Part shown: positions 1 through 64,000 of the stretch, piece after piece
Layout of the letters: each line of letters starts with the position of its first letter
How positions within the stretch are numbered: the first letter of the stretch is position 1
Source: Nitrospirota bacterium
GTDB taxonomy: Bacteria; Nitrospirota; UBA9217
DNA: 64,000 nucleotides
Direction of reading: 5' to 3'
Assembly: GCA_963663225.1 (NCBI GenBank)
Contig: OY760142.1
Location: 2,720,001-2,784,000, forward strand
The notes under the pieces: generated by a model
What the model was told of the DNA's origin: nothing
The model's database searches: none
What the model saw: the letters and a program-made list of their open reading frames with translations, nothing else
Program-made: the position numbers and the translations under genes

Positions 1-2
1 AT

Positions 3-494
3 CCTCAGAATCCGCATGCCGTTCGAAAACTGTTTTCTATCAAAAACAGACCGGCCAACCAACCTATTCTTCTCCTGATCTCTGATCCGGCAGACGTTCA
101 TAGATGGGCGGCTGAAATCACACCGGAGGCGGAACGCCTGATGCGACTCTTCTGGCCCGGTCCTCTTACGCTCATTTTTAATGCAAACGACAAGGTGCTG
201 CCGGAATTGACTTCCGGGACCGGTACCATCGGTCTGAGAGTGCCCGGAAACACGCTTACAAGGCGGCTTCTTGCCTATCTCGGCACTGCCCTTACCGGTA
301 CCAGTGCTAACATCTCAGGTGGGAAAAATCCTGATTCGGCAGCGGAAATTGTAAAAGACCTCGGCGAAAAGATTGACTTGATCCTCGATGCAGGAAAGAC
401 GGCAGGAGGGAAACCTTCCACCCTTGTAGATGTGACGAGGGGGAAAATACATATTATTCGCGAAGGGGCGATTCCCTCCCGTGATTTGATCTGA
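3..494 (+). CDS. tsaC: L-threonylcarbamoyladenylate synthase (TsaC/YrdC/Sua5 family), 5'-truncated by window edge
   Basis: Frame is open from base 3 (PQNPHAVRKLFSIKNRPANQP..., KxR motif); contains FWPGPLT, GLRVP, TSANISG and PSTLVD. Confidence 0.9.
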   Translation, partial: PQNPHAVRKLFSIKNRPANQPILLLISDPADVHRWAAEITPEAERLMRLFWPGPLTLIFNANDKVLPELTSGTGTIGLRVPGNTLTRRLLAYLGTALTGTSANISGGKNPDSAAEIVKDLGEKIDLILDAGKTAGGKPSTLVDVTRGKIHIIREGAIPSRDLI

Positions 495-527
495 CCAGCA
501 ACAGGAATTTGTTGTAAGGGGGACGAC

Positions 528-1844
528 GTGAAAAAAATTTTTGTTCTCGACACGAATGTAGTGCTTCATGATCCGCAGGCAATTTTTGCTTTTCAGGACA
601 ATGATGTAGTGATCCCTATTGTCGTCATTGAAGAGTTGGACAAATTTAAAAAAGGCATCGATGAAATCGGCAGAAACGCACGCATGGTTTCGAGGATTCT
701 TGATGAACACCGTTTGAAAGGCAAACTTTCGCAGGGGGTTCAGTTAAAAGGAGGAGGATGCCTGCGTGTAGAACTGAACCACCAGTCGCCGGAACTTCTA
801 CCGAATGAATTGAACGCGGCGAAAGCAGACAACCGGATACTGGCCACGGCGCTCAACCTGAAGCATGATAATCTCCCGGTTGTTCTCGTGACCAAAGACA
901 CAAATCTTCGCATCAAGGCCGATGCGCTGGGACTTCGTGCGGAAGACTTCGAATCCGACACCGTGACGATCGAGGAGCTGTATTCCGGCCAGATGGAACT
1001 GTCCGTGACCCCGGATGCGATCAACGAGTTTTATGTAAAGGGGGAACTGCCGCCTGCGGAACCGAAGCCGTTTTCGAACCAGTATGTGCTCCTGAAGAAC
1101 AACGCCAACCCCTCGCAAACCGCCCTGGCAAGATTCAGCCAGCAGAAAAACGCATTGGTGCCGATTACCAGCACAAAACACGGCGTATGGGGCGTGACTG
1201 CCCGCAATAAAGAACAGCAGTTTGCTCTCGACCTGCTCCTGAATGACGATATCCGGCTGGTGACGCTGGTAGGCAAGGCAGGGACCGGCAAAACACTCCT
1301 CGCCCTTGCCGCGGGCCTTGAAAAAACCATCGAATCGAGGATGTTTCAGCGCCTTGTGGTTTCACGGCCCGTCTTTCCGCTCGGAAAGGATCTCGGATTT
1401 CTGCCCGGTGATATCGACGAAAAACTGAGACCCTGGATGCAGCCGATCCGGGATAATCTCGATTTTCTAATGGGTGCTTCGGCCTCGGCAGGGAGAATGA
1501 AAGGGAAAAAAGACCTCCAGGGGCTGTTTGATCTGGGGATGATTGAAGTTGAACCGCTTACCTATATCCGCGGTCGAAGCATGCCGAACCAGTATCTGAT
1601 TGTCGATGAAGCCCAGAACCTTACTCCTCACGAAATTAAAACAATCATCACGAGGGCGGGTGAGGGGACCAAAGTGGTGCTGACCGGGGATCCCTACCAG
1701 ATTGACAATCCCTATATTGACTCGTCAAGCAACGGTCTTACCTATGTTGTGGAACGGTTCAAGAATGAGCCCATTGCCGGCCATATTACCCTCGTAAAAG
1801 GCGAGCGGTCCGATCTTGCAGAACTTGCAGCCACACTGCTGTAA
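528..1844 (+). CDS. PIN-PhoH (PhoH2/YlaK-like) RNase-ATPase
   Basis: N-terminal PIN domain (VLDTNV, EELD, ADNRIL, TKDTNLR); Walker A GKAGTGKT; LGFLPG, YIRGRS, DEAQN, GDPYQID. Confidence 0.92.
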   Translation: MKKIFVLDTNVVLHDPQAIFAFQDNDVVIPIVVIEELDKFKKGIDEIGRNARMVSRILDEHRLKGKLSQGVQLKGGGCLRVELNHQSPELLPNELNAAKADNRILATALNLKHDNLPVVLVTKDTNLRIKADALGLRAEDFESDTVTIEELYSGQMELSVTPDAINEFYVKGELPPAEPKPFSNQYVLLKNNANPSQTALARFSQQKNALVPITSTKHGVWGVTARNKEQQFALDLLLNDDIRLVTLVGKAGTGKTLLALAAGLEKTIESRMFQRLVVSRPVFPLGKDLGFLPGDIDEKLRPWMQPIRDNLDFLMGASASAGRMKGKKDLQGLFDLGMIEVEPLTYIRGRSMPNQYLIVDEAQNLTPHEIKTIITRAGEGTKVVLTGDPYQIDNPYIDSSSNGLTYVVERFKNEPIAGHITLVKGERSDLAELAATLL

Positions 1845-1935
1845 CAAGAACCATCTGCTATAATTATCCAGTCTGCATCACGCTATTTAAGAGGTACGGC
1901 GGATGCTTTTATGAAAGGATGAAGCACGGAAACGT

Positions 1936-2820
1936 ATGCAGGATATTACAACAAAAAGTAAAAGAACGTTCCTGGCAGTGAGTTTCATCGGCACAATCTT
2001 TGTTCTCGCAGAAATTATTATGCAGTTTCTCGGAAAAAGCCTCTGTTTTACCGAAGGCTGTAAAATTATTGCGAGACAGGCGCGATACGGGGACATTTCA
2101 ATTCTCCTGCTCGGTTTGGTGTTCTTCATAATCCTGACCGTGCTCTCTCTTGCTTGTTTGTACCGCGAGAGGACGGCACTGGAGCGTTCCATCAACATCC
2201 TGCTTATTGCTTCACTGGCTGTGGAAGGTTTTTTGACCGGATATCAGTTTTTCGCGATTCAAACAACCTGTCTGTTCTGTCTCATTGTTTTCAGCTTTAT
2301 AGTCGTCCTTGCAATAATCCGGCTTCTTTCCGGGGAAAAAAGAATACTTGCGGGCTTTGCCGCTCTGGCGGCAGTTTTCCTGCTGTTTTACCTGGTTCTG
2401 CCTGCAGGCGGCGCGCCGGAATCATTGGCGGAAAACGACCGGCTTGTCCTTTTTTTCAGCAAAGAGTGCAAATATTGTGCGGCTGTCAAGAATGAACTTC
2501 AGCAAACCGACCTTAAGGTCAAGTACGTCGACGTAAACGGTTATTACAACCTCCTGAAGAGAATAGGCATTGATTCCGTTCCCACCTTTGTTGTAAACGA
2601 CCCCAATCAAAAACTGTTCCTGGTCGGGGAATCCGCGATTAGGCAATATTTGAAAGATTGTACCGTAAAAAAGACTGCCGCGACCAAAACTTCCCGAAAG
2701 AATCAGACAGAAAAAAATTCAGGAGCCGCTCTTTCCGTTTTTACTCCACAAAACTTGTTTACCGGTCCGGCAGCCACACAGTCAGAAGGTATCTGCAGAG
2801 AGGAACAACCCTGCAAATGA
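1936..2820 (+). CDS. VKOR-like membrane thiol-disulfide oxidoreductase fused to a thioredoxin-fold domain
   Basis: TM helices with loop Cys pair (CFTEGC) and membrane CxxC (CLFC), then Trx CxxC (CKYC) and cis-Pro motif SVPTF. Confidence 0.7.
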   Translation: MQDITTKSKRTFLAVSFIGTIFVLAEIIMQFLGKSLCFTEGCKIIARQARYGDISILLLGLVFFIILTVLSLACLYRERTALERSINILLIASLAVEGFLTGYQFFAIQTTCLFCLIVFSFIVVLAIIRLLSGEKRILAGFAALAAVFLLFYLVLPAGGAPESLAENDRLVLFFSKECKYCAAVKNELQQTDLKVKYVDVNGYYNLLKRIGIDSVPTFVVNDPNQKLFLVGESAIRQYLKDCTVKKTAATKTSRKNQTEKNSGAALSVFTPQNLFTGPAATQSEGICREEQPCK

Positions 2821-2990
2821 GACGGGCATGTTACGCCTTTTCGTGATGCCAGACATTCCTCGTCTTTTTTCTAAACCCTGGCAGTCTCAATCCCTGCGAC
2901 ATGCAATCACCCGGTTTCAGCCGAGGGAGGATTGCAGCAAGTCGCGGGAGCCGGAGGGGCTCCACGACAGTATTACATGAGGAGGATGTG

Positions 2991-4493
2991 TTGGAAAGAC
3001 AAAAGGGGACAATTGAAGGAATTGCGGACAAAGTCTGGAAGTTTTTCGCTTCCGTCAAACTTGCCGTTGTGCTGCTTATCATCCTGGCCCTTGTCTCGAT
3101 CATCGGCACAGTGATCCAGCAAAACGAACCGCCGGATCGTTATCTGCAGGAGTACAGTCTGTCCACGGTCCGGTTCTTTAATATGCTCGGTCTGTTCGAC
3201 ATGTATCATACCTGGTGGTTTGTTCTGCTCCTCGTTCTTCTTACTGCAAATCTTACGGTCTGTACACTCGAGCGATTGCCTCATACCTGGAACATTGTAA
3301 AGTCGCCCCTTCGGCCTCTCGATGGCGAGGCCGAAAAGGCGCTCCCTTACAGAACAGAATTGCATCTTCAGGAGGGACGGATACAAGCCAGTGAACGGGC
3401 TCTGCAGGCGCTTACTTCGCTCCGCTATCCCGTGACCGAGCTCCAGGATTCTGAATCGATACAGTTCCTGTCACAAAAAGGCGTCTACAGCAGAATGGGA
3501 GTGTATATTACCCATTTCAGCATTATCCTCATTTTTATCGGAGCATTGACCGGCGTTTTTTTCGGATTTAAGGCTTTTTTGAGCCTTCCGGAGGGTGCCG
3601 CACAGAAAGTTGTTTATCTTCGGAATGAGCCTTTATGGGACAGAATACTGTCGTCTTTCGGTATTGCAGAAAGCCGTGTCCAATGGGACCCGGAAGCGGA
3701 GCTGCCGACCATGCCGCTCGGCTTTTTTGTACAGTGCGATGAATTCGACGTTGATTATTATATCAATGCATCTGGAATCCCGACCGGCATGCCGTCAGAG
3801 TATCACAGCACGCTCAGTATTTTCGACCTCAGCGGGAAAATAGTTTTGAGCAAACGCATTACGGTAAATGACCCGCTTACTTACAACGGCGTTACATTTT
3901 ACCAGTCCTCCTACGGCACAATGCCGAACACGCCTGGCAAAATCGTTCTGAACATCCGTCAAAAAAACAGTACGACAGGCGAACAGGTCGTTGTTGATCT
4001 CGGCGGTTCCCAATACGTTTCCTCCATCGACAGAACGGTTACCGTCCTTGGGTTCGCTCCATTCGGAATTCGGGACTTCGCAACGGACCAGGTCATGCTT
4101 TTTCGCGCCGAACACGGTGAGTATATTAATCCTGCCGTTCAGCTGCAGGTTTCTAAAGGCAAAAAACCATTATATACAACCGAAATTCTAAAAACCGACC
4201 GGGGAATGCCTTATATGCCGGAAGACTATACGATCACCCTGGTGCGCTACGCAGGAACGAGATATACGGGATTGCAGGTCACCAAGGATCCCGGAGTATG
4301 GATTGTGTACACCGGCTTTGTCCTGCTTTGCATCGGCCCGCTCATAGCCTTTTTCGGATCGCATAGAAAACTCTGGATTACAATCCAGGAACGCAACGGA
4401 CAGGCAATCATAAGGATCTCGGGTACGGTAAATAAGAACCGTCCAGGGTTCGAACGTGAATTCAAAAAAATAGTTGATGTGATTTCGAAATAA
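2991..4493 (+). CDS. resB: Cytochrome c biogenesis system II protein ResB/CcsB
   Basis: FFASVKLA...SIIGTVIQQ, DMYHTWWF, YITHFS, VNDPLTYNG, YQSSY, TGLQVTKDPG; start moved to TTG 2991 behind GGAGG (2981-2985). Confidence 0.92.
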   Translation: MERQKGTIEGIADKVWKFFASVKLAVVLLIILALVSIIGTVIQQNEPPDRYLQEYSLSTVRFFNMLGLFDMYHTWWFVLLLVLLTANLTVCTLERLPHTWNIVKSPLRPLDGEAEKALPYRTELHLQEGRIQASERALQALTSLRYPVTELQDSESIQFLSQKGVYSRMGVYITHFSIILIFIGALTGVFFGFKAFLSLPEGAAQKVVYLRNEPLWDRILSSFGIAESRVQWDPEAELPTMPLGFFVQCDEFDVDYYINASGIPTGMPSEYHSTLSIFDLSGKIVLSKRITVNDPLTYNGVTFYQSSYGTMPNTPGKIVLNIRQKNSTTGEQVVVDLGGSQYVSSIDRTVTVLGFAPFGIRDFATDQVMLFRAEHGEYINPAVQLQVSKGKKPLYTTEILKTDRGMPYMPEDYTITLVRYAGTRYTGLQVTKDPGVWIVYTGFVLLCIGPLIAFFGSHRKLWITIQERNGQAIIRISGTVNKNRPGFEREFKKIVDVISK

Positions 4494-4504
4494 TCTGCAG
4501 GAGG

Positions 4505-5755
4505 ATGAGTGCTATGGAAAGCTCCTTGCTTTTTACCTTAGCCACACTGGCATATTTGACGGCCATGGTTCTTTATATTTGCTTCCTGGCGTTCCGCAAA
4601 GGAAACATAGGTTTGGCGGCCACCGTGGTTACTGCGTCCGGTTTTATCGTGCAGACCGCGGCCCTGCTGCTTCGCTGGTGGGAATCCTATCAAATGGAGA
4701 TCGGCAGGATCCCTTTGTCGAATCTGTATGAATCCCTGGTGTTCTTCACCTGGAGCACCGTGCTTATTTATCTGATTGTCGAGTTCAGATACAAGACAAG
4801 AGCGTTCGGCGCTTTCGTGATGCCGCTTGCCTTTCTCGCTCTGGCGTTTATCAATGTTGCCGGCGTCAATGCCGATATCACCCCCCTGGTTCCCGCACTC
4901 AAGAGCAACTGGCTGTTCTATCATGTATTGGTCTGCTTCCTCGGTTATGCTGCATTCGGCATAGCCTTTGCGGTCAGTCTCCTGTACCTTCTGCTGGATG
5001 TGAAGGAAAAAGGTCCTGTTCTTCCCATGGCGTGCAGCATGGGAGGGATTATCGTCATGGCCTCACTTGGATATTACCTGACGGGTCTGGGCGAGGGCAT
5101 GAAAAAAGTTTATTGGATGGGGCTTGGCATCATGGTGCTTGCCTGGTTCATTTATCTGGTCGTGGCGGGAGTTAAAAACAAATCTCAGTTATTCCTGTTC
5201 TGGTGTCTTTGCGTAACGCTGGCAGTCGGACTGCTGATTGCCATGGGGATTGACTTCATATCGTTCTCACTACAGCCTCTTGCCAAAGGAGAATCGCTTA
5301 AAAACCATCTTTTTGAAGCGACGTTTCTTCACGATTCCACCGGGGTTATACTGATCAGCTGGGCCGCCGTGCTTTTCCTGTTCTGGCTTGTCTGGTCACA
5401 GGGCTTGCGGCTCAGGAATCTGCTTGAACAGTACATACCGGCGCCGGATCAGCTGGACGATGTCACCTACCGTATGATTGCGATCGGATGGCCGCTCCTG
5501 ACCGCCGGCATTCTTACCGGAGCGGTATGGGCAAACAGCGCGTGGGGATCGTACTGGAGCTGGGACCCGAAGGAAACCTGGTCGCTGATCACGTGGTTCA
5601 TCTATGCGATCTATCTCCATTCGCGCTATGTGCGAGGCTGGAAGGGAACGCAGATGGCCGTTATTTCAGCGGTAGGTTTTTTGGCTGTTATTTTCACGTT
5701 TTTGGGGGTCAATCTGGTGCTCTCCGGCCTGCATTCGTACGGTGGAATGAATTAA
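4505..5755 (+). CDS. ccsA: Cytochrome c biogenesis system II heme-handling protein CcsA/ResC
   Basis: WWD domain WGSYWSWDPKETW; PLSNLYES, LVPALKSNWL, GLHSY; follows resB. Confidence 0.95.
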   Translation: MSAMESSLLFTLATLAYLTAMVLYICFLAFRKGNIGLAATVVTASGFIVQTAALLLRWWESYQMEIGRIPLSNLYESLVFFTWSTVLIYLIVEFRYKTRAFGAFVMPLAFLALAFINVAGVNADITPLVPALKSNWLFYHVLVCFLGYAAFGIAFAVSLLYLLLDVKEKGPVLPMACSMGGIIVMASLGYYLTGLGEGMKKVYWMGLGIMVLAWFIYLVVAGVKNKSQLFLFWCLCVTLAVGLLIAMGIDFISFSLQPLAKGESLKNHLFEATFLHDSTGVILISWAAVLFLFWLVWSQGLRLRNLLEQYIPAPDQLDDVTYRMIAIGWPLLTAGILTGAVWANSAWGSYWSWDPKETWSLITWFIYAIYLHSRYVRGWKGTQMAVISAVGFLAVIFTFLGVNLVLSGLHSYGGMN

Positions 5756-5831
5756 GCCCGCAACCGGAATCCAGACCGTCTGCTGAGGTTGCTTGCGGCG
5801 GCAGCTTTTCAGTCGTACCGTCAGAGTGATG

Positions 5832-6959
5832 TTATTTTTTCACGCTGAAACAAAAAACGGTTCCCTCTTTCTCCGAGGTGGTGAAATCCACCGCTCCTCC
5901 CAAAATATCCTCACCGAACAGTTTCATGGAAAATGTTCCAAGCCCTCTTCCGATTTTTGCCTTTGTGCTGAAATTTCGCTGAAATATTCTTCGTGCAACG
6001 TCAGGGGGAATCGACTTTCTGTTCCATACAAGGAAATTAATTTTATCCTCCGACGGTTCGCACCAAACTCTTACTTCATCTCCTTCCGGGGTCTCTTCAA
6101 AAGCATTTATAATCATATTGGTAAGTATTTTCAGCAGCAGGGACGGCTCCGTGTTGAGGGCAATATTTACATCGTCTTTCGGCAGCACGAGTGACTTGTT
6201 CTTTGAAGCAGCATGATTCCCGAACAATGCTTTGAGTTCTTGAAATATCTGCGTGACGGAGATTACCGTATAAATCGGCTGATAGGCTGTCGTGCCGGTA
6301 TTACTGAGGCACTGTTGGACCGATATTTCGCTCATCAGTCTTAATGAACAAGTTTGTATAGTGCGGGACAAATCGCGAATCTCGTCCGTATCCATGCTTT
6401 TGGAAAGGAGATGGCAGGCGCCATGAAGTCCGGTGATGATTCCGTTGATATCATGAAAAAACACCCGTTCCAGCGCGGTTAGTCTTTGCTGATAGGTAAT
6501 ATCCTGCAGGAACAGGAGCAGCAGGCGTTTTTGTTCATACTGTATCGGAACACATCGTACCCGAAAAAACAGATCGCGATTACTATTTTCTTTCGTAGTA
6601 ATGGCGCATTCCTTTTCAGCCGGTATGTCCGATGTCAGGCTCGTAACAATGGATATTGCTGCACCGCATGTCGAGCAGTATTTGCTTGTTCCGCACCCGG
6701 CCGGCATTTCATCGGCGTGCACGCACTTCAGCGCCTCTCCGGGGCGAAACCCCAATACGGCTTCGACATCGTCTATTTTCAGCATTTCGAGCAGCATGCT
6801 GTTCACAGCAAGGATCTGCCGTTGGCTGTTCAGTACCGCCAGAAGACCGCTGACGGAATGAAGCAAGCCGTCAATGACGGAATTGTTGCTGATAAACTCA
6901 ATCTCGTTCTTTAACTCGTCTTCAGATGACCGGTCAGGAGTCGCAAAATAGGTGTCCAT
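5832..6959 (-). CDS. Cytoplasmic sensor histidine kinase with Cys-rich PAS-like input domain
   Basis: H-box FFHDING, N-box NMIINA, F-box IFQRNFSTK, G2 GRGLG; input motif C-x9-C-x5-C-x2-C. Confidence 0.85.
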   Translation of the reverse strand: MDTYFATPDRSSEDELKNEIEFISNNSVIDGLLHSVSGLLAVLNSQRQILAVNSMLLEMLKIDDVEAVLGFRPGEALKCVHADEMPAGCGTSKYCSTCGAAISIVTSLTSDIPAEKECAITTKENSNRDLFFRVRCVPIQYEQKRLLLLFLQDITYQQRLTALERVFFHDINGIITGLHGACHLLSKSMDTDEIRDLSRTIQTCSLRLMSEISVQQCLSNTGTTAYQPIYTVISVTQIFQELKALFGNHAASKNKSLVLPKDDVNIALNTEPSLLLKILTNMIINAFEETPEGDEVRVWCEPSEDKINFLVWNRKSIPPDVARRIFQRNFSTKAKIGRGLGTFSMKLFGEDILGGAVDFTTSEKEGTVFCFSVKK

Positions 6960-7406
6960 GGCGGTTTCCTTTCAAGTCAGGCAACGGGATAGGAATGGTC
7001 TCTCAAGTATATCAGGAGCGTGACCGTGACGCGGCAAACAAAAACTTCTTGGGTATATTTACCAAAAAATTATTGTATTTTCAATAAAAAAATGCATCAT
7101 ATGCGAGACAAAAACAAATTGGCGATATGTTTGTCCTAGATGCGTACGCGGTTGTGAGGGTAGCTTACAGCTTTGGAGAAAGGGATTACGTTTTCCCGCG
7201 TTTCAAGCTCTACCTTCGAAGCTTCAGAGGATGAAATATTCCAATACTTTTGCCCGATGCCAGCTGTCTGCGCATGGTCGCAAAACGGTAACCTGCGATA
7301 AGTACCAGCAGGCAGACGACACCTAAAACAAGCATGGAGCCGATGAATTCATTTATTGTATCAATGGGTTAGTAATATCTTTGCTGTCGTGATGTTCACA
7401 TACTGG

Positions 7407-8741
7407 CTAGTCGTGTGCTGCGCCATTGTTCTGGACGGCGTGGTACAGCCGCTGAACAAGGGCCTGATTAAAGCCGTGTGAGGTCATGTTGGCGATGATG
7501 CGTCCTTTGATGGGGAGTCCGAGGAGATACAGGTCTCCAATCAGGTCCAATATCTTGTGCCGCACGAATTCGTCGGAATATCTGAGCTTTGTATTAATGA
7601 CCTTGCCGTCATACATGATGATGTGGGAGTTAAGGTATCCACCGCCGACTTTTCCGAGTTTTTGCGCCATTTCGATATTCTCAAAGGTATTGAATGACCG
7701 GGCTGGAGCAATCTCTTTTGTGAAGGAATTGTTTTGAGGATTGAACGTCAGAACCTGTTCTCCGATGGGCAGCGGGTAGTCAACCCGCATTGATATTTCG
7801 AATCCATCAAAGGGCTCTACATAAATATGCTTTTCGTGCTTCTGCTCATTGCCCACACCGATTTTTTTGAGGACGACGGCAAGCTTGGTTTGGGCGTTCT
7901 GCTCTTCTATTCCGGCTTCTTCTATCAATACGCAAAAATCTTTGGCGGAACCGTCAATATTCGGGATCTCTTCTTCGACCTTGATGAGTACGTTGGTTAT
8001 GCCGTACATCGAAAGCGCGGCCATCAGGTGCTCAACGGTGCGCACCCGCCTCCTCCCGTTGTCCAGAATGGTAGAATTTGCCGAGAAGGTTTTTAATGGC
8101 GCTGTTTTTGAGAAGTCATCGAGAGAGGTAATATGGCCGGGTATGGTTTGACCGTCAAGCGTTTGAAAGACGATGCCTTCATCGGTCCCGAGGGGACTGA
8201 GGATGATGCCTGTATTTTTGCCGCTCAGCAGGCCTATGCCGTTCAGAACCACATTTCCCTTAAGCGTGCGCTGGCGTACCGGTGAATCAACCACCTCTAC
8301 CATGCCGGGCGGAACAGAAAGATCGGTGCTGACAATCTCGAGCCTCGTATCCGACGGCAGGGCTGTGTCGTCTCCGGCAGGAGTGTGCTTCAGGGCCGAT
8401 TCAACCTTGTCGAGCAGCACTTCCAGATGCAGCGGTTTTTCGAGGAAATCATATGCGCCTGCTTTTATGGCGGCGACTGCGGCTTCGATGCCGGCATGTC
8501 CGCTCATCATGATGACGGGGAGGGCAGGAAAGCGGTCGTGCAGCCGTTTCAGGAGCTGCATGCCGTCAATGCCGGGAAGCCAGACATCCAGCAGAACGAG
8601 GGATGGCTCCATGGTATCAAGACTTTGCCAGAGACTTTCCGCGTCCGGAAAGATAAGGGTCTGGTATCCCTCATCCTTCAGGATGCCCGCTACGGTGGTA
8701 CAGATAGAAGACTCATCATCAACTATGCAGATAGGGTTCAT
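7407..8741 (-). CDS. lpxC: Response-regulator receiver domain fused to UDP-3-O-acyl-GlcNAc deacetylase LpxC
   Basis: REC: IVDDE, LLDVWLPG, MMSGH, FLEKP. LpxC: RQRTLK, GIGLLSG, TVEHLMAAL, EIPNIDGSA, EIAPARSF, EFVRHKILDLIGDL, TSH. Start moved to ATG 8741 (AGGA SD), downstream of the promoter at 8789-8817. Confidence 0.9.
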   Translation of the reverse strand: MNPICIVDDESSICTTVAGILKDEGYQTLIFPDAESLWQSLDTMEPSLVLLDVWLPGIDGMQLLKRLHDRFPALPVIMMSGHAGIEAAVAAIKAGAYDFLEKPLHLEVLLDKVESALKHTPAGDDTALPSDTRLEIVSTDLSVPPGMVEVVDSPVRQRTLKGNVVLNGIGLLSGKNTGIILSPLGTDEGIVFQTLDGQTIPGHITSLDDFSKTAPLKTFSANSTILDNGRRRVRTVEHLMAALSMYGITNVLIKVEEEIPNIDGSAKDFCVLIEEAGIEEQNAQTKLAVVLKKIGVGNEQKHEKHIYVEPFDGFEISMRVDYPLPIGEQVLTFNPQNNSFTKEIAPARSFNTFENIEMAQKLGKVGGGYLNSHIIMYDGKVINTKLRYSDEFVRHKILDLIGDLYLLGLPIKGRIIANMTSHGFNQALVQRLYHAVQNNGAAHD

Positions 8742-8788
8742 ATTTGGTTGTCCTATGGTCCCTTCCGGCCTGAGATTAAAGTGGTGAT

Positions 8789-8817
8789 AGTGTAAGATGT
8801 TGCCGGACATTTGTCAA
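8789..8817 (-). promoter_or_regulatory. Sigma70-type promoter of the REC-lpxC gene
   Basis: Minus strand TTGACA-N17-TACACT. Confidence 0.7.
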
Positions 8818-8868
8818 GGACATGCTGCTTATCAAGGTATTTGCTGAATTGCAGTGAGGAGGCGTCCT

Positions 8869-10197
8869 TTAGTCCATTGACGACAGCATTCGTCCAGACC
8901 ACCATATCCCGACGCACCCGGCCAAAATGTCAGTCGCGAACCTGCCCCAGAATATTCCGTTAAGTCCTAATAAGGCACTTCCTGCTATGGATAGAGGTAT
9001 TAGCAATACTGCCACCCGTATGATGTTGAGTGCGGACGCCTGCAAGGGCCTGTGTGTCCCTGTCAGTGAAAATCCTGCATAGCGGTGTATCTCAAGCATG
9101 CCGTATCCCATGCACGTAATGTAAATATAGGAACACAAGATATCAATAACGCTCTTCTCGGAAGAGAAAAATTCTGCCATGGATTCGGCAAAAATAAGGA
9201 ACAAACAACCGATAAAAATGCCGTACAGCAGGGCAAATGTCATGGTGCCTTTTCTCGCCAGCCTGATTCTGTCCATTCTTCCGGCGCCGTAGTTCTGGGC
9301 CACAAAAGGAATAAGCGACATGCCGACGGTCATGGGTATCATGAAGGCGAACATTTCTATTCTGCCTGCCACGCCCAGCGCGGCGACGGCCTCGTTGCCG
9401 AAACCTGCTGCGAGTCTGGTAATAACGGCGGACGACAGCGGAGTCAATATCATGCCGAGGGCTCCGGGTATACTGAATTTCAGGATGCTGTGCCATGATC
9501 GAAAAAGCAGGCCTGGTTTTATGGTGCTGATATCTATCAAGCTCATTTTTTTCGCCACAATGTAAAAAGCAGCCGCAAGGGTGACCGTTTGGGCGAGTAT
9601 CGTTGCGACAGCAGCGCCGGCGATATTCATTTTCGGCAAGCCGAATCTGCCGAAAATAAGCCCCATATCCAGAACGATATTTATTGCAGTACTGCCGACC
9701 ATGAGCATACTGACGGCCTTTGTATTCCCGGTGCTTATGATGATGTCGGAAACAACGATTTGAAGCACCATAATGAACGAGCCCCAGTACCAGATTTCCA
9801 TATACTGTGCAGTCATCTCGAGTACCGCGCCGGATGCACCCAGCCTGGAGAAAAGAGGCGTGATGGTGAGCAGCCCCAGAACAGATATGAGGGCGCCGAA
9901 AAGAACGGAAAGGATAATTGCGTGCGTTGTAACTGTTGCCGCTTTTTTGTGATCTTTCCCGCCTATGGCATGGGCGACGAGCGTCATTACTCCGCTTCCG
10001 AGCCCCCGGCTGAGCAGCATAAGCAGCATTACAACAGGGAACGTAAAAGAAATAGCCGCAAGCGCTTCGGTCCCGAGCTGGGACACGAACCAGGCGTTCG
10101 TGAGGTTATACATATTCATGGCAAAAGTGCCTGCGAGCATCGGCACGGCCATTTTGACAATTACGTTCAGTACATGTCCTTGTATAAGTTTTGACAT
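8869..10197 (-). CDS. MATE family efflux transporter
   Basis: About 12 TM; LGTEALAAI, GIAGAA-like NIAGAAVAT, FGNEAVAALG, AQNYGAG. Confidence 0.9.
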   Translation of the reverse strand: MSKLIQGHVLNVIVKMAVPMLAGTFAMNMYNLTNAWFVSQLGTEALAAISFTFPVVMLLMLLSRGLGSGVMTLVAHAIGGKDHKKAATVTTHAIILSVLFGALISVLGLLTITPLFSRLGASGAVLEMTAQYMEIWYWGSFIMVLQIVVSDIIISTGNTKAVSMLMVGSTAINIVLDMGLIFGRFGLPKMNIAGAAVATILAQTVTLAAAFYIVAKKMSLIDISTIKPGLLFRSWHSILKFSIPGALGMILTPLSSAVITRLAAGFGNEAVAALGVAGRIEMFAFMIPMTVGMSLIPFVAQNYGAGRMDRIRLARKGTMTFALLYGIFIGCLFLIFAESMAEFFSSEKSVIDILCSYIYITCMGYGMLEIHRYAGFSLTGTHRPLQASALNIIRVAVLLIPLSIAGSALLGLNGIFWGRFATDILAGCVGIWWSGRMLSSMD

Positions 10198-10305
10198 TGT
10201 TGTTGGAGAGAGTTTTATGAAAAGCGGCCGTCAGACATGAAATTTCAGGTCAGTGAGGTGTCGGGTTTCACAATGTCCAGTCCGTTTTTTCACTACGTTG
10301 TTGGA

Positions 10306-11676
10306 TTATTTCTCTGACATCTGCTCCCTGTCAGCGGTTTCGAGCGACGCTAAAACAAGACTTTTTACCGTTTCGCCCTCCAGGCTGTTCTTGACGACTT
10401 CATCCAGTTTCAGGAGCAGTGCATTGACCGCCGGGCTTCCGCTGGCAAGACTGCTGAATGCGGCCGCTTCATGCAGGTTTTTTTCGACCGCGCTGAATAC
10501 TTCCGGTACCGTTATTCTTTCAATATCGCGCATGGGGATATAGGTCATGTCATCTTTTATGAGGAACACGATCTTACTGTCTTCCAGAGCTTCCAAGACC
10601 CTGAGAACAGGAAACACCGGCAACCCGAAATGCCGTACCAGGGAATTCAGCGTCCAGCGCTCCAGTCCCTTGTAATGATGAAGGCCGATACAGTACATGG
10701 CGGCAACGGCAAGCTTGTATTGAAACCGCTCGGTAAAAATTTCCGTATCATTTTTTACCCGCAGGGTCGCGGGGAACTGGTGATGATACGCGATTTTCAC
10801 CCCGATCAGCATTACGATCCAGTTGAAATACAGCCACAGCATGAAGATCAGCACCATCGCGAAACCTGAATAGATAGCGGAATAATGCGCGGTTGAAACC
10901 AGGAACTTCGCGAATGCCCAGCTGATCGTTTCCCAGAGTAGACCCGCAACAACGCCGCCCGTCAGCGCGGAGCGAATCGAGACTTTTGTGTTGGGCAGGA
11001 GATAGTAAATCATGGTAAACGTAATGATCATCAGCAGGTACGGCAGGAATTTACTGAGATACAGGATGATGGTGCCGAACGGTTCGATGTGATGAAGGGC
11101 CTGGACGACGGTGTTGCTCATGACAGAAGTTGTCAGGCCGATCGCTGCGACCATTAAAAGCGGAGCGACGAGAAGCACGCTCAAGTAGTCGCGAAACTTT
11201 TGGAGCAGCCCGCGCGGTTTGTGGATCTGCCACAAACGGTTGAATGCCTGCTCGATCTGCTGGATAGTGTTCACGACCGTATAAACAAGAACCACGAGAC
11301 CGACGGCTCCGAGTACGCTGACATTGATTTTGTCGACATAGCTGACGATGACTGTCGTAATTTCCCTGCTTTTAGGGCCAATGGGTGCAAGGAAATTTAG
11401 CAGCATCGGGGCCAGCATGTTATGCACTCCGAATGCCTTGGCCAAAGCGAACGAAAGGGCTATCAGCGGGACGAAGGACAAAAGAGTTATGTACGCGAGG
11501 CTCGAAGCGGGGAGGGTAAAAACGCCGGTCCGGAAATCATCTTGTATTTTGTAGGCAAAACGAAGGCAGGTTATGAGATATCCCTTCGGTTTACTCACAC
11601 CGGCAATATCGATCTGCCACAAGGTCTCACGAAAGAATGTCTGCACTGAGCTGAATAATTTTTTAATATTCATCAT
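10306..11676 (-). CDS. YihY/virulence factor BrkB family membrane protein with C-terminal winged-HTH-like extension
   Basis: ASSLAYITLLSFVP, IEQAFNRLW, YYLLPNTKV, YSAIYSGFA, WLYFNW. Confidence 0.85.
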   Translation of the reverse strand: MMNIKKLFSSVQTFFRETLWQIDIAGVSKPKGYLITCLRFAYKIQDDFRTGVFTLPASSLAYITLLSFVPLIALSFALAKAFGVHNMLAPMLLNFLAPIGPKSREITTVIVSYVDKINVSVLGAVGLVVLVYTVVNTIQQIEQAFNRLWQIHKPRGLLQKFRDYLSVLLVAPLLMVAAIGLTTSVMSNTVVQALHHIEPFGTIILYLSKFLPYLLMIITFTMIYYLLPNTKVSIRSALTGGVVAGLLWETISWAFAKFLVSTAHYSAIYSGFAMVLIFMLWLYFNWIVMLIGVKIAYHHQFPATLRVKNDTEIFTERFQYKLAVAAMYCIGLHHYKGLERWTLNSLVRHFGLPVFPVLRVLEALEDSKIVFLIKDDMTYIPMRDIERITVPEVFSAVEKNLHEAAAFSSLASGSPAVNALLLKLDEVVKNSLEGETVKSLVLASLETADREQMSEK

Positions 11677-11743
11677 AACAATAGTCCTTTAGAGATGGTT
11701 CTTTTTTGGGAAGGTACGGCCCATTCAGACCATCCCTGTCCAT

Positions 11744-11779
11744 TAAAAAGCAGGGACGCAATATTGTTTGTTGCGTCCC
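11744..11779 (-). terminator. Putative intrinsic terminator after the lipocalin-like gene
   Basis: GGGACGCAA/TTGCGTCCC stem; T-run follows on the minus strand. Confidence 0.5.
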
Positions 11780-11810
11780 CGCGTAGAATCCGGCTTTTGC
11801 GGTGTTTTTT

Positions 11811-12311
11811 TTATTTAGCACGTTCGAGCGTAACAATGCTTCGCTGCATTCCCTTGTCAGCCCAGTTGGGCATGACCCTCCAGGGGGTCAGAATTTGCAG
11901 GCGATTTCCGTTAATTTTAAAAAATCGTGACTGTTCGGTCCCGACCCAGGCGGGATTCCATGCAACTTCGACCTTCGTGATCCATTTGTCTCCTTCAATG
12001 CGGTATGTACCGGTGTATGCCACCATCGTGCTTAATAGTTCGGCACGCTCTTTATCAGTGTTAGCCGGTTTGCGTCCTTCTCCGGTAAACATGAAAAATA
12101 CGCGTCCCTCCGGTGTGAAAATAACATATCCGGTCGGGTTTTGACCCATAACCAGTTCCCGCTGGCCTGTTGCCTGGATCTCGACTTCGTAGGAAAGCAG
12201 TTTCCAGAGGCCCTGAACCTGTTTTGCACCGTCTTTTGCCTCATCAGCAAAAACAGATTGCACCGAAAACACAAGCAAAAACAGAACAACCAACCATGTG
12301 ACCTTACGCAT
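11811..12311 (-). CDS. Secreted lipocalin-like domain protein
   Basis: Signal peptide; GLWKLLSY, NPTGYVIFTPEGR, AYTGTYRIEG, NPAWVGTEQSR. Confidence 0.75.
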   Translation of the reverse strand: MRKVTWLVVLFLLVFSVQSVFADEAKDGAKQVQGLWKLLSYEVEIQATGQRELVMGQNPTGYVIFTPEGRVFFMFTGEGRKPANTDKERAELLSTMVAYTGTYRIEGDKWITKVEVAWNPAWVGTEQSRFFKINGNRLQILTPWRVMPNWADKGMQRSIVTLERAK

Positions 12312-12444
12312 ACTGTTCTCCTTTCTTTCTAGCAGAGATTAATCCGGAAAATGCACGAACGTAGCACAACCTTGTAAACATATATGGCATGAAATGGTTC
12401 AACCGGTTCTGTTTAGGGTATTTACTCCGATCTGAAATGAGCCG

Positions 12445-13335
12445 TTAATTCCCCAATACTATCTTTTCTTCGCAATAGGGTGCTAATGGACGAATTTTAT
12501 CATAGTTTCTTTCAAAATATAATTGCGGATTCAACTGACGAAGAAGTTCCGTAGTCGCTTTTTCAGTAAGTAAACGGCAAACAAGCCGTGTATCCATACT
12601 CAATATCCGGCATGCTTCGAGAGTCGGACAAAAATTCTTCGATTGAATTATGATGTTATTTTTGTTTCTTTCAACAATCGGAGCATCTGCAGGGTCGATT
12701 TCGAGCTTGCTGATGAAAAGATTGTATGCTTCGTCGAGAATCGAAGAGGTTTTAGCGTTTTGTGGTTTATAGTTGTTTTTAAACCAATGCAGTCTGCTGA
12801 GACATTTTTCCTTGCCGAGTTTTTCAAGTGCTGCATCGTCTGCATTCCGCAGCATTTTAATTTCGTTTCTTACTGCCTGGTTGTAAAGTATTGAACATTC
12901 ATCATACAATATAGGTTCGGAGATATTGATTTTCTTTCTCCCGCGGTCAAAAATTTCTTTTATGGAAATATCAATACGGCTTCTGCCCTGCAGCAAAGCG
13001 TCTTTGATCGAAAAACCATATGCCACCACTTCAATTCCAGACCAGAACAGGGCCGTCGAGCACATTGGACAAGGCTCGTGGGTAGATATCAGTGTGCAAC
13101 CGGACAGATTTTTCCCCAGCAGGGATGCTGCGCGCCTGACGGCTTTCATTTCCGCGTGCGCGGTAGGATCTCCTTCGGTTGAGTCAGTATCGTGGGCCCG
13201 GGTTATAAGCGCGCCTTCTTTCATGATAACTGCTCCAAAACCGCTATTGCCTTCTCGCAATGAAAGCTTTGCCTCGTCAATTGCAATGCGCATAAACTTC
13301 TGGATATCATTCATCTTGTTGTTATCGAATATCAT
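12445..13335 (-). CDS. Zn-dependent nucleoside/nucleobase deaminase with extra C-terminal Cys-containing domain
   Basis: DPTAHAE and HEPCPMC motifs; start moved to ATG 13335 (AAGGA SD). Confidence 0.8.
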   Translation of the reverse strand: MIFDNNKMNDIQKFMRIAIDEAKLSLREGNSGFGAVIMKEGALITRAHDTDSTEGDPTAHAEMKAVRRAASLLGKNLSGCTLISTHEPCPMCSTALFWSGIEVVAYGFSIKDALLQGRSRIDISIKEIFDRGRKKINISEPILYDECSILYNQAVRNEIKMLRNADDAALEKLGKEKCLSRLHWFKNNYKPQNAKTSSILDEAYNLFISKLEIDPADAPIVERNKNNIIIQSKNFCPTLEACRILSMDTRLVCRLLTEKATTELLRQLNPQLYFERNYDKIRPLAPYCEEKIVLGN

Positions 13336-13351
13336 ATTTGTCCTTATAAAT

Positions 13352-15145
13352 CTAGAAGAGTACCGTATGCGCAGGTTCGAAGTTTTTTGCTGCATCATGC
13401 GCTTGTATCCGGACCTTATGCATTCCTCTGATCGAGTTCAAAAGATAGACCGTAGGGCTGTCGAGTGCTTCCTGAACGGTAATGATTCGTTCCTGCAGCT
13501 GGGCGTGATCAATCATCCAGGCGCGCTGCGTGCCGGGCAGGAGGCCGCAGGAAACGGGTGGTGTGTATAATACACCGTCAATTTCGACTGCAATATTTGC
13601 CACGGTAGACTCAGTGATCTGTCCAGCTTTATTGTACAATAAAACATCGTTGCTTCCAGGGCATATTCCAACAGCGTTTTCATACACGTGACGATGAGTC
13701 GTTTTATGGTACAGAAAAACGTTTTCCTTGTCGACCGGGTCCCTGGAGAGCATAATGTCATGAAAGCGCATAGTGGTTGACTCGATGGGAACGGCCTCGC
13801 AGCGGAAGGTCCCCAGGCGCGAGACAAGCAAACGGATACGATGCCTTTTTAAAGGCAGACCGGCCGGAATGCGCATAAGCTCATCTTGTATTTGGTGGAG
13901 ATCTAGAGGGAAACCGAAATAGTCCGCTGATCGGGCGAGACGCTCCATGTGGTACTCCAGAAGCCGGTATCCGCCCGAAGGAGACCACAGCATTGTTTCG
14001 AGAAGATCGAAATCTCGGGCTGTGGGACGCAGTACCTGCGTTTTTGTCAGGCATTCTGCGTATTCAGCAACGGGTTGGGAGTCCCATACAATACCGCTTC
14101 CGACGCCGTATTCCGCCTGACCGCTTGCTTTATGCAGCAAAATAGTTCGAATGGCGACATTGAACCGGGCGCGGCGTCCGGGAGCGACGAAGCCGATTGT
14201 ACCGGTATATATGCGCCTCGGTGAGGATTCCAGCTCCGCTATGATTTCCATCGTGCGGCGCTTCGGTGCACCGGTAATGGATGCGGGAGGAAATGTGGCT
14301 TGTAGTATACAGTTCAGAGATTCGTCGGTTCTTGCACGTACGGTAGATGTCATCTGCCACACGTTCGGATATTTTTCAAGCTCAAACAGCGAGGGGACAT
14401 GAACGCTGCCGCAACATGCTATGCGGCCGAGGTCATTGCGCACCATGTCCACGATCATCAGGTTCTCCGCCTGTTCCTTTTGGGAACTTCTGAGAGCGGT
14501 CCGTTTTGCCAGATCTTTCTCAAACCACAATCCTCTGGCAGCCGTACCTTTCATAGGTCGCGACTCGATCTGATCACCGTCGAGCCTCAGGAAAAGCTCG
14601 GGTGAGGCGCTGCAGACAGCCCAATCTCCCGTGTCCAGGAACGCGGCAAAAGGAGGTTCATCGCCGGTAATATGCAGGAATAGCTGCCAGGGGTCAATAT
14701 CCGTTCTTGCCTGAAGCCGGTACGTGAAGTTGACCTGATAGGTGTCACCCTCGCGGATAAATTGACGTATTTCCCCGAGTGAGTTGAGGTATTCTGCCCG
14801 TGTTATTGATGGATGCCACGGTATAAAGAAATCACGGTTCCCGCGAGTTGACGGCAGGGTAATTTCGCTGGCCTGTTCGAATAACCCGAACCAGAGCAGG
14901 GGAAACTCCTTGTCAATTTTGGCAGGCAGGGAAGGGTCAAAGGCTGGAGCGGCCTCGTAGGAAATAAAACCGGCGGCGTACAATTTATCTTGTTCGACCT
15001 TGTTTTCAATTGCGCGAAGAAAAGGCAGGACATCCTCTATGCGGTTTGTTGTAATGATCTCGCATGGTGATGTGAAGCTCAGCCATTTTTTTCCGGCTTC
15101 ATCACGCAAAACGATATGCGGTATCTGAAGGTCTATTTTTTTCAT
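13352..15145 (-). CDS. pabB: Aminodeoxychorismate synthase component I fused to 4-amino-4-deoxychorismate lyase (class IV PLP)
   Basis: GDTYQVN, SASPELF, PMKGT, AENLMIVDMVRNDL, SITGAPK, NVAIRT; C-terminal LETM...HMERL, YHKTT, GLLPGT. Confidence 0.9.
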   Translation of the reverse strand: MKKIDLQIPHIVLRDEAGKKWLSFTSPCEIITTNRIEDVLPFLRAIENKVEQDKLYAAGFISYEAAPAFDPSLPAKIDKEFPLLWFGLFEQASEITLPSTRGNRDFFIPWHPSITRAEYLNSLGEIRQFIREGDTYQVNFTYRLQARTDIDPWQLFLHITGDEPPFAAFLDTGDWAVCSASPELFLRLDGDQIESRPMKGTAARGLWFEKDLAKRTALRSSQKEQAENLMIVDMVRNDLGRIACCGSVHVPSLFELEKYPNVWQMTSTVRARTDESLNCILQATFPPASITGAPKRRTMEIIAELESSPRRIYTGTIGFVAPGRRARFNVAIRTILLHKASGQAEYGVGSGIVWDSQPVAEYAECLTKTQVLRPTARDFDLLETMLWSPSGGYRLLEYHMERLARSADYFGFPLDLHQIQDELMRIPAGLPLKRHRIRLLVSRLGTFRCEAVPIESTTMRFHDIMLSRDPVDKENVFLYHKTTHRHVYENAVGICPGSNDVLLYNKAGQITESTVANIAVEIDGVLYTPPVSCGLLPGTQRAWMIDHAQLQERIITVQEALDSPTVYLLNSIRGMHKVRIQAHDAAKNFEPAHTVLF

Positions 15146-15415
15146 CGTACTCCGCACACGAATGGTGAATTTTGGATCCCAATGTTCTTGCTGGTCTTGA
15201 GTTTTGCGAATTTATCAGGCGGACGGTAAATTATGCCGGAAAGGCCGTTTCAACTCCGGCATTGCTTCGATTTCAAAACAAGCATCACCTTATGACAAAA
15301 GACATTTGCTCATGAAAGAGAGAACATCGTGGTCAGACAATGGAATTCATGAACAGGCATCTTTGCGTTCATGACGTGCGCAATCGGCCTTTTGCGGCCT
15401 TGTTGTCTGTAATTG

Positions 15416-16054
15416 TCAGCGGCCTGCAGTCTGGGCGGAACTGGCGGAATTCAGATGTTCGATATTCGCGATATCGATCACCTCGGCCGAACCGTTTTCG
15501 ACACGGATGGTAGTCAGGCTGGCCGGAGGAACAGAATGCACAGACCAGACAGTGCTGACCGGCTGCTTCATGAGAGCGACAATACAGACGCGGGCGCAAA
15601 TGGCATGCGTGACGATCAGGACGCTTCCGGTGCGCAATCTCTGTATTTCCGAAAAGAAGTCGGAAATTCTTTGGTGCATCTCGGTAAAAGATTCGCCGTT
15701 CGGCGCCCGAAATAGCTCCGGGGTCTGTCTGTACGTGTTGTACTCCTGTGGATAGCCGTTCCGGATTTCGTCGATAGTCTTTCCTTCCCAGGCTCCAAAA
15801 TACATTTCGCGAAGGCGATCGTCCGGTATCGAGGAAAGGGGTGGATTGTGTTGTTCACCGATCAGCCCGGCAGTTCTTCTTGCACGGTTCAGCGAGCTTG
15901 AAAACGCTGCATCAATGCTGGTGGAAGCAAGACGGTTCCCGATCGATATGGCTTGTTCAACGCCGACCGGTGTAAGGGCGGAGTCGCAGTGGCCCTGGGT
16001 GCGATGTTGCAGGTTCCACTCGGTCTGTCCGTGTCTGACGATATAATAGTACAT
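15416..16054 (-). CDS. Histidine phosphatase (phosphoglycerate mutase superfamily)
   Basis: VRHGQTEWN, SSSLNRA, LREMYFGAWEG, GESF, VTH. Confidence 0.9.
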   Translation of the reverse strand: MYYYIVRHGQTEWNLQHRTQGHCDSALTPVGVEQAISIGNRLASTSIDAAFSSSLNRARRTAGLIGEQHNPPLSSIPDDRLREMYFGAWEGKTIDEIRNGYPQEYNTYRQTPELFRAPNGESFTEMHQRISDFFSEIQRLRTGSVLIVTHAICARVCIVALMKQPVSTVWSVHSVPPASLTTIRVENGSAEVIDIANIEHLNSASSAQTAGR

Positions 16055-16112
16055 CTGAACTCCTTGATCACTGCAGTGATTCTCGCGATGCAGAACGATT
16101 GCGATGTGTGGA

Positions 16113-16141
16113 AGTATATATATTCATTTCAATCTTGTCAA
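16113..16141 (-). promoter_or_regulatory. Sigma70-type promoter of the histidine phosphatase gene
   Basis: Minus strand TTGACA-N17-TATACT. Confidence 0.7.
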
Positions 16142-16172
16142 TTTTTTGCATGCAGACGGAGGCAGTCGACTG

Positions 16173-17366
16173 TCAGGAAACGACCCTTGCGATGAGTTTT
16201 CCGAGTTCAAATCCTTTTTGTATAACGTCGGCATCCGGATATCCGGCAAACTCGAGTTTTTCGATATACTGCCATCTGGACGGTTCGGTGAGTTCCAGCG
16301 TCTTCTTTAAAGCGCCTTTGCTCCACCCATAGCTTCCGAAATAAACTGCTTTTTTATTCTGGATGTTTTTCAGGGCGGCTTTTTCGAGCGCAGTCTGCAT
16401 GTACGGAAAGAGGGTGGCCTCATACGTCGGCGCACCCACGACAACGCCCTTGTTCACAAGCAGCGCGGGAAGCATATATGAAGGGTGTACGCGGGCTACG
16501 TCGAATGTTTCCGGAATGATTCCGGCTGAGGTTATGCCTTCAGCGACCGCGTTCATCATGAGTTCCGTGTTCCCGTACATTGATCCGTACAGAAGAGTTA
16601 CCCCTCTGCCGCCTCCTGATTTTCCGTATTCCGCCCATCTGCTGTACAGTTCGATTATTCTTCCGGGCGCTTTTCTCCAGACGAGGCCATGAGAAGGTGC
16701 GATGCACGCTATCTTGAGTGCGGAAATCTTTTTTATGGCGTTTAAAACCGGCACCGCGAACTTTGCCACAATATTGGCATAATAGCGCAGGGCCTCTTTT
16801 TCATAGTAAACGATGTCGGGATATTCATCGTCGAACAATGCCCCTTGCAAAGCCCCATATCCGCCGAACGCATCGCAGGAGAACAGCACGTTTGACTTCG
16901 GGTCGTAAGTTGCCATTGTTTCCGGCCAGTGCACAAAAGGAATATGGTGAAATGAAATCGCTCTGCTGCCGATGTCAAGCGTGTCGCTGTCGTTGACGGC
17001 TTTGATTCGTTCGGTAATACCGTAGTAGTCACGCAGCATCTGAACGGCTTTCGGGCTGCAGACGATTTCAGCCTTGGGCGAAAGCATTCTGAGCGTCTTT
17101 ATGACTCCGGTATGGTCAGGTTCCATGTGATTTATGACAACGTAGTCAATGTCGGAAAGAGGGAAAATTCTGGAAATTTGACCAAGGAAGTCGTCTGTTT
17201 TGAAAGATTTTGCCAGATCGATCAATACGTTTTTTTTGTCTTTTATCGCGTATGAGTTGTATGATATGCCTGTTTTATCGATCGGCCATAATCCTTCAAA
17301 GAGGTCAGTCGTCCTGTCATTTACGCCGACCCAGAAGATGTCATCAGTAAGTTTTATTTCCAGCAT
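16173..17366 (-). CDS. fprA: Flavodiiron protein (FprA/A-type flavoprotein; O2/NO reductase family)
   Basis: SYNSY, NHMEPDH, HWPETM, SCDAFG, PSHG; flavodoxin YGSMYGNTE, FGSYGWS. Confidence 0.9.
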   Translation of the reverse strand: MLEIKLTDDIFWVGVNDRTTDLFEGLWPIDKTGISYNSYAIKDKKNVLIDLAKSFKTDDFLGQISRIFPLSDIDYVVINHMEPDHTGVIKTLRMLSPKAEIVCSPKAVQMLRDYYGITERIKAVNDSDTLDIGSRAISFHHIPFVHWPETMATYDPKSNVLFSCDAFGGYGALQGALFDDEYPDIVYYEKEALRYYANIVAKFAVPVLNAIKKISALKIACIAPSHGLVWRKAPGRIIELYSRWAEYGKSGGGRGVTLLYGSMYGNTELMMNAVAEGITSAGIIPETFDVARVHPSYMLPALLVNKGVVVGAPTYEATLFPYMQTALEKAALKNIQNKKAVYFGSYGWSKGALKKTLELTEPSRWQYIEKLEFAGYPDADVIQKGFELGKLIARVVS

Positions 17367-17456
17367 GAAGACCTCCCGGATTCATGTACTGTTTGTTTAT
17401 CAGAACATTTTCTCAATTCTAACACAGAATGAATCTGATTTTGGGCGGGCTCGGCA

Positions 17457-17957
17457 CTAGCTTTTTGCTGAAAAACTGATGTGAAAAGTGACGGTACTTT
17501 GAGGAATTGTTTTACAAAACGGCAAAGCGAGAAAAAACTCCTGCGGAATGCCTTCATGAATCAAGCCGGGAATATTTTTGAAGCCGAACCGTTGATAGTA
17601 GCTGGGATCTCCCACGAGAACGCAGCCGTTGCCGCCCAAAGCTTTCAGCCGGGACAATCCTTCATGCATAAGTGCCTTTCCGATTCCCTGTTTTTGATAT
17701 CCCGGCAGCACGGAGATCGGGCCGAGCCCGTACCAGTTCAGACTCCCGTCGGACATGGTCACCGGCGAGAAGGCAATATGGCCGAGTATTTTCCCTTCAA
17801 CCTCCGCGACCAGCGAAAGGGTCAGGGCATCGGCACGGCGTAATGCGGTTATGATGAATTGTTCCGTATGACAGCTGATGGGAAGGGTCTTGAAGGCCGC
17901 TATGGTGATTTCCGTTATTGCATCGATATCAGTGCTTTTTTCTTCTCGTATGATCAT
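17457..17957 (-). CDS. GNAT N-acetyltransferase (YhbS-like)
   Basis: GHIAFSPV, LGPISVLPGYQKQGIGKAL, GDPSYYQRFGF. Confidence 0.9.
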   Translation of the reverse strand: MIIREEKSTDIDAITEITIAAFKTLPISCHTEQFIITALRRADALTLSLVAEVEGKILGHIAFSPVTMSDGSLNWYGLGPISVLPGYQKQGIGKALMHEGLSRLKALGGNGCVLVGDPSYYQRFGFKNIPGLIHEGIPQEFFLALPFCKTIPQSTVTFHISFSAKS

Positions 17958-17990
17958 TGTTGGTCCAGAATTATAATTTCTGTTGCTGTT

Positions 17991-19247
17991 TTATCTGCTG
18001 GATTCTCGTTGCTTCAGCTGCAGGGTATCCTGTTCCTGCAGAGCATTGTAAATTGCTTTCTTTATCTCATTGGGAAAACTGCCCGACATTCCTTCAAGAG
18101 CGGTATTGGTGAGGATTACCACTGTTAGCCCTGCGGTCCGGTCGACCCACCACGCATGACCGTAGGCGCCGCCCCACGCGATGGTGTTTTTATTCTGGGG
18201 GCTTTTGGCTGTCGACGGATCAAGCAGGATCGCGGACATGAGCGTCCACCCCCATCCCGGTTCTCCCACCGGAATATACGCCGCGCCCGTACTGTTTTCG
18301 AACAGTGCCTTGTGCGACGCAGGCTTCAATAATGAAGCATTTCCCGTTCTGACAGCCTCAAGAAAAAGAAGATAATCACCAGCGGTTCCTACCATTCCCG
18401 CGCCTCCGGATGGATAGGCTTTTTTGTCGAGAGCGCGTGCCGGCGAAAAGTTTATCGTGCCGGGTCCGGAAGGAAGCTGATAAAACGAAGGCATTCTGAG
18501 CGGGGCCGGTTTTGCGTCCGCGTACGGGGTCGCCAGGCGTTCGGGATGCGATGCCGTAAATTCCGTATCGTTCATCGCAAGTGGCTTGGTTATCAGTTCT
18601 TTTACTGCCGAGTCGAGGTCCTGTTTTGCCGCTTTTTCAATGACCCTGCCGAGTACATCTGTCGCGAGCGAGTATCGCCATGCCGTTCCGGGAGCAAAGA
18701 GCAGGGGAGCGTTTGCAATGCGGTTCAGGTTTTCATCCAGTGAAATGCCGGTATCGTCAAGGCCGTCGGACACTTTTAATCTGTGGTAAGGCCCTTCCTT
18801 GTTTTCAAAAAAAGAGTAGTTCAATCCCGCGGTATGGGTCAGCAGGTGCCGTATGGTTATGATTGGAATTTTACCATCGGCTGTCCTCGGTCTGAAATCA
18901 GGAAGCCATTTTGTTACCGGATCGTCGAGCCTGAGGATATTTTGATCAATAAGACGGAGAACGGCCACCGAGACTAGCGGTTTCGTCATCGAAGCGAGGC
19001 GGAATATTGTATCCTTTTGCATCAGCAGGTTGTTTTCACGATCGGCAAGTCCGGATGCCTTGTTGTAAAGAACCTTTCCACCCTGTGCCACGATCACGAC
19101 ACAGCCGACGATTCGATTTTCCGCAAGCGCCCTGGCAACGACCCGATCAACCTGTTTGCCGACAGCATTATTATCAGATAAAGAAGCTGCCGACGAAGTC
19201 TGGCAGATGAACAGTATGAGCAACAGTAACGAGAACTTTTTGAACAT
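17991..19247 (-). CDS. Secreted serine hydrolase, beta-lactamase class C/EstB-like family
   Basis: Signal peptide from ATG 19247; SxxK (ASMTK), LLTHTAG, PGTAWRYS, WGGAYG. Confidence 0.85.
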   Translation of the reverse strand: MFKKFSLLLLILFICQTSSAASLSDNNAVGKQVDRVVARALAENRIVGCVVIVAQGGKVLYNKASGLADRENNLLMQKDTIFRLASMTKPLVSVAVLRLIDQNILRLDDPVTKWLPDFRPRTADGKIPIITIRHLLTHTAGLNYSFFENKEGPYHRLKVSDGLDDTGISLDENLNRIANAPLLFAPGTAWRYSLATDVLGRVIEKAAKQDLDSAVKELITKPLAMNDTEFTASHPERLATPYADAKPAPLRMPSFYQLPSGPGTINFSPARALDKKAYPSGGAGMVGTAGDYLLFLEAVRTGNASLLKPASHKALFENSTGAAYIPVGEPGWGWTLMSAILLDPSTAKSPQNKNTIAWGGAYGHAWWVDRTAGLTVVILTNTALEGMSGSFPNEIKKAIYNALQEQDTLQLKQRESSR

Positions 19248-19307
19248 AGGTACCCGTTCGAATTTTATTTCAACACAGCTCAAATGTGAGCATCAGCAAA
19301 CAGCGCA

Positions 19308-19763
19308 TTATCGGGATTCAAGAGCGCGCCGCATTGCCGGATCATCCGAAATATAAAAAACCGGTTCCATCTTTTTATGTTCCACAAGTTCCTGCTTGCC
19401 GTCGACATTTATGATATGGAAACTCGGGTGAAGCTGTTTGGTGCTCATGGATGGATGCCAGCGCACGGTGCCGATTTTTATGGCCAATACCGTATTTGCA
19501 GGAGGCGGTCCGATCAAGTAAGTCTTGAAATTATATTTAAACAGGGGTGGAGGGCTGTAATAAAATATTTTTACCGTCACATCTTTGCGCGTGTAGCCCT
19601 CAGGAATGGAAAACCAGTTCGGGAAACTTGAATCAGGCGATAATTCAAAACTGGACTCTTCGTCCATGGGCAGTAAATGGGGTGAACTGTTAAACCAAAC
19701 GATAAATGCAGCCATGGCTGCGACCAGTATTGCAATACTTATTAGTCTTCTTTTAAGGTCCAT
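19308..19763 (-). CDS. Hypothetical protein with N-terminal membrane anchor
   Basis: 151-aa ORF with AAGGA SD and a hydrophobic N-terminal helix. Confidence 0.6.
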   Translation of the reverse strand: MDLKRRLISIAILVAAMAAFIVWFNSSPHLLPMDEESSFELSPDSSFPNWFSIPEGYTRKDVTVKIFYYSPPPLFKYNFKTYLIGPPPANTVLAIKIGTVRWHPSMSTKQLHPSFHIINVDGKQELVEHKKMEPVFYISDDPAMRRALESR

Positions 19764-19890
19764 GTTTTGTCCTTTACTGGATTATAAAATCCGACAAACT
19801 TTTTTGTCATCTGCATGCAGGCCATGCCCGCGGTGTTTTCGAATCATGGGCTTCCGCTCAATTGTTTCATGGAGTCGGTTGCGCGTTTCA

Positions 19891-20586
19891 TCAGTTGGTG
19901 TTTTTGTTTACGGGCCTGGTCCACTGTGGAAGGATATTCTTATCAACCAGTGCATTTCGCAACGCGGGATATTCCGAAATAAACAATTTCATATCATCAG
20001 TAAACTTGTCCTCGACCAGGATATCAATTGTGCCGGCGGAAAAACCGACTATGCTTTTTTCTTTCAATTCTACGCTCATAACAGCCATATTGATCACTTC
20101 CCGGCCCGCTGTTGCCTCATTCTTTTCCTTCTTTTTTCGCAGAGTAATATCAATATGGCCCAAATAGCTTATTGCGCCGGGCCTGATCTGCATTTTTAAA
20201 TTTAAAGGAGTATACCCGCCGGCTTCCGTGGCGATTTTTACATACACAAGAGCAGCTGAATGGAGATAATATTCACCGGGCTCCAGTTCCAGGCTGAGCA
20301 AATATTCATTGTGATGATTTTCCTGGTATCTGTATGCGCTGTTTGCCTTATGAAAATACGGCCTTACATTGGAACAGGTCTCCGATTGGGGGCATACAAC
20401 AACACCCGCGAGGTCAAATTGACGGTCCGGTGAATATTCATTTGCTGTCTTAATGGTAAGCAGGGCTATAGATTTCTTTTTGACATCGATTTCCGTTTGG
20501 CCTTGTTTGAGAGCCATCGTGTGAGCTGCGCAGCCGGCAAGTATCAACGGTAAAAAAACAGCGAGCAAAGATCTGAGCACGTTCAT
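19891..20586 (-). CDS. Hypothetical lipoprotein
   Basis: Lipobox LAGC; GGAGG SD. Confidence 0.7.
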   Translation of the reverse strand: MNVLRSLLAVFLPLILAGCAAHTMALKQGQTEIDVKKKSIALLTIKTANEYSPDRQFDLAGVVVCPQSETCSNVRPYFHKANSAYRYQENHHNEYLLSLELEPGEYYLHSAALVYVKIATEAGGYTPLNLKMQIRPGAISYLGHIDITLRKKKEKNEATAGREVINMAVMSVELKEKSIVGFSAGTIDILVEDKFTDDMKLFISEYPALRNALVDKNILPQWTRPVNKNTN

Positions 20587-20829
20587 GGAACCCTCCGCTT
20601 TATAAGACGTTGCTGTTTCTTATGATTTACTTTTATCAATAATAAGGCATCAGCGGCGCGGTTTTATGACTCTCCCGTGTCGAATGGTGAAAATTATCGT
20701 CGGGTTGCACTACGATTTGCCCGGCTACCAGAGCTGTTAAAGTTATAAAAAAACCTTCACAGAGCGAAGGTATCATGAACGCTGATAAATGTAAATACCA
20801 AAGCCATCGTTTATACTTACTGCTGATAA

Positions 20830-21115
20830 TTTCAATAAGATAAGTTGGTGCTGGATTCTATCCGAACTGCTGGTTCATGTGCAATATTGGAATGATTTTG
20901 CGAGGTGAGAATGGGATGCAGCACGTTTCTAAATGTAATTGTTACGGAAGGTATTTACGTTCCTGCGCCGCTATCACCTCATATCAGTATCGACACCTAT
21001 TTTTCATCCGGGTATTTCTCGATTAATACAACTTTTTTAGATTTCACAGCATCACTACCTTCATCAGGTTGTCCGAAGTATGCCGGAAAGGTTGTCGTGA
21101 CATTTGGTTTGAGGT
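20830..21115 (-). pseudogene. Possible decayed gene fragment (boundaries approximate)
   Basis: One minus frame reads protein-like (KPNVTTTFPAYFGQPDEGSDAVKSKKVVLIEKYPDEK*VSILI*GDSGAGT*IPSVTITF) with three in-frame stops. Confidence 0.3.
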
Positions 21116-21134
21116 GAGCGGCGAGGTTCGCAAA

Positions 21135-22004
21135 TTAAAAACTGCGGATGGCCCGAACGTATATTCCAACGCCGTATAACGACTTCACCCAGCTGCCACT
21201 GAAACCTTCCCCCAAATTTTTTACATAGGCGGTGGTGGCAGAGGTTTCAGTCGAAGACCAGGATGGACTATCCGAAAGTAAATATGATCCTATATGGGTA
21301 TACATGAGTTTTGCTTCATCCTGAGAAGGAAGATACCAGTCATCGTACGTGCCATCGCTGTAGTCAAGGCAATGCTGTGCCGCGCTGCTCGTGTGTCCGC
21401 TTTGCGCCACGATGGCGTTCGTGTTCGCAAGACCGGTCCCGATCGCGGAGCCTGTTGTTCCGACTGCCGTGCCGGTTACATTGCTCCATTTGACATTCGC
21501 CGCTTGATTCACTTTCGACGATACGAGTCCGCCGCCATTACCGTTGTTGTAGAAGACGTACCCACCGGCATAGTCGGTCCCGAAGGTTTTCCCGGAATTG
21601 AAGGTTATTTCATTGCTGTACGCCGTACCATTGTAGTTGACGGCATAGGCCCGCACATGATACGTGGTGTCCGTGGTAAGTCCGGTCAATGAAACCGTAA
21701 ATGTTCCTGTTCCCGAACCGCCTGTCACATACGAGTCGGTTAACACCGTGGGGCTGCCGCTGGTATTCCAGCAAAGACCGCGTTCGATAACTGGCGATCC
21801 CCCCTGGTCCGTTATTGCTCCCGCGATTGTTGCGGATGTTCCTGCTATATCAACCGTGTATGTAAGATTTCCGGTAACAGGAGAGGTTGTTATAGTAGCA
21901 AGCCCGACAACAGAAGTGGAAGTGGTACTTCCGCTGTTTTGCCCGCAGCTGAAAAAGACCGTTATGCAGATAAGTGCCGTTAAACAAAATAATGATTTTT
22001 TCAC
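21135..22004 (-). CDS. Lipoprotein with FN3-like domain and C-terminal DUF1566/Lcl-like domain
   Basis: Lipobox FFSC; GGSPVIERGLCW, LTGLTTDTTYHVRAYAVN; DWYLPSQDE, WSSTE, VRAIRSF. Confidence 0.7.
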   Translation of the reverse strand: MKKSLFCLTALICITVFFSCGQNSGSTTSTSVVGLATITTSPVTGNLTYTVDIAGTSATIAGAITDQGGSPVIERGLCWNTSGSPTVLTDSYVTGGSGTGTFTVSLTGLTTDTTYHVRAYAVNYNGTAYSNEITFNSGKTFGTDYAGGYVFYNNGNGGGLVSSKVNQAANVKWSNVTGTAVGTTGSAIGTGLANTNAIVAQSGHTSSAAQHCLDYSDGTYDDWYLPSQDEAKLMYTHIGSYLLSDSPSWSSTETSATTAYVKNLGEGFSGSWVKSLYGVGIYVRAIRSF

Positions 22005-22093
22005 TAAAATTACTCCATTCTTGTTATGGTGTAATTATATTTCTTTATTTCCGCAAAAGACCGGCGCTGTTGATGGATGTTTTCAGTCGTAAT

Positions 22094-22122
22094 AATATAC
22101 GAAAAAACATAAGATAAGTCAA
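22094..22122 (-). promoter_or_regulatory. Sigma70-type promoter upstream of the FN3/DUF1566 lipoprotein
   Basis: Minus strand TTGACT-N17-TATATT. Confidence 0.6.
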
Positions 22123-22159
22123 TAGTATTATATGGTATTTATTTGATTTTACAACGTAA

Positions 22160-22221
22160 ATTTAACAAAACCGCGCTGACGCACAGGCTTAGGCGCGTCG
22201 CTGTGAATCGGCATGCTGATT
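22160..22221 (-). repeat. Degenerate attC site
   Basis: Plus strand ATTTAAC...GGCGCGTCGCTGTGAATCGGCATGCTG; shares GGCGCGTCGCTGT with attCs at 25460 and 23941, but GTT is changed to GCT. Confidence 0.6.
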
Positions 22222-22405
22222 AATTTTATTGTTTGATAAAGCTTGGATGGATTGCGAACTGCGGCTTCGACCTGTCAGGGTAAGTTTCGTTACACTTTTA
22301 TTAAGTTCATTTGTCACACCGAGCTCTAGAATTTCCTTTGCCGTGTGCTGAATGAAAATGATATATTTTTTCGTTTATGACTTCAGAGCGAGCAGCGCTA
22401 TAAGG

Positions 22406-22445
22406 GTAGGCAGGCCGGGTAGTGCGCAACGAAACCCAGCCTGCC
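22406..22445. repeat. REP-like palindrome (GTAG-type)
   Basis: GTAG overlapping stem GGCAGGCCGGGT/ACCCAGCCTGCC (11 of 12 pairs), loop AGTGCGCAACGAA. Confidence 0.5.
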
Positions 22446-22466
22446 GTCACTCATGTGTATTAACGG

Positions 22467-23771
22467 CTATTTATCATGACGGTACACCACGCCGCTCTTC
22501 ATGACGAAATTCACTTTCTCTGTTATGGAAATATCTGTAAAAGGATTTCCGGGCATTGCCACCAAATCGGCAGTCTTCCCGACGCTGATGCTGCCGGTAT
22601 TCAGCTTCAGCATCTCCGCGGCTGTCGACGTTCCTGCTTTCAGCGCGCGCAACGGTGTGATACCGTTGCGGACCATTTCGGAAAATTCTGTCGCGCCGTT
22701 CACGGAAAAATCAAAAGTACCCAGATCAGTGCCTAAAACCAGTTTGACGTCGCTTCTGGCGATATTCCCCGCGTTTTCGAGCAGTCTGGCCGCATATTTG
22801 ACGTCCTTTTCACGGGCCCATTCCGGCATGTTCATGTTGAGATTGCCCCTGGCCGTTTCCCGGGCATTGGCAACTATCGAGATCTGGGTCGGCACCAGAT
22901 AGATGCCTTTCTTCGCCAGCATTTTCAGCGTCGCTACCGACATCAGGCTGCCGTGTTCGACTGACTGCACACCGGCGACCGCCGCACGCCGAACAGCTTC
23001 ATCTCCATACGCATGCACAAACACGGGCTTGCCCAGGTCTTTTGCCGCGGCCACAATAGCATTCATTTCCTCCTGCGAATACGACAAATCCTCAGGTCCG
23101 TCGCTTGGGGACATAAAACCGCCGCTGCCGGCAAATTTGATCCAGTCAGCCCCGTGGCGCACTTCATTATGCACAGCGGTTTTTACCCCGGTTACACCCT
23201 CAACCACTGATACCTGGTCTATGGTGATGCCGTTGCGGAGAAGCCCGCCGAAGTCAAAGTGACCGCCCACCGCGGAAAGCATGTGGCCGCCGTTGATAAT
23301 GCGCGGCCCTTTGATGTCGCCGGCATCAACCGACTTTTTCAGCTCAGTCACTACCCAGGCGTTAATGCTGAAATCGCCCGCGTCGCGCACTGTTGTAAAA
23401 CCGTTCTGCAGAATTTTTTCGCATGCCGTTACGCCGACGAGGGCCAGTGCGGCATCGTTCAGGGACGCCAGATTCGCAATGACCTTGGAACCACCGGTTA
23501 AATGAACATGGCTGTCAATAAATCCCGGCATTACAAAGCGAGTGGACAGATCAATTATTGTTGCGCCTTCCGGCTTGGCGATGTTTTTTCCTATTTCAGT
23601 TATTTTGCCGTTAACAACGGCGACTTCAGCGTACCCCAACGGTTCATTCGTTATACCATCCCAATAATTTCCCATTTTGATAATAGTGGTCTGATTCGGC
23701 GCCGCTGCCGCGAAGCAGGTGACGGATGCCATAAGGAACATCACAAACATTCCAGCAAAAATTCGTTTCAT
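22467..23771 (-). CDS. Secreted metal-dependent amidohydrolase (Xaa-Pro dipeptidase-like subgroup)
   Basis: Signal peptide; PGFIDSHVH, GFTTVRDAG, GGHFD, WIKF, HAYG, VEHG, GTD. Confidence 0.88.
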   Translation of the reverse strand: MKRIFAGMFVMFLMASVTCFAAAAPNQTTIIKMGNYWDGITNEPLGYAEVAVVNGKITEIGKNIAKPEGATIIDLSTRFVMPGFIDSHVHLTGGSKVIANLASLNDAALALVGVTACEKILQNGFTTVRDAGDFSINAWVVTELKKSVDAGDIKGPRIINGGHMLSAVGGHFDFGGLLRNGITIDQVSVVEGVTGVKTAVHNEVRHGADWIKFAGSGGFMSPSDGPEDLSYSQEEMNAIVAAAKDLGKPVFVHAYGDEAVRRAAVAGVQSVEHGSLMSVATLKMLAKKGIYLVPTQISIVANARETARGNLNMNMPEWAREKDVKYAARLLENAGNIARSDVKLVLGTDLGTFDFSVNGATEFSEMVRNGITPLRALKAGTSTAAEMLKLNTGSISVGKTADLVAMPGNPFTDISITEKVNFVMKSGVVYRHDK

Positions 23772-23940
23772 TTTCGTCCTTTCTGAACGTTAAATTTTCA
23801 TTCAACCATTTGGGAGAAAACTGTTTAGGAAGTTATGAATATCTCGGATGTATTTTATCATTTAATTGATACATTTCATGATATATTTCACGAGGGTATT
23901 AGTATTATGGAGTATCAGAACAAATTTGTATGAAACGATG

Positions 23941-23999
23941 AGGGAACGCGCGCCTGACGCGCCGCCTTTGGCGCGTCGCTGTCGAGGCGCAGGTTATTT
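23941..23999 (-). repeat. attC site 5
   Basis: Minus: AAATAAC CTGCG CCTCGACA...CGTCAGG CGCGC GTTCCCT; extra C in L''; R'' AAATAAC complements the cassette start GTTATTT. Confidence 0.9.
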
Positions 24000-24004
24000 G
24001 TTAC

Positions 24005-24565
24005 TTAATCGGATGCCCAGACATAAAGCCACTGACCTTTTTCATAAACATACACGACACCCGTAGATTCGACAAGGCCAGCGACAATGCTCGTATTTAT
24101 TGCCGTCAATCTTTCTCTTTGATTGGCATGTAATTGCTTGTAGTCGTAAGACATTGTGTGCTCGTATGTGCCTGGCTTTGCAGTCTCAACATAACAACCT
24201 TGTATATGTTCATTCCAGATTGGCAGCTCTGCGAGCGACCATTGTTTTTCTCGTGAAAGAGCCGCGATTAGTTTCGGAGTCTTCGTATTCTTGTGCACAA
24301 GAAAGAGCGCAAAATCCTTTTTATTATCCCCGTCAAAGTCCGCGCTCGCGACTGTTAAGCATTGACCTTCCTTGTAATCTGTATTCCATTTAGGATCGTC
24401 GTATAGTTGATCAGTTGCTTTCGCTATGCGGTAGTCGGGGAACTTCTTTCGCAATGCTTCACGAAGGGAGGTGGGGATAAGCTTTTCGCAGGCATCATCA
24501 GCATATACAAAACTGTTGATGCCGACCAATAAGAGGATTGGAATGAGGAATTTAATTGTTCGCAT
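24005..24565 (-). CDS. Cassette-encoded secreted hypothetical protein
   Basis: Signal peptide; FG-GAP-like DFDGDNKKD; lies between two attC sites. Confidence 0.75.
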   Translation of the reverse strand: MRTIKFLIPILLLVGINSFVYADDACEKLIPTSLREALRKKFPDYRIAKATDQLYDDPKWNTDYKEGQCLTVASADFDGDNKKDFALFLVHKNTKTPKLIAALSREKQWSLAELPIWNEHIQGCYVETAKPGTYEHTMSYDYKQLHANQRERLTAINTSIVAGLVESTGVVYVYEKGQWLYVWASD

Positions 24566-24578
24566 ATCGCCTTTTCAG

Positions 24579-24638
24579 AAATAACGCGACGCTGAGGGGC
24601 TCGTTTTTTAGCGACCCTCTCGAGCGTTCTTGTTAGGC
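24579..24638 (-). repeat. attC site 4
   Basis: Minus: GCCTAAC AAGAAC GCTCGAGA...CCTCAGC GTCGC GTTATTT; extra C in L''. Confidence 0.9.
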
Positions 24639-24642
24639 TGTT

Positions 24643-25029
24643 TTATTTGATTGAACTCAACTTGCGTTTTCGCGACACAATAAGCCAAATGCAAACCATA
24701 ACTACAATAAGATATGGTACGACAATTATATAATGATTCGGCAATGCCCATCCTAGACCGTTCAGACCTGCAAAGGCTCCGCCAATAAAAAGCAATACTA
24801 TCTGAATCCAGATAAGAAGTTTACGAGTTTGAGGAACGATAACAGTTGGGAGCATTAAGATTAAGAGAAAGCCTGAAGATATAAGACCGGAGAAGATGGG
24901 TATTCCTAGCGAATCTGCATCTGGCAAATAAACACCTTTGCTTAAATTGTTTTCAAGTACCAGCGTCATGATTACATTAGTCATTATGATGCTTATGAGG
25001 ATTGCTAGACTTTCTTTAAGTCTGATCAT
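24643..25029 (-). CDS. Cassette-encoded small 4-TM membrane protein
   Basis: Four hydrophobic segments; GAGG SD; lies between two attC sites. Confidence 0.75.
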   Translation of the reverse strand: MIRLKESLAILISIIMTNVIMTLVLENNLSKGVYLPDADSLGIPIFSGLISSGFLLILMLPTVIVPQTRKLLIWIQIVLLFIGGAFAGLNGLGWALPNHYIIVVPYLIVVMVCIWLIVSRKRKLSSIK

Positions 25030-25042
25030 CTTTACCTCTGAT

Positions 25043-25123
25043 GACTAACGAGGACGATAAGCGGCCCCGCTGCTACTTGAAGGGCTGGAATGCCATCTGG
25101 CTCCGTTTATTGTCTAGTTAGGC
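25043..25123 (-). repeat. attC site 3 (81 bp, atypical)
   Basis: Minus: GCCTAAC TAGAC AATAAACGG...CCGCTTATC GTCCTC GTTAGTC; upstream gene stop TAA lies inside R''. Confidence 0.8.
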
Positions 25124-25447
25124 CCCATGTCGCTCATAGATAAGCCTCGAAGACTTCTTAAGCCCCGCCTCAACTGTTGGCGTTTTGCCTGGAATATACG
25201 ACTGGAGGTCGATTGTAAGGCTTATATGTGCTTGTAGTTGAGCACGCCAGTTCTCCATTTCGCAAATTGCCGTTGTGAAGGGGTCTGAATCAGTGGCCTG
25301 CGCATCGTGTTCAACTGCAATGTCCAGGTCACTATCTGGCCTTTCTCTGCCGCTAACGCGACTTCCAAGGAGCCACACGCGCGTGATTATGGGCTGTGAT
25401 TCTGCCCAGCTCTTGATTGTATCGATATCGGAGTCTGGCACGGTCAT
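25118..25447 (-). CDS. Cassette-encoded minimal nucleotidyltransferase (MNT, Pol-beta superfamily)
   Basis: GS-x10-DxD (GSRVSGRERPDSDLD), IDL, C-terminal LIYE. Confidence 0.85.
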   Translation of the reverse strand: MTVPDSDIDTIKSWAESQPIITRVWLLGSRVSGRERPDSDLDIAVEHDAQATDSDPFTTAICEMENWRAQLQAHISLTIDLQSYIPGKTPTVEAGLKKSSRLIYERHGA

Positions 25448-25459
25448 CGTTTATTTACG

Positions 25460-25519
25460 GACTAACACGCCGGTCACGCGCCGCCACCTGGCGCGTCGCT
25501 GTGGACCGGCAGGTTGGTC
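25460..25519 (-). repeat. attC site 2
   Basis: Minus: GACCAAC CTGCC GGTCCACA...CGTGACC GGCGT GTTAGTC; extra C in L''. Confidence 0.92.
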
Positions 25520-25544
25520 CTAGTCTTTGCTTTGGATGTTGAGC

Positions 25545-25925
25545 CTAAGAACCGTTATGTCCTGTCCGCTCAAAAGCTATCATTCTAAAACCACCATAAA
25601 TGAAATATAAGCCTATTAGAGTCATGAATGATTTAACGACAAATTGATCAAGAGGAACAAGAGCTATTCCTATGAACGCGGAACCGACGCCTGACACTAA
25701 AATCAATACGATCATTATCCAATTGGCAATTTTGTTGCCTTTATAAATTAAAGCGACCAGGATACCGTACATAATTAGCACAGACAAGTAGCCAATGATT
25801 ACTTCATCGTATTTTGAAGTGAGAATAGCGTGCACAGTCTTAATACAGACCAGCAATAAGTATGCGACTATTATGACTGTTCTCTTCGCAAGGATAAAAT
25901 CATGCTTTTTGACTTCACTCATCAT
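25545..25925 (-). CDS. Cassette-encoded small 4-TM membrane protein
   Basis: Four hydrophobic segments; GAGGT SD; lies between two attC sites. Confidence 0.75.
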   Translation of the reverse strand: MMSEVKKHDFILAKRTVIIVAYLLLVCIKTVHAILTSKYDEVIIGYLSVLIMYGILVALIYKGNKIANWIMIVLILVSGVGSAFIGIALVPLDQFVVKSFMTLIGLYFIYGGFRMIAFERTGHNGS

Positions 25926-25942
25926 TACCTCGTAAGTTTACG

Positions 25943-26002
25943 GACTAACACGCGGGTGAGACGCGCGTCTTTTTCGCGTCGGTCTCGACCCGCAAGTTAT
26001 TG
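25943..26002 (-). repeat. attC site 1
   Basis: Minus: CAATAAC TTGCG GGTCGAGA...TCTCACC CGCGT GTTAGTC; extra C at position 4 of L''. Confidence 0.92.
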
Positions 26003-26268
26003 ATCATTGTTCTTTGCTTTGTGATTTCTTCTTTTGAATTTATAGACGATCCAATGAATTTATAGACGATCCAACCAGATAAGATGAATGAAACCGCTGA
26101 TAACGCAACGAAGACATAAAACCAAAGCGCGTGAATCTCGATTCGGATTTTATCGGTGTAATATGCAGTCATCCATGCACTATAGGTAGCTGCATATAGA
26201 CAATAAAGGGCGAAGAGAAGGCCCAATACAGCCAGCCAAAGATACCGTTTTCTTTTAGACTCGCGCAT
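25945..26268 (-). CDS. Cassette-encoded 2-TM membrane protein (reads through attC1)
   Basis: Two hydrophobic helices; stop TAG lies in the R' core GTTAGTC. Confidence 0.65.
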   Translation of the reverse strand: MRESKRKRYLWLAVLGLLFALYCLYAATYSAWMTAYYTDKIRIEIHALWFYVFVALSAVSFILSGWIVYKFIGSSINSKEEITKQRTMINNLRVETDAKKTRVSPAC

Positions 26269-26281
26269 AGATTAGGTCTAT

Positions 26282-26566
26282 TTACTCTCCGATAAATTCG
26301 TTGTTCTGACTTTTTATGAAATCACTGCTCAGTGGGAAATAAGATCTCCATCCGCCATCGTCGATTGTGCATTTGATTCGAATATTACCGTTCGCCTTGT
26401 CATCCCAAAATGCTTCAATCTCAAGATTGTATAAAACGCCAGACGCTCCTCTCACTTGTAGGATTATCGGCTTTGCCTCAATCATTCTCGTCAACTCGGC
26501 GTATGGCCGGTTTCGATAGGCTTCAAGGTTTTTTGAAGCTATTTCTTTTGCTTCTTGTTTATTCAT
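26282..26566 (-). CDS. First cassette ORF, small soluble hypothetical protein
   Basis: 94 aa; ATG 6 bp after the GTTATAT core; YNLEIEAFWDD...IDDGGWR. Confidence 0.75.
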   Translation of the reverse strand: MNKQEAKEIASKNLEAYRNRPYAELTRMIEAKPIILQVRGASGVLYNLEIEAFWDDKANGNIRIKCTIDDGGWRSYFPLSSDFIKSQNNEFIGE

Positions 26567-26572
26567 CTTCGG

Positions 26573-26591
26573 ATATAACCAGATATTAGTT
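26573..26591 (-). other. Putative attI recombination site
   Basis: Minus: AACTAAT-ATCTG-GTTATAT (degenerate L box, 5-bp spacer, GTT core) directly before the first cassette ORF. Confidence 0.7.
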
Positions 26592-26600
26592 CTTCGGGAA

Positions 26601-26630
26601 AATATAGCATAGAACTGGAACGGTGGTCAA
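26601..26630 (-). promoter_or_regulatory. Candidate cassette promoter Pc
   Basis: Minus strand TTGACC-N18-TATATT with extended TGn, pointing into attI. Confidence 0.6.
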
Positions 26631-26647
26631 TGAATTTAAGAAAGAAC

Positions 26648-26676
26648 TTGACGTAACTGCCGAAAATCATTAAGAT
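26648..26676 (+). promoter_or_regulatory. Candidate integrase promoter Pint
   Basis: TTGACG-N17-TAAGAT upstream of GGAGG and ATG 26769. Confidence 0.65.
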
Positions 26677-26768
26677 CATTCAAAAAGACTAATATTCAAA
26701 ATGTCGTCAAGTTATAATAGCACGACTAATATGCAAAAAATGGAATAGTCAATTTGAAGGAGGTTTTG

Positions 26769-27033
26769 ATGCAGCCGATTCCGGATGACATCCTGAGCCG
26801 ATTTAATGCACTCATGGATCAGAAGTCCGTTCCTGTTGGGTTGCGCGATGAATATCGAAAATGGCTCAAGTATTATCTGGATTTTCGGGTTAAGTATCCT
26901 CCGCCAGACAAGAAATCCGAGCAGGTTCGCCTTTTTATTGATAAGATGCGGTCAAGATGTAAGGATGATGATCTACACGCACTGCGTGCCGAGCAAGACG
27001 ATCAAAGAATTAAAAAGCCCGCTTGATTTCTGA
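26769..27033 (+). pseudogene. intI: Integron integrase remnant with large internal deletion
   Basis: About 62 N-terminal codons (EYRKWLKYYLDF...EQVRLFIDKMRS, integrase SAM-like start) joined out of frame near 26955 to an IntI-type C-terminus DVRMMIYTHCVPSKTIKELKSPLDF*. Confidence 0.88.
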
Positions 27034-27048
27034 ACACGGCAGTTGACA

Positions 27049-27891
27049 TCATTTTTTCACAACCAGTGACATCCATTTCCCATCCGGATATTTTTCCAGA
27101 ATCCTGAATCCAGCTTTTTTCATTGCTTCTATCACTTCATCATTTTGTTCCGCGAGTATTCCGGAGAGGAACGCTATTCCATTTTTCTTTACATGGTCGT
27201 AGAGGGCAGGGGCGAGTTCGATAAGAAGTCCTGAGATGAGGTTTGCTGTTATGACATCGTATTCATTGTGCGTGTCCGCAAGGGTGCCGCACATGATCTC
27301 AATACCGGTTGTACCATTGATCTTGCAGTTTTCCCGTGTTGCATCAACAGCCAGAGGATCATTGTCAATCGCGAGGATGTTTTGATATCCAAGTTTTGAA
27401 GCGGCGATGGCAAGAAGCCCTGTTCCGGTGCCGAGATCGAGAAACGAGTCCTTGCCGGTTTCTTCAGCGTACTTTTCCATGAGCACAAGGCAGGACCGTG
27501 TTGTTTCGTGATGGCCGGTTCCGAAAGCCATTCCCGGATCGATTATCAGATTGATGCGATTGTCCTTCTTTTTTTCCCATGGCGGCAGTATGGCGAAGTG
27601 TTTTCCTACATCAAGAGGCTGGAAACTTTTTTTCCACGATTCATTCCAGTCCTGGTCTTTAATTTCCTTATGCTCAAAGCTCAAGTTCGGCGCATATCCC
27701 GCTTTTTCGAGCAGTTCCTGAAAGAGCGCAAGCCGGCTTTTTATTGTTTTAATATCAATGGTTTCAGGAAAGTACGCAGTGATGCTGCCACTGTTTTCGA
27801 TTACTCCAAGGCAGCCCGCTTCGGTCAGAGATGTGATAAGGTGTTCCTGAAATGGTGCTGCTATACTGATTACAAGCTCATGATATGTCAT
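27049..27891 (-). CDS. prmA: Ribosomal protein L11 methyltransferase
   Basis: DWNESWK, DPGMAFGTGHHETT, LDLGTGTGLLAIAA, DNDPLAV, LSGIL; ORF-track start 27927 overlaps a TTGACA-N18-TACAAT promoter, so ATG 27891 is preferred. Confidence 0.93.
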   Translation of the reverse strand: MTYHELVISIAAPFQEHLITSLTEAGCLGVIENSGSITAYFPETIDIKTIKSRLALFQELLEKAGYAPNLSFEHKEIKDQDWNESWKKSFQPLDVGKHFAILPPWEKKKDNRINLIIDPGMAFGTGHHETTRSCLVLMEKYAEETGKDSFLDLGTGTGLLAIAASKLGYQNILAIDNDPLAVDATRENCKINGTTGIEIMCGTLADTHNEYDVITANLISGLLIELAPALYDHVKKNGIAFLSGILAEQNDEVIEAMKKAGFRILEKYPDGKWMSLVVKK

Positions 27892-28004
27892 GCTGAAGAA
27901 ATCCTTTCGTTTATCGTCAGGAAGCATTGTAACCGCGCAGGTGAAAGGGTGTCAACCAGGATTGTGCATATCTGGAATTTTTTTCGGAAAATTTGTTTTT
28001 TACC

Positions 28005-28034
28005 TTGACAAGTCCACATGTTACGTGTTATTTT
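28005..28034 (+). promoter_or_regulatory. Promoter of rplU-rpmA
   Basis: TTGACA-N18-TATTTT with extended TGn. Confidence 0.55.
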
Positions 28035-28082
28035 ATGCGCTCTAAATAACTGGGTCCGTTGATTCATGAAGGAGGTTTCAGC

Positions 28083-28394
28083 ATGTACGCAGTAATTACT
28101 ACCGGTGGAAAACAGTACAAGGTTTCACCCGGTGATGTGGTCAGGGTGGAGAGCCTTGAGGCAAAAAAGGGTGACACGATCGAGATCAAAGACGTTTACA
28201 TGATCGCAGACGGCGACAAGGTGTCTGTCGGCAAGCCCACGCTCAAGACCGCAAAGGTCACGGCAGAGGTCGTGGAAGAAGGCAGAGGCGAAAAGCTGCT
28301 CATCTTCAAGCACCGCCGCCGCAAAGGTTTTCGCAGAACAAACGGCCATCGTCAGAACTATACGGCGATCAAGGTGAAGGAAATAACCGCGTAA
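28083..28394 (+). CDS. rplU: 50S ribosomal protein L21
   Basis: MYAVITTGGKQYKV...GHRQNYT; GGAGG SD. Confidence 0.98.
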   Translation: MYAVITTGGKQYKVSPGDVVRVESLEAKKGDTIEIKDVYMIADGDKVSVGKPTLKTAKVTAEVVEEGRGEKLLIFKHRRRKGFRRTNGHRQNYTAIKVKEITA

Positions 28395-28480
28395 GTAAAA
28401 CAATGCTGCTGAAAGGCATGGATCAAATTTTCATCGGATCGGGCGCGGCAGCATGTGATTAAGTTTTTGGAGGAATTACC

Positions 28481-28738
28481 ATGGCACATAAAAAAGGCGT
28501 CGGCAGTTCGAGAAACGGAAGAGACAGCAATCCGCAGTTTCTGGGCGTAAAACGGTTTGATGGCGAGCAGGTGCATGCCGGGACCATCATTGTCCGTCAG
28601 CGCGGGACCAGGTTCCACCCGGGAACGAACGTGGGCAAGGGGTGCGATGATACGCTCTTTGCGAAGATCAACGGAGTGGTAAAGTTTGAGCGCTATGACA
28701 AGAAGCGCAAGCAGGTGAGCGTGTACGCAGTGGCGTAA
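28481..28738 (+). CDS. rpmA: 50S ribosomal protein L27
   Basis: [24 protein letters not shown]. Confidence 0.98.
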
Positions 28739-28762
28739 ACGGTTCAAACAGGATCGATCACG

Positions 28763-28794
28763 AAGGCGGCATGATTCTCCATGCCGCCTTTTTT
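28763..28794 (+). terminator. Intrinsic terminator after rpmA
   Basis: AAGGCGGCATG-ATTCTC-CATGCCGCCTT followed by a T-run. Confidence 0.85.
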
Positions 28795-28914
28795 GTTTTC
28801 TGTCATTCAAACTTGCATTTTTACCGGTATGACTGTATAGTTTATTGAAAATATTATCTAAAATATCTTTAGTGGCAATTCAGGCGCGTTGCTGGAAATG
28901 GAACAGAGTGCTTC

Positions 28915-29967
28915 ATGTCAAATTTTATTGATCGGGTCAAAATTTTAGTAAAAGCGGGGCACGGCGGCAGGGGTTGCGTCAGTTTTCGCCGGGAGGCGTA
29001 CGTGCCGCGCGGCGGCCCGAACGGCGGCGACGGCGGCAAGGGCGGCGATGTGATCATCAGGGCTGATAAACAGCTCGGCACCCTGATTGATCTCAAATAC
29101 CAGCAGCAGTACCGCGCCCATGACGGGGAGCACGGCCGCGGCAAGGAGCAGTTCGGCGCGGACGCGGATGACGTTATTGTTCGCGTTCCTGTTGGCACGA
29201 TCGTGACCGACGCGGAAACCCGGACGCTGATTGTCGACCTCGACACTGACGGAATGGAGTACACGGCAGCGAAAGGCGGCAGGGGCGGAAAAGGGAACGC
29301 TTTTTTCAAGACTGCCACGCACCAGGCGCCCCGATTCGCGCAACCCGGTGAGCCGGGAGAAGAACAGTGGCTGTATCTCGAACTGAAGCTTCTCGCGGAT
29401 GTGGGGCTGGTGGGATTTCCGAACGCCGGCAAATCAACGCTGATATCGCGCATATCCGCGGCAAAGCCGAAGATTGCCGATTACCCCTTCACCACGCTGT
29501 CGCCGGTGCTGGGCGTGGTCAAGCCGGAAGGCAGGCACAGCTTTGTGGTAGCCGACATTCCCGGTCTGATCGAGAACGCGCATAAAGGGGCCGGCCTCGG
29601 CTTTGAGTTTCTGCGGCATGTGGAGCGGACGTCGATCCTTCTGCATATGGTTGACGTGTCCGGCATGGTGCCGGGCGATCCGGTCGATAATTTCAACAAG
29701 ATCAATGCAGAGCTTGAACTCTACAGCAGCGAGTTAAAGAAAAAATACATGGCTGTAGCCGCGACAAAAATTGATGCGGCTGACCAGGAAAGCCTTCAAA
29801 AGCTTCAGGCATATTGTTTTGAAAAGGGGCACGCGTTTTTCCCCATTTCCTCGGTAACAGGACAGGGGATAGAAGCGCTGGCCCATTTCCTTGCTGATCA
29901 GGTTGAAGAAGAAAGGAAAAGCAGAAATCTTCTGCTGGAAGCCCAAAAGAACAAGGCTGCAACCTGA
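28915..29967 (+). CDS. obgE: GTPase ObgE/CgtA
   Basis: Gly-rich Obg fold; GFPNAGKS, YPFTTL, DIPGL, TKID. Confidence 0.97.
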   Translation: MSNFIDRVKILVKAGHGGRGCVSFRREAYVPRGGPNGGDGGKGGDVIIRADKQLGTLIDLKYQQQYRAHDGEHGRGKEQFGADADDVIVRVPVGTIVTDAETRTLIVDLDTDGMEYTAAKGGRGGKGNAFFKTATHQAPRFAQPGEPGEEQWLYLELKLLADVGLVGFPNAGKSTLISRISAAKPKIADYPFTTLSPVLGVVKPEGRHSFVVADIPGLIENAHKGAGLGFEFLRHVERTSILLHMVDVSGMVPGDPVDNFNKINAELELYSSELKKKYMAVAATKIDAADQESLQKLQAYCFEKGHAFFPISSVTGQGIEALAHFLADQVEEERKSRNLLLEAQKNKAAT

Positions 29968-29984
29968 CAAACAGTTGTGCACGG

Positions 29985-31139
29985 GTGAAACCATCGATGA
30001 AGAATATTTCGATAAACAGAAAAAGCATATTTTCCAAATCCCGCAGAGTTGTCGTAAAAGTCGGGAGCGCGGTGCTTACTTCGTCCGGACAGGGGCTTGA
30101 CCAGAACCGTATCGATGACCTCGCAGCTGATATTTCGGCATTGATGAACAAGGGACACGAAGTGATTCTCGTTTCTTCCGGCGCCATTGCGGCAGGGCTC
30201 GCGAAACTCGGACTAAAAAAAACCAAAGGCATGGCCCTTTCGCTCAAGCAGGCCGCGGCGGCAATCGGCCAGTCCGGCCTCATGTGGATCTATGAAAAAA
30301 CCTTTGCCGTGCACGGCCGGAAGGTGGCCCAGGTTCTGCTTACCCGGGATGATCTTTCGAACCGCACGCGCTTTTTGAACGCCCGCAACACGCTCCAAAC
30401 CCTGCTCAGCTACGGTGTGGTGCCGATCATCAATGAAAACGACACGGTTTCCGTCGATGAAATAAAGTTCGGCGACAACGACAACCTCTCCGGAATGGTT
30501 GCCCATCTGGCCGATGCAGACATGCTCGTGATCGTTTCGGATGTCGAGGGGCTGTATACCGGCGATCCCCGGCTGGACCCTTCGGCAAAGCTGATTCCCC
30601 TGGTCGAAAAAATAACGCCGGACATGGAGCGTGCGGCCGGAGACGCGCAGACTGCCGTGGGGCTGGGAGGCATGCGCTCGAAAATTACGACCGCCAAGAA
30701 AGTGTCCGCCTACGGCGCGTACATGGCTATCGTAAACGGCAGAAAACGCAATGTGCTGCAGGCGTTGTTCGACGGCGGCGATTTGGGTACATTGTTTCTT
30801 CCCAAGGCGAAAAAACAGGACAGTCGCAAACACTGGATTGCATATACCGTAAAGTGCAGCGGACGGCTCATCGTGGATGACGGCTGCCGAGATGCGCTCA
30901 TGAACAAGGGCAAGAGCCTTCTGCCGGGTGGCATCGTGAAGGTGGAGGGTGTTTTTAAAGTCGGCGACTGTGTCAATTGCACGGACCGGGGCGGCCGCAC
31001 CTTTGCGCGCGGACTGGTTAAATATACTGCAAGCGAGCTTGACCTGATTAAAGGGTTGAAAACGTCCCAGATTGAATCGGTTCTCGGTCACAAGGATTAT
31101 GATGAAGTCATTCATCGGGACGATATGGTGATATTGTAG
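29985..31139 (+). CDS. proB: Glutamate 5-kinase with PUA domain (exact start uncertain)
   Basis: VVKVGSAVL, VSSGAIAAG, KQAAAAIGQ, INENDTV, FGDNDNLS, GGMRSK. Confidence 0.97.
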   Translation: MKPSMKNISINRKSIFSKSRRVVVKVGSAVLTSSGQGLDQNRIDDLAADISALMNKGHEVILVSSGAIAAGLAKLGLKKTKGMALSLKQAAAAIGQSGLMWIYEKTFAVHGRKVAQVLLTRDDLSNRTRFLNARNTLQTLLSYGVVPIINENDTVSVDEIKFGDNDNLSGMVAHLADADMLVIVSDVEGLYTGDPRLDPSAKLIPLVEKITPDMERAAGDAQTAVGLGGMRSKITTAKKVSAYGAYMAIVNGRKRNVLQALFDGGDLGTLFLPKAKKQDSRKHWIAYTVKCSGRLIVDDGCRDALMNKGKSLLPGGIVKVEGVFKVGDCVNCTDRGGRTFARGLVKYTASELDLIKGLKTSQIESVLGHKDYDEVIHRDDMVIL

Positions 31140-31173
31140 CCTCAGTATTTTCTTTGGTTGCTACGGAGGTCTC

Positions 31174-32430
31174 ATGGATATAATGCACTCTGTCGCGGAA
31201 AAGGTGAAAAAAGCCAAAGCCGCTGCACGGGCACTGGCAAACGTGTCGACAGCAGTCAAGAACGATGCTCTGCTCGGGATGGCGGGAGAACTTGAAAAAG
31301 AATCGTCGAATCTGATCGCAGAAAACAAAAAAGACCTTGCAGCCGCGGAGCAGAAGGGGCTGTCAAAAGCCATGATCGACCGCCTGACCCTGAACCGTGA
31401 CCGCATAGCGGCCATGGCAGTGGGTCTGCGTGAGGTGGCAGCGCTGCCTGATCCTGTCGGCGAAGTGCTCAAGATGTGGCGCAGGCCGAACGGCATCCAG
31501 ATCGGTCGGATGCGCGTTCCCATAGGCCTCATCGGTATCATCTATGAATCGCGCCCCAATGTGACCGCTGATTCCGCGGCTCTCTGCCTTAAATCGGGCA
31601 ACGCGGTCATTTTGCGCGGAGGATCGGAGGCAATCTGCTCCAATACTGCCATAGCCGCTGTTCTGTCAAAAGCCGCGTCACAAGCTGCCCTGCCTGACGG
31701 GGCCATATCCTTTATCGAGAATCCGGACCGGGCATGCGTGATGGAAATGCTGAAGCTCAATCAGTATATCGATCTGATCATTCCGCGCGGCGGAGAGGAA
31801 TTGATCCGTATGGTGTCGGAAAACTCCACAATTCCCGTGATCAAGCATGACAAGGGAATTTGCCATGTGTATGTTGACGCCAAAGCCGACCTTGCCATGG
31901 CGGAAGAGATTTGTTTCAATGCCAAGGTGCAGCGGCCGGGGACCTGCAACGCCATGGAGACCATGCTCGTGCATCAGGATGTCGCTGCTGCCTTTTTGCC
32001 GGCGATCATCGGGAGACTGAAGAAGGCCGGTGTGGAAATCAGGGGATGCTCTGAGACACGGAAAATTGTCGCCGGTATCAGGGATGCAGCTGACCAGGAC
32101 TGGGACACGGAATACAACGACCTCATCCTGAATGTAAAAACGGTCGGGAGCATTGAGGCTGCCATGGAGCACATAGCGGCACATGGCTCACAGCACTCCG
32201 AGGCAATCGTGACAAACGACTATCAGAACGCATTGCGGTTCCAGCGGGAAGTTGACGCATCCGCGGTTTTTGTGAATGCTTCGACCCGTTTGAACGACGG
32301 GTTTGAGTTCGGATTGGGCGCGGAAATTGGCATTTCCACGACCAGAATCCATGCGCGCGGTCCCATGGGGCTGGAAGAGTTGACTTCGACCAAGTTCATC
32401 GTGTTCGGTGACGGACAGATCAGACGATAA
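31174..32430 (+). CDS. proA: Glutamate-5-semialdehyde dehydrogenase
   Basis: IYESRPNVT, KSGNAVILRGGSEA, TCNAME, NASTRLNDG, HARGPMGL. Confidence 0.97.
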   Translation: MDIMHSVAEKVKKAKAAARALANVSTAVKNDALLGMAGELEKESSNLIAENKKDLAAAEQKGLSKAMIDRLTLNRDRIAAMAVGLREVAALPDPVGEVLKMWRRPNGIQIGRMRVPIGLIGIIYESRPNVTADSAALCLKSGNAVILRGGSEAICSNTAIAAVLSKAASQAALPDGAISFIENPDRACVMEMLKLNQYIDLIIPRGGEELIRMVSENSTIPVIKHDKGICHVYVDAKADLAMAEEICFNAKVQRPGTCNAMETMLVHQDVAAAFLPAIIGRLKKAGVEIRGCSETRKIVAGIRDAADQDWDTEYNDLILNVKTVGSIEAAMEHIAAHGSQHSEAIVTNDYQNALRFQREVDASAVFVNASTRLNDGFEFGLGAEIGISTTRIHARGPMGLEELTSTKFIVFGDGQIRR

Positions 32431-32445
32431 AAAACCGGAGGCGTC

Positions 32446-33105
32446 TTGACTCGGAAAATCGGCATTCTCGGAGGGACGTTCAACCCGGTGCACAACGGCC
32501 ACCTTGCGATTGCAGAAGAGGTACGGGACCGGTTGCAGTTGGACCGGGTTTTCTTTATTCCCTCGTATATGCCTCCTCATAAACAGGAAGAAGAAATTCC
32601 GTCTGCTTTGCAGCGCCTTGAGATGATCCGTCTCGCGATCTCAGGAAAGCCTTTCTTCGAAACAAGTGATATTGAGATCGAGCGCAAAGGAAAGTCGTAT
32701 ACCATTGATACTATTCTTGAACTGCGTGAACTGCATCCTGCTGTGGAATTGTATTTCATCATCGGCCTCGATGCCTTTCTTGAAATTCAATCATGGCACC
32801 GCTGGCAGGAACTGCTTGCCCTGTGCCGTTTTGCTGTGATACCGAGGCAGGGATATCATTTTCTTGATTTGAGCAGACTGGATTTTCTGAAAAAAGATCG
32901 GCTTGTTTTGTCGGAACTGGACACCGGCGCCCGTTCGCAGGCGATTATTCAGGGTGCAGCCTGTACCGTGCATCTGGTGGATATTCCTTTATATGAGGTG
33001 TCGTCAACGGAGATTCGCAGAAGAGTAAGACAGGGGGCCAGTATTAAATATCTCTTGCCTGAACCGGTTGAAAACTATATAATTAAAAATAAAATCTATG
33101 CATAA
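32446..33105 (+). CDS. nadD: Nicotinate-nucleotide adenylyltransferase
   Basis: GGTFNPVHNGH, PPHK, SYTIDT, SSTEIR. Confidence 0.96.
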   Translation: MTRKIGILGGTFNPVHNGHLAIAEEVRDRLQLDRVFFIPSYMPPHKQEEEIPSALQRLEMIRLAISGKPFFETSDIEIERKGKSYTIDTILELRELHPAVELYFIIGLDAFLEIQSWHRWQELLALCRFAVIPRQGYHFLDLSRLDFLKKDRLVLSELDTGARSQAIIQGAACTVHLVDIPLYEVSSTEIRRRVRQGASIKYLLPEPVENYIIKNKIYA

Positions 33106-33463
33106 TTCATTAGACGCGGCACAGCTCTGTGCAGACGCCGCTGACAGCAAAAAAGCATTTAATATCAAGATTCTCGATCTTCGTGAACTCACCTATATCA
33201 CGGATTTTTTTGTGATCTGTTCAGGAAGCAATTCCACCCAAGTGGGTGCCATTTCGGACGCGATTGCTCAAACCCTTGCAAAGAGCGGATTGCATCCTTC
33301 TCATGTGGAAGGCCTGGCAGAGTCGAGCTGGGTGCTGATGGATTACGGAGATGTAGTGGTGCACATCTTCGAGGAGCAGACCCGCTTGCATTACGGTCTT
33401 GAAAAACTCTGGAGCGACGCTCCCCGCGTAGCGGCTGCGGCGGTGCATACTTCACCTTCATGA
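33098..33463 (+). CDS. rsfS: Ribosome silencing factor
   Basis: KKAFNIKILDL, DFFVICSG, WVLMDYGDVVVHIF, YGLEKLW. Confidence 0.96.
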   Translation: MHNSLDAAQLCADAADSKKAFNIKILDLRELTYITDFFVICSGSNSTQVGAISDAIAQTLAKSGLHPSHVEGLAESSWVLMDYGDVVVHIFEEQTRLHYGLEKLWSDAPRVAAAAVHTSPS

Positions 33464-33930
33464 AGCTGAGCATTCTCTGCATGGGGAAGACAAAAGAGCG
33501 CTTTGTCCAGGAAGGGATTGCGAAGTATGTGCGGTATATCAGGCCGTACGCTGATATAGAACTCAAAGAACTCCGGGAAGAGAAAATCGGCGAGCTGAGA
33601 GATGCCCCGCTGGTGAGGAAAAAGGAAGCGGAAAGAATTTTTAAAGCAGCGCCGGCTTCGGCTCATCTTGTATCGCTCGATGAGCGGGGAGAGGAGTTTA
33701 CCTCCCACGAATTTGCACGTTTTCTGAACAAACAGCTCGAATCCGGAGTGCGGGAAATGGCTTTCATCGTGGGAGGAGCCATGGGGCTGGATGAGAGCGT
33801 GACCGGACGCTCGAATACGGTAATGGCGATGTCCCGCTGGACGCTGACGCATGAAATGGCAAGGCTGGTGCTTCTGGAGCAGCTTTATCGGGCATTTACT
33901 ATAATAAAAGGGAAACCATATCATTATTAG
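33460..33930 (+). CDS. rlmH: 23S rRNA pseudouridine-1915 N3-methyltransferase
   Basis: LDERG, FIVGGAMG, TLTHEMARLVLLEQLYRA...PYH. Confidence 0.96.
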   Translation: MKLSILCMGKTKERFVQEGIAKYVRYIRPYADIELKELREEKIGELRDAPLVRKKEAERIFKAAPASAHLVSLDERGEEFTSHEFARFLNKQLESGVREMAFIVGGAMGLDESVTGRSNTVMAMSRWTLTHEMARLVLLEQLYRAFTIIKGKPYHY

Positions 33931-33989
33931 TTAAGCAGATACCAGTGAGCATTCTTTAAGCTGATGCTCCCGGCAGAAAGGGTAGGCGG

Positions 33990-35285
33990 ATGAGATTCGT
34001 AGTGACTTTCATGGCTGCTGCTGTTGTTATTTTCGTCGTGCTGCTGAAGGAGATTAATCAGGGAACGATTACCGTTTACCTTCTGCCTTCAAAGTCCTAT
34101 GAAGTTTCAAAGACGGTTTTTTTCCTCCTGTCGTTTGCCATCGGTGCGGGCATAATCCTCTTTTTATATCTGCTTCGCGATATCAGGCGGTTTCTGCGCG
34201 GGCTCAAAGTGCAGCGAGAACAGAAAAAACGCCTTAAGATTCAAGAGCTTTACTCGAAGGGCTTAAATGCCCTGCTTGCGAAACGGAATGCTGACGCGGC
34301 CAGGTTTTTTCAAAAAATTCTTACCATCGACCCCAATCATGTAGACACGCTCCTCCGGCTCGGAATCAGCCAGCTCAGACAAAAAAATCTGCAGGAGGCT
34401 ATTGCTACCCATCAGAAAGCGCTGAATCTAGAGCATGACAATCAGGAGGTTATGTTCTCGCTGGCAGCAGATTATGAAGAGTCGAAACGCTATGATGACG
34501 CTCTTATGATGTACAAGAAGATCCTTTCCAAGGATTCCTCCAATCTGACCGCGCTTATGCGAATGAGGGATCTCTACCAGCGTCAGAACAACTGGGCGGA
34601 GCTGTGCGATACACAGACCCAGCTGCTTGCAAGCCCGCTTACTCCGACTGAGCGTGACATCGAGCACCGGAGACTGGTCGGTTTCAAGTATGAATACGGC
34701 CGCTCCCTTCTTGAGTCCGGAGAATTCGATCGGGCCAGAAAAATATTCCGGGGTGTAATTAAACTGGATAAGGACTTTATTCCCGCGTATCTGGGGCTGG
34801 GAGAGGTTTATCTCGAAGAGGGAAAAACCAAGGAAGCAGGGGCCCTGTGGGAGAAAGCCTACAAAATAACATCGTCTCCCTTATTGCTGCATCGTCTTGA
34901 AGATTTCTTTTTGAAACTGGGAGAGCCTGCCAAGGCAATCGAAATTTATACCCGGGCTTTGTCCTGGCGGCCGCAGGACGCTGAGCTCAAGTTCTTTCTC
35001 GGTAAACTCTATTACCGGCTGGAAATGGTTGATGAAGCATTTGATGTTCTGGCATCCGCTGACTGGGGTGACCGGGAATATCCGGACGTGCACAAACTGC
35101 TCGGAAATATCTACCTCCGCCGGGGATCACTGGGTCTTGCTTCATCGGAATTCAAAAAGGCCCTTGGCTTTAAAAAGCAGATCATCGTGCCCTACGTCTG
35201 CTCGAATTGCAATGTTCAATCCCCTCAATGGTCCGGGCGTTGCCAGAACTGCGGGAAATGGAACACGTTCAGTGTCAAACTGTAG
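33990..35285 (+). CDS. lapB: LPS assembly protein LapB-like (TPRs plus rubredoxin-like tail) with N-terminal LapA-like domain
   Basis: Two N-terminal TM helices, TPR array, C-terminal YVCSNC...WSGRCQNCGKWNT. Confidence 0.75.
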   Translation: MRFVVTFMAAAVVIFVVLLKEINQGTITVYLLPSKSYEVSKTVFFLLSFAIGAGIILFLYLLRDIRRFLRGLKVQREQKKRLKIQELYSKGLNALLAKRNADAARFFQKILTIDPNHVDTLLRLGISQLRQKNLQEAIATHQKALNLEHDNQEVMFSLAADYEESKRYDDALMMYKKILSKDSSNLTALMRMRDLYQRQNNWAELCDTQTQLLASPLTPTERDIEHRRLVGFKYEYGRSLLESGEFDRARKIFRGVIKLDKDFIPAYLGLGEVYLEEGKTKEAGALWEKAYKITSSPLLLHRLEDFFLKLGEPAKAIEIYTRALSWRPQDAELKFFLGKLYYRLEMVDEAFDVLASADWGDREYPDVHKLLGNIYLRRGSLGLASSEFKKALGFKKQIIVPYVCSNCNVQSPQWSGRCQNCGKWNTFSVKL

Positions 35286-35420
35286 CAGCAGCATGCCGGC
35301 AGGCGCTGCGTAGCCAACACGCCATTATTTTCGCAGAGTCAAATCCTTCCACTACTACGGTTAACGCTGACAGCTTTCGACCATGAAATTTTTAATGCAG
35401 GCTTCCGCGTATGAGGTCTT

Positions 35421-36959
35421 ATGTCTGACAAACGGGTGGTTCTGATTGTTCTTGACGGATGGGGAATCAACGGAAATAAAGCGGGCAATGCAATCGCATC
35501 CGCTCGTATCCCGGTTTATTCACACCTTATGCAGGACTATCCGCATACTGAACTGCTGGCATCCGGCGAGGCAGTCGGCCTTCCGGACGGTCAAATGGGA
35601 AACTCAGAAGTAGGACACCTGAATCTCGGGGCTGGAAGAATCGTATATCAGGACTCTACGCGCATCAGCAAGGCGATAAAAGACGGGGACTTTTTCCAAA
35701 ACGCGGCATTGCTTTCCGCCATGGACACGGTCAAAAAATCCGGCACGTCGCTTCATATCATGGGGCTGCTGTCCGACGGAGGAGTGCACAGCAGGCTCGA
35801 TCATATTTTCGCCTTGTTTGATCTGGCAAAAGCCAGAAAACTTTCACGTGTTTTTTTTCATGCCTTTCTGGATGGCAGAGATACCCCCCCTGCGAGCGCC
35901 ATCCATTATGTAAAACAACTTGAAAATCATTTTTCTGAAACAGGCATCGGCAAAATCGCAACCGTTTCCGGCAGGTATTATGCGATGGACCGCGACAAGC
36001 GCTGGGAACGTGTTCAGAAGGCCTATGAAGCCATGGTTCTCGGTGTAGGGTCGCGTGCATACGCTGCACTGGAGGCGATTGAGCAGAGCTATGCAGAACA
36101 GCGTACGGATGAATTCATGCTCCCGGCTGTCATGCAAAAGGACGGCACAAATGCCCCGCTTGCCACGATTCAGGACCAGGACGCCGTTATTTTTTGTAAT
36201 TTTCGTTCAGACCGGGCGCGCGAAATTACCCGAACTCTTACGGATAATTCTTTTCAAGGCTTTCAACGGGCATCCGTCCCAAAGCTGTCTTCGTTTGTGT
36301 GCATGACGACGTATGATGAGAGTTTTGATCTTCCGGTGGCGTTTGCTCCGATGCGGCTGACGAACATTCTTGGAGAAGTATTGAGCACCAGCGGAATCAA
36401 ACAACTCCGCATAGCAGAGACCGAAAAGTACGCTCACGTTACTTTCTTCTTTAACGGCGGAGAAGAGCAGCCATATCCGCTGGAGGACCGCGTTCTGATC
36501 CCCTCTCCGCGTGATGTTGCCACCTATGATAAAAAACCCGAAATGAGCGCCTATCTGGTGACCGAGGAACTGGTAAAACGCATCCGATCCCAAGAATACG
36601 GTTTTATCCTGGTAAACTACGCAAATCCTGATATGGTCGGCCATACCGGCATCATGGAAGCCGCTGTCCAGGCTGTTGAAGTGATCGATGAATGTCTCGG
36701 ACGGGTACTGTCCGCTGCAAAGGAGAGCGGAGCGCAGGTGATCCTTACCGCGGACCACGGCAATATAGAAATGGAAGTGGATTATGGTACTGGTCAGCCT
36801 CATACGGCGCATACCACCGATCCAGTGCCGTGTGTTATCATGCGGGAAAATGCAATGCTCAGAAGCAGCGGCATTCTTGCGGATATAGCGCCCACCGTGC
36901 TTGACCTTATGGGAATCGCAAAACCCGCGGAGATGACGGGGAAAAGCCTTATCGCATAA
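35421..36959 (+). CDS. gpmI: 2,3-bisphosphoglycerate-independent phosphoglycerate mutase
   Basis: LDGWG, MGNSEVGH, GRYYAMDRD, AETEKYAHVT, DMVGH, TADHGN. Confidence 0.98.
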   Translation: MSDKRVVLIVLDGWGINGNKAGNAIASARIPVYSHLMQDYPHTELLASGEAVGLPDGQMGNSEVGHLNLGAGRIVYQDSTRISKAIKDGDFFQNAALLSAMDTVKKSGTSLHIMGLLSDGGVHSRLDHIFALFDLAKARKLSRVFFHAFLDGRDTPPASAIHYVKQLENHFSETGIGKIATVSGRYYAMDRDKRWERVQKAYEAMVLGVGSRAYAALEAIEQSYAEQRTDEFMLPAVMQKDGTNAPLATIQDQDAVIFCNFRSDRAREITRTLTDNSFQGFQRASVPKLSSFVCMTTYDESFDLPVAFAPMRLTNILGEVLSTSGIKQLRIAETEKYAHVTFFFNGGEEQPYPLEDRVLIPSPRDVATYDKKPEMSAYLVTEELVKRIRSQEYGFILVNYANPDMVGHTGIMEAAVQAVEVIDECLGRVLSAAKESGAQVILTADHGNIEMEVDYGTGQPHTAHTTDPVPCVIMRENAMLRSSGILADIAPTVLDLMGIAKPAEMTGKSLIA

Positions 36960-36985
36960 ACACCGCCTTCTCATTTTCTTACACT

Positions 36986-37708
36986 ATGCATCTAGCCAGA
37001 CATCTTCTCGATTTTATTCTGCCTACTTCCTGCGCATACTGCGGTTCCCGTCTTGGCGAATCTCCCATCCCATTTTTTTGCTCCTCATGCTGGGCCGACT
37101 TTACGCTGCTCCAGGGCCCTGTCTGCTGCTGTTGCGGAAAACCGTTTGAGTCGCCAGAAGCCTTGACCCACAGTCCCGACCACGAGTGCGGCGCATGCAG
37201 GCTGAAGAGGCCTTTTTTCGACCAGTCGCTGTCGGTCGGGTATTTCGAAGGATCGTTGCGTGAAGCCATTCATCAGTTCAAATATCGGCCTTGCAGGGCG
37301 CTGGGGAAACCGTTGGGACAATGGATGCGAAGCAATATCCGCCTGATTTCGGATATCGATTTGTTTATCCCGGTGCCTCTGCATGCCAAACGGCTTAAAA
37401 AAAGGGGGTTTAACCAGTCGCTCCTGCTCGCTTTGCAAATCAGTAAAGAATACAAAATTCCCATTTCCTATGATAATCTTGTACGGACAAAGCCCACCAA
37501 ACCGCAAGTGGATCTGAGCAGTGACGACCGGATAAAAAATGTTGCGGATGCATTCACGGTACAAAATTCCGCGCTGATAAAAGAAAAGAAAATCATTCTT
37601 GTGGATGATGTACTGACAACCGGTGCAACTATGAATGAATGCGCCCGCGTGCTCAAAGATGCGGGTGCAGGACAGGTCACAGCGCTTACCCTTGCTCGGG
37701 CTGTATAA
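36986..37708 (+). CDS. comF: ComF family protein (double Zn-ribbon plus PRTase)
   Basis: Four CxxC pairs, PVPLH, RGFNQS, LVDDVLTTGAT. Confidence 0.92.
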   Translation: MHLARHLLDFILPTSCAYCGSRLGESPIPFFCSSCWADFTLLQGPVCCCCGKPFESPEALTHSPDHECGACRLKRPFFDQSLSVGYFEGSLREAIHQFKYRPCRALGKPLGQWMRSNIRLISDIDLFIPVPLHAKRLKKRGFNQSLLLALQISKEYKIPISYDNLVRTKPTKPQVDLSSDDRIKNVADAFTVQNSALIKEKKIILVDDVLTTGATMNECARVLKDAGAGQVTALTLARAV

Positions 37709-37758
37709 TTGCTCAGACCTGAAAAAAGAAATATGGTATCCCTCCTGACCATGCTTTC

Positions 37759-37787
37759 TTGACAACCTGGGAAGGCTTAGGTATAGT
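37759..37787 (+). promoter_or_regulatory. Sigma70-type promoter (distal)
   Basis: TTGACA-N17-TATAGT. Confidence 0.65.
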
Positions 37788-37889
37788 TTATCAGCGAGCA
37801 GCAAGGACCCAACCCGTCTTTTTTGATCTTTAGGTTACTTGTCCGAATCGGCAACAGGGTGTTTTTTTTCATAATATGTGAATATTACC

Positions 37890-37919
37890 TTGACGGATAA
37901 ACCTCTCTATTGTTATCAT
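37890..37919 (+). promoter_or_regulatory. Sigma70-type promoter (proximal) of the envelope cluster
   Basis: TTGACG-N18-TATCAT with extended TGn. Confidence 0.55.
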
Positions 37920-38032
37920 CAATCATAATCACATACACTCAAAATATACATCCATAATTTTTTACAGGGAGGTGAAATCCGGCAATTACCAATGCTATTT
38001 CCGAACGCTTAAACTATTAAAGGAGGCATAAA

Positions 38033-38929
38033 ATGTATATACGGAGATCAATATTCAAAGTAATGCTCTCAGCAGCAATTCTTCTTGTGCTGATTGCAGG
38101 TGTCGCAGCCGCACAGCTGGCCGGTTCGGTCAAAGATGTTATGGAACCGAGCGGCACATCAGGCAAGGTGGACTGGACAACAGGCGTAGTGACCGCGGTT
38201 GGCATTGGAGCGCCTCCTGTACAGTCAGCAAATCCGGCGCAGGCGCGGGCCATGGCGGAACGGGCTGCGCAGGTTGTTGCCTATCGGAATCTGCTCGAAG
38301 CCGTGAAAGGCGTGCGTGTTGATTCAACTACGACTGTGGAAAACTTCATGGTCACAAGCGATGTTATCAAAACGCAGGTCAACGGCATCATCCAAGGGGC
38401 AACGATCATGGACAAGAAATATATGTCCGATGGCTCTGTTGAAGTGACTGTCGGCATGAAGCTTACCGGCGCCCTCGCCGACACGCTGCTTCCAAAGGGG
38501 ACGATCACTCCGCAGGCAGGGGTGGCCGGTATTCCGGTTCCTGGGATTGCGGCGCCGGAACAACCTGCTGCGTCGGCCAAGAACGGCGTTGCATATACCG
38601 GACTGATTGTGGATGCACGCGGTCTTGGAGTGAGACCTGCTATGGCCCCCAAAATATTGAATGAAGAAGGGAAGGAAGTTTACGGCTCAGCTTGGATCAA
38701 CAGAGACTGGGCGGTAAAAGAAGGAATGGTCGGATATTTGAAAGACCCGGCGGCCGCGCAGGCGAATCCCCGCGTGACGGACAAGCCGCTCTTCGTAAAA
38801 GCAGTCAAGGCAGCAGGCGATTCACGGGTCGACATGGTGATAAGCAATGCGGATGCAGCTGCACTTCATGGCGCATCGCAGAATCTGAGCATGCTTGAAA
38901 AGTGCAGGGTTATCGTGCTTGTTGATTAA
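38033..38929 (+). CDS. Secreted LPP20-family-like protein (paralog A)
   Basis: Signal peptide; VDWTTGVVTAVGIGAPP...AMAERAA..AYRNLLE..GVRVDS; C-domain YTGLIVDARGLG. Confidence 0.7.
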   Translation: MYIRRSIFKVMLSAAILLVLIAGVAAAQLAGSVKDVMEPSGTSGKVDWTTGVVTAVGIGAPPVQSANPAQARAMAERAAQVVAYRNLLEAVKGVRVDSTTTVENFMVTSDVIKTQVNGIIQGATIMDKKYMSDGSVEVTVGMKLTGALADTLLPKGTITPQAGVAGIPVPGIAAPEQPAASAKNGVAYTGLIVDARGLGVRPAMAPKILNEEGKEVYGSAWINRDWAVKEGMVGYLKDPAAAQANPRVTDKPLFVKAVKAAGDSRVDMVISNADAAALHGASQNLSMLEKCRVIVLVD

Positions 38930-38981
38930 CACGCTTTCAAAATCGAGCTGTTTCGTCAGAACACATGATAGGAGGTACGCA

Positions 38982-40154
38982 ATGCTTATACGACAGATAC
39001 GATGTCTCGTTGCGATGGCAGCGGTGCTGGCTATCGCGGTTTATGGCTGCGGTCCGAAAGCGGCTCCGTCCACGTCGGTCATGGACACGCCGGAGTATCA
39101 TTATAACCAAGGCCTTAAATATCTGGATAAAGACCAGATTGACGAATCACTGAAGGAGTTTGAACGGGCCATTGCCCTTGCCCCCAAAGCCCCGCTCGGA
39201 TATATCGGCAAAGGATTGGCCCTTGGGAAGAAGGGTGATTTTAAACAGGCTTTTGAAAACATGGAAAAAGGCAAAAGCTATGACGGAGGCATAGAGTCCC
39301 ATATCGGGATGATCCGCCTGTCCGGCATGGAGATGGCCAAGGACCAATCAAAGGTCAAGAAGCTCATGAAGCAGGCAGAAAGTGAATTTGATGACGCTCA
39401 GAAAAAGGACCCCAACAGCGCTGCACTGTATTATTATACGGGCATGTGCTATAAGACGGCCCTGGATTTCGATAAAGCAGCGGAAATGTTCAAGAAGGTC
39501 CTTGACATGAACAAGGACTTCACCGGTCAGGCCAATGCTGAATGGGCCGTGATTCAAAAGATTCAGCGTGCTGCACCGGGGACCGAAATCGGCAAGAAGA
39601 TTGCGCTCATCGACAAAATTGACAGGGCGGACGTTGCGGCGCTTTTTGATCAAGAAATGAATCTCGAAAAGCTTTTTACCAAACGTGGCGTTAAGACATA
39701 CGACACGGGCTTCAAGGCTCCTACGGAGTCATCCACACGGTTCTCGCCGGAAACTACGATTAAGATGGCCGCTGCCACGGATATTGCGGACAACTGGCTC
39801 AGACCGAGCATCGAAACCGTGCTTGGGCTGAAAATACGCGGACTTGAGGCGGGCCCCAACCATACGTTTGAACCGAATAAGATCATCACCAGAGGTGAAT
39901 TTGCCGTCATGCTCGAAGATATCCTCATTAAAGTCACCGGTGATGAGAAACTAGCCACAAAATTCATCGGGACATCTTCGCCGTTTCCCGATTTGAGAAA
40001 CGATCATTACGCGTTTAACGCCATCATGGTGGCGACAACGCGCGGTTTCCTGGAAGCGGACAAGGCAACCGGCGAGTACAAGGCAGGAGATCCTGTCTCT
40101 GGCGCCGATGCATTGCTCACCATTCGCGCTTTTAAAGACCAGCTTAAATTTTAA
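38982..40154 (+). CDS. TPR lipoprotein with C-terminal SLH-like domains
   Basis: ATG 38982 after AGGAGG; lipobox VYGC; TPRs; DIADNW...FEPNKIITRGEFA and FPDLRNDHYAFNAI...GDPVSGADA. Confidence 0.75.
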   Translation: MLIRQIRCLVAMAAVLAIAVYGCGPKAAPSTSVMDTPEYHYNQGLKYLDKDQIDESLKEFERAIALAPKAPLGYIGKGLALGKKGDFKQAFENMEKGKSYDGGIESHIGMIRLSGMEMAKDQSKVKKLMKQAESEFDDAQKKDPNSAALYYYTGMCYKTALDFDKAAEMFKKVLDMNKDFTGQANAEWAVIQKIQRAAPGTEIGKKIALIDKIDRADVAALFDQEMNLEKLFTKRGVKTYDTGFKAPTESSTRFSPETTIKMAAATDIADNWLRPSIETVLGLKIRGLEAGPNHTFEPNKIITRGEFAVMLEDILIKVTGDEKLATKFIGTSSPFPDLRNDHYAFNAIMVATTRGFLEADKATGEYKAGDPVSGADALLTIRAFKDQLKF

Positions 40155-40168
40155 CAACAGGACGGTAT

Positions 40169-40200
40169 GCCCGCTCTCCGGATAGGGGGCGGGCTTTTTT
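40169..40200 (+). terminator. Intrinsic terminator within the envelope cluster
   Basis: GCCCGCTCTC-CGGATA-GGGGGCGGGC followed by TTTTTT. Confidence 0.75.
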
Positions 40201-40204
40201 AACG

Positions 40205-41590
40205 ATGATGATCAATTTCCTCCCTGCAATTGTTCTTTCTTTTTTCATGCTGCTATGCGCCGGAAGCGCATCTGCCGGACTTACTGTGCTTGAGGGCGAG
40301 CATACGGTCGTTTATGATATTGTGAACCCGCGCGGTGTCGCATTTATTCCCGATTATTCAAATGAATCTTTCGAACAAAAGGCGGTCACCCTCGATGAAT
40401 TCAGCAAGCGGGTAACGGTGACTTCCAGAATGGGACCCATGAAGACAAGGGTTCCTTTTCCAATTTCCTCGCGCGCGCTTCCCTCATCAATTTCGCAATA
40501 TCTTCTGCCGGAGAGAGACCGAAAGTCAAATGATCCGGCCCTCATGCAACTGGCACGGGATATTACAAGAGAAAAACAATATGCCCACGAAGCTGCAAGT
40601 GCAATTCTTTCCTGGCTGGCCGATAATTTGACTTTCGACACAAGTATAACGGTCCCGAGCGACGCCGTTTCGGCAATGAGGTACAGGAGAGCGTATTGCG
40701 TCGGTTATTCCAATCTTGCGGTCGCCCTGCTTCGCGCAGCCGGTATTCCTGCCCGCGTTGCGCATGGTTATCTGCCCCCGGGGTATGAATGGGGTTTCTC
40801 CAAAGAGTACTGGGGAGTGAAAGTAAACGACGGAGGATTCCATGCATATCTGGAGATATACTATCCTGACACGGGATGGACTTTTTCGGATGCTGAACAT
40901 TCGCTGAACTTTGTGGACCCCTTTCATATAATTCTTCGTCTCGATGGCATCGACATGCCTGGAGTGTATACCGGCGGCTTTCTGGATGTGGATAAAGCAA
41001 CATTTTATACAATCGTCAAGGAAGAAGACCGTACTGTTATGGTGGATGAACTTCCTTTTCCGAAGACAAAACGGCTTGGCCGCAGAATTGATGACCGCCA
41101 GCACGCCGCGCTTGTTACCGGCAAGGTCAGCGGAAAATCAGGCCAGCCGGTTCCGAAAGGGTTCGTCGTCGTCTGGAAAGAGGGCAGAGGAACCCCGTCA
41201 CCGTTTACGGATGGCCGATATGCTGTCGCGCTTTCCGGCATCGGCAAGTACCGGATAGAATTAAAAGGTCCGGGTTTTGCCAAATCTTCTCAGGAAATTT
41301 TCGCAGAAGAAGGAAAAGTATACAGGCGAGATTTTGTTCTTCCTTTGGGAGGAGTAATCAAAGGAAAGGTTTTTAATGCTGCTGGGAAACCTGTTCAGGA
41401 CGGTGATGTGTTTTATAAAGAAGGAACTACCAGCTATGGAGTTCCTATAGAAAAAGACGGTTCCTATCGGATAGAGGGGCTTGTGCCGGGGAGCTACAAA
41501 GTTTCTGCCATGCTGGGAGATAGGGAAACGTCGAGAAGTGCACAGGTTGAAGCGGGAAAAGAGACGGTCCTTGATTTTATGGTAAAATAA
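40205..41590 (+). CDS. Secreted transglutaminase-like enzyme with two carboxypeptidase-regulatory-like domains
   Basis: Cys-His-Asp triad: YCVGYS, LLRAAGIPARVAHG, FHAYLEIY, WTFSD; GKVFNAAGKPV...DGSYRIEGLVPGSY. Confidence 0.8.
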   Translation: MMINFLPAIVLSFFMLLCAGSASAGLTVLEGEHTVVYDIVNPRGVAFIPDYSNESFEQKAVTLDEFSKRVTVTSRMGPMKTRVPFPISSRALPSSISQYLLPERDRKSNDPALMQLARDITREKQYAHEAASAILSWLADNLTFDTSITVPSDAVSAMRYRRAYCVGYSNLAVALLRAAGIPARVAHGYLPPGYEWGFSKEYWGVKVNDGGFHAYLEIYYPDTGWTFSDAEHSLNFVDPFHIILRLDGIDMPGVYTGGFLDVDKATFYTIVKEEDRTVMVDELPFPKTKRLGRRIDDRQHAALVTGKVSGKSGQPVPKGFVVVWKEGRGTPSPFTDGRYAVALSGIGKYRIELKGPGFAKSSQEIFAEEGKVYRRDFVLPLGGVIKGKVFNAAGKPVQDGDVFYKEGTTSYGVPIEKDGSYRIEGLVPGSYKVSAMLGDRETSRSAQVEAGKETVLDFMVK

Positions 41591-41662
41591 AAATATTTCA
41601 ATGTATTGAAGAAACTAGTCTGTTGTACTGCTATTCTGTATTCAGAACAGGTGAGGTGAAAA

Positions 41663-42739
41663 ATGAATAAGCGGCTAGTGGTCATATTCCTTGTTGCTCT
41701 GATGGTCTTGTCAGGGTCTGTTTTTGCCCAGATCAACGGATTAAATGATGCTGTGGAATCCACGAGCTCGGGCAAAATAAACTGGACCACCGGCGAAATT
41801 ATCGCCATAGGCATTGGTGCGCCTCCTGCTGCAACGGTAAATCCTGCCCAGGCACGAGCCATGACAGAGCGCGCTGCATACGTTGTGGCGCTCAGAAACC
41901 TGCTAGAAACGGTAAAAGGTGTCCAGGTTGATTCGGTGTCCGTGGTTGAAAACTATATGGTGCGCAGTGACGTTATAAGAACGCGTGTAGAAGGCATTGT
42001 GAAAGGAGCCCGGGTAGTCAAAAAACAGTATATGTCGGATGGCTCTGTCGAAATTCAGGTTGCCTTGCCGATGAAAGGTGCATTTTTAAATACACTGGTA
42101 CCGGAAACCTTCGGAAGACCCTTTCCAGGACAATTGCCGCCCACTGTTCCAGCACCGCCGAAACCCACTGATGTGAAGCCAGCGCCGGTACCGCCGCAGC
42201 CTGCCAAACCTCCGGTTCCTGCCGTAACGCAGGAAAAACCGGCTGAACCGACAAAGCCAGTTGTTCCTGCAACTCCCGAGAAGAAACCAGAACCACTAAA
42301 GCCGGCGGTCCCGCCCGTTATTGCGGTTCCTGACAAAAAACCGGAGCCTTCACAACCGGTTCCCTCGGCGGAAGACGCTTCGACGATTGCCTTTAAGGGT
42401 GGAACAGCGACCGGTGTGGTGCTTGACGGCAGAGGGCTTGGTCTTCGACCGGCGCTCTTACCGAGAATTCTTGATTCACAAGGACAGGAGATTTATGTCG
42501 GTCAGATTGTCACCCGCACGAACGCGGTTGAACAGGGCGTCGCCGGATATGCAAAAGAGGTGAATGCGGCCGCGAACAACTTCAGAGTAACGGATAATCC
42601 GGCGGTCATTAAAGGCGTACGATCGGCAGGGACTGCCAGAACCGACGTCGTGGTGAGTCAGGCTGACGCACAGATGCTCCGTCAATTAAGCACAAAAGGC
42701 GACTTTCTGCAGTATTGCAGGGTCATTATCGTTTATTAA
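41663..42739 (+). CDS. Secreted LPP20-family-like protein (paralog B) with long Pro-rich linker
   Basis: Both domains align with 38033..38929; about 90-aa PK/PA/PE-rich linker. Confidence 0.7.
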   Translation: MNKRLVVIFLVALMVLSGSVFAQINGLNDAVESTSSGKINWTTGEIIAIGIGAPPAATVNPAQARAMTERAAYVVALRNLLETVKGVQVDSVSVVENYMVRSDVIRTRVEGIVKGARVVKKQYMSDGSVEIQVALPMKGAFLNTLVPETFGRPFPGQLPPTVPAPPKPTDVKPAPVPPQPAKPPVPAVTQEKPAEPTKPVVPATPEKKPEPLKPAVPPVIAVPDKKPEPSQPVPSAEDASTIAFKGGTATGVVLDGRGLGLRPALLPRILDSQGQEIYVGQIVTRTNAVEQGVAGYAKEVNAAANNFRVTDNPAVIKGVRSAGTARTDVVVSQADAQMLRQLSTKGDFLQYCRVIIVY

Positions 42740-42774
42740 TGAACACGGGGTCTAGTCTGGGGAAAACATCGGTC

Positions 42775-43548
42775 ATGAGGTTTTTAGCGTATTCCGTACT
42801 GCTCGCCTTGGTGCTGCTTGTTAGCGGCTGCGTGGCTGCGCAACATCATCGCGCGCCGCTTCATTATGACGCGTCAAATCCGCTTAAAAGAGTTGCAGTC
42901 CTCCCCCTGAGGAACGATACGGCTGACGTAGACGGTCCAAACGTGGTACGAAAAAAAATGATTCAGGCTTTCATAAACAAAGCGTATACTGTGCAGGACA
43001 TGAAAGTGACTGACCAGATACTGCGGGACCGCATGGGTATCACGCTCGGCGGACAGTTGGAAATGACGACAGCAAAAGAGCTCGGAGAAACACTGGAGGT
43101 GGATGGGATTCTGTACGGGATACTCGTGGACTTCACCGAGCTGACCACGGGTGCATATAATGTGAAAAAAGTAAGGGCCGATTTCAAGCTGGTACATGCA
43201 ATTACGGGCGAGACTGTCTGGCAGCAGGGACTTGGTGTGCGAAGCGAAATTATCATGGAAGGCGATGCGGGCGTGGCCGCGGCTGTGGCCGCAAGGTCCG
43301 TGGATGCCCGCGACAAAGACATCCCGTGGATTACTATTCAAACAATCACGACCGGCACTAAAAATTACGGGGAGTCCCTTGCAATCGGTCTCGGGTCGAA
43401 ACTGCTGGCCGAAGCCGTGGGTCTGCATCTTGAACGGGAATCAACTGAACTGGCCAGGCGGGTTACAAGCAATCTTCGGTGGGGACCGGGGCCTGCGTCT
43501 GCACCCACGCCTCTGGTTATGCCACCGCATGAAACTATTCCGAAATGA
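42775..43548 (+). CDS. DUF799/GNA1162-like lipoprotein
   Basis: Lipobox VSGC from ATG 42775; VAVLPLRNDT, LGETLEVDGILYG, TGETVW. Confidence 0.65.
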   Translation: MRFLAYSVLLALVLLVSGCVAAQHHRAPLHYDASNPLKRVAVLPLRNDTADVDGPNVVRKKMIQAFINKAYTVQDMKVTDQILRDRMGITLGGQLEMTTAKELGETLEVDGILYGILVDFTELTTGAYNVKKVRADFKLVHAITGETVWQQGLGVRSEIIMEGDAGVAAAVAARSVDARDKDIPWITIQTITTGTKNYGESLAIGLGSKLLAEAVGLHLERESTELARRVTSNLRWGPGPASAPTPLVMPPHETIPK

Positions 43549-43580
43549 TTTTTTCTACGTAAATTTTGAGGAGGGTTCTG

Positions 43581-44549
43581 ATGAAACGAGCAGCATGCCT
43601 TATTTTTTTATGTGTTTCTTTCACCTTTTTTACCGTATTTTCCGCCGGATGTTCACCGAGCACATCAGGAACGGTAAAAGATGATACTACCTTGACGGGA
43701 ACCTCACGGGAGCTGCCTACAACAAGTGATGTAACGCAATATAAAGGCCCTAAACTCAGGGTAGGAGTGGTAAACTTTCAGAACAAAACGCCTTCGCGGG
43801 TTCTCGGAGTCGGCGAGGCCGCGGCAGACATTCTCGGAACAATTCTCCAGAGGACAGGCAGATTCATTGTAATTCCTCAACAGGACATGCAGGCGATCAT
43901 GGCGCAGCAGCAGCTGGGAGCGACGGGAGCGATCAATCCTGAAACCGCGGCAAAAATGGGGCAGATTATGGGGTTGAATGCCATCGTGACCGGTGCTATA
44001 ACCGCTTATTCAGAAGCTGAGGAGGGGACGCAATTCGGCATAGGAGGAAGCAAAAAACAGATTGCGAGAGTTACCGTTGACTACCGTATTGTGGACACCA
44101 CGACAGGAGTACAGTTGCTGGCCGATTCGGGCGCCGGAATTTATGAAAAGAAGGTGACCACGGTCCTCGGTATGGGGAGCAAAGCGAGCTATGACACCGA
44201 TTTGCGTGATGGTGCGCTTCGTGATGCCCTCACAAAGGCCATGGTAAATATGATGAAGCAGTTGGGCAACCGGAAGTGGAGCGGCAGGGTTGCAAAGGTT
44301 TCGGGAACCACGCTGTACATTAATGCCGGACAGAAGTCGGGGATGAATGTCGGAGATAAACTGGACGTGTATCGAGCGGGTGAAGATATTATTGATCCTG
44401 ATACAAAGTTGAAATTAGGGACCACTGAGGACCTTATTGGAAGCGCCGTGGTAATCAGAAATGATATCGGTGATGATCTCTCAATGGCACAGCCCACATC
44501 CGGATCAGGCTTTCAAAAGGGTGATGTCGTAAGACTGAGCACAAGATGA
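43581..44549 (+). CDS. CsgG/HfaB-like lipoprotein with FlgT-C-like domain
   Basis: Lipobox SAGC; RVGVVNFQNKT, TGRFIVI, TAAKMGQIMG..AIVTGAIT, YRIVDTTTG; C-terminal YINAGQKSGMNVGD..VYRAGEDIIDPDT..KLG. Confidence 0.75.
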   Translation: MKRAACLIFLCVSFTFFTVFSAGCSPSTSGTVKDDTTLTGTSRELPTTSDVTQYKGPKLRVGVVNFQNKTPSRVLGVGEAAADILGTILQRTGRFIVIPQQDMQAIMAQQQLGATGAINPETAAKMGQIMGLNAIVTGAITAYSEAEEGTQFGIGGSKKQIARVTVDYRIVDTTTGVQLLADSGAGIYEKKVTTVLGMGSKASYDTDLRDGALRDALTKAMVNMMKQLGNRKWSGRVAKVSGTTLYINAGQKSGMNVGDKLDVYRAGEDIIDPDTKLKLGTTEDLIGSAVVIRNDIGDDLSMAQPTSGSGFQKGDVVRLSTR

Positions 44550-44580
44550 TCGTCGAATATCAAACGGAAAGGACATTGTC

Positions 44581-45342
44581 ATGCGAAAATATTTCTATGG
44601 GGTAATACTGATTGCGGCTCTGACGATGTTGTCCGGTTTTTTTGCATGGGGAGCAGAAACCGCCAAAGATGATGCAATTGTGGCTATGGTACAGGGAACA
44701 GCCCGGGTGTTTGCCAAAGACACTTCGGTCGGTCGTACGTTGAAAGTGGGAGATCTGCTCAAGAAAGAAGATACTGTCAAAACTGCCAGAAAAACAAGGC
44801 TTGAAATACGTTTTCCGGACGGAACTCTCATAAGACTCGGCAAAAATTCCACGCTGAGAATGAGGGACGTTTCGTATAACAAGCAGACTGAAGCCAAAAA
44901 TATTAAAGTTAGCCTTTCAACGGGTAGACTTTGGGCAAAAGTGAAAAAGTTTACAACCACGGACTCATCGGTAGTGGTTGAAACTTCAAACGCCGTCGCA
45001 GGCGTGCGGGGCACTGTCTACCGGGTGAATGTGGAGGACGATCAGAGCGCTCTGATCAGGGTTTATGACGGGTCTGTATATGTTGCAAATCCACCGCGGG
45101 ATACATCCGGCCTGACTGCCAAACAAGTCCAAAAACCGACGGAAGTTCCAGGGCCGTATCAGGTGCCGCCGCCGTACCACGAAGTGACCATGGAGGAATG
45201 GACTGTTATCGTCCAGGCCATGCAGCAAGTCACCGTGTCTTCGCAGGGTAAAGCTTCGCAGCCGCAGAGTTTCGACCCGAAAGCTGATATGGACGACTGG
45301 GTGCTGTGGAATCAGCAGCGAGATGCATCGTCAACATTCTGA
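44581..45342 (+). CDS. Secreted FecR-domain protein
   Basis: Signal peptide; VKTARKTRLEIRFPDGTLIRLG, ETSNAVAGVRGT, VYDGSV. Confidence 0.8.
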   Translation: MRKYFYGVILIAALTMLSGFFAWGAETAKDDAIVAMVQGTARVFAKDTSVGRTLKVGDLLKKEDTVKTARKTRLEIRFPDGTLIRLGKNSTLRMRDVSYNKQTEAKNIKVSLSTGRLWAKVKKFTTTDSSVVVETSNAVAGVRGTVYRVNVEDDQSALIRVYDGSVYVANPPRDTSGLTAKQVQKPTEVPGPYQVPPPYHEVTMEEWTVIVQAMQQVTVSSQGKASQPQSFDPKADMDDWVLWNQQRDASSTF

Positions 45343-45366
45343 TTACATCATTGATCCAGATTCCAG

Positions 45367-45397
45367 AAGGCTGTCTCGTTCTTGTGAGACAGCCTTT
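45367..45397 (+). terminator. Terminator closing the envelope cluster
   Basis: AAGGCTGTCTC/GAGACAGCCTT 11-bp stem. Confidence 0.7.
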
Positions 45398-45417
45398 ACA
45401 TTTTCTGTTGAAATAGC

Positions 45418-45465
45418 TTGACTAGCAGAAAGAACTGGTATATATTTGTTGAAAATGGTTCTCAA
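45418..45465 (+). promoter_or_regulatory. fur-feoB promoter with adjacent Fur box
   Basis: TTGACT-N17-TATATT (45418-45446), then imperfect palindrome TTGAAAATGGTTCTCAA (45449-45465). Confidence 0.8.
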
Positions 45466-45474
45466 TATCAAAAT

Positions 45475-45933
45475 ATGACTAAAAAAGCGTCCGATCAACT
45501 TGCAAAATTTCTCACCGGTCATGGTTTGCGGTCCACAAGCCAGCGAAATGCAATTCTTTCAGCTTTTGTCGATGCGAAAAGGCACATGAGTGCCGAAGAA
45601 CTTTATGCCCAGGTCAAAAAAATGCATCCGGGCATAGGATACGCTACAGTATACCGTACCCTGAAGCTATTGTCGGAAGCAGGCCTTGCCGAGGAGCGAA
45701 GATTCGATGACGGCTTTACCCGGTTTGAATATAAATCCGCCGACAATCACCACGATCACCTTATCTGTACACGATGCGGCGCAATTTTTGAGTTCGAAAA
45801 TGAACGCATTGAAATTCTCCAGCAGGATGTAGCTCGCGAAAAAGACTTTCAAGTCCACAGCCATAAACTGGAATTATACGGCTTATGTTCGGAATGCAGA
45901 AACCGGATTTCACGAGCACGAAAGTCGAAATAA
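45475..45933 (+). CDS. fur: Fur family transcriptional regulator
   Basis: TSQRNAIL, HMSAEEL, GYATVYRTLK, HHDHLICTRCG, YGLCSEC; ORF-track TTG start is the -35 box, so ATG 45475 is preferred. Confidence 0.92.
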   Translation: MTKKASDQLAKFLTGHGLRSTSQRNAILSAFVDAKRHMSAEELYAQVKKMHPGIGYATVYRTLKLLSEAGLAEERRFDDGFTRFEYKSADNHHDHLICTRCGAIFEFENERIEILQQDVAREKDFQVHSHKLELYGLCSECRNRISRARKSK

Positions 45934-45968
45934 AGCTGCTGGATTCTTCTTAAACGAGGTTTTAGAGT

Positions 45969-47954
45969 ATGCATGATCATAGTATGGACAACAAGGACCG
46001 TCGACAAGATTCCAATCTGAATAAAATTCTTTTGATCGGCAATCCCAATGTCGGGAAAAGTGCGCTCTTCGGTTTGTTGACCGGAAAGTATGTCACGGTG
46101 TCGAACTATCCGGGGACGACCGTTGAAGTAACATATGGAAACGCGGTTTTGAATAAAACAAGGACCCTGGTGATCGATACCCCCGGTGTGAACAGTCTTG
46201 TCCCAATGTCGGAAGATGAAAAAGTGACCCGGGACATGCTGCTTTCTGAACGGGTCAATGTCGTTGTCCAGGTCGCCGACACCAAAAATCTTCGCCGCGG
46301 GCTGCTCATCACGCTTCAACTTGCCGAGATGGGGGTGCCGTTTCTCCTTGACCTCAACATGGATGATGAGGCAAAAAGTCAGGGTATTATTGTCGATCAG
46401 GATCTGCTCTCGAAAATTCTCGGCATTGAAGTCATTAAAACGGTCGCAATCAGAAAAAGCGGTATCGATAAGCTTCTCAAAGGTATTCAACAGCCCCGCG
46501 TGTCTTCTTTGGAGGCTCGGTATGATCCTGCCATCGAAACTGCGGCAAATGATATTGCCGCTTTGTTGCCGGAGGCGCCGGTCTCGCGCCGGTCTCTTGC
46601 GTTTATGATTTTGGCAGGTGATGAAAGCCTCAAAAACTGGCTCCATACGCACGTCCAGGAACATATCATCAAAAAAATCGAACAGTTTCGTCAGGATGTG
46701 CAATCGCAATTCAATAATTCGCTTGGTTTTTTGATTAACAATGCGCGTCTAAAACGGGCAGATGAGATTATTGCTCAGGTCATGACCCGCCATGGTGACG
46801 GAGGTCGGTCGACGATTGCTTCTCGCCTCGGTAGCTGGTCCATGCATCCAATCTACGGTTTGCCGATTCTTGGGATCGTCCTGTATCTTGTATATCAATT
46901 TGTGGGAGTGCTGGGGGCGGGGATAGCCGTTAATTTTCTCGAAAAGACGGTTTTTGGAGATTACCTGAACCCCTGGAGCGCAAAGCTCGTGGACCTGATT
47001 TTTCCGCTTCCTTTCTTGCATGATCTCCTGGTTGGCGATTATGGGCTGATCACCATGGCTCTTACGTATGCCATCGCAATCGTGTTGCCGATTGTGGGTT
47101 TTTTCTTTATTGCGTTCGGCATTCTAGAAGATTCCGGGTATTTGCCGAGGCTCGCCGTTATGGTGAACAAAGTTTTTAAAATCATGGGATTAAACGGAAA
47201 AGCTGTGCTCCCGATGATCCTCGGCCTCGGATGCGATACGATGGCCACGCTGACCACGCGTATCCTCGAAACAAATAAAGAACGCATTCTGGTGACGCTT
47301 CTTCTTGCGCTCGGCGTACCCTGCTCAGCACAACTCGGCGTGGTTCTGGGGATGATATCCGGAATATCAGGATTTGCAACCGCCGTTTGGCTTGGCAGCA
47401 TAGTTCTCACCATGCTTCTGGTGGGATATGCCGCATCCAAAATTGTTCCTGGAGAGCCGTCGGATTTTATTCTGGAGTTGCCTCCTATTCGGAGACCGCA
47501 ATTTATGAATATTGTGGTAAAAACGCTTGCGCGGGTGGAGTGGTATCTGAAAGAGGCAGTGCCGTTGTTTGTTCTCGGAACCTTGATTCTGTTTGTAAGC
47601 CATAAAATCGGCGCGCTTGATTATATTCAAAAGCTGACCGATCCGCTTGTTGTAGGACTGCTGGGGCTCCCGAGCAAGGCCGCTGAAGCTTTTGTGATCG
47701 GTTTTCTGAGAAGAGATTATGGAGCAGCGGGTCTCTTCGTAATGGCGCGACAAGGTTTATTGGACCAGATTCAGATTGTGGTGAGTCTTGTGGTCATTAC
47801 TCTCTTTGTGCCATGTATCGCCAATTTTTTCATGATGGTGAAAGAGCGCGGATTGAAGATAGCGATGTATATGCTCCTATTCATTCTTCCGTTTGCATTT
47901 GCTGCCGGAGCCCTGCTGAACTGGACCCTCAGGACATTTAAGGTGACACTATAG
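45969..47954 (+). CDS. feoB: Ferrous iron transporter FeoB
   Basis: GNPNVGKS, NYPGTTV, DTPG, NMDD, LEDSGYLPR, PCSAQ, FILELPP. Confidence 0.95.
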   Translation: MHDHSMDNKDRRQDSNLNKILLIGNPNVGKSALFGLLTGKYVTVSNYPGTTVEVTYGNAVLNKTRTLVIDTPGVNSLVPMSEDEKVTRDMLLSERVNVVVQVADTKNLRRGLLITLQLAEMGVPFLLDLNMDDEAKSQGIIVDQDLLSKILGIEVIKTVAIRKSGIDKLLKGIQQPRVSSLEARYDPAIETAANDIAALLPEAPVSRRSLAFMILAGDESLKNWLHTHVQEHIIKKIEQFRQDVQSQFNNSLGFLINNARLKRADEIIAQVMTRHGDGGRSTIASRLGSWSMHPIYGLPILGIVLYLVYQFVGVLGAGIAVNFLEKTVFGDYLNPWSAKLVDLIFPLPFLHDLLVGDYGLITMALTYAIAIVLPIVGFFFIAFGILEDSGYLPRLAVMVNKVFKIMGLNGKAVLPMILGLGCDTMATLTTRILETNKERILVTLLLALGVPCSAQLGVVLGMISGISGFATAVWLGSIVLTMLLVGYAASKIVPGEPSDFILELPPIRRPQFMNIVVKTLARVEWYLKEAVPLFVLGTLILFVSHKIGALDYIQKLTDPLVVGLLGLPSKAAEAFVIGFLRRDYGAAGLFVMARQGLLDQIQIVVSLVVITLFVPCIANFFMMVKERGLKIAMYMLLFILPFAFAAGALLNWTLRTFKVTL

Positions 47955-48002
47955 AAAAACAAAACAGTTATTTTCAGCATTTCACGTTTAAAAGGAGATC
48001 GT

Positions 48003-48710
48003 ATGCAGGAAAATCAGGGACAACGGGGTGGCGAAGGCAAAACAGGACATCCTGCTCTTTGCGTGCTGCCTGAGATAGAAAAAGAAGACGAGCTTTTAGA
48101 AACCATTTGGGTGCTCAAGGAAGATGGAAAACTTGGTTTTCAGCAAGTACTTCATCGCTGCACCATTCCTGATTGCGATGCCGTTTTGAAAAGACTGGCG
48201 AAACACGGATGGATTGAAGTCAAAAAAGAAACAATCGGTTTTCTTCCGAAAGGTGAAGAACGTGCCCGGGAACTGGTCCGCAGGCACCGTCTTTCTTTGC
48301 GGCTGTTCTACGATCTTTTTGCGCTAGACGGCGCGGAAGCGGAAGCGTGCAAGTTCGAACATATTCTTTCACCTGAAGTAACAGATAGCGTGTGTACGCT
48401 CCTGGGGCATCCTCCTAACTCGCCGGATGGAAAGCCCATACCGCGCGGTCAATGCTGCGCTATGTTTAAGCGGGAAGTAAAGCCTCTGGTGATACCGCTT
48501 ACAGATCTCATGCCGGGTGAAAATGCAAAAATAGTGTTTATTACACCCGAATCTCATTCACGTCTCGACAGGCTCTCCGCCATGGGAGTTGTTCCCGGCA
48601 CAGTTGTCAAGCTCCACCAGAAAAGCCCTTCTTACGTGATCCAAATAAGCGAGACCATGATCGCAGTGGATAAAGATATTACCAAAGAGATTTTTGTCAA
48701 AAAAATTTAA
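48003..48710 (+). CDS. DtxR/MntR-like metal regulator fused to a FeoA domain
   Basis: RRHRLS, EACKFEHILS, LGHPPNSPDGKPIP; C-terminal RLSAMGVVPGTVV. Confidence 0.85.
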   Translation: MQENQGQRGGEGKTGHPALCVLPEIEKEDELLETIWVLKEDGKLGFQQVLHRCTIPDCDAVLKRLAKHGWIEVKKETIGFLPKGEERARELVRRHRLSLRLFYDLFALDGAEAEACKFEHILSPEVTDSVCTLLGHPPNSPDGKPIPRGQCCAMFKREVKPLVIPLTDLMPGENAKIVFITPESHSRLDRLSAMGVVPGTVVKLHQKSPSYVIQISETMIAVDKDITKEIFVKKI

Positions 48711-48765
48711 TGATTCATCATATGTGTTGCTTGACAGGTGTTCTTTTGTGGTTTATTATTGATCT

Positions 48766-49296
48766 ATGAATAAAATAATTGATGGATTTTCACTTCAGGA
48801 CCTCATTCTTGTCATCGGCATGCAGTCGCGATCAGGTGAGCTTCTTTTTGAATCCGACAACAACATCGGCACCATGCTTTTTTATAAAGGCAATATCCTG
48901 CATGCTTCATCTCCCTATTCACGTGCAATTGGCGATCTTCTTGTGGAAGCAGGTGCAATCACGGACAACGACCTGATTGAAATACTGATGCTTCAGAAAA
49001 AAAAGCACAGTGCGCCGCTTGGAAGTATGCTCATCAAAAGCCGGAATATTTCATACGAAACTATCGAAAAGATGGTGTGCGAACAGATAAAGCAGGCAGT
49101 GGCTGAATTTCAACACTGGAAAAACTTGAGCTTCAGTTTTCTTGATAGGGATATAAAGCCTTTTGACAGCATTCATCTGCCGATTCTTACTTTTATCCGG
49201 TCGGAAACCATAAATGCCGCGGTGCACTTTTTGACAAACAATGCCCATTTTCGGAATTATACGCCTTCCCAAACTGACACGTTTCCCATACAGTAA
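48766..49296 (+). CDS. DUF4388-like domain protein
   Basis: FSLQDLILVI..SRSGEL..GTMLFYKGNILHA; IGDLLV, LGSML; FSF. Confidence 0.65.
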   Translation: MNKIIDGFSLQDLILVIGMQSRSGELLFESDNNIGTMLFYKGNILHASSPYSRAIGDLLVEAGAITDNDLIEILMLQKKKHSAPLGSMLIKSRNISYETIEKMVCEQIKQAVAEFQHWKNLSFSFLDRDIKPFDSIHLPILTFIRSETINAAVHFLTNNAHFRNYTPSQTDTFPIQ

Positions 49297-49300
49297 CCGA

Positions 49301-49864
49301 TTATTCGCAGATTTGGTCTCTTCTGCAAGCAGGGGAGTGAAGTGTGGATCTCAACAAATCCCGTGCACTCCCAAACAGCGCCCGGTATTGGTCAGTTGCA
49401 TAGTCCGGGTAGGTGTAATCGCAAGCCGTATATTGATGATTCCTGATGTTGTATTTAAGGGTGACTTCGGCATATATATTTAAACCGATATAGATGCGAT
49501 GCGAGTAGTCTTTGGTCGTCGCAAGCACGACTTTTGCTTCCGTAACATATCCCGGATCCAGATTAATTCTCCTCCGCAGTCCGTTATCTGCAGAAATGGA
49601 AAATTTTTTTTCAATCATAATTGCAAAATTTTTTATCTTCGGCAGTTCCGCCGGATCAATTAATTCATTAAAAAAAATGAATCTTCTGACAATACCATCT
49701 CCCAGTTCATTCCGATAGTAATTCGTCATGTTCCATGGCAACGGCAGGCTTTCATAATCGAGCGGGCCGTATTCTTTAGAAAAGATATCAGTACATAATT
49801 GGAACAGTTCCGGGGCTGAGGAAAGCATGCCGATAAACAACTTTACGGGCAGTGGTTTTTTCAT
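49301..49864 (-). CDS. DUF4416-like protein
   Basis: TNYYRNELG, RRINLDPGY, VLATTKDYSHRIY, YAEVTL, TYPDY. Confidence 0.75.
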   Translation of the reverse strand: MKKPLPVKLFIGMLSSAPELFQLCTDIFSKEYGPLDYESLPLPWNMTNYYRNELGDGIVRRFIFFNELIDPAELPKIKNFAIMIEKKFSISADNGLRRRINLDPGYVTEAKVVLATTKDYSHRIYIGLNIYAEVTLKYNIRNHQYTACDYTYPDYATDQYRALFGSARDLLRSTLHSPACRRDQICE

Positions 49865-49885
49865 ATTATCACAGAGTTTTTTCTG

Positions 49886-50797
49886 CTATTGTATGAGATA
49901 TTTGGACAGTCCGGCCGGACCGTTAAGCGGTAGCTCGAGAATTATTTCAGCTTTTCCATTTTCCAGCTCGCGCTCGCTGACTACCGTATAGCCTTTGATA
50001 AAACCCGTTATTCTGGAAGCGAAGTTTTTATCTGCCATGGCAGTTTTAACATTTGTATCGGCATCTATCCGGATCTGCTCGATGATTCTGAGCAGGTTTC
50101 TCTGCGCGTCGGCAAGAGCTGCGCGCCGTGCCATGGCTTTCCGTATGCTCTCGTTTGCCGTTTGCTCCGGTGGAATGCCGAAACCGGTTGCACGGATTTT
50201 GCCCGACGCCCAGTCAATGCCATCTATAGGGCTGATAGGGACAAGGACCGCATTTTGTTCTAATTTCTGGTTTTCCGTGATTACCACTTGTGCAGTGTCA
50301 TCTGCATAGCCCGGTGCGTTCGCCTGCAGAACATATGCTCCCGCAGGCAGCTCCTTAAATTCATATTTCCCCTCAGTGTCGACTTTTGCTGCAGCGCGTT
50401 CCTTTCCTTCATAGAGCAATTTGATTTCTGTATTTGGGCGCGGAGGTATGACTTTACCGGATAAGATAGCTTTGCCGCTGAATGGTGTAAGTTCAATAGG
50501 GTGCAACTGCGACGTCTCACCAGGCTTAACGATGATATTTGCAAAGGTAAGAGGATAAGACGAGTTTGAAGAAGATATACTGATGGTGTAAGTTCCGGCG
50601 GCGAGGGGAAGCTTGAATTTTCCATTCAACTCATCTGCTGCAACAGCATAAATTATTTTACCATCCTGCATTGCTGCAACCTTGATTGACTTTCCAGGGG
50701 GAACGATTGTTCCTTCAATAGATCCTTGCTGGCTCGTTTGACAGGAACACAAAAAAACAAGCAGAAGCACCTTGAAAAAATAAGGAAGTCGCACCAT
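49886..50797 (-). CDS. Lipoprotein with two carboxypeptidase-regulatory-like domains and a C-terminal LPP20-like domain (paralog C)
   Basis: Lipobox LCSC; GKYEFKELPAGAYVL; IDWASGKIRATGFGIPP...AMARRAALADAQRNLL. Confidence 0.7.
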   Translation of the reverse strand: MVRLPYFFKVLLLVFLCSCQTSQQGSIEGTIVPPGKSIKVAAMQDGKIIYAVAADELNGKFKLPLAAGTYTISISSSNSSYPLTFANIIVKPGETSQLHPIELTPFSGKAILSGKVIPPRPNTEIKLLYEGKERAAAKVDTEGKYEFKELPAGAYVLQANAPGYADDTAQVVITENQKLEQNAVLVPISPIDGIDWASGKIRATGFGIPPEQTANESIRKAMARRAALADAQRNLLRIIEQIRIDADTNVKTAMADKNFASRITGFIKGYTVVSERELENGKAEIILELPLNGPAGLSKYLIQ

Positions 50798-50905
50798 AAT
50801 TACCTCCGAAAAAATTATATCATAAAAAGTATGGCATTATCCAGAGGAGAACCGCTTCATTTCACGACCCCCTTGACAAAGACAACGGGTTTGCTATAGT
50901 AAGGC

Positions 50906-51307
50906 ATGCAGGTTACCCGAGAAGAAGACTATGGAATAAGAAGTGTTTTATATTTAGCCCGCCACCCGCTCAAAAAGATCAGCTTTATAACCGAAATTTC
51001 AGAATATTCCAAAATACCCAGAAGCTTTCTTGCAAAAATTCTCCAAAAACTGGTCAAAGCGAAGATTGTCCGCTCCTATCGTGGCGTTAAAGGCGGTTTT
51101 TCCCTGGCCAAACAGGCTCGCGAAATTACCGTCCTGGATGTGCTTGAAGCGATTGAAGGAAAACTCGCATTGAATATCTGCACGATAGATAAAAAAAAAT
51201 GCAGTGCCTCAAAGCAGTGTCCCGCTCATGCGTTCTGGGTTAATGCTCAGCTGAAAATGACAGATGTGTTCAAAAAAACGAACTTCGAAGACCTTGCGAA
51301 ACAATGA
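50906..51307 (+). CDS. Rrf2 family regulator with three Cys (probable Fe-S)
   Basis: DYGIRSV, FLAKILQKL, SYRGVKGGF, ITVLDVLEAIEG, C-x6-C-x5-C. Confidence 0.9.
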   Translation: MQVTREEDYGIRSVLYLARHPLKKISFITEISEYSKIPRSFLAKILQKLVKAKIVRSYRGVKGGFSLAKQAREITVLDVLEAIEGKLALNICTIDKKKCSASKQCPAHAFWVNAQLKMTDVFKKTNFEDLAKQ

Positions 51308-51441
51308 CAATCATTGTCTCCTGAACTTCCTGATTTTCTCCTAAACTGTCCTCTGAGTAGCTTCCCGCCATTTGCATTCCATTATGGTAATTATTTTAAA
51401 AAATAGCACCTGACCAATGCGGATAGTGTATGCAAAATGTC

Positions 51442-51496
51442 TTGACACGGTTCAATACCACAGGTAGTATGGCAAATTAATTAAACAGTCAGTTAA
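51442..51496 (+). promoter_or_regulatory. Promoter and probable TetR operator
   Basis: TTGACA-N17-TAGTAT, then imperfect palindrome ATTAAACAGTCAGTTAAT. Confidence 0.65.
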
Positions 51497-51506
51497 TAAA
51501 TACTTC

Positions 51507-52172
51507 ATGCATACATTCAAGAAAAAAATCACGAAGAAAGCCGGTAGACGCCCGCTATCCCAGAAACAGAACGAGGACACCCGTGCCACCATTTTAAACG
51601 CTGCACGGCATGTTTTTGCCCGACGGGGAGTCGACGGCAGCTCTGTTCGGGAAATCGCCGAAATGGCTCATGTGAACAACGCAATGATTTATTATCATTT
51701 CAAAAATAAAACAGATCTTTACCGTGCGGTACTGGGAGATTCTTTTGAAGCCCTGGACTGTATCTGGACGCATGCCATATTCCAAACATCCGCCACCGCA
51801 CGCCAAAAAATACAAAAATACATTGAAGAATTCATCCGTTTTGAACAAACTAATGAAGAATTAAGAAAAATTATATCCATGGAATTCACTGCAAGCGGAA
51901 TGAATACGAGATGGATTGCTGATAACTATTTCAGGCATCACTATCTAAAACTGGTTTCTATACTGAAGAGCGGAATGAAATCCGGTGAATTAAAAAAAAT
52001 TGACCCCACGGTGGCAATTGTATCTCTTTTAGGCATGATTTCTCAAAACTTTATTTCAAAGCCGGTAGCTGAGTATGTAGCCGGGAAAAAAATGGACCTC
52101 TCGGTGGCCCAGTTCGGCAAGTTTATTACCATGGTTTTTTTTGACGGTTTAGCGCAAAAATCCTGTAAATGA
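51507..52172 (+). CDS. TetR/AcrR family regulator
   Basis: ILNAARHVFARRG..SSVREIAEMA..NNAMIYYHFKNKTDLY. Confidence 0.93.
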   Translation: MHTFKKKITKKAGRRPLSQKQNEDTRATILNAARHVFARRGVDGSSVREIAEMAHVNNAMIYYHFKNKTDLYRAVLGDSFEALDCIWTHAIFQTSATARQKIQKYIEEFIRFEQTNEELRKIISMEFTASGMNTRWIADNYFRHHYLKLVSILKSGMKSGELKKIDPTVAIVSLLGMISQNFISKPVAEYVAGKKMDLSVAQFGKFITMVFFDGLAQKSCK

Positions 52173-52194
52173 ACTATAAGGAAAAAATAACAGT

Positions 52195-53502
52195 ATGTCG
52201 CTACAACTATCTCGTCTATTAATAATCGTTTCAGTGTTTCTCATGCCGTTGGTCACGTCGTTCGCCAACGATACCACGGGAATTTATTCTCTTGAAGATG
52301 CCTATTCTGCTGCTCTGAAGTCGAATGAAACATACAAAATATCCGAAGAAAATGTTTTTCAGGCGGACAGCAGAGTTGATCAGGCGCGGAGCTACCTTCT
52401 GCCTCGTCTGACCGGAAAGGCCGGATACACGTGGTTCAATGACACACTTCCTACCAGCGGCGGTCCCATTCTTTTTCAACCCAAGGAGCAGGCACAGGCT
52501 GTTTTGGAACTTACCCAACCGTTGTATACTGGGGGAAGGACGCTTGCCGCATATCGCACCGCGAAACTACAATTAGATTCGAGCAAAAAACAACTTTCTA
52601 CGGCCCAGCAAGACCTTCTTATGAACGTCGCAGATGCTTATTTTGACGTATTAAAGGCAGAGAAACTGACCGCTGTAAGCAAAGACTCTCTTTCCCGCAT
52701 GGAGGAATACAAAAAAGTGACCGATCGGGTCGCTTCTACCCGAAGAACCAAGGCAAATATGTCGGACTTGCTGAGGGCAAGAACCCTGGTAAGTCAGTCG
52801 GGAATTATCGTAACAACCACTGCAGACAGGCTTAAAATTGCCAGGCAAAAACTAAGCTTGTTGACAAAGCTGCCAGAGAATGCCGCCGTAATTGAGCCGC
52901 AATCGTTCCCGGTGCCGTCGCAATCTCTCGATCAGTTGAAACAAACAGCACGGGAGAACCGCGATGATTATATCAACGCTCGACTGAATATGAAAGCGGC
53001 TGAAGAGAACATCACCATTGTCAGAGGCGCCCATTACCCGCAGCTTTCCGCTGTCGGGGGAATTCAATATTCAGATTCGCATCCGATTATGGTGACGGAT
53101 GCCACGGTATATTATGCCGGTCTCCGATTTCAGATTCCTCTTTTCGAGGGTGGATTGATGAAAGCGGAAATTTCCGAAGCAAAATCAAAGTTACGGCAGG
53201 CGGAACTGACGACAGACCAACTCCGTCGAAAAATAGAAACTGATGTGACAGAAGCATACATCAATCTTCAAACACTCATAACGGTCCTGGATAACCTCAA
53301 ACTCCAGTATGCCGACGCGAAGGACAACTATACCGCCATTACCAAATTGTTTGGCGAAGGACTTGTATCGAGTCTTGCGGTCATTGACGCCCAACAGGCC
53401 TTGTACGCGGCGGAACGGGAGTTTGTGAACAGCACGTACGATCTGCAGGTCGCCATTCTCCGTCTTCAGAAGAGCGTCGGCCGACTCAGCAAAAACAATT
53501 GA
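52195..53502 (+). CDS. TolC family outer-membrane efflux protein
   Basis: Signal peptide; LTQPLYTGG, VADAYFDVL, QIPLFEGG. Confidence 0.9.
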   Translation: MSLQLSRLLIIVSVFLMPLVTSFANDTTGIYSLEDAYSAALKSNETYKISEENVFQADSRVDQARSYLLPRLTGKAGYTWFNDTLPTSGGPILFQPKEQAQAVLELTQPLYTGGRTLAAYRTAKLQLDSSKKQLSTAQQDLLMNVADAYFDVLKAEKLTAVSKDSLSRMEEYKKVTDRVASTRRTKANMSDLLRARTLVSQSGIIVTTTADRLKIARQKLSLLTKLPENAAVIEPQSFPVPSQSLDQLKQTARENRDDYINARLNMKAAEENITIVRGAHYPQLSAVGGIQYSDSHPIMVTDATVYYAGLRFQIPLFEGGLMKAEISEAKSKLRQAELTTDQLRRKIETDVTEAYINLQTLITVLDNLKLQYADAKDNYTAITKLFGEGLVSSLAVIDAQQALYAAEREFVNSTYDLQVAILRLQKSVGRLSKNN

Positions 53503-53523
53503 TTTTATCTCAAAAGGATTTTC

Positions 53524-56500
53524 ATGCGTCTTCCGGAAATAGCCATTAAAAGACCCGTCTTTGTGACCATGATCGGATTAGCTCTGATCGTGTTCGGAGT
53601 TATCGGATACAACCAGCTGGCACTCGACCTCTATCCCAAGGTTGACTTCCCGGTGGTAAACATCACAACAAAACTTGCAGGTGCAAGTCCTGAGGTGATG
53701 GAAGTAGATGTCACGGATCCCGTCGAGGAAGCAGTTAATACAATCAGCGGTGTCAAATACATCACATCGAGAAGCACGGAGGAATACTCCGTCGTGACCG
53801 TGGTGTTTTATCTTGAGCGAAACATAGAGCAGGCTGCCCAGGATGTCAGGGATAAAGTGGCCGCCATCCGTAATAAGCTTCCTCGGGACGCAGAACCGCC
53901 GATAATCGAGAAGATCAGCCCGGAAGACCAGCCCATCGTCTGGATTTCCGTATGGGGTGACCGGTCCATCAAGGACATGACGCACTATGCGGACAAAATC
54001 CTTAAACGAAATATTGAAAAGATACCGGGTGTCGGCTCCGTTACGATCAACGGCGGCAGAGTGCGCCAGGTCCGCCTCTGGCTTGACCAGAAAAAGATGG
54101 ATGCAGTGTCGCTTACCTCGGAGGATGTAAAACTCGCGCTGGGACGCGAACACAAGGAAGTTCCCGGCGGCCGCATTGAAAATGCAAAAACCGAATTTAC
54201 CGTTAAAACCAAAGGAGAGTATGATACTCCCGAAGCGTTCAACAACATGGTCATTACCTACCGGCACGGGAGGCTCATCAAACTGCGGGATATCGGCTAC
54301 GCAGAAGACGGAATGGAAGATGAACGGTCGATTTCCCGCTTTAACGGAAAAACCTCTGTAGGACTTGCCGTAAAACGCCAGACCGGAGAAAACACGGTGG
54401 CAGTGGCAGAGCGTGTAAAAACCGCCGTTGCCACAATCACTCCGCCGTCCGGCATGAAACTGGACATTTCTTTCGACCAGTCGAAATATATCCGTCGTTC
54501 CATTGAAGACGTTCAGGTGTCGCTTTGGCTCGGGGCGATTCTTGCCGTTGTAATCATTTTCATTTTTTTAAGAAGCATCAGAAGCACGCTGATCAGTGCC
54601 GTGGCCCTTCCTCTTTCTGTAATAGCGTCCTTTGCTTTCATCCAGCTGTTCGGCTTTACGATGAATGTCATGACCATGCTTGCACTGTCGCTGTCCATAG
54701 GAATTCTGATCGATGACGCGATTGTGGTGCTCGAAAACATCTACCGAAGGATGGAAGAAGGGGAAATGCCAGCGCAGGCGGCCCGTGAAGGAGCCTCAGA
54801 AATAGGTCTTGCGGTAATGGCAACAACGCTGTCTATCGTCGCTGTTTTTATTCCGGTCGCGTTTATGAAAGGTATTGTGGGGAAATTCTTCTTCGAATTC
54901 GGCATCACGGTGACCGTTGCCGTACTCATTTCACTGTTCGTATCATTGACGTTCACTCCCATGATGACATCACGGTTTTTAAGCTACCGGCGGAAACACG
55001 GAAGACTCTACCTGTTCTTGGAAAAAGGTTTTGAAAAAATATATGACGTTTACCGTCCGCTTCTGGCTTTTGCATTAAACAACCGCATAAAAGTGCTGGC
55101 GGCTGCCGGAGTCTGTCTGGCTGCGGGTATCGCTATTTTCCTCTTTCTTGATAAGGAATTCATGCCTGCCGAGGACGAAGGGAGATATATGGTAAGGCTG
55201 GAGACGCCCATTGATTATTCACTCTCCCGTGCAGATTCTCTTATGAAAAGCATTGATGAACAGTTGCAAAAGCGCTCTGAAGTCTTGAATACCCTCTATG
55301 TTACCGGGTCGGAACTCGGACAAGACATCAATAAAAGCAGGATTTACGTCAATTTGAAAGAACGCAAGGATCGGAAATTACTTCAGATTGATTCCATGAG
55401 CCAGGTCCGTAACTCTCTTGCAAAAGTCCCGGACCTGAAATCGTCCGTTGAAGATATCGCCATGGTCGGCGGAGGTATGCGTTCGGTTCCCGTCCAAATG
55501 ATGGTGCAGGGGAGGGACCTGGAAGAACTGAACAAACGTACTCTGGCAATTAAGGATTCTTTCTCAAAAATTCGAGGAATTGTGGATGCCGACACGGACA
55601 TCGAGATCGGAAAGCCCGAGGTCCGGATTATGATTGATCGCGATCGGGCCGCAAATATGGGAGTGACCGCCGCCAGCATCGGCAGTACCGTTAATACGAT
55701 GATCGGCGGCGAAAACATAGCAAAGTACAAGGATGAAAAGGAAGGTGAACGGTATGATATCAATGCCCGGCTTATTTCACCCGACCGGAGCGCTCCTTCC
55801 GATCTTGACAAAATACGTGTCCGTTCGATGTCGGGAGAGCTGGTCCGCATGAAAGATGTTACGGCATTTCGGATCGGCACGGGTCCGACAGTCATTACGC
55901 ATCTTGACCGGCAGCGCGCCACCACGCTATTTGCCGGTACTGAAAAATCAAAACCCGCACAGGAAGCCATGAATGACCTAGAACGGATCACAAAAAAAAA
56001 TCTGACCCCGGAAATGTCTTTTCGTTTTATGGGTATGAGCGACGCCATGCTGGATGCTTTTAAAAACATCGTTTTTGCCCTGATTCTTGCCGTTATTATG
56101 GTATATATGATTCTGGCAGCGCAGTTTGAAAGTTTCGTACATCCCTTTACGATCATGTTTTCGCTGCCGGTGAGCCTTATCGGCGCCATGGGTCTGCTTA
56201 TGGTTACGGGGGAACGCATCAATATTTTCAGCCTGATAGGCGTCATTCTGCTCATGGGCCTGGTGACCAAAAATGCGATTTTGCTGGTTGATTATACCAT
56301 CACGCTCAGACACCAGGGAATGGAGAGAACAGAGGCAATCCTGAAAGCCGGCCCGATACGGCTCCGTCCTATTCTGATGACCACGGCTGCAATGGTTTTT
56401 GGTATGCTTCCCACGGCCTTCAAAATCGGCGAAGGGTCGGAAGCCCGCGCACCCATGGCCATTGCCGTTATCGGAGGACTGATTACTTCAACGCTGCTCA

Positions 56501-56589
56501 CGCTCGTTGTAATTCCGGTTGTCTATACGCTTGTTGACGATTTGGAAAACTGGTTGAAAGTAAAACGAGCAAAAAACATACCTTCTTAA
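53524..56589 (+). CDS. RND (AcrB/MdtBC-like) efflux permease
   Basis: [55 protein letters not shown]. Confidence 0.95.
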
Positions 56590-56625
56590 ATAACCGCACG
56601 GTTTTATTATCAGGAGAATGAATTC

Positions 56626-57444
56626 ATGCTCAGGCTTGGACATATCATCTATTCTAACTGTTTCCCTCCCCATGCCGGGATTGTGAACCAAACAGTAGAT
56701 TTTCCTTTCGAAGTTATAAATGGAATTCCGAGTGAATTGAACAAGAAGCTCTATGAAGGTGTGGTGGATATATCTCCATCGTCCTCAATCGAATATGCAA
56801 AGCATTATCCCCGATATGTGCTGCTGCCGGATATATCAATTACCTCTCGAGATAAAGTCATGAGCATCATTCTGCAAAGCCGCGTGCCGATGGACGATCT
56901 CAACAAAAAAACCGTCGCGCTTACGACTGCCTCGGCAACATCGGTGGTGCTGCTTAAAATTCTTCTTGAACTTCAGTGCAAAGTCAGGCCATCGTATACT
57001 TCATATATTCAGGGAATAGAGAATCCGTCGAATATTGCCGACGCGTTTCTCACAATCGGAGATCTGGCGCTCACACAGCCGTCCGCTCCGGGTTTTGCCT
57101 ATCGGTACGATCTCGGTGAACTCTGGCATGCATTTACCGGACTCCCCTTTGTGTTTGCACTCTGGCAGGTGAATTACAAGCATGAAAGCGAACGTGATCT
57201 GTCTCGCTTGTATGATATACTTATAACATCAAGAACATACGGTTTGGCGCACCTGCAGGAGCTTTCGCTTGCTTATGAGAAACATTTTAATGTTCCTGCC
57301 GGTGTACTTGTTCATTATTGGAGGTCATTCAGCTATTACTTCGGTTCAGAAGAACAAAAAGGTCTTCTCACGTTTTACCAATATGCGGCAGAAATCGGAG
57401 CGATAGCCGCAGTGCCGGACCTGAAATTTTGGGTAAAACAGTGA
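56626..57444 (+). CDS. mqnA: Chorismate dehydratase (futalosine menaquinone pathway)
   Basis: GHIIYSNCFP, GIPSELN, SSIEYA, VMSI, SATSVVLL, IGDLAL, DLGELW...TGLPFVFALW. Confidence 0.85.
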   Translation: MLRLGHIIYSNCFPPHAGIVNQTVDFPFEVINGIPSELNKKLYEGVVDISPSSSIEYAKHYPRYVLLPDISITSRDKVMSIILQSRVPMDDLNKKTVALTTASATSVVLLKILLELQCKVRPSYTSYIQGIENPSNIADAFLTIGDLALTQPSAPGFAYRYDLGELWHAFTGLPFVFALWQVNYKHESERDLSRLYDILITSRTYGLAHLQELSLAYEKHFNVPAGVLVHYWRSFSYYFGSEEQKGLLTFYQYAAEIGAIAAVPDLKFWVKQ

Positions 57445-57462
57445 CTCAAACGGAACAATCGC

Positions 57463-58446
57463 ATGCCATTAACACATCATCATACCGAGCTGCATGAACA
57501 CGACCACCATGATCATGACCATGGCACTGATCATGGTTTTCATCACTCGTCAACAGGAGGCAGAAAAGATCTCCTGATTGCCCTCAGCATTACCGTGGCC
57601 ATGATGGTCGTGGAAATAATCGGAGGTTTGCTTTCCAACAGCCTTGCGCTGTTGTCTGACGCCGGGCATATGCTGATAGACAACCTCGCCCTTCTTCTTT
57701 CCTTTTTTGCAATGAAATTTTCCACCATGCCGGCCACTGATAAAAAAACCTTTGGTTTTTATCGCCTCGAGATACTGGCCGCCCTGGTCAATGGGATCAC
57801 CCTGGTGCTTATTTCCCTCTATATCATCTATGAAGCATACCTCAGAATACTGCATCCGCAGCCGGTCCAGGGCTCGCTGATGCTTACCATAGCGGTTATC
57901 GGTCTTATTGCCAATATTATCGGCGCAGCTGTGCTGAGAAAACACCAGCATGCAAATCTCAATATCCGGGGAGCTTTTCTGCATATTATAGGAGACGCAG
58001 CAGTATCGGTAGGCGTCATCATCGGCGGCATTGTCATCCTGAACACAGGATGGTACCTGATCGATCCGATTCTGAGCGTTCTTATCTCTTGCGTAATCAT
58101 TTTCGGTTCATGGCAGCTGCTGAAAGAATCAGTGAATATTCTGCTTGAAGCGGCGCCTTCACATATCAGCATTGATGCCGTCGCCGCTGAAATCGGAAAA
58201 ATAAACGGTGTGCGTGAAGCATATCATATTCATCTCTGGACGATAACGTCCGGTGTTTATGCACTGAGCGCCCATGTACTCATAGATGATCAGCCCGTCA
58301 GCGGAAGCAGGGAAATCATTGATGACATCAGATCGCTCTTATCCAAACAATTCAATGTGCTCCATAGCACTATTCAACTCGAATGTGAACGGTGTGACAT
58401 GGGCCCGGTCTGCAGCCTGCCGCGTGATATCCAGCAACCGCGGTGA
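57463..58446 (+). CDS. CDF family Zn/Co/Cd exporter (CzcD/ZitB-like) with His-rich N-terminus
   Basis: SLALLSDAGHMLID, TFGFYRLEILAA, NIRGAFLHIIGD, HIHLWTI. Confidence 0.93.
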   Translation: MPLTHHHTELHEHDHHDHDHGTDHGFHHSSTGGRKDLLIALSITVAMMVVEIIGGLLSNSLALLSDAGHMLIDNLALLLSFFAMKFSTMPATDKKTFGFYRLEILAALVNGITLVLISLYIIYEAYLRILHPQPVQGSLMLTIAVIGLIANIIGAAVLRKHQHANLNIRGAFLHIIGDAAVSVGVIIGGIVILNTGWYLIDPILSVLISCVIIFGSWQLLKESVNILLEAAPSHISIDAVAAEIGKINGVREAYHIHLWTITSGVYALSAHVLIDDQPVSGSREIIDDIRSLLSKQFNVLHSTIQLECERCDMGPVCSLPRDIQQPR

Positions 58447-58609
58447 TCCGTCGTTCTGACATCCTAACGCCGTACTTACTGCAATAATTGTTTTATTCTG
58501 CCGGTTGCGGATACTATCAGTGACTTGTCGTTGTACAGAGCGGAAGGATTTTAAAATCTGCTCTTCCTGATCACGTACGACTGCCAACAGGGGACTACAA
58601 CATCTCACA

Positions 58610-59929
58610 ATGAAGCTATATACTGCTTTAATTATACTACCGCTTTTTTTCTCCGCGTCGGCCTTGGCTGAACCAAGAATAAGCCTGCGTGATTGCATAG
58701 AAACGGCCCTGAAACAGCAGCCGAGTATGAAAGCTGCCATGGCTGGAATAGCAGCGAGCAAGGGCAGAGAAATTCAGGCCGTATCTCCCTATTTACCGCA
58801 GATCAACTCAAGCACCGGATATGCAGACAGCCGCCAGCTTGGAGGGTCTTTCGGCGACAGTTTTACAAGAAGCTATACGACCACCTTGTCGATCAATCAG
58901 ACCATTTATGACTTCGGCAAGACCGGAAATGCGCTTGATGCTGCGCGGTTCAGCACCCGTTCGAGTGAATTGGATTCTGATCGTATCCGACAGGACGTGA
59001 TCCTGAACGTAAAACAGGCATATTTTGCTTTACTTCTGGCCAAGAAAATTGTAGGAGTCGCACAAAAAACCCTTGAACAGGCTGAAAGCCATCTCCATCA
59101 GGCCACGGCTTTCTTTCAAGCCGGATCGAAGCCCCGTTTCGACGTGACCCGTGCCGAAGTCGAAGTAAACAGCGCGCGACTCGGCCTGATCAACGCAAAA
59201 AATACAGTCCGAATTCGATCGATAGCACTGTACAACGCCATGGGCAGTGAACCGGGAGCGATCCTGGAGATTGAAGATGTCATGTCGACCCCTTATGCAC
59301 TGCCGTCATACGATCAGGTAAAGGAAGAATCGCTCAAAATCAGGCCGGAAATGCGTAAGGCCGATGCTGATATCGATGCTGCGCGATCTAAGGTCAAGGC
59401 AGCAGAAGCAGGCTTTTTCCCGACTCTTTCAGCAACAGGATCCTACAACTGGGTACATGGCCAGTCACAGACCGGACCGCTGTTCCACGGTGATCTCCAG
59501 GACAGCTGGAACGCGGGCATTATGCTGTCCCTCCCGCTTTTCGAAGGCGGTCTTACGCAGGGAAAGGTGAGCGAGGCGCGTGCAAACCTGCTTGCAATCG
59601 AAGCGCAGCGTGAAACGCTGAAGCACTCCATTCTGATGGAAATCAGTCAGGCGTATGCGGATATCGAAAGTGCGAAGGTCCGCATCGAAGTAATGGAAAG
59701 TTCCCTCCAGAAAGCGCGTGAAAATCTTTTCATCGCGCAGGGCAGATATGAAGCTGGCGTGGGGCCTTATATAGAGGTCACGGACGCACAGGTCTCCGCC
59801 ATAAACGCCGAAACCGACCATGTTCAGGCCTTGTATGATTATCATCTTGCAGCGGCACGCCTTCAGAAAGCAATAAGCATTCCAGAACAAATGTACAACG
59901 CAGCTGATACGATGTCAGGCAAATACTGA
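58610..59929 (+). CDS. TolC family outer-membrane efflux protein
   Basis: Signal peptide; NQTIYDFGKT, VKQAYF, SLPLFEGG, RYEAGVG. Confidence 0.9.
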   Translation: MKLYTALIILPLFFSASALAEPRISLRDCIETALKQQPSMKAAMAGIAASKGREIQAVSPYLPQINSSTGYADSRQLGGSFGDSFTRSYTTTLSINQTIYDFGKTGNALDAARFSTRSSELDSDRIRQDVILNVKQAYFALLLAKKIVGVAQKTLEQAESHLHQATAFFQAGSKPRFDVTRAEVEVNSARLGLINAKNTVRIRSIALYNAMGSEPGAILEIEDVMSTPYALPSYDQVKEESLKIRPEMRKADADIDAARSKVKAAEAGFFPTLSATGSYNWVHGQSQTGPLFHGDLQDSWNAGIMLSLPLFEGGLTQGKVSEARANLLAIEAQRETLKHSILMEISQAYADIESAKVRIEVMESSLQKARENLFIAQGRYEAGVGPYIEVTDAQVSAINAETDHVQALYDYHLAAARLQKAISIPEQMYNAADTMSGKY

Positions 59930-59968
59930 ACACCAGTTTAATCAGCAGTTTTTCTACCATGAGTTTGA

Positions 59969-60448
59969 GTGCGAGGAAACTTAGGAGGTTTGCGAAGGGT
60001 GCAGTCTGAAAAATTCATTTTTACTGTAGACCTCCCGGTAGATGCTGTCTGGAACTTTATGAATGACCGCGCCAAGGTCGCAGGCCTTTTTCCGGGATGC
60101 ATGAACGTTGAAATTCTGAACGAACTTGATTCGCTCTGGACAGTCAATTTTGCGATTGGGCCGTTCAATCGTACACTTGATTTGCAAGGCCACACTACGG
60201 CATTGATCAAGCACGAACTCATTGCCTGGACGGTACAGCATGCTTTATTTACCGTAGCAGGTTCCACCGTTTTGCACAAAATTACCGAAGAGAAAACCGA
60301 GGTTATCTATACCCTTCAAGCGGAAATGACCGGATATTTGATGCTTTTTCAGGAAATAGTTGCAGGACAAAAAATAAAGGAGACCGTCCGCATGTTTATC
60401 GAAAATATAAAGAAAGGTCTTGCCGCGCTTCAAAAGGCCGGAAACTGA
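59969..60448 (+). CDS. CoxG/SRPBCC family protein (start may be GTG 59999)
   Basis: LPVDAVWNFMND..VAGLFPGC, FAIGPF. Confidence 0.7.
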   Translation: MRGNLGGLRRVQSEKFIFTVDLPVDAVWNFMNDRAKVAGLFPGCMNVEILNELDSLWTVNFAIGPFNRTLDLQGHTTALIKHELIAWTVQHALFTVAGSTVLHKITEEKTEVIYTLQAEMTGYLMLFQEIVAGQKIKETVRMFIENIKKGLAALQKAGN

Positions 60449-60459
60449 GGGTCGGGCCG

Positions 60460-61554
60460 ATGTCTATCAGCTTCAAGCTGTTTAAAAACAAGATTGTCTG
60501 GTTTGGAATTGTGGCTGTGCTCGTAGCCGTTGTTTTCACTCTATACGGGAAAAAAACGATTCCGGTCAGAGTCGTAAAACTGCAGCAGGGAGATCTTCGC
60601 GTCATCGTAAATGCCACGACGACATCCACCGTGAAATCTGAAACCGAAGTGACGCTTTCTGCGCAGCGTACCGGAAAAGTTATCATGCTTCCCGTCAGAG
60701 AAGGGGATACCGTCAAAGCGGGAACACTCATCGCCCGCCTTGATTTAACAGAAGAGTCAGTACAGACAGAAAACGTGCTGGCGCAAAGCAAGGCAACCTA
60801 TGAGGAAGCCGGCAAAAACCTCAAACGGACTGAAGACTTGTTCAACAAAGGAATGGTAGCCCAGCAAGACCTCGATGCAGTGCGAAGGACGTATGAAGTG
60901 GCAAAATCTCAATTCCAGTCATCGGTTGCTGATGCTGGTGTAAAGCGGGATTATTCTGTTATAAAAGCGCCATTCAACGGTGTTATAGCAAAAAAGTATT
61001 CAGAGGTGGGTGAGCTGCTCCTGCCGGGGAAACAGATCGTCCAAATTGTGAATCCAGACCGTGTTTATGTGCTCGCAACCATAGACGAGGTGGATGTCGG
61101 CAGACTCAGAATCGGCCAACCGGTGACCATTTCGGTCGATGCCTTTCCGGGTGAAAAATTCAACGGAGAGGTACGGCGGATATCCCCAATTGTAAGCGGT
61201 GGAAAACTGGAGACACGTACGGCCGATGTCTGGATATATTTTAACGAAAAGCAAAACAGGATCAAGCCCGGCATGTCTGCTGATGTGGAAATTCTTGTGT
61301 CGGTTCTTCAAAACGTGCTTTCAGTGCCCTCCCAGGCTGTCATTGACAGGGGTGGGAGAAAACAGGTATATGTTGCAGACGGTAATGCTCTGAATCCGGG
61401 CGATAAAACTGTTGCAAAATTAAAAGTAGTTCAAACAGGTGAAACCAACTGGAGCTTTACCCAGATCACCGGCGGCTTGTCATCCGGAGAATATATCATT
61501 ACCACACCAGAAGCCGAAGGACTAAAAGACGGATCAACCGTAAAAATCGAATAA
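60460..61554 (+). CDS. Efflux periplasmic adaptor (MacA-like MFP)
   Basis: TM anchor; VREGDTVKAG, IKAPFNGV, DEVDVGRL, IKPGMSA, LSVPSQAV. Confidence 0.92.
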   Translation: MSISFKLFKNKIVWFGIVAVLVAVVFTLYGKKTIPVRVVKLQQGDLRVIVNATTTSTVKSETEVTLSAQRTGKVIMLPVREGDTVKAGTLIARLDLTEESVQTENVLAQSKATYEEAGKNLKRTEDLFNKGMVAQQDLDAVRRTYEVAKSQFQSSVADAGVKRDYSVIKAPFNGVIAKKYSEVGELLLPGKQIVQIVNPDRVYVLATIDEVDVGRLRIGQPVTISVDAFPGEKFNGEVRRISPIVSGGKLETRTADVWIYFNEKQNRIKPGMSADVEILVSVLQNVLSVPSQAVIDRGGRKQVYVADGNALNPGDKTVAKLKVVQTGETNWSFTQITGGLSSGEYIITTPEAEGLKDGSTVKIE

Positions 61555-61617
61555 GTACTGCGTTCATTCAATCCCGATTTACGTCGATGTCAATCTGCTT
61601 CACCACATTGTGGCACC

Positions 61618-62295
61618 ATGATAGAACTTTCTAATATATCGAAATCCTACCATATGGGGAGCGGGGACATCACCGTCCTCAGATCAATAACCCTTTCCAT
61701 CAAACAAAAAGAATTCATCGCAATCATGGGCCCGTCCGGTTCGGGAAAATCAACGCTCATGAATATTGTCGGTTGTCTCGACCGTCCATCAGGCGGCACA
61801 TATTTTTTTGAGAACAGAGAAATCAGTTCTCTGACGGATGATGAACTGGCGGCAGTCAGAAACAAAAAAATCGGCTTTGTGTTTCAGACCTTCAATCTTC
61901 TCCCGCGATTTTCAGCCTTGAAGAACGTTGAGATACCGCTGGTTTATAGCGGGATTCCATCCCGGCTGCACAAGGACTATGCGCTGCCATTGCTCGAAAA
62001 AGTCGGGCTTGCAGACCGTATCCAGCATAAACCTTCAGAGCTGTCAGGCGGCCAGCAGCAACGGGTGGCAATTGCCCGGGCGCTGGTGAACAATCCGCCA
62101 CTGTTGCTTGCGGATGAACCGACAGGAAACCTGGACAGCCGTTCAGGAGAAGAGATTCTCAATATTTTGACGGAACTGAACCAACAGGGAGTGACTCTTG
62201 TCATTGTTACGCACGACAAGAATGTCGCCGTGCGATGCAAACGGATCATAACGCTGAAAGACGGACAAATTACCGGTGATCAGGTGAATATATGA
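61618..62295 (+). CDS. ABC ATPase (MacB/LolD-like)
   Basis: GPSGSGKS, LSGGQQQRVAIARA, LLADEPTGNLD, VTHD. Confidence 0.95.
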   Translation: MIELSNISKSYHMGSGDITVLRSITLSIKQKEFIAIMGPSGSGKSTLMNIVGCLDRPSGGTYFFENREISSLTDDELAAVRNKKIGFVFQTFNLLPRFSALKNVEIPLVYSGIPSRLHKDYALPLLEKVGLADRIQHKPSELSGGQQQRVAIARALVNNPPLLLADEPTGNLDSRSGEEILNILTELNQQGVTLVIVTHDKNVAVRCKRIITLKDGQITGDQVNI

Positions 62296-63500
62296 ACCTG
62301 TTTGAAACGTTCAGGGTCGCGTTTGAAGCAATCCAGTCGAACAAAGTCAGATCCGGCCTTACTATGCTTGGTGTCATCATTGGTGTAATGGCTGTAATTC
62401 TGCTCGTATCAATCGGCGAAGGAGCGAGAATTTACATCACCAAAGAGCTTACCGGACTTGGTACCAATCTGCTTATTATTACGCCGGGCAAAACCAGCAC
62501 CAGCGGAGGATTTCATCCACCATCCGCCGGGACCGTCAGAAAATTAACGTACGATGATGCACTCGCATTGAAGAGGAGGGCCTGGTTGCTGAGTGACGCT
62601 GTTCCGATCGTTTTCGGTACGGGCCGTGTGAAGTATCTGAATCATGCACGCGATACGACAATTATCGGCACAACACCAGAATTCGAACGCGTAAGGAACC
62701 TCTATGTAGATTCCGGAGCATTTGTCACCGAGCAGGATGTTGATTCAAAAGCCAAAGTCGTCGTGCTCGGCAGGACGGTGAAAGACGAACTGTTCGGCCT
62801 TGAAAACCCTCTCGGCAAAGTCGTGATGCTTTCCGATGCACGGTATCGGGTCGTTGGTGTTATGAGAAAAAAGGGGACAAGTCTTGGATGGGACATTGAT
62901 GATGTTGTATTTATCCCCACAACCAGCGGCCAGGAACTTTTTGATACCGACGGGTTGTTCGAGATTATAGCTTCTACTCCGCGAACGGAAGACACAGAAC
63001 GGGCCATAGCCCAGATCAAAGACATTCTCATCAGACGGCACGCTCACAAAGAGGATTTTACGATCGTGACGCAGGGTGCCATGCTGTCGACCATGAATAC
63101 CATTTTAAATGTTTTGACCGCGGTCCTCGGCGGAATCGCCGGCATCTCCCTTCTGGTGGGAGGCATCGGCATCATGAATATCATGCTGGTTTCCGTCAGG
63201 GAACGCACACGGGAAATAGGAATCCGCAAGGCCCTCGGCGCCCGAAACAAAGACATTATGGCCCAGTTCATGATCGAAGCCATAACACTAAGCGGAGCAG
63301 GCGGATTGATCGGCATACTGGCAGGAGTGGGCCTGGCTCTTCTTATTCCCGTATTTATTGATGTTCTTCCAACCAGTGTTTCGGCTTGGTCCATTATCAT
63401 GGCGTTTTCGTTTTCTGCCGCTGTTGGTGTTTTTTTCGGAGTTTATCCCGCACGCAAGGCCGCTCTCCAGGATCCTATACAAGCCCTTCGCTACGAATAA
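62292..63500 (+). CDS. MacB/FtsX-like ABC permease
   Basis: RSGLTMLGVIIG, VGGIGIMNIMLVSVRERTREIGIRKALGA, YPARKAA..DPIQALRYE. Confidence 0.95.
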   Translation: MNLFETFRVAFEAIQSNKVRSGLTMLGVIIGVMAVILLVSIGEGARIYITKELTGLGTNLLIITPGKTSTSGGFHPPSAGTVRKLTYDDALALKRRAWLLSDAVPIVFGTGRVKYLNHARDTTIIGTTPEFERVRNLYVDSGAFVTEQDVDSKAKVVVLGRTVKDELFGLENPLGKVVMLSDARYRVVGVMRKKGTSLGWDIDDVVFIPTTSGQELFDTDGLFEIIASTPRTEDTERAIAQIKDILIRRHAHKEDFTIVTQGAMLSTMNTILNVLTAVLGGIAGISLLVGGIGIMNIMLVSVRERTREIGIRKALGARNKDIMAQFMIEAITLSGAGGLIGILAGVGLALLIPVFIDVLPTSVSAWSIIMAFSFSAAVGVFFGVYPARKAALQDPIQALRYE

Positions 63501-63650
63501 TTTTTTGCGTAAACATAAAAAAATTGTTTTTGCTTTTTTTATGTGAATTTTACCTTGATTAATATTGTACACTAAAGTATTATATCGTTCATTTATTTGT
63601 TAGTAACAATTTTTATTGCATGGTTAAAATAATTATCTGCGGTTTCCACT

Positions 63651-64000
63651 ATGGAAAAAAACTTAACTTCACTCGCCAAAATATCGCGTCCCAGGCTGAC
63701 CAGCGTCCTGCCGAGAGAAAGACTTTTTTCAGCCATGGACAAGAACAAAAAGAAACCTGTTACCTGGATAACAGGACCGGCTGGCTCAGGGAAAACCACC
63801 CTTGCAGCCAGCTATCTCGATAAACATAAAATTCCCTGCCTGTGGTACCAGCTTGATGAAAATGATGATGATCTGGCTACTTTTTTCTATTACATGGGGG
63901 TCGCTGCCTGGAAAGCGGCTCCCCGGTATAAAAAACATCTTCCATACCTGTCGCCGGAATACATGCCGGGTATTTCCGTATTTTGTCAAAAATTTTTTGA
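63651..64000 (+). CDS. MalT-like STAND ATPase regulator, 3'-truncated by window edge (absent from ORF track)
   Basis: MEKNLTSLAKISRPRL..VLPRERLF...WITGPAGSGKTTLA...WYQLDENDDDLATFFYY, open to window end. Confidence 0.85.
   Translation, partial: MEKNLTSLAKISRPRLTSVLPRERLFSAMDKNKKKPVTWITGPAGSGKTTLAASYLDKHKIPCLWYQLDENDDDLATFFYYMGVAAWKAAPRYKKHLPYLSPEYMPGISVFCQKFF

Follow-up and report, generated by a model that had tools for sequence, protein, structure and literature searches.

The window analysed here comprises 64,000 nt (positions 2,720,001 to 2,784,000 of contig OY760142.1, assembly GCA_963663225.1) from the genome of a Nitrospirota bacterium of the UBA9217 lineage and carries on its minus strand a gene in which a receiver domain (REC) is joined to the lipid A enzyme LpxC. 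Downstream of this fusion gene follow the remnant of another gene and a gene for a histidine kinase. The following features were annotated at the locus:

8817..8789, minus strand: promoter-like site TTGACA-17-TACACT upstream of ATG 8741 (10 of 12 matches)
7407..8741, minus strand: gene of the REC-LpxC fusion (444 aa when read from ATG 8741, the likely start)
8403..8732, minus strand: receiver, by its sequence of the NtrX type (residues 27-136 of the 467-aa ORF; Pfam PF00072)
8274..8402, minus strand: linker between receiver and LpxC (residues 137-179; delimited from AlphaFold and the architectures of relatives)
7443..8273, minus strand: LpxC deacetylase domain (residues 180-456; Pfam PF03331, TIGR00325, solved LpxC chains)
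7136..7352, minus strand: remnant of a 210-aa membrane-anchored ORF, its start now ATA, with 412 nt deleted at about 7220
5832..6959, minus strand: cytoplasmic histidine kinase of 375 aa (Cys-rich PAS-like domain, H169 box, HATPase_c)
6606..6725, minus strand: Cys cluster of the kinase (C79, C89, C95, C98 and C118, with H81)

The longest ORF of the fusion gene (7407..8810, minus strand) encodes 467 aa; translation, however, probably starts at M24 of this ORF (ATG 8741), since homologues start at MNPIC, an AGGA is located 9 nt upstream and the promoter-like site falls within the longer ORF. The preliminary description had credited the gene with a promoter of its own. A site with 10 of 12 matches is indeed located upstream of ATG 8741, but promoter-like sites near the fusion (3) are not more numerous than in shuffled sequences (3.7 +/- 2.2), and the match is therefore only a plausible promoter.

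The in-frame fusion of both domains within a single ORF (Pfam Response_reg and LpxC) was confirmed as a real and continuous gene. Both Pfam domains are present in all 120 homologues among the matches listed (81-99 % identity), full-length copies were found in 11 related genomes, and the fusion gene is spanned without gaps by a contig of 39,979 nt from another study, which covers positions 7220..9000. An assembly artefact, which the preliminary description had named as a refuting outcome, or an artefact of gene calling is ruled out by the independent contig, the listed homologues and the copies in related genomes for all practical purposes.

The N-terminal domain matches Response_reg (PF00072) with 98.4 bits (cut-off 30.2). 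Receivers are recognized by an acidic pair, a phospho-acceptor Asp, a conserved Ser/Thr and a Lys, and this set is intact as had been proposed: D31/D32, D75 in LLDVW, S103 and K125, accompanied by W77 (numbering of the 467-aa ORF). An alignment of 29 diverse members of the fusion family shows no variation at W77, S103, K125 or P126 and conservation of at least 90 % at D31, D32 and D75. The C-terminal domain matches LpxC (PF03331) with 252 bits, exceeds the cut-off of the NCBIfam lpxC equivalog TIGR00325 (217.3 versus 187.25 bits) and aligns to solved LpxC chains with an E-value of 5e-44. The active site of LpxC consists of two His and one Asp as zinc ligands, a Glu as general base and a late His. 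The catalytic motifs reported earlier are kept, E260, H261, H418, K419, D422, D426 and H445 being retained in all 48 fused LpxC domains compared; E260, H261, H418, D422, D426 and H445 align with their counterparts in the solved chains. The linker between both domains stands where longer members of the family have an AAA+ domain and a helix-turn-helix (HTH), and is predicted to be disordered, AlphaFold assigning a pLDDT below 50 to model residues 123-135, i.e. residues 145-157 of the 467-aa ORF. The model as a whole (pTM 0.72) does not place the receiver against the enzyme with confidence. Complex prediction for the receiver (model residues 1-122) and LpxC (136-445), both supplied as alignments, gave no answer (score 0.00), which speaks neither for nor against an intramolecular contact.

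A survey of REC-LpxC architectures, suggested in the preliminary description, revealed that the fusion belongs to a large family of proteins in which LpxC is fused to NtrX-type response regulators. Members are either full-length, comprising receiver, decayed AAA+ lacking GAFTGA, HTH and LpxC, or reduced to receiver and LpxC; among the relatives, the architectures REC + Sigma54_activat + HTH_8 + LpxC and REC + HTH_8 + LpxC were confirmed by Pfam. Neither AAA+ nor Fis-type HTH was detected in the window protein by Pfam profile search, marking it as a descendant rather than a member of NtrX. Several lines of evidence assign its receiver to the NtrX type. NtrX is the best NCBIfam match of the receiver (114 bits), and the closest receiver within the same genome is that of an NtrX-like activator (99 bits versus 83 bits for the next). 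The window clade has DEGY/F, D-[IV]-W-[LM]-P, SGH and EKP as motifs in common with ntrY-adjacent fusions and ntrY-adjacent NtrX; six of the genome's other receivers do not have them. A tree of 86 receivers, based on few columns and with modest support (SH-aLRT 83), sets 37 fused and 9 NtrX receivers apart from 40 other receivers of the genome. The window protein is a reduced descendant of an NtrX-LpxC fusion, of which it has kept only LpxC, the NtrX-type receiver and, between them, a linker predicted to be disordered.

The fused LpxC domains form a group of their own. A quick tree was built from 107 LpxC domains; in it, 58 stand-alone LpxCs and one with an extended N-terminus make up a clade of 59 rows (SH-aLRT 98), which excludes all 43 fused domains as well as 5 fragments. 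REC-LpxC rows are interleaved with AAA+-LpxC rows. Between genera of one family, the fusions share 77-88 % identity.

Replacement of NtrX by the fusion in the window's taxonomic family was considered because none of 22 fetched ntrY loci of this family has a receiver within 1.5 kb, as opposed to 8 of 8 loci of other families with a receiver directly downstream of ntrY. This proposal was rejected, as the genome retains an NtrX-like sigma-54 activator with GAFTGA (C1:696174-697556), which shares 52-61 % identity over its length with ntrY-adjacent NtrX of other families.

The kinase encoded next to the fusion matches HATPase_c and, weakly, PAS_9 and HisKA, with H169 as the phospho-acceptor box residue. 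The preliminary description had it as a soluble kinase on the same strand with a C-x9-C-x5-C-x2-C motif, and this is exactly what was found (C79-x9-C89-x5-C95-x2-C98), C118 being an additional Cys. All five Cys are 100 % conserved among 114 aligned sequences of the kinase family, and H81 is 95 % conserved. The 447-nt gap between fusion and kinase holds the remnant of a third gene, recognized by DNA alignment with the intact 210-aa ORF present at the same place in the closest same-genus genomes, G004 and G002; an independent contig of run X5 likewise has 412 extra bases at 7220.

It had been suggested that this kinase pairs with the fusion and conveys a redox or metal signal to LpxC, and recruitment as cognate kinase within this genus would be in line with the location of both genes on the same strand and close to each other in three genomes of the sub-lineage (window, G004 and G002), with neither having another partner nearby, and with the PAS-like domain of the kinase, whose five invariant Cys could bind a metal or an Fe-S centre. 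The distribution of the two genes, however, argues against it. Of 20 other distinct fusion loci, only 2 have the kinase adjacent, namely those of G004 and G002, whose whole neighbourhoods are syntenic and in which the separate 210-aa gene lies between both; of 80 metagenomic loci, none has it. Only 5 of 41 related genomes possess an orthologue of the kinase, and its distribution does not follow that of the fusion: the same-genus genomes G001 (100 % complete) and G005 possess the fusion and no kinase orthologue, G006 the kinase and no fusion, and G021 both on different contigs. Moreover, members of the kinase family are found widely among Desulfobacterota-labelled and other bacteria, including lineages not seen to carry the fusion, and no conserved neighbour was detected in the 20 distinct loci of the window's fusion clade. 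Overall, the Cys-cluster kinase is probably not the partner of the fusion, its recruitment in this genus being quite unlikely, and the failed co-occurrence, together with the NtrX-type receiver and the position of the fusion behind ntrY in other lineages, leaves a redox or metal input via this kinase unsupported.

The latter position was apparent from metagenomic loci. Among the 57 with enough flank (at least 600 nt upstream of the fusion), NtrY is encoded directly upstream in 20, i.e. 16 of 44 REC-LpxC and 4 of 13 NtrX-LpxC loci, on the same strand and 23-137 nt away; its identity was confirmed by the Pfam domains NtrY_N, HAMP, PAS, HisKA and HATPase. A 3' fragment of NtrY precedes the fusion in five further loci with short flanks. 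No NtrY was found upstream in the remaining 28 of 44 REC-LpxC and 9 of 13 NtrX-LpxC loci with this flank, and some of the ntrY-linked loci are related to one another, with a ruvCAB-ntrY arrangement common to six or more of them. Within the window's own clade (55-99 % identity), ntrY is adjacent in none of 20 distinct loci. The present genome encodes an unlinked NtrY-like kinase with no adjacent regulator (G000:C1:1440598-1442796), about 1.29 Mb away from the fusion (C1:2727407). NtrY is found in 38 of 41 genomes of the phylum, and this near-universal occurrence renders its co-occurrence with the fusion non-discriminating. Judged from the receiver type alone, the unlinked NtrY-like kinase would be the likelier phosphodonor of the fusion in this genome, rather than the adjacent Cys-cluster kinase.

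A check of the genome for a second lpxC, as proposed in the preliminary description, was positive: a stand-alone gene is located at G000:C1:961196-962113 (355.7 bits), making the fusion here a paralogue, or second isozyme, and not the sole enzyme of the committed step. In a search of other genomes, the fusion was the only PF03331 match in G015, G007, G013, G017, G043, G044 and G045, and LpxB and LpxK are present in G015 (100 % complete), G007, G043 (a complete chromosome) and G044. That the fusion is the only LpxC found in at least four genomes keeping LpxB and LpxK argues for a true lipid A deacetylase, which would act on the lipid A precursor.

The fused domain could, on the other hand, be a diverged paralogue for another N-acetylated substrate, or a ligand-binding module. 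Consistent with such a role, fused domains fall outside the stand-alone LpxC clade and have signature residues of their own (G201, L207, Y269, K277, C293 and A440), a stand-alone lpxC already exists in this genome, and residues near the substrate site are changed in the window clade (GLLSG where most have GLHSG, and ARSFNT where most have ARTFGF). The window clade also departs from the canonical LpxC consensus there by an insert of roughly 10 residues. The only-LpxC status of the fusion in G015, G007, G043 and G044, the retention of catalytic and zinc-binding residues in every fused domain and the score above the equivalog cut-off oppose this explanation, which thus appears rather improbable.

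Within the window's taxonomic family, genomes possess both lpxC genes, the stand-alone gene alone or the fusion alone, and G016 retains the stand-alone lpxC but has a broken fusion. Such a pattern is as would be expected of redundant isozymes. In the present genome, the fusion would then act as a signal-gated isozyme beside a constitutive, housekeeping LpxC.

The designation as an enzyme-output response regulator, put forward in the preliminary description, agrees with the intact phospho-acceptor and catalytic sites and with the fact that both domains are strongly conserved in a large family. This conservation makes control of LpxC activity by phosphorylation the most economical reading. Phosphorylation of D75 would switch the deacetylase activity, most likely by relief of inhibition as in CheB, a mode favoured because LpxC acts as a monomer, and lipid A flux would thereby respond to two-component signalling on the level of the protein. 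Enzyme-output regulators such as the methylesterase CheB, the diguanylate cyclases PleD/WspR, and RpfG consist of an N-terminal receiver, a linker and a C-terminal catalytic domain. The fusion has the same layout, and by analogy the same logic of phosphorylation-dependent enzyme control may be expected; what sets it apart from these regulators is the output, a zinc amidase from the lipid A pathway that serves core anabolism and not signalling or adaptation.

Instead of catalysis, the receiver could control turnover, localisation or partner binding of the enzyme, for example as a phospho-dependent degradation or membrane-recruitment switch functionally analogous to control by FtsH/LapB. According to a 2025 review, known control of LpxC is indeed exerted mainly via proteolysis or partner proteins, comprising FtsH/LapB/YejM proteolysis in enterobacteria, activation by MurA in Pseudomonas and Lon in alphaproteobacteria (PMC12444477). 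The AlphaFold model, with its disordered linker and uncertain domain packing, would also agree with control of this kind, as would a distant LapB-like protein encoded in the window; Zn_ribbon_LapB (PF18073) matches 10 of 14 control genomes, Gram-positives included, and is therefore uninformative for LapB when taken alone. The fusion has no conserved neighbour coding for an adaptor or protease, but control of turnover or localisation shares every genomic observation with the preferred explanation and nothing specific speaks against it; it is held to be unlikely. The preferred explanation, regarded as moderately probable, is that of a phospho-switched LpxC derived from an NtrX-LpxC fusion, serving as signal-gated isozyme beside the stand-alone one, with an NtrY-like kinase as donor.

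Among the closest known systems is the alphaproteobacterial NtrY/NtrX of Brucella, Rhodobacter sphaeroides and Caulobacter crescentus, which shares with the fusion the type of receiver; longer fusion relatives also keep AAA+ without GAFTGA and the Fis-type HTH, and many fusion loci hold the position of ntrX directly behind ntrY. A link between NtrYX, lpxC and the cell envelope has furthermore been drawn in R. sphaeroides, where lpxC transcripts are 8.8-fold increased in an ntrYX mutant (PMC7240162). Known NtrX, in contrast, works on transcription, with lpxC as an indirect target, whereas LpxC is covalently joined to the receiver in the window protein, AAA+ and HTH are entirely lost, and ntrY and fusion are unlinked in this genome. 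The 2025 review lists NtrYX control of lpxC at the level of transcription only; the words 'receiver', 'response regulator' and 'fusion' are absent from its main text, and the control by FtsH/LapB/YejM, MurA and Lon described there differs from the fusion in that proteases or partner proteins do the work (PMC12444477). Bifunctional LpxC-FabZ fusions (NCBIfam NF009667), mentioned in a preprint (bioRxiv 10.1101/2025.10.16.682753), similarly combine LpxC with another domain in a single polypeptide; there, however, the partner is a C-terminal metabolic enzyme, as opposed to the N-terminal signalling domain found here. The window protein scores 188 bits against NF009667, whose cut-off is 465. No description of a receiver-LpxC or NtrX-LpxC fusion was found in the literature searched, although mention in a domain-architecture census is possible.

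LpxC is the committed enzyme of lipid A synthesis, the control point of lipopolysaccharide formation and a long-standing antibiotic target, and to our knowledge all characterised control of LpxC works on transcription, by proteolysis or via partner proteins. Control through a built-in receiver would, if true, be new for LpxC and directly testable. Where the fusion is the only LpxC, the whole of outer-membrane biogenesis could be placed on a two-component phosphorelay, and where it occurs beside a stand-alone LpxC, as here, a constitutive isozyme could be complemented by a signal-inducible one; both proposals are tentative. Since related genomes have either both genes, the stand-alone lpxC alone or the fusion alone, they lend themselves to comparing what is gained with the regulated form. 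By the reasoning that fusion of two proteins in one organism points to a common function in others, the present case also provides evidence for a coupling of NtrYX signalling to lipid A synthesis, which so far has been seen only indirectly, in alphaproteobacterial transcriptomes.

On its minus strand, the window carries a gene that joins a response regulator receiver in frame to LpxC. The features bearing on this fusion are, with residue numbers referring to its longest reading:

7407..8810, minus strand: fusion ORF, 467 aa in its longest reading
Residues 27-136 of the fusion: receiver domain (Pfam, 98.4 bits)
Residues 180-456 of the fusion: LpxC domain (Pfam, 252 bits)
8817..8789, within the longer ORF: promoter-like site TTGACA-17-TACACT, the sole strong one
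7136..7352, minus strand: what is left of a 210-aa ORF, N-terminally membrane-anchored, between fusion and kinase
5832..6959, minus strand: histidine kinase ORF, 375 aa, HATPase_c (Pfam)
33990..35285, plus strand: TPR protein with C-terminal zinc ribbon, 431 aa

The preliminary description had proposed an intact fusion, and this was borne out by the Pfam matches, by the NCBIfam lpxC equivalog model (217.3 bits, cut-off 187.25), by the alignment of the fused LpxC domain to solved LpxC chains (E 5e-44) and by the presence of all phospho-acceptor (D31/D32, D75, S103, K125) and catalytic residues (E260, H261, H418, K419, D422, D426, H445). An artefact was ruled out, as both domains occur in 120 of the 120 homologues listed, full-length copies exist in 11 related genomes and positions 7220..9000 are covered gap-free by a 39,979-nt contig of another study. 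Translation likely starts at ATG 8741 (M24), since homologues have their N-termini at the same Met and AGGA is located 9 nt upstream. A promoter of its own, as noted previously, is no more than plausible for the fusion, because promoter-like sites are no more frequent around the gene than in shuffled sequence.

A HMMER search of 1.84 billion representatives retrieved 573 proteins (E <= 1e-30). Parsing of the best 150 of these, ten of which were Pfam-scanned, provided the suggested survey and revealed three architectures: receiver and LpxC (420-460 aa), receiver, HTH_8 and LpxC (about 490-505 aa), and receiver, sigma-54-type AAA+, HTH_8 and LpxC (650-736 aa). The long forms originate from Nitrospinota and Entotheonellia MAGs and are labelled NtrX or LpxC at source. 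One of them (P0124), inspected by eye, retains Walker A and has Asp-Gly in place of the Walker B Asp-Glu. The sigma-54 contact motif GAFTGA was detected in none of 18 long or AAA+-bearing forms checked. These traits agree with NtrX. In a quick, unrooted maximum-likelihood tree of 107 LpxC domains, 58 stand-alone and one N-terminally extended LpxC form a clade (SH-aLRT 98), outside of which all 43 fused domains and five fragments fall. Receiver-only forms are intermixed with AAA+ forms in this tree, consistent with the AAA+ and HTH domains having been lost repeatedly. Catalytic residues are intact in 48 of 48 fused domains, and G201, L207, Y269, K277, C293 and A440 are conserved as residues distinctive of the fused group.

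The genome harbouring the window (3.26 Mb, single contig) contains two PF03331 matches, the fusion (253.8 bits) and the separate stand-alone lpxC that the preliminary description had advised looking for (C1:961196-962113, 305 aa, 355.7 bits). The fusion is therefore a paralogue here, and the two LpxC domains share about 39% identity. Within the same taxonomic family, the fusion was detected in 16 of 24 genomes (11 full-length, four cut at contig ends, one split), and in none of 16 genomes belonging to the phylum's other families. The split copy (G016:C14:235013-236330) comprises two pieces that overlap, one of them interrupted by TAG, as if a redundant gene were becoming a pseudogene; the stand-alone lpxC of this genome is intact. 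The fusion is the only PF03331 match in G015 (100% complete, 10 contigs), G007 (89%), G013 (90%) and G017 (98%), and likewise in G043 (complete chromosome), G044 and G045, the latter three being found via loci labelled "bacterium", Oligoflexales and Deltaproteobacteria. Of these, G015, G007, G043 and G044 also have LpxB and LpxK, which were not detected in G017. Seven genomes of the family possess stand-alone lpxC without the fusion. A single family thus spans both genes, the fusion alone, the stand-alone gene alone and one broken fusion. This pattern is expected for redundant isozymes and is, with the caveat of MAG incompleteness, the strongest evidence available for the fused domain as a putative deacetylase of the lipid A precursor.

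Enzymatic outputs are already known among response regulators, and the fusion likewise combines a receiver with an enzyme. Between its intact receiver and its intact LpxC domain, the protein has a linker of some 40 residues, partly predicted to be disordered (AlphaFold, pLDDT below 50); domain packing is not fixed by the model (pTM 0.72). Phosphorylation of D75 would change the deacetylase activity of the fused LpxC. CheB is activated by relief of inhibition, and such a mode would be favoured here because LpxC works as a monomer. Alternatively, phosphorylation could control the stability or localisation of LpxC rather than its activity. Of the control scheme proposed previously, phospho-control of LpxC is plausible and would be general to the fusion family, but the pairing with the neighbouring kinase and a redox input found no support.

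This kinase, MatE, BrkB, ResB and CcsA recur next to the fusion only in two genomes of the same genus (G004, G002), where the entire neighbourhood is syntenic, and in none of 18 other distinct loci. Kinase orthologues do not track the fusion: they occur in five of 41 genomes, namely the three syntenic ones, G006, which lacks the fusion, and G021, which has both on separate contigs, and are absent from the fusion-bearing G001 (same genus, 100% complete). Among 80 metagenomic loci, none has the kinase adjoining the fusion. The pairing hence fails all comparative tests, and the kinase is probably a bystander. The 210-aa membrane-anchored ORF between the two genes is intact in G004 and G002 and undeleted on a contig of sequencing run X5; in the window, ATA has taken the place of its start codon and a deletion at about 7220 has removed 412 nt.

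Independently of the fusion, the kinase is a candidate sensor of the metal or Fe-S type. It has weak matches to PAS_9 and, around H169, to HisKA, and its reported Cys motif (C79, C89, C95, C98) was confirmed. A search with the N-terminal domain yielded 698 proteins (E <= 0.001), with source names including Geobacteraceae, Desulfomonile, Desulfonema, Desulfobulbaceae, Syntrophorhabdaceae and Zixibacteria. In 114 aligned family sequences, the four cysteines and C118 are conserved in 100% and H81 in 95%, and a fair guess is that the PAS-like domain binds a metal or Fe-S centre. The family is cytoplasmic (about 375 aa) and widespread, its source names stopping at "histidine kinase". Convergent to the kinase gene are ResB and CcsA of system II cytochrome c biogenesis (2901..5755, plus strand).

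Judged by four measures, the fusion receiver is NtrX-like. Its best NCBIfam receiver match is NtrX (114 bits); the closest of 42 receivers in its own genome is an NtrX-like activator (99.4 bits versus 82.8 for the next); a tree of 86 receivers, based on few columns, separates 37 fused and nine NtrX receivers from 40 others (SH-aLRT 83); and the motifs DEGY/F, D-[IV]-W-[LM]-P, SGH and EKP are common to the window's clade, ntrY-adjacent fusions and ntrY-adjacent NtrX, while absent from six other receivers of the window's genome. Searching metagenomes with the aligned long forms yielded the 80 loci. Among those with an upstream flank of 600 nt or more, Pfam-confirmed NtrY is encoded 23-137 nt upstream on the same strand in 16 of 44 receiver-LpxC and four of 13 long-form loci. 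These are partly kin, at least six sharing a yebC-ruvCAB-ntrY arrangement; the remaining 37 have other neighbours and no kinase. Five further short-flank loci have an NtrY 3' fragment upstream. In the window's own clade, ntrY adjoins the fusion in none of 20 distinct loci. Because of the fusion's receiver type alone, NtrY would be the best candidate phosphodonor in the window's genome, where an NtrY-like kinase (C1:1440598-1442796, 732 aa; NtrY_N 30.5 bits, cut-off 23.2) has no regulator beside it; 38 of 41 related genomes have an orthologue of this kinase.

Replacement of NtrX by the fusion in this family was rejected, as an NtrX-like activator with GAFTGA is encoded at C1:696174-697556; unlike the fusion, this activator no longer has the W, SGH and EKP motifs. 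The phylum's other sampled families have ntrY next to the gene of the NtrX-like sigma-54 activator, a linkage missing from the window's family. In three metagenomic loci (L177, L212, L220), a stand-alone lpxC immediately precedes ntrY-ntrX in the same orientation, forming an unfused lpxC-ntrY-ntrX cluster. In others (L146-L150, L154, L156-L158), the genes downstream of several long NtrX-LpxC fusions are purN, lolA for the outer-membrane lipoprotein carrier and one for an RseP-like M50 protease, which places these fusions in an envelope-related neighbourhood.

Encoded 26 kb away from the fusion gene, the TPR protein aligns to the LapB model NF008757 along almost its full length (102.7 bits, cut-off 363) and could regulate LPS assembly as a distantly LapB-like protein. 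Known control of LpxC, according to a review, involves FtsH/LapB/YejM, MurA and Lon, plus NtrYX and ChvGI transcriptionally; the terms "receiver", "response regulator" and "fusion" are absent from that main text (PMC12444477). In an R. sphaeroides ntrYX mutant, lpxC transcripts were up 8.8-fold without NtrX binding at the gene (PMC7240162). A literature search, with subscription journals and supplementary files outside its scope, found no description of a receiver-LpxC or NtrX-LpxC fusion. New from the window are an attractive neighbouring kinase that is probably a bystander, the fusion alongside a stand-alone lpxC in one genome, and a family whose genomes hold both genes or either alone.

Follow-up and report, generated by a model that had tools for sequence, protein, structure and literature searches.

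The closest precedents for the locus described here are the Xanthomonas ilvD integrons with a deleted intI, and CALINs. According to bioRxiv 10.1101/2025.06.18.660453, citing Gillings et al. 2005, the chromosomal integrons of Xanthomonas sit downstream of ilvD. There, intI was lost by frameshifts, stops and large deletions in most lineages while the arrays were kept, and its inactivation is lineage-specific and often ancient. CALINs, as defined by Cury et al. [quoted passage not shown] That study lists intI pseudogenes near 15 of 279 CALINs, using a pseudogene screen that demanded >50% profile coverage. An integron with a gutted intI is a common, already described fate of such elements.

The present locus occupies positions 23941-27033 of the window, the 64,000-nt stretch of Nitrospirota DNA that we analysed. 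It is very likely a degenerate chromosomal integron in which intI has been gutted and whose recombination sites would be usable with IntI in trans. As in the Xanthomonas ilvD integrons, a fixed position beside a housekeeping gene is combined with a destroyed intI and a retained array. It differs from them in its host phylum, its prmA locus, an IntI with an extra N-terminal SAM-like domain of ~150 aa, and a genome that has several platforms and evidence of cassette movement after the loss. Unlike the plain CALINs of Cury et al. 2016, it still has attI and promoter candidates attached, plus a very short recognisable intI remnant. [quoted passage not shown] Given the >50% coverage requirement stated there (PMC4889954), that screen would miss a 265-bp remnant.

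The intI remnant (26769-27033, + strand, 265 bp) is homologous to both ends of same-genus IntI proteins. Its 5' piece (26769..26956, +), with AGGAGG and ATG both intact, contains codons 1-63, which correspond to residues 1-63 of a 477-aa same-genus integron integrase (34/63 identical, E 1e-20). The 3' piece (26957..27033, +), shifted to the +1 frame, comprises the last ~25 codons and the stop; its 21 residues MIYTHCVPSKTIKELKSPLDF match positions 477-497 of a second IntI from the same genus (16/21, E 2e-11). The two matches thus fall at the two ends of genuine integron integrases, which agrees with the original prediction that the N-terminal region and the last 25 codons were joined in different frames. 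Both reference proteins carry two PF13495 stretches and PF00589 and score 346.6 and 341.7 bits against TIGR02249, whose cut-off is 265 bits. Through these references both fragments are related to the TIGR02249 integron integrases; neither remnant frame matched any Pfam or NCBIfam family, TIGR02249 included, and the homology was therefore established against the full-length genes of relatives.

Alignment to a full-length gene places the deletion junction in a short ambiguous zone between 26956 and 26967. A longer microhomology was considered and rejected: the +1 frame upstream of 26957 is IntI-like, as in the database protein P0002, and the alignment backs 26956-26967 only. About 1.17 kb is missing, equivalent to residues ~64-452 of a 477-497-aa integron integrase. 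As predicted, the Tyr motif MIYTH survives in the 3' piece and the integron-specific insertion is lost. Also lost are PF00589, the catalytic domain (residues 280-461 in the intact relative), and the canonical SAM-like domain (165-246). Rather than the canonical IntI N-terminus, the 5' piece preserves part of the lineage-specific ~150-aa N-terminal extension that forms the extra SAM-like domain. A complete integron has an intact integrase with the IntI-specific insertion; here no more than the first 63 and the last ~25 residues are left, and of TIGR02249 they cover roughly the last 20 positions and nothing else. The ancestral state would have been a cassette array, an attI carrying Pint and Pc back to back, and a divergent integrase gene of 477-497 aa. 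An internal deletion of ~1.17 kb would then have taken out all of the catalytic domain along with the canonical SAM-like domain and the integron-specific insertion, and brought the first 63 codons up against the last ~25 in a different frame.

The genome may stem from a community sample, and collapsed or mixed strains could in that case have produced the deletion, or the duplicated cassette reported below, during assembly. We regard this as highly improbable. Identical 4,495-bp contigs made by an independent assembler from two runs of the same sample, X1 and X3, cover 24556-27600 with 0 differences and cross the junction with no alternative joint. These runs are probably the source sample, and hence not independent of the assembly; a further run, X5, gave only scattered low-depth pieces. 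Given these contigs and the recurrence of the same junction in other assemblies, the deletion is not a misassembly.

The attI and promoter element (26576..26768) was delimited by its conservation in nine copies, which begins exactly at ..AAC|CAGATATTAG, with the crossover triplet AAC at 26576-26578. The site lies next to intI, as expected for attI with a G|TT crossover, and its boundary reads AAC|C in the nine copies. The same element is found just upstream of full-length intI in other genera, and the attI-like site of the original prediction is confirmed by both observations. Compared with the copy on contig C19 of another species, G004 (hereafter G004:C19), the element is 93.8% identical, whereas the cassette side matches at 7/16 positions. 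No hairpin fold was obtained for the element (fold z about 0); we rejected a reading of it as a hairpin or an ORF-less promoter cassette because of this lack of a fold and because it adjoins intact intI in other genera.

Divergent Pc and Pint candidates are present where they would be expected, as consensus matches only. The Pc candidate (26601..26630, - strand; TTGACC, 18 nt, TG-n-TATATT) matches 10/12 consensus positions plus the TG and points into the cassettes. The complement of its -35, GGTCAA, is kept in 7/9 aligned copies and differs at a single position in the remaining two, and that of its -10, AATATA, in 6/9. The Pint candidate (26648..26676, +; TTGACG, 17 nt, TAAGAT; 9/12) points into the intI remnant and is conserved in the copies closest to that of the window. 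Promoter-like sites in the whole region (7) are not in excess over shuffled sequence (mean 7.2), so that the case for both candidates is one of position and conservation only. Two direct repeats of family D3, GACTAATAT(T/G)CAAAA, lie at 26687-26701 and 26724-26738 (+) and are kept in nearly all copies, including those adjoining intact intI; they may be accessory binding sites or an operator.

The original prediction listed five attC sites. Four of them, 59-60 nt long, share one hairpin in which 98.5% of cells are paired, with 75% mean column identity and compensatory changes in 7/17 pairs, a result matched by 0/500 shuffles. Each is an imperfect palindrome of the type RYYYAAC...GTTRRRY with paired R and L boxes, a spacer left unpaired, and extrahelical bases confined to one arm. 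From these four we built model R1, which is accordingly narrow, and the scores given for them are those of its training sites. attC1 (25943..26002, +; R' GACTAAC, R'' GTTATTG) scores 74.4 bits and folds at -17.1 kcal/mol (z -3.40), and attC2 (25460..25519, +; R' GACTAAC, R'' GTTGGTC) scores 72.9 bits and folds at -22.4 kcal/mol (z -3.66). attC4 (24579..24638, +; R' AAATAAC, R'' GTTAGGC) scores 69.1 bits and has an extra T, G and T in its 3' arm. The last strong attC of the array, attC5 (23941..23999, bottom strand on +; R' AGGGAAC, R'' GTTATTT), scores 74.6 bits with a hairpin of -18.3 kcal/mol. The extra C predicted for four sites was recovered in these four as an invariant unpaired G in the + strand 3' arm (4/4), which is the extra C of the cassette top strand. 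R1 matched nine further sites in the arrays of relatives, on the expected strand, and none in 12 full-length-intI loci, for each of which up to ~1.5 kb of the cassette side was covered.

The fifth site, attC3 (25043..25123, +), is only a probable attC, of another type and 81 nt long. It sits between two cassette ORFs and satisfies the 7-mer and stem features only: it ends in the canonical GACTAAC...GTTAGGC and folds at -11.8 kcal/mol on the + strand versus -6.7 on the - strand, with a z-score of only -0.86. R1 did not detect it, even with filters off. An Rfam scan of 20000-30000 returned no attC-type family and nothing within the integron, with two weak unrelated matches near 28.7 kb. Each cassette ORF has its own site at the 3' end, and the orientation is uniform, with all bottom strands on + and all ORFs on -.

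The array consists of five cassettes, all on the minus strand. Cassette 1 (25945..26566, -) contains two ORFs, 26282-26566 (94 aa) and 25945-26268 (107 aa), with no attC between them; the second is frameshifted by a 20-bp tandem duplication (26035-26074). Pfam and NCBIfam searches assigned no family to the hydrophobic ORFs of cassette 2 (25545..25925, -, 126 aa) and cassette 4 (24643..25029, -, 128 aa), or to the ORF of cassette 5 (24005..24565, -, 186 aa). Cassette 3 (ORF 25118..25447, -, 109 aa) encodes a minimal nucleotidyltransferase resembling the MntA antitoxin (PF18765, E 2.1e-10; NF047752 at 36.1 bits, below its cut-off of 60), with no partner gene beside it within the cassette. The five cassettes would now be expressed like any other chromosomal genes, from Pc and with their own ribosome-binding sites. 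Since the recombination sites are intact, they should still be mobilisable, that is, excisable and insertable, if IntI were supplied in trans.

On its other side the integron is flanked by a convergent chromosomal gene, prmA (27049..27927, -), which passes TIGR00406 (196.5 bits, cut-off 183.15) and PF06325 (E 4.5e-72), as predicted. An integron remnant was found beside prmA in genomes G000, G002 and G004, and none within 1.2 kb of prmA in G003. Such a locus shared across species, together with homogeneous attC sites, is characteristic of sedentary chromosomal integrons; the array is small (5-6 cassettes) and does not reach the >19 attC sites also used to define them.

The original prediction regarded the locus as a snapshot of the conversion of an integron into a CALIN, that is, a recent one-off deletion with a static, frozen array. 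It is true that the remnant is unique within this genome, which has no intact intI, and that its ribosome-binding site and ATG, attI and all attC sites are intact. The comparison with relatives nevertheless makes this reading unlikely. The same junction is found in G004:C19, which belongs to another species and is only ~90% identical across the remnant, with another flank and other cassettes, as well as in the database proteins P0012 and P0002, and in two other species, G002 and G004, the orthologous locus at prmA is already reduced to intI scraps. Among 61 family genomes, the 63-aa N-terminus gave 64 matches in 33; their frames were open for at least 440 aa in 27 cases, 151-439 aa long in 13 and at most 150 aa in 24, so that truncated frames (37/64) are the majority state. 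Distinct junctions also occur: L034 joins N-terminal residues 1-88 to C-terminal residues 418-477, the two parts are fused in frame in P0022, and P0018 and G004:C29 show yet other arrangements. From these alignments, the deletion appears to be either old or else recurrent, and typical of the family. It would be old if the shared junction is taken as a single origin; recurrent deletion at the same short similarity may also have produced it.

The number of short frames also bears on a bolder reading, in which the widely kept 63-codon stub is not debris; it would be a domesticated gene for a small SAM-like DNA-binding protein that regulates attI platforms, for example by binding attI or the promoters. 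Consistent with this, the window retains both the AGGAGG and the ATG, 24/64 family matches lie in frames of at most 150 aa, and databases hold 41 other short homologues (50-111 aa), of which some come from contigs measuring 10 kb to 2 Mb. When the window copy is compared with G004:C19, the dN/dS of the stub is 0.15, from only 17 changes (7 non-synonymous, 10 synonymous) and no neutral reference, a value that fits recent independent deletions or residual selection alike. We nonetheless find domestication quite doubtful. In G004:C19 the ATG has become TTG, the ribosome-binding site is weakened and 24 nt are deleted, and conservation is no lower in the out-of-frame 3' piece (90.8% identical) than in the stub (89.8%). 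In addition, truncation points and tails vary from copy to copy, the stub alone has no Pfam match, and the other attI platforms of the genome keep a few dozen bases of intI at most.

These platforms are five further attI copies without intI in the same genome, each with at least one attC, which brings the total to six. R1 sites lie beside all five on the correct strand (genome positions 1946351, 2314789, 887926, 254889 and 1624192). A complete intI was not found in the 3.26-Mb genome, in line with the original prediction: 0/15 TIGR02249 matches reached the cut-off, and tblastn with two full-length IntIs returned only Xer-like genes (23-32% identical) and short fragments. Plasmids absent from the one-contig assembly could still carry intI.

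Cassette 5 (23945-24585) has a second copy at genome positions 1946355-1946995 that is 641/641 identical (100%). Identity stops exactly at the AAC/GTT crossover triplets, with AAC on both sides. The cassette is bordered by attC4 in the window and by attI copy A at the second position, where it is inserted exactly at the attI crossover point. A repeat of this kind is where assembly graphs break, which speaks for an assembly artefact; in run X1, however, the cassette forms its own 641-bp unitig with a depth of 27.8, about double and close to the sum of its two contexts (11.3-14.6). Judged from relative divergence, the exact copy at a second attI indicates that this one cassette moved more recently than the deletion of intI, by an integrase from elsewhere. 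Gene conversion could in principle also keep the copies identical. The array is thus probably not frozen, and the claim that it is does not hold up well against the exact copy at a second platform.

The further possibility that six intI-less attI platforms still trade cassettes in a genome without IntI, the exact copy postdating the local destruction of intI, is a speculative one that we hold with little confidence. If true, IntI would be supplied for a time from an extrachromosomal source, or a resident recombinase that has escaped recognition would service integron sites. The locus records, in a phylum other than Proteobacteria, how chromosomal integrons usually end, with the integrase lost and attI, promoters and cassettes kept. 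Such loci would pass as plain CALINs in standard pseudogene screens. With six attI platforms, no integrase and one exact cassette transfer, this complete genome is a compact natural test case for asking whether intI-less arrays are inert or still serviced in trans.

The locus at 23941-27033 is flanked on the left by a gene for an amidohydrolase (22467-23771, minus strand; PF01979, E = 5.5e-41) and on the right by prmA (27049-27927, minus strand; PF06325, E = 4.5e-72), in a genome assembled as one contig of 3,255,001 bp with a completeness of 98.99%, of which the window covers positions 2720001-2784000. It contains six short minus-strand ORFs with GC-rich imperfect palindromes between them and, to the right of these, a ~190-bp non-coding AT-rich element followed by a 265-bp open region on the plus strand. 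This is an integron of an already known kind that has lost its intI. The observations behind the original prediction (remnant, attC sites, attI, and junction) were confirmed nearly throughout. Its interpretation was correct for the identity of the element, but wrong for its age and probably wrong for its inertness.

Five attC sites had been claimed, four of them with the canonical extra C. Four sites of 59-60 nt (23941-23999, 24579-24638, 25460-25519, and 25943-26002), all with the plus strand as the recombining bottom strand, could be aligned end to end. On a consensus structure that we derived from their folds, 98.5% of cells are paired and 7 of 17 pairs show compensatory changes; none of 500 shuffles reached that level, and register-shifted controls pair at 32-49%. 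All four carry terminal AAC and GTT, a spacer of two unpaired bases, and, on the plus-strand 3' arm, a G that is unpaired in every site. The bottom strand is therefore the plus strand, and read on the top strand of the cassettes the extra base is a C, as claimed. Trained on these four sites, its matches to which hold by construction, a covariance model found nine sites on the expected strand in the arrays of relatives labelled Nitrospirota (L031, L032, L033, L035, and L036; E = 3.5e-16 to 3.7e-4) and seven more elsewhere in the own genome. No Rfam family matched the attC sites of the window. The fifth site (25043-25123, 81 nt, plus strand as bottom strand) has canonical ends (GACTAAC and GTTAGGC), a stem of 13 bp, three of them G-T pairs, and a fold energy of -11.8 kcal/mol on the plus strand versus -6.7 on the minus strand. 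It is considered a probable attC, as its z-score is -0.86 and the covariance model, a narrow one, missed it.

In cassette 1, an exact 20-bp tandem duplication (TGAATTTATAGACGATCCAA twice, 26035-26074) inside the second ORF causes a frameshift, and this ORF reads through into attC1; with one copy, the frame would end at a TAA within the attC R'' box. Cassette 3 (25118-25447) encodes an MntA-like minimal nucleotidyltransferase (PF18765) alone and includes no HepT-type partner. A degenerate attC-like site downstream of the amidohydrolase gene (22166-22221; covariance model 15.6 bits, E = 0.17) has an exact 14-nt run (GGCGCGTCGCTGTG) in common with attC2 and lacks the terminal GTT. The amidohydrolase region (22166-22221 and 22467-23771) is 91-94% conserved in two relatives (G002 and G004), and the gene may be a sixth, fossilised cassette.

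A BLAST search of the own genome with 26567-26768 as query revealed five further copies of the attI/promoter element, all without intI and 74-82% identical to that of the window: copy A at 1946984-1947162 (82%), others at 253126-253295, 886154-886280, and 2315353-2315476, and, as a weak match, one near 1624489 (~1624436-1624513). When these were aligned with three copies from the same-genus genome G004, conservation set in exactly at ..AAC|CAGATATTAG (26576-26578), the cassette side being unrelated among copies (between the window and G004 contig C19, 7/16 identical versus 180/192 on the attI side). The same element is found immediately upstream of full-length intI genes of other genera (L011, L014, L010, L016, and L009). 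This edge and this placement confirm the predicted attI-like site. The element has no hairpin fold, as expected of attI. The divergent promoter candidates are conserved and are placed and oriented as claimed, with Pc (minus strand, 26630-26601, TTGACC-18-TG-n-TATATT, 10/12) directed at the cassettes and Pint (plus strand, 26648-26676, TTGACG-17-TAAGAT, 9/12) at intI. However, the region has just as many promoter-like sites as expected from shuffling, so it is position and conservation that point to these two. Two direct repeats, GACTAATAT(T/G)CAAAA (26687-26701 and 26724-26738), are conserved downstream of the Pint candidate and ahead of the intI start, and might be bound by the integrase or by a repressor; their CTAATAT motif recurs at the attI crossover in inverted orientation.

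In 26754-27033, no Pfam or NCBIfam family was matched in either reading frame, and homology was therefore sought against the intact genes of relatives. TIGR02249 exceeded its cut-off of 265 bits in 13 of 41 genomes (own genome counted); G005 (346.6 bits) and G004 (341.7 bits), both from the same genus, are among them. The intact IntI proteins of these two are 477-497 aa long, with PF00589 at 280-461 and SAM-like PF13495 in two stretches (best at residues 165-246), and thus carry an extra N-terminal domain of ~150 aa. The first 63 codons of the remnant (the stub, 26769-26956) match residues 1-63 of G005 IntI (34/63 identical, E = 1e-20) and residues 11-70 of G004 IntI (25/60, E = 4e-16), and the +1 frame of 26968-27030 matches the last 21 residues of G004 IntI (16/21, E = 2e-11), giving the anticipated pair of hits at opposite ends of one IntI. 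DNA alignment with a full-length gene and other remnants mapped the junction to 26956-26967. As D-V-R-T-(T/M)-M-I-Y is kept in the +1 frame by relatives sharing it, the 3' piece most likely comprises 26957-27033 (~25 codons), the window having lost 3 nt. The integrase gene is indeed gutted: ~1.17 kb (residues ~64-452) is missing, with the canonical SAM-like domain and the entire catalytic domain except the tyrosine motif.

As to misassembly, a 4,495-bp contig spanning 24556-27600, among contigs from two public runs of one sample that is probably the source of the genome, shows no difference and no alternative joint. Independent support for a real deletion comes from sequence matches in other assemblies: the junction recurs on G004 contig C19 and in two database proteins, P0012, whose out-of-frame tail is the same, and P0002, where the frame used is the C-terminal one.

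The deletion had been taken for a snapshot of integron decay. It does not seem to be a fresh one, as G004:C19 carries the same junction at ~10% divergence and the orthologous prmA-adjacent loci (G004:C29 and G002:C159) also have no intact intI. Similarity to the window begins at 26994 in G004:C29, whose intI remnant is different and shorter, and at 26970 in G002:C159, where 19 C-terminal intI codons are left; in G003, a more distant congener, integron signal is absent within 1.2 kb of prmA. The module common to the window and G004:C19 has the attI crossover and the intI stop codon as its exact limits, with identities of 93.8% (attI), 89.8% (stub), and 90.8% (3' piece), the cassettes and downstream flank being unrelated. 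The locus is a mosaic: rightwards of ~26994 it is orthologous to the G004 prmA locus (L032, on C29), and the closest copy of its attI and intI-remnant module (26576-27033) is at a different G004 locus (L033, on C19). Such a mosaic, with module edges at the crossover and the stop codon, suggests that the integron platform at prmA was replaced through recombination.

A retained function of the stub would fit the dN/dS of 0.15 between the window and G004:C19 (17 changes, 7 non-synonymous and 10 synonymous) and the 41 other short homologues. We consider it quite unlikely, however, since the G004:C19 copy has no ATG, a weakened ribosome-binding site, and 24 nt deleted, truncation points vary among copies, and the out-of-frame 3' piece is conserved equally (90.8% versus 89.8%).

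No intact intI was found in the own genome using tblastn with two full-length IntIs or the TIGR02249 profile. None of the 15 profile matches is above the cut-off (best 89.5 bits, all without model positions ~180-234), and tblastn yielded only Xer-like genes (23-32% identical), the remnant in the window, and two short box-II-like fragments (1125887-1125964, 20/26 identical to same-genus IntI, and 1238823-1238909, 16/29). The former adjoins a 302-aa ORF and then an attC match (1127157-1127217), and its neighbourhood thus looks like another decayed integron. All five other attI copies have an attC match on the cassette side and the correct strand (1946351, 2314789, 887926, 254889, and 1624192; covariance model, E = 2e-17 to 0.35). 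Each copy is directly upstream of a different ORF, none has an IntI-like hit beside it, and of the 5' end of intI no more than a few dozen bases, in diverged form, are left.

The array, described as frozen, probably is not. Cassette 5 (23945-24585) has a second copy at 1946355-1946995, identical at 641/641 positions, and the identity ends at AAC triplets on both sides; its neighbour is attC4 in the window and attI copy A at the second place. It forms a separate unitig of about double depth. The duplication bears the marks of IntI-type recombination at G|TT. With no differences in 641 bp versus ~10% between carriers of the deletion, cassette 5 probably moved after the deletion, provided that the junction arose only once and leaving gene conversion aside. 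Such a transfer would imply recent action by some IntI other than the product of the locus's own gene, supplied either by a resident copy since lost or by an extrachromosomal element.

Other junctions are found among relatives: G004:C2 retains N-terminal residues 1-88 and C-terminal residues 418-477, database protein P0022 is fused in frame, and P0018 is of yet another kind. The 63-aa stub as query matched 64 places in 33 of 61 family genomes, with open frames of at least 440 aa at 27, 151-439 aa at 13, and at most 150 aa at 24, some of the short frames possibly reflecting contig ends. These frame lengths and varied junctions indicate that intI loss via internal deletion is the common state in this family. 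It is paralleled by CALINs, 15 of 279 of which have intI pseudogenes nearby (PMC4889954), and by the Xanthomonas ilvD integrons, which have likewise lost intI (10.1101/2025.06.18.660453).
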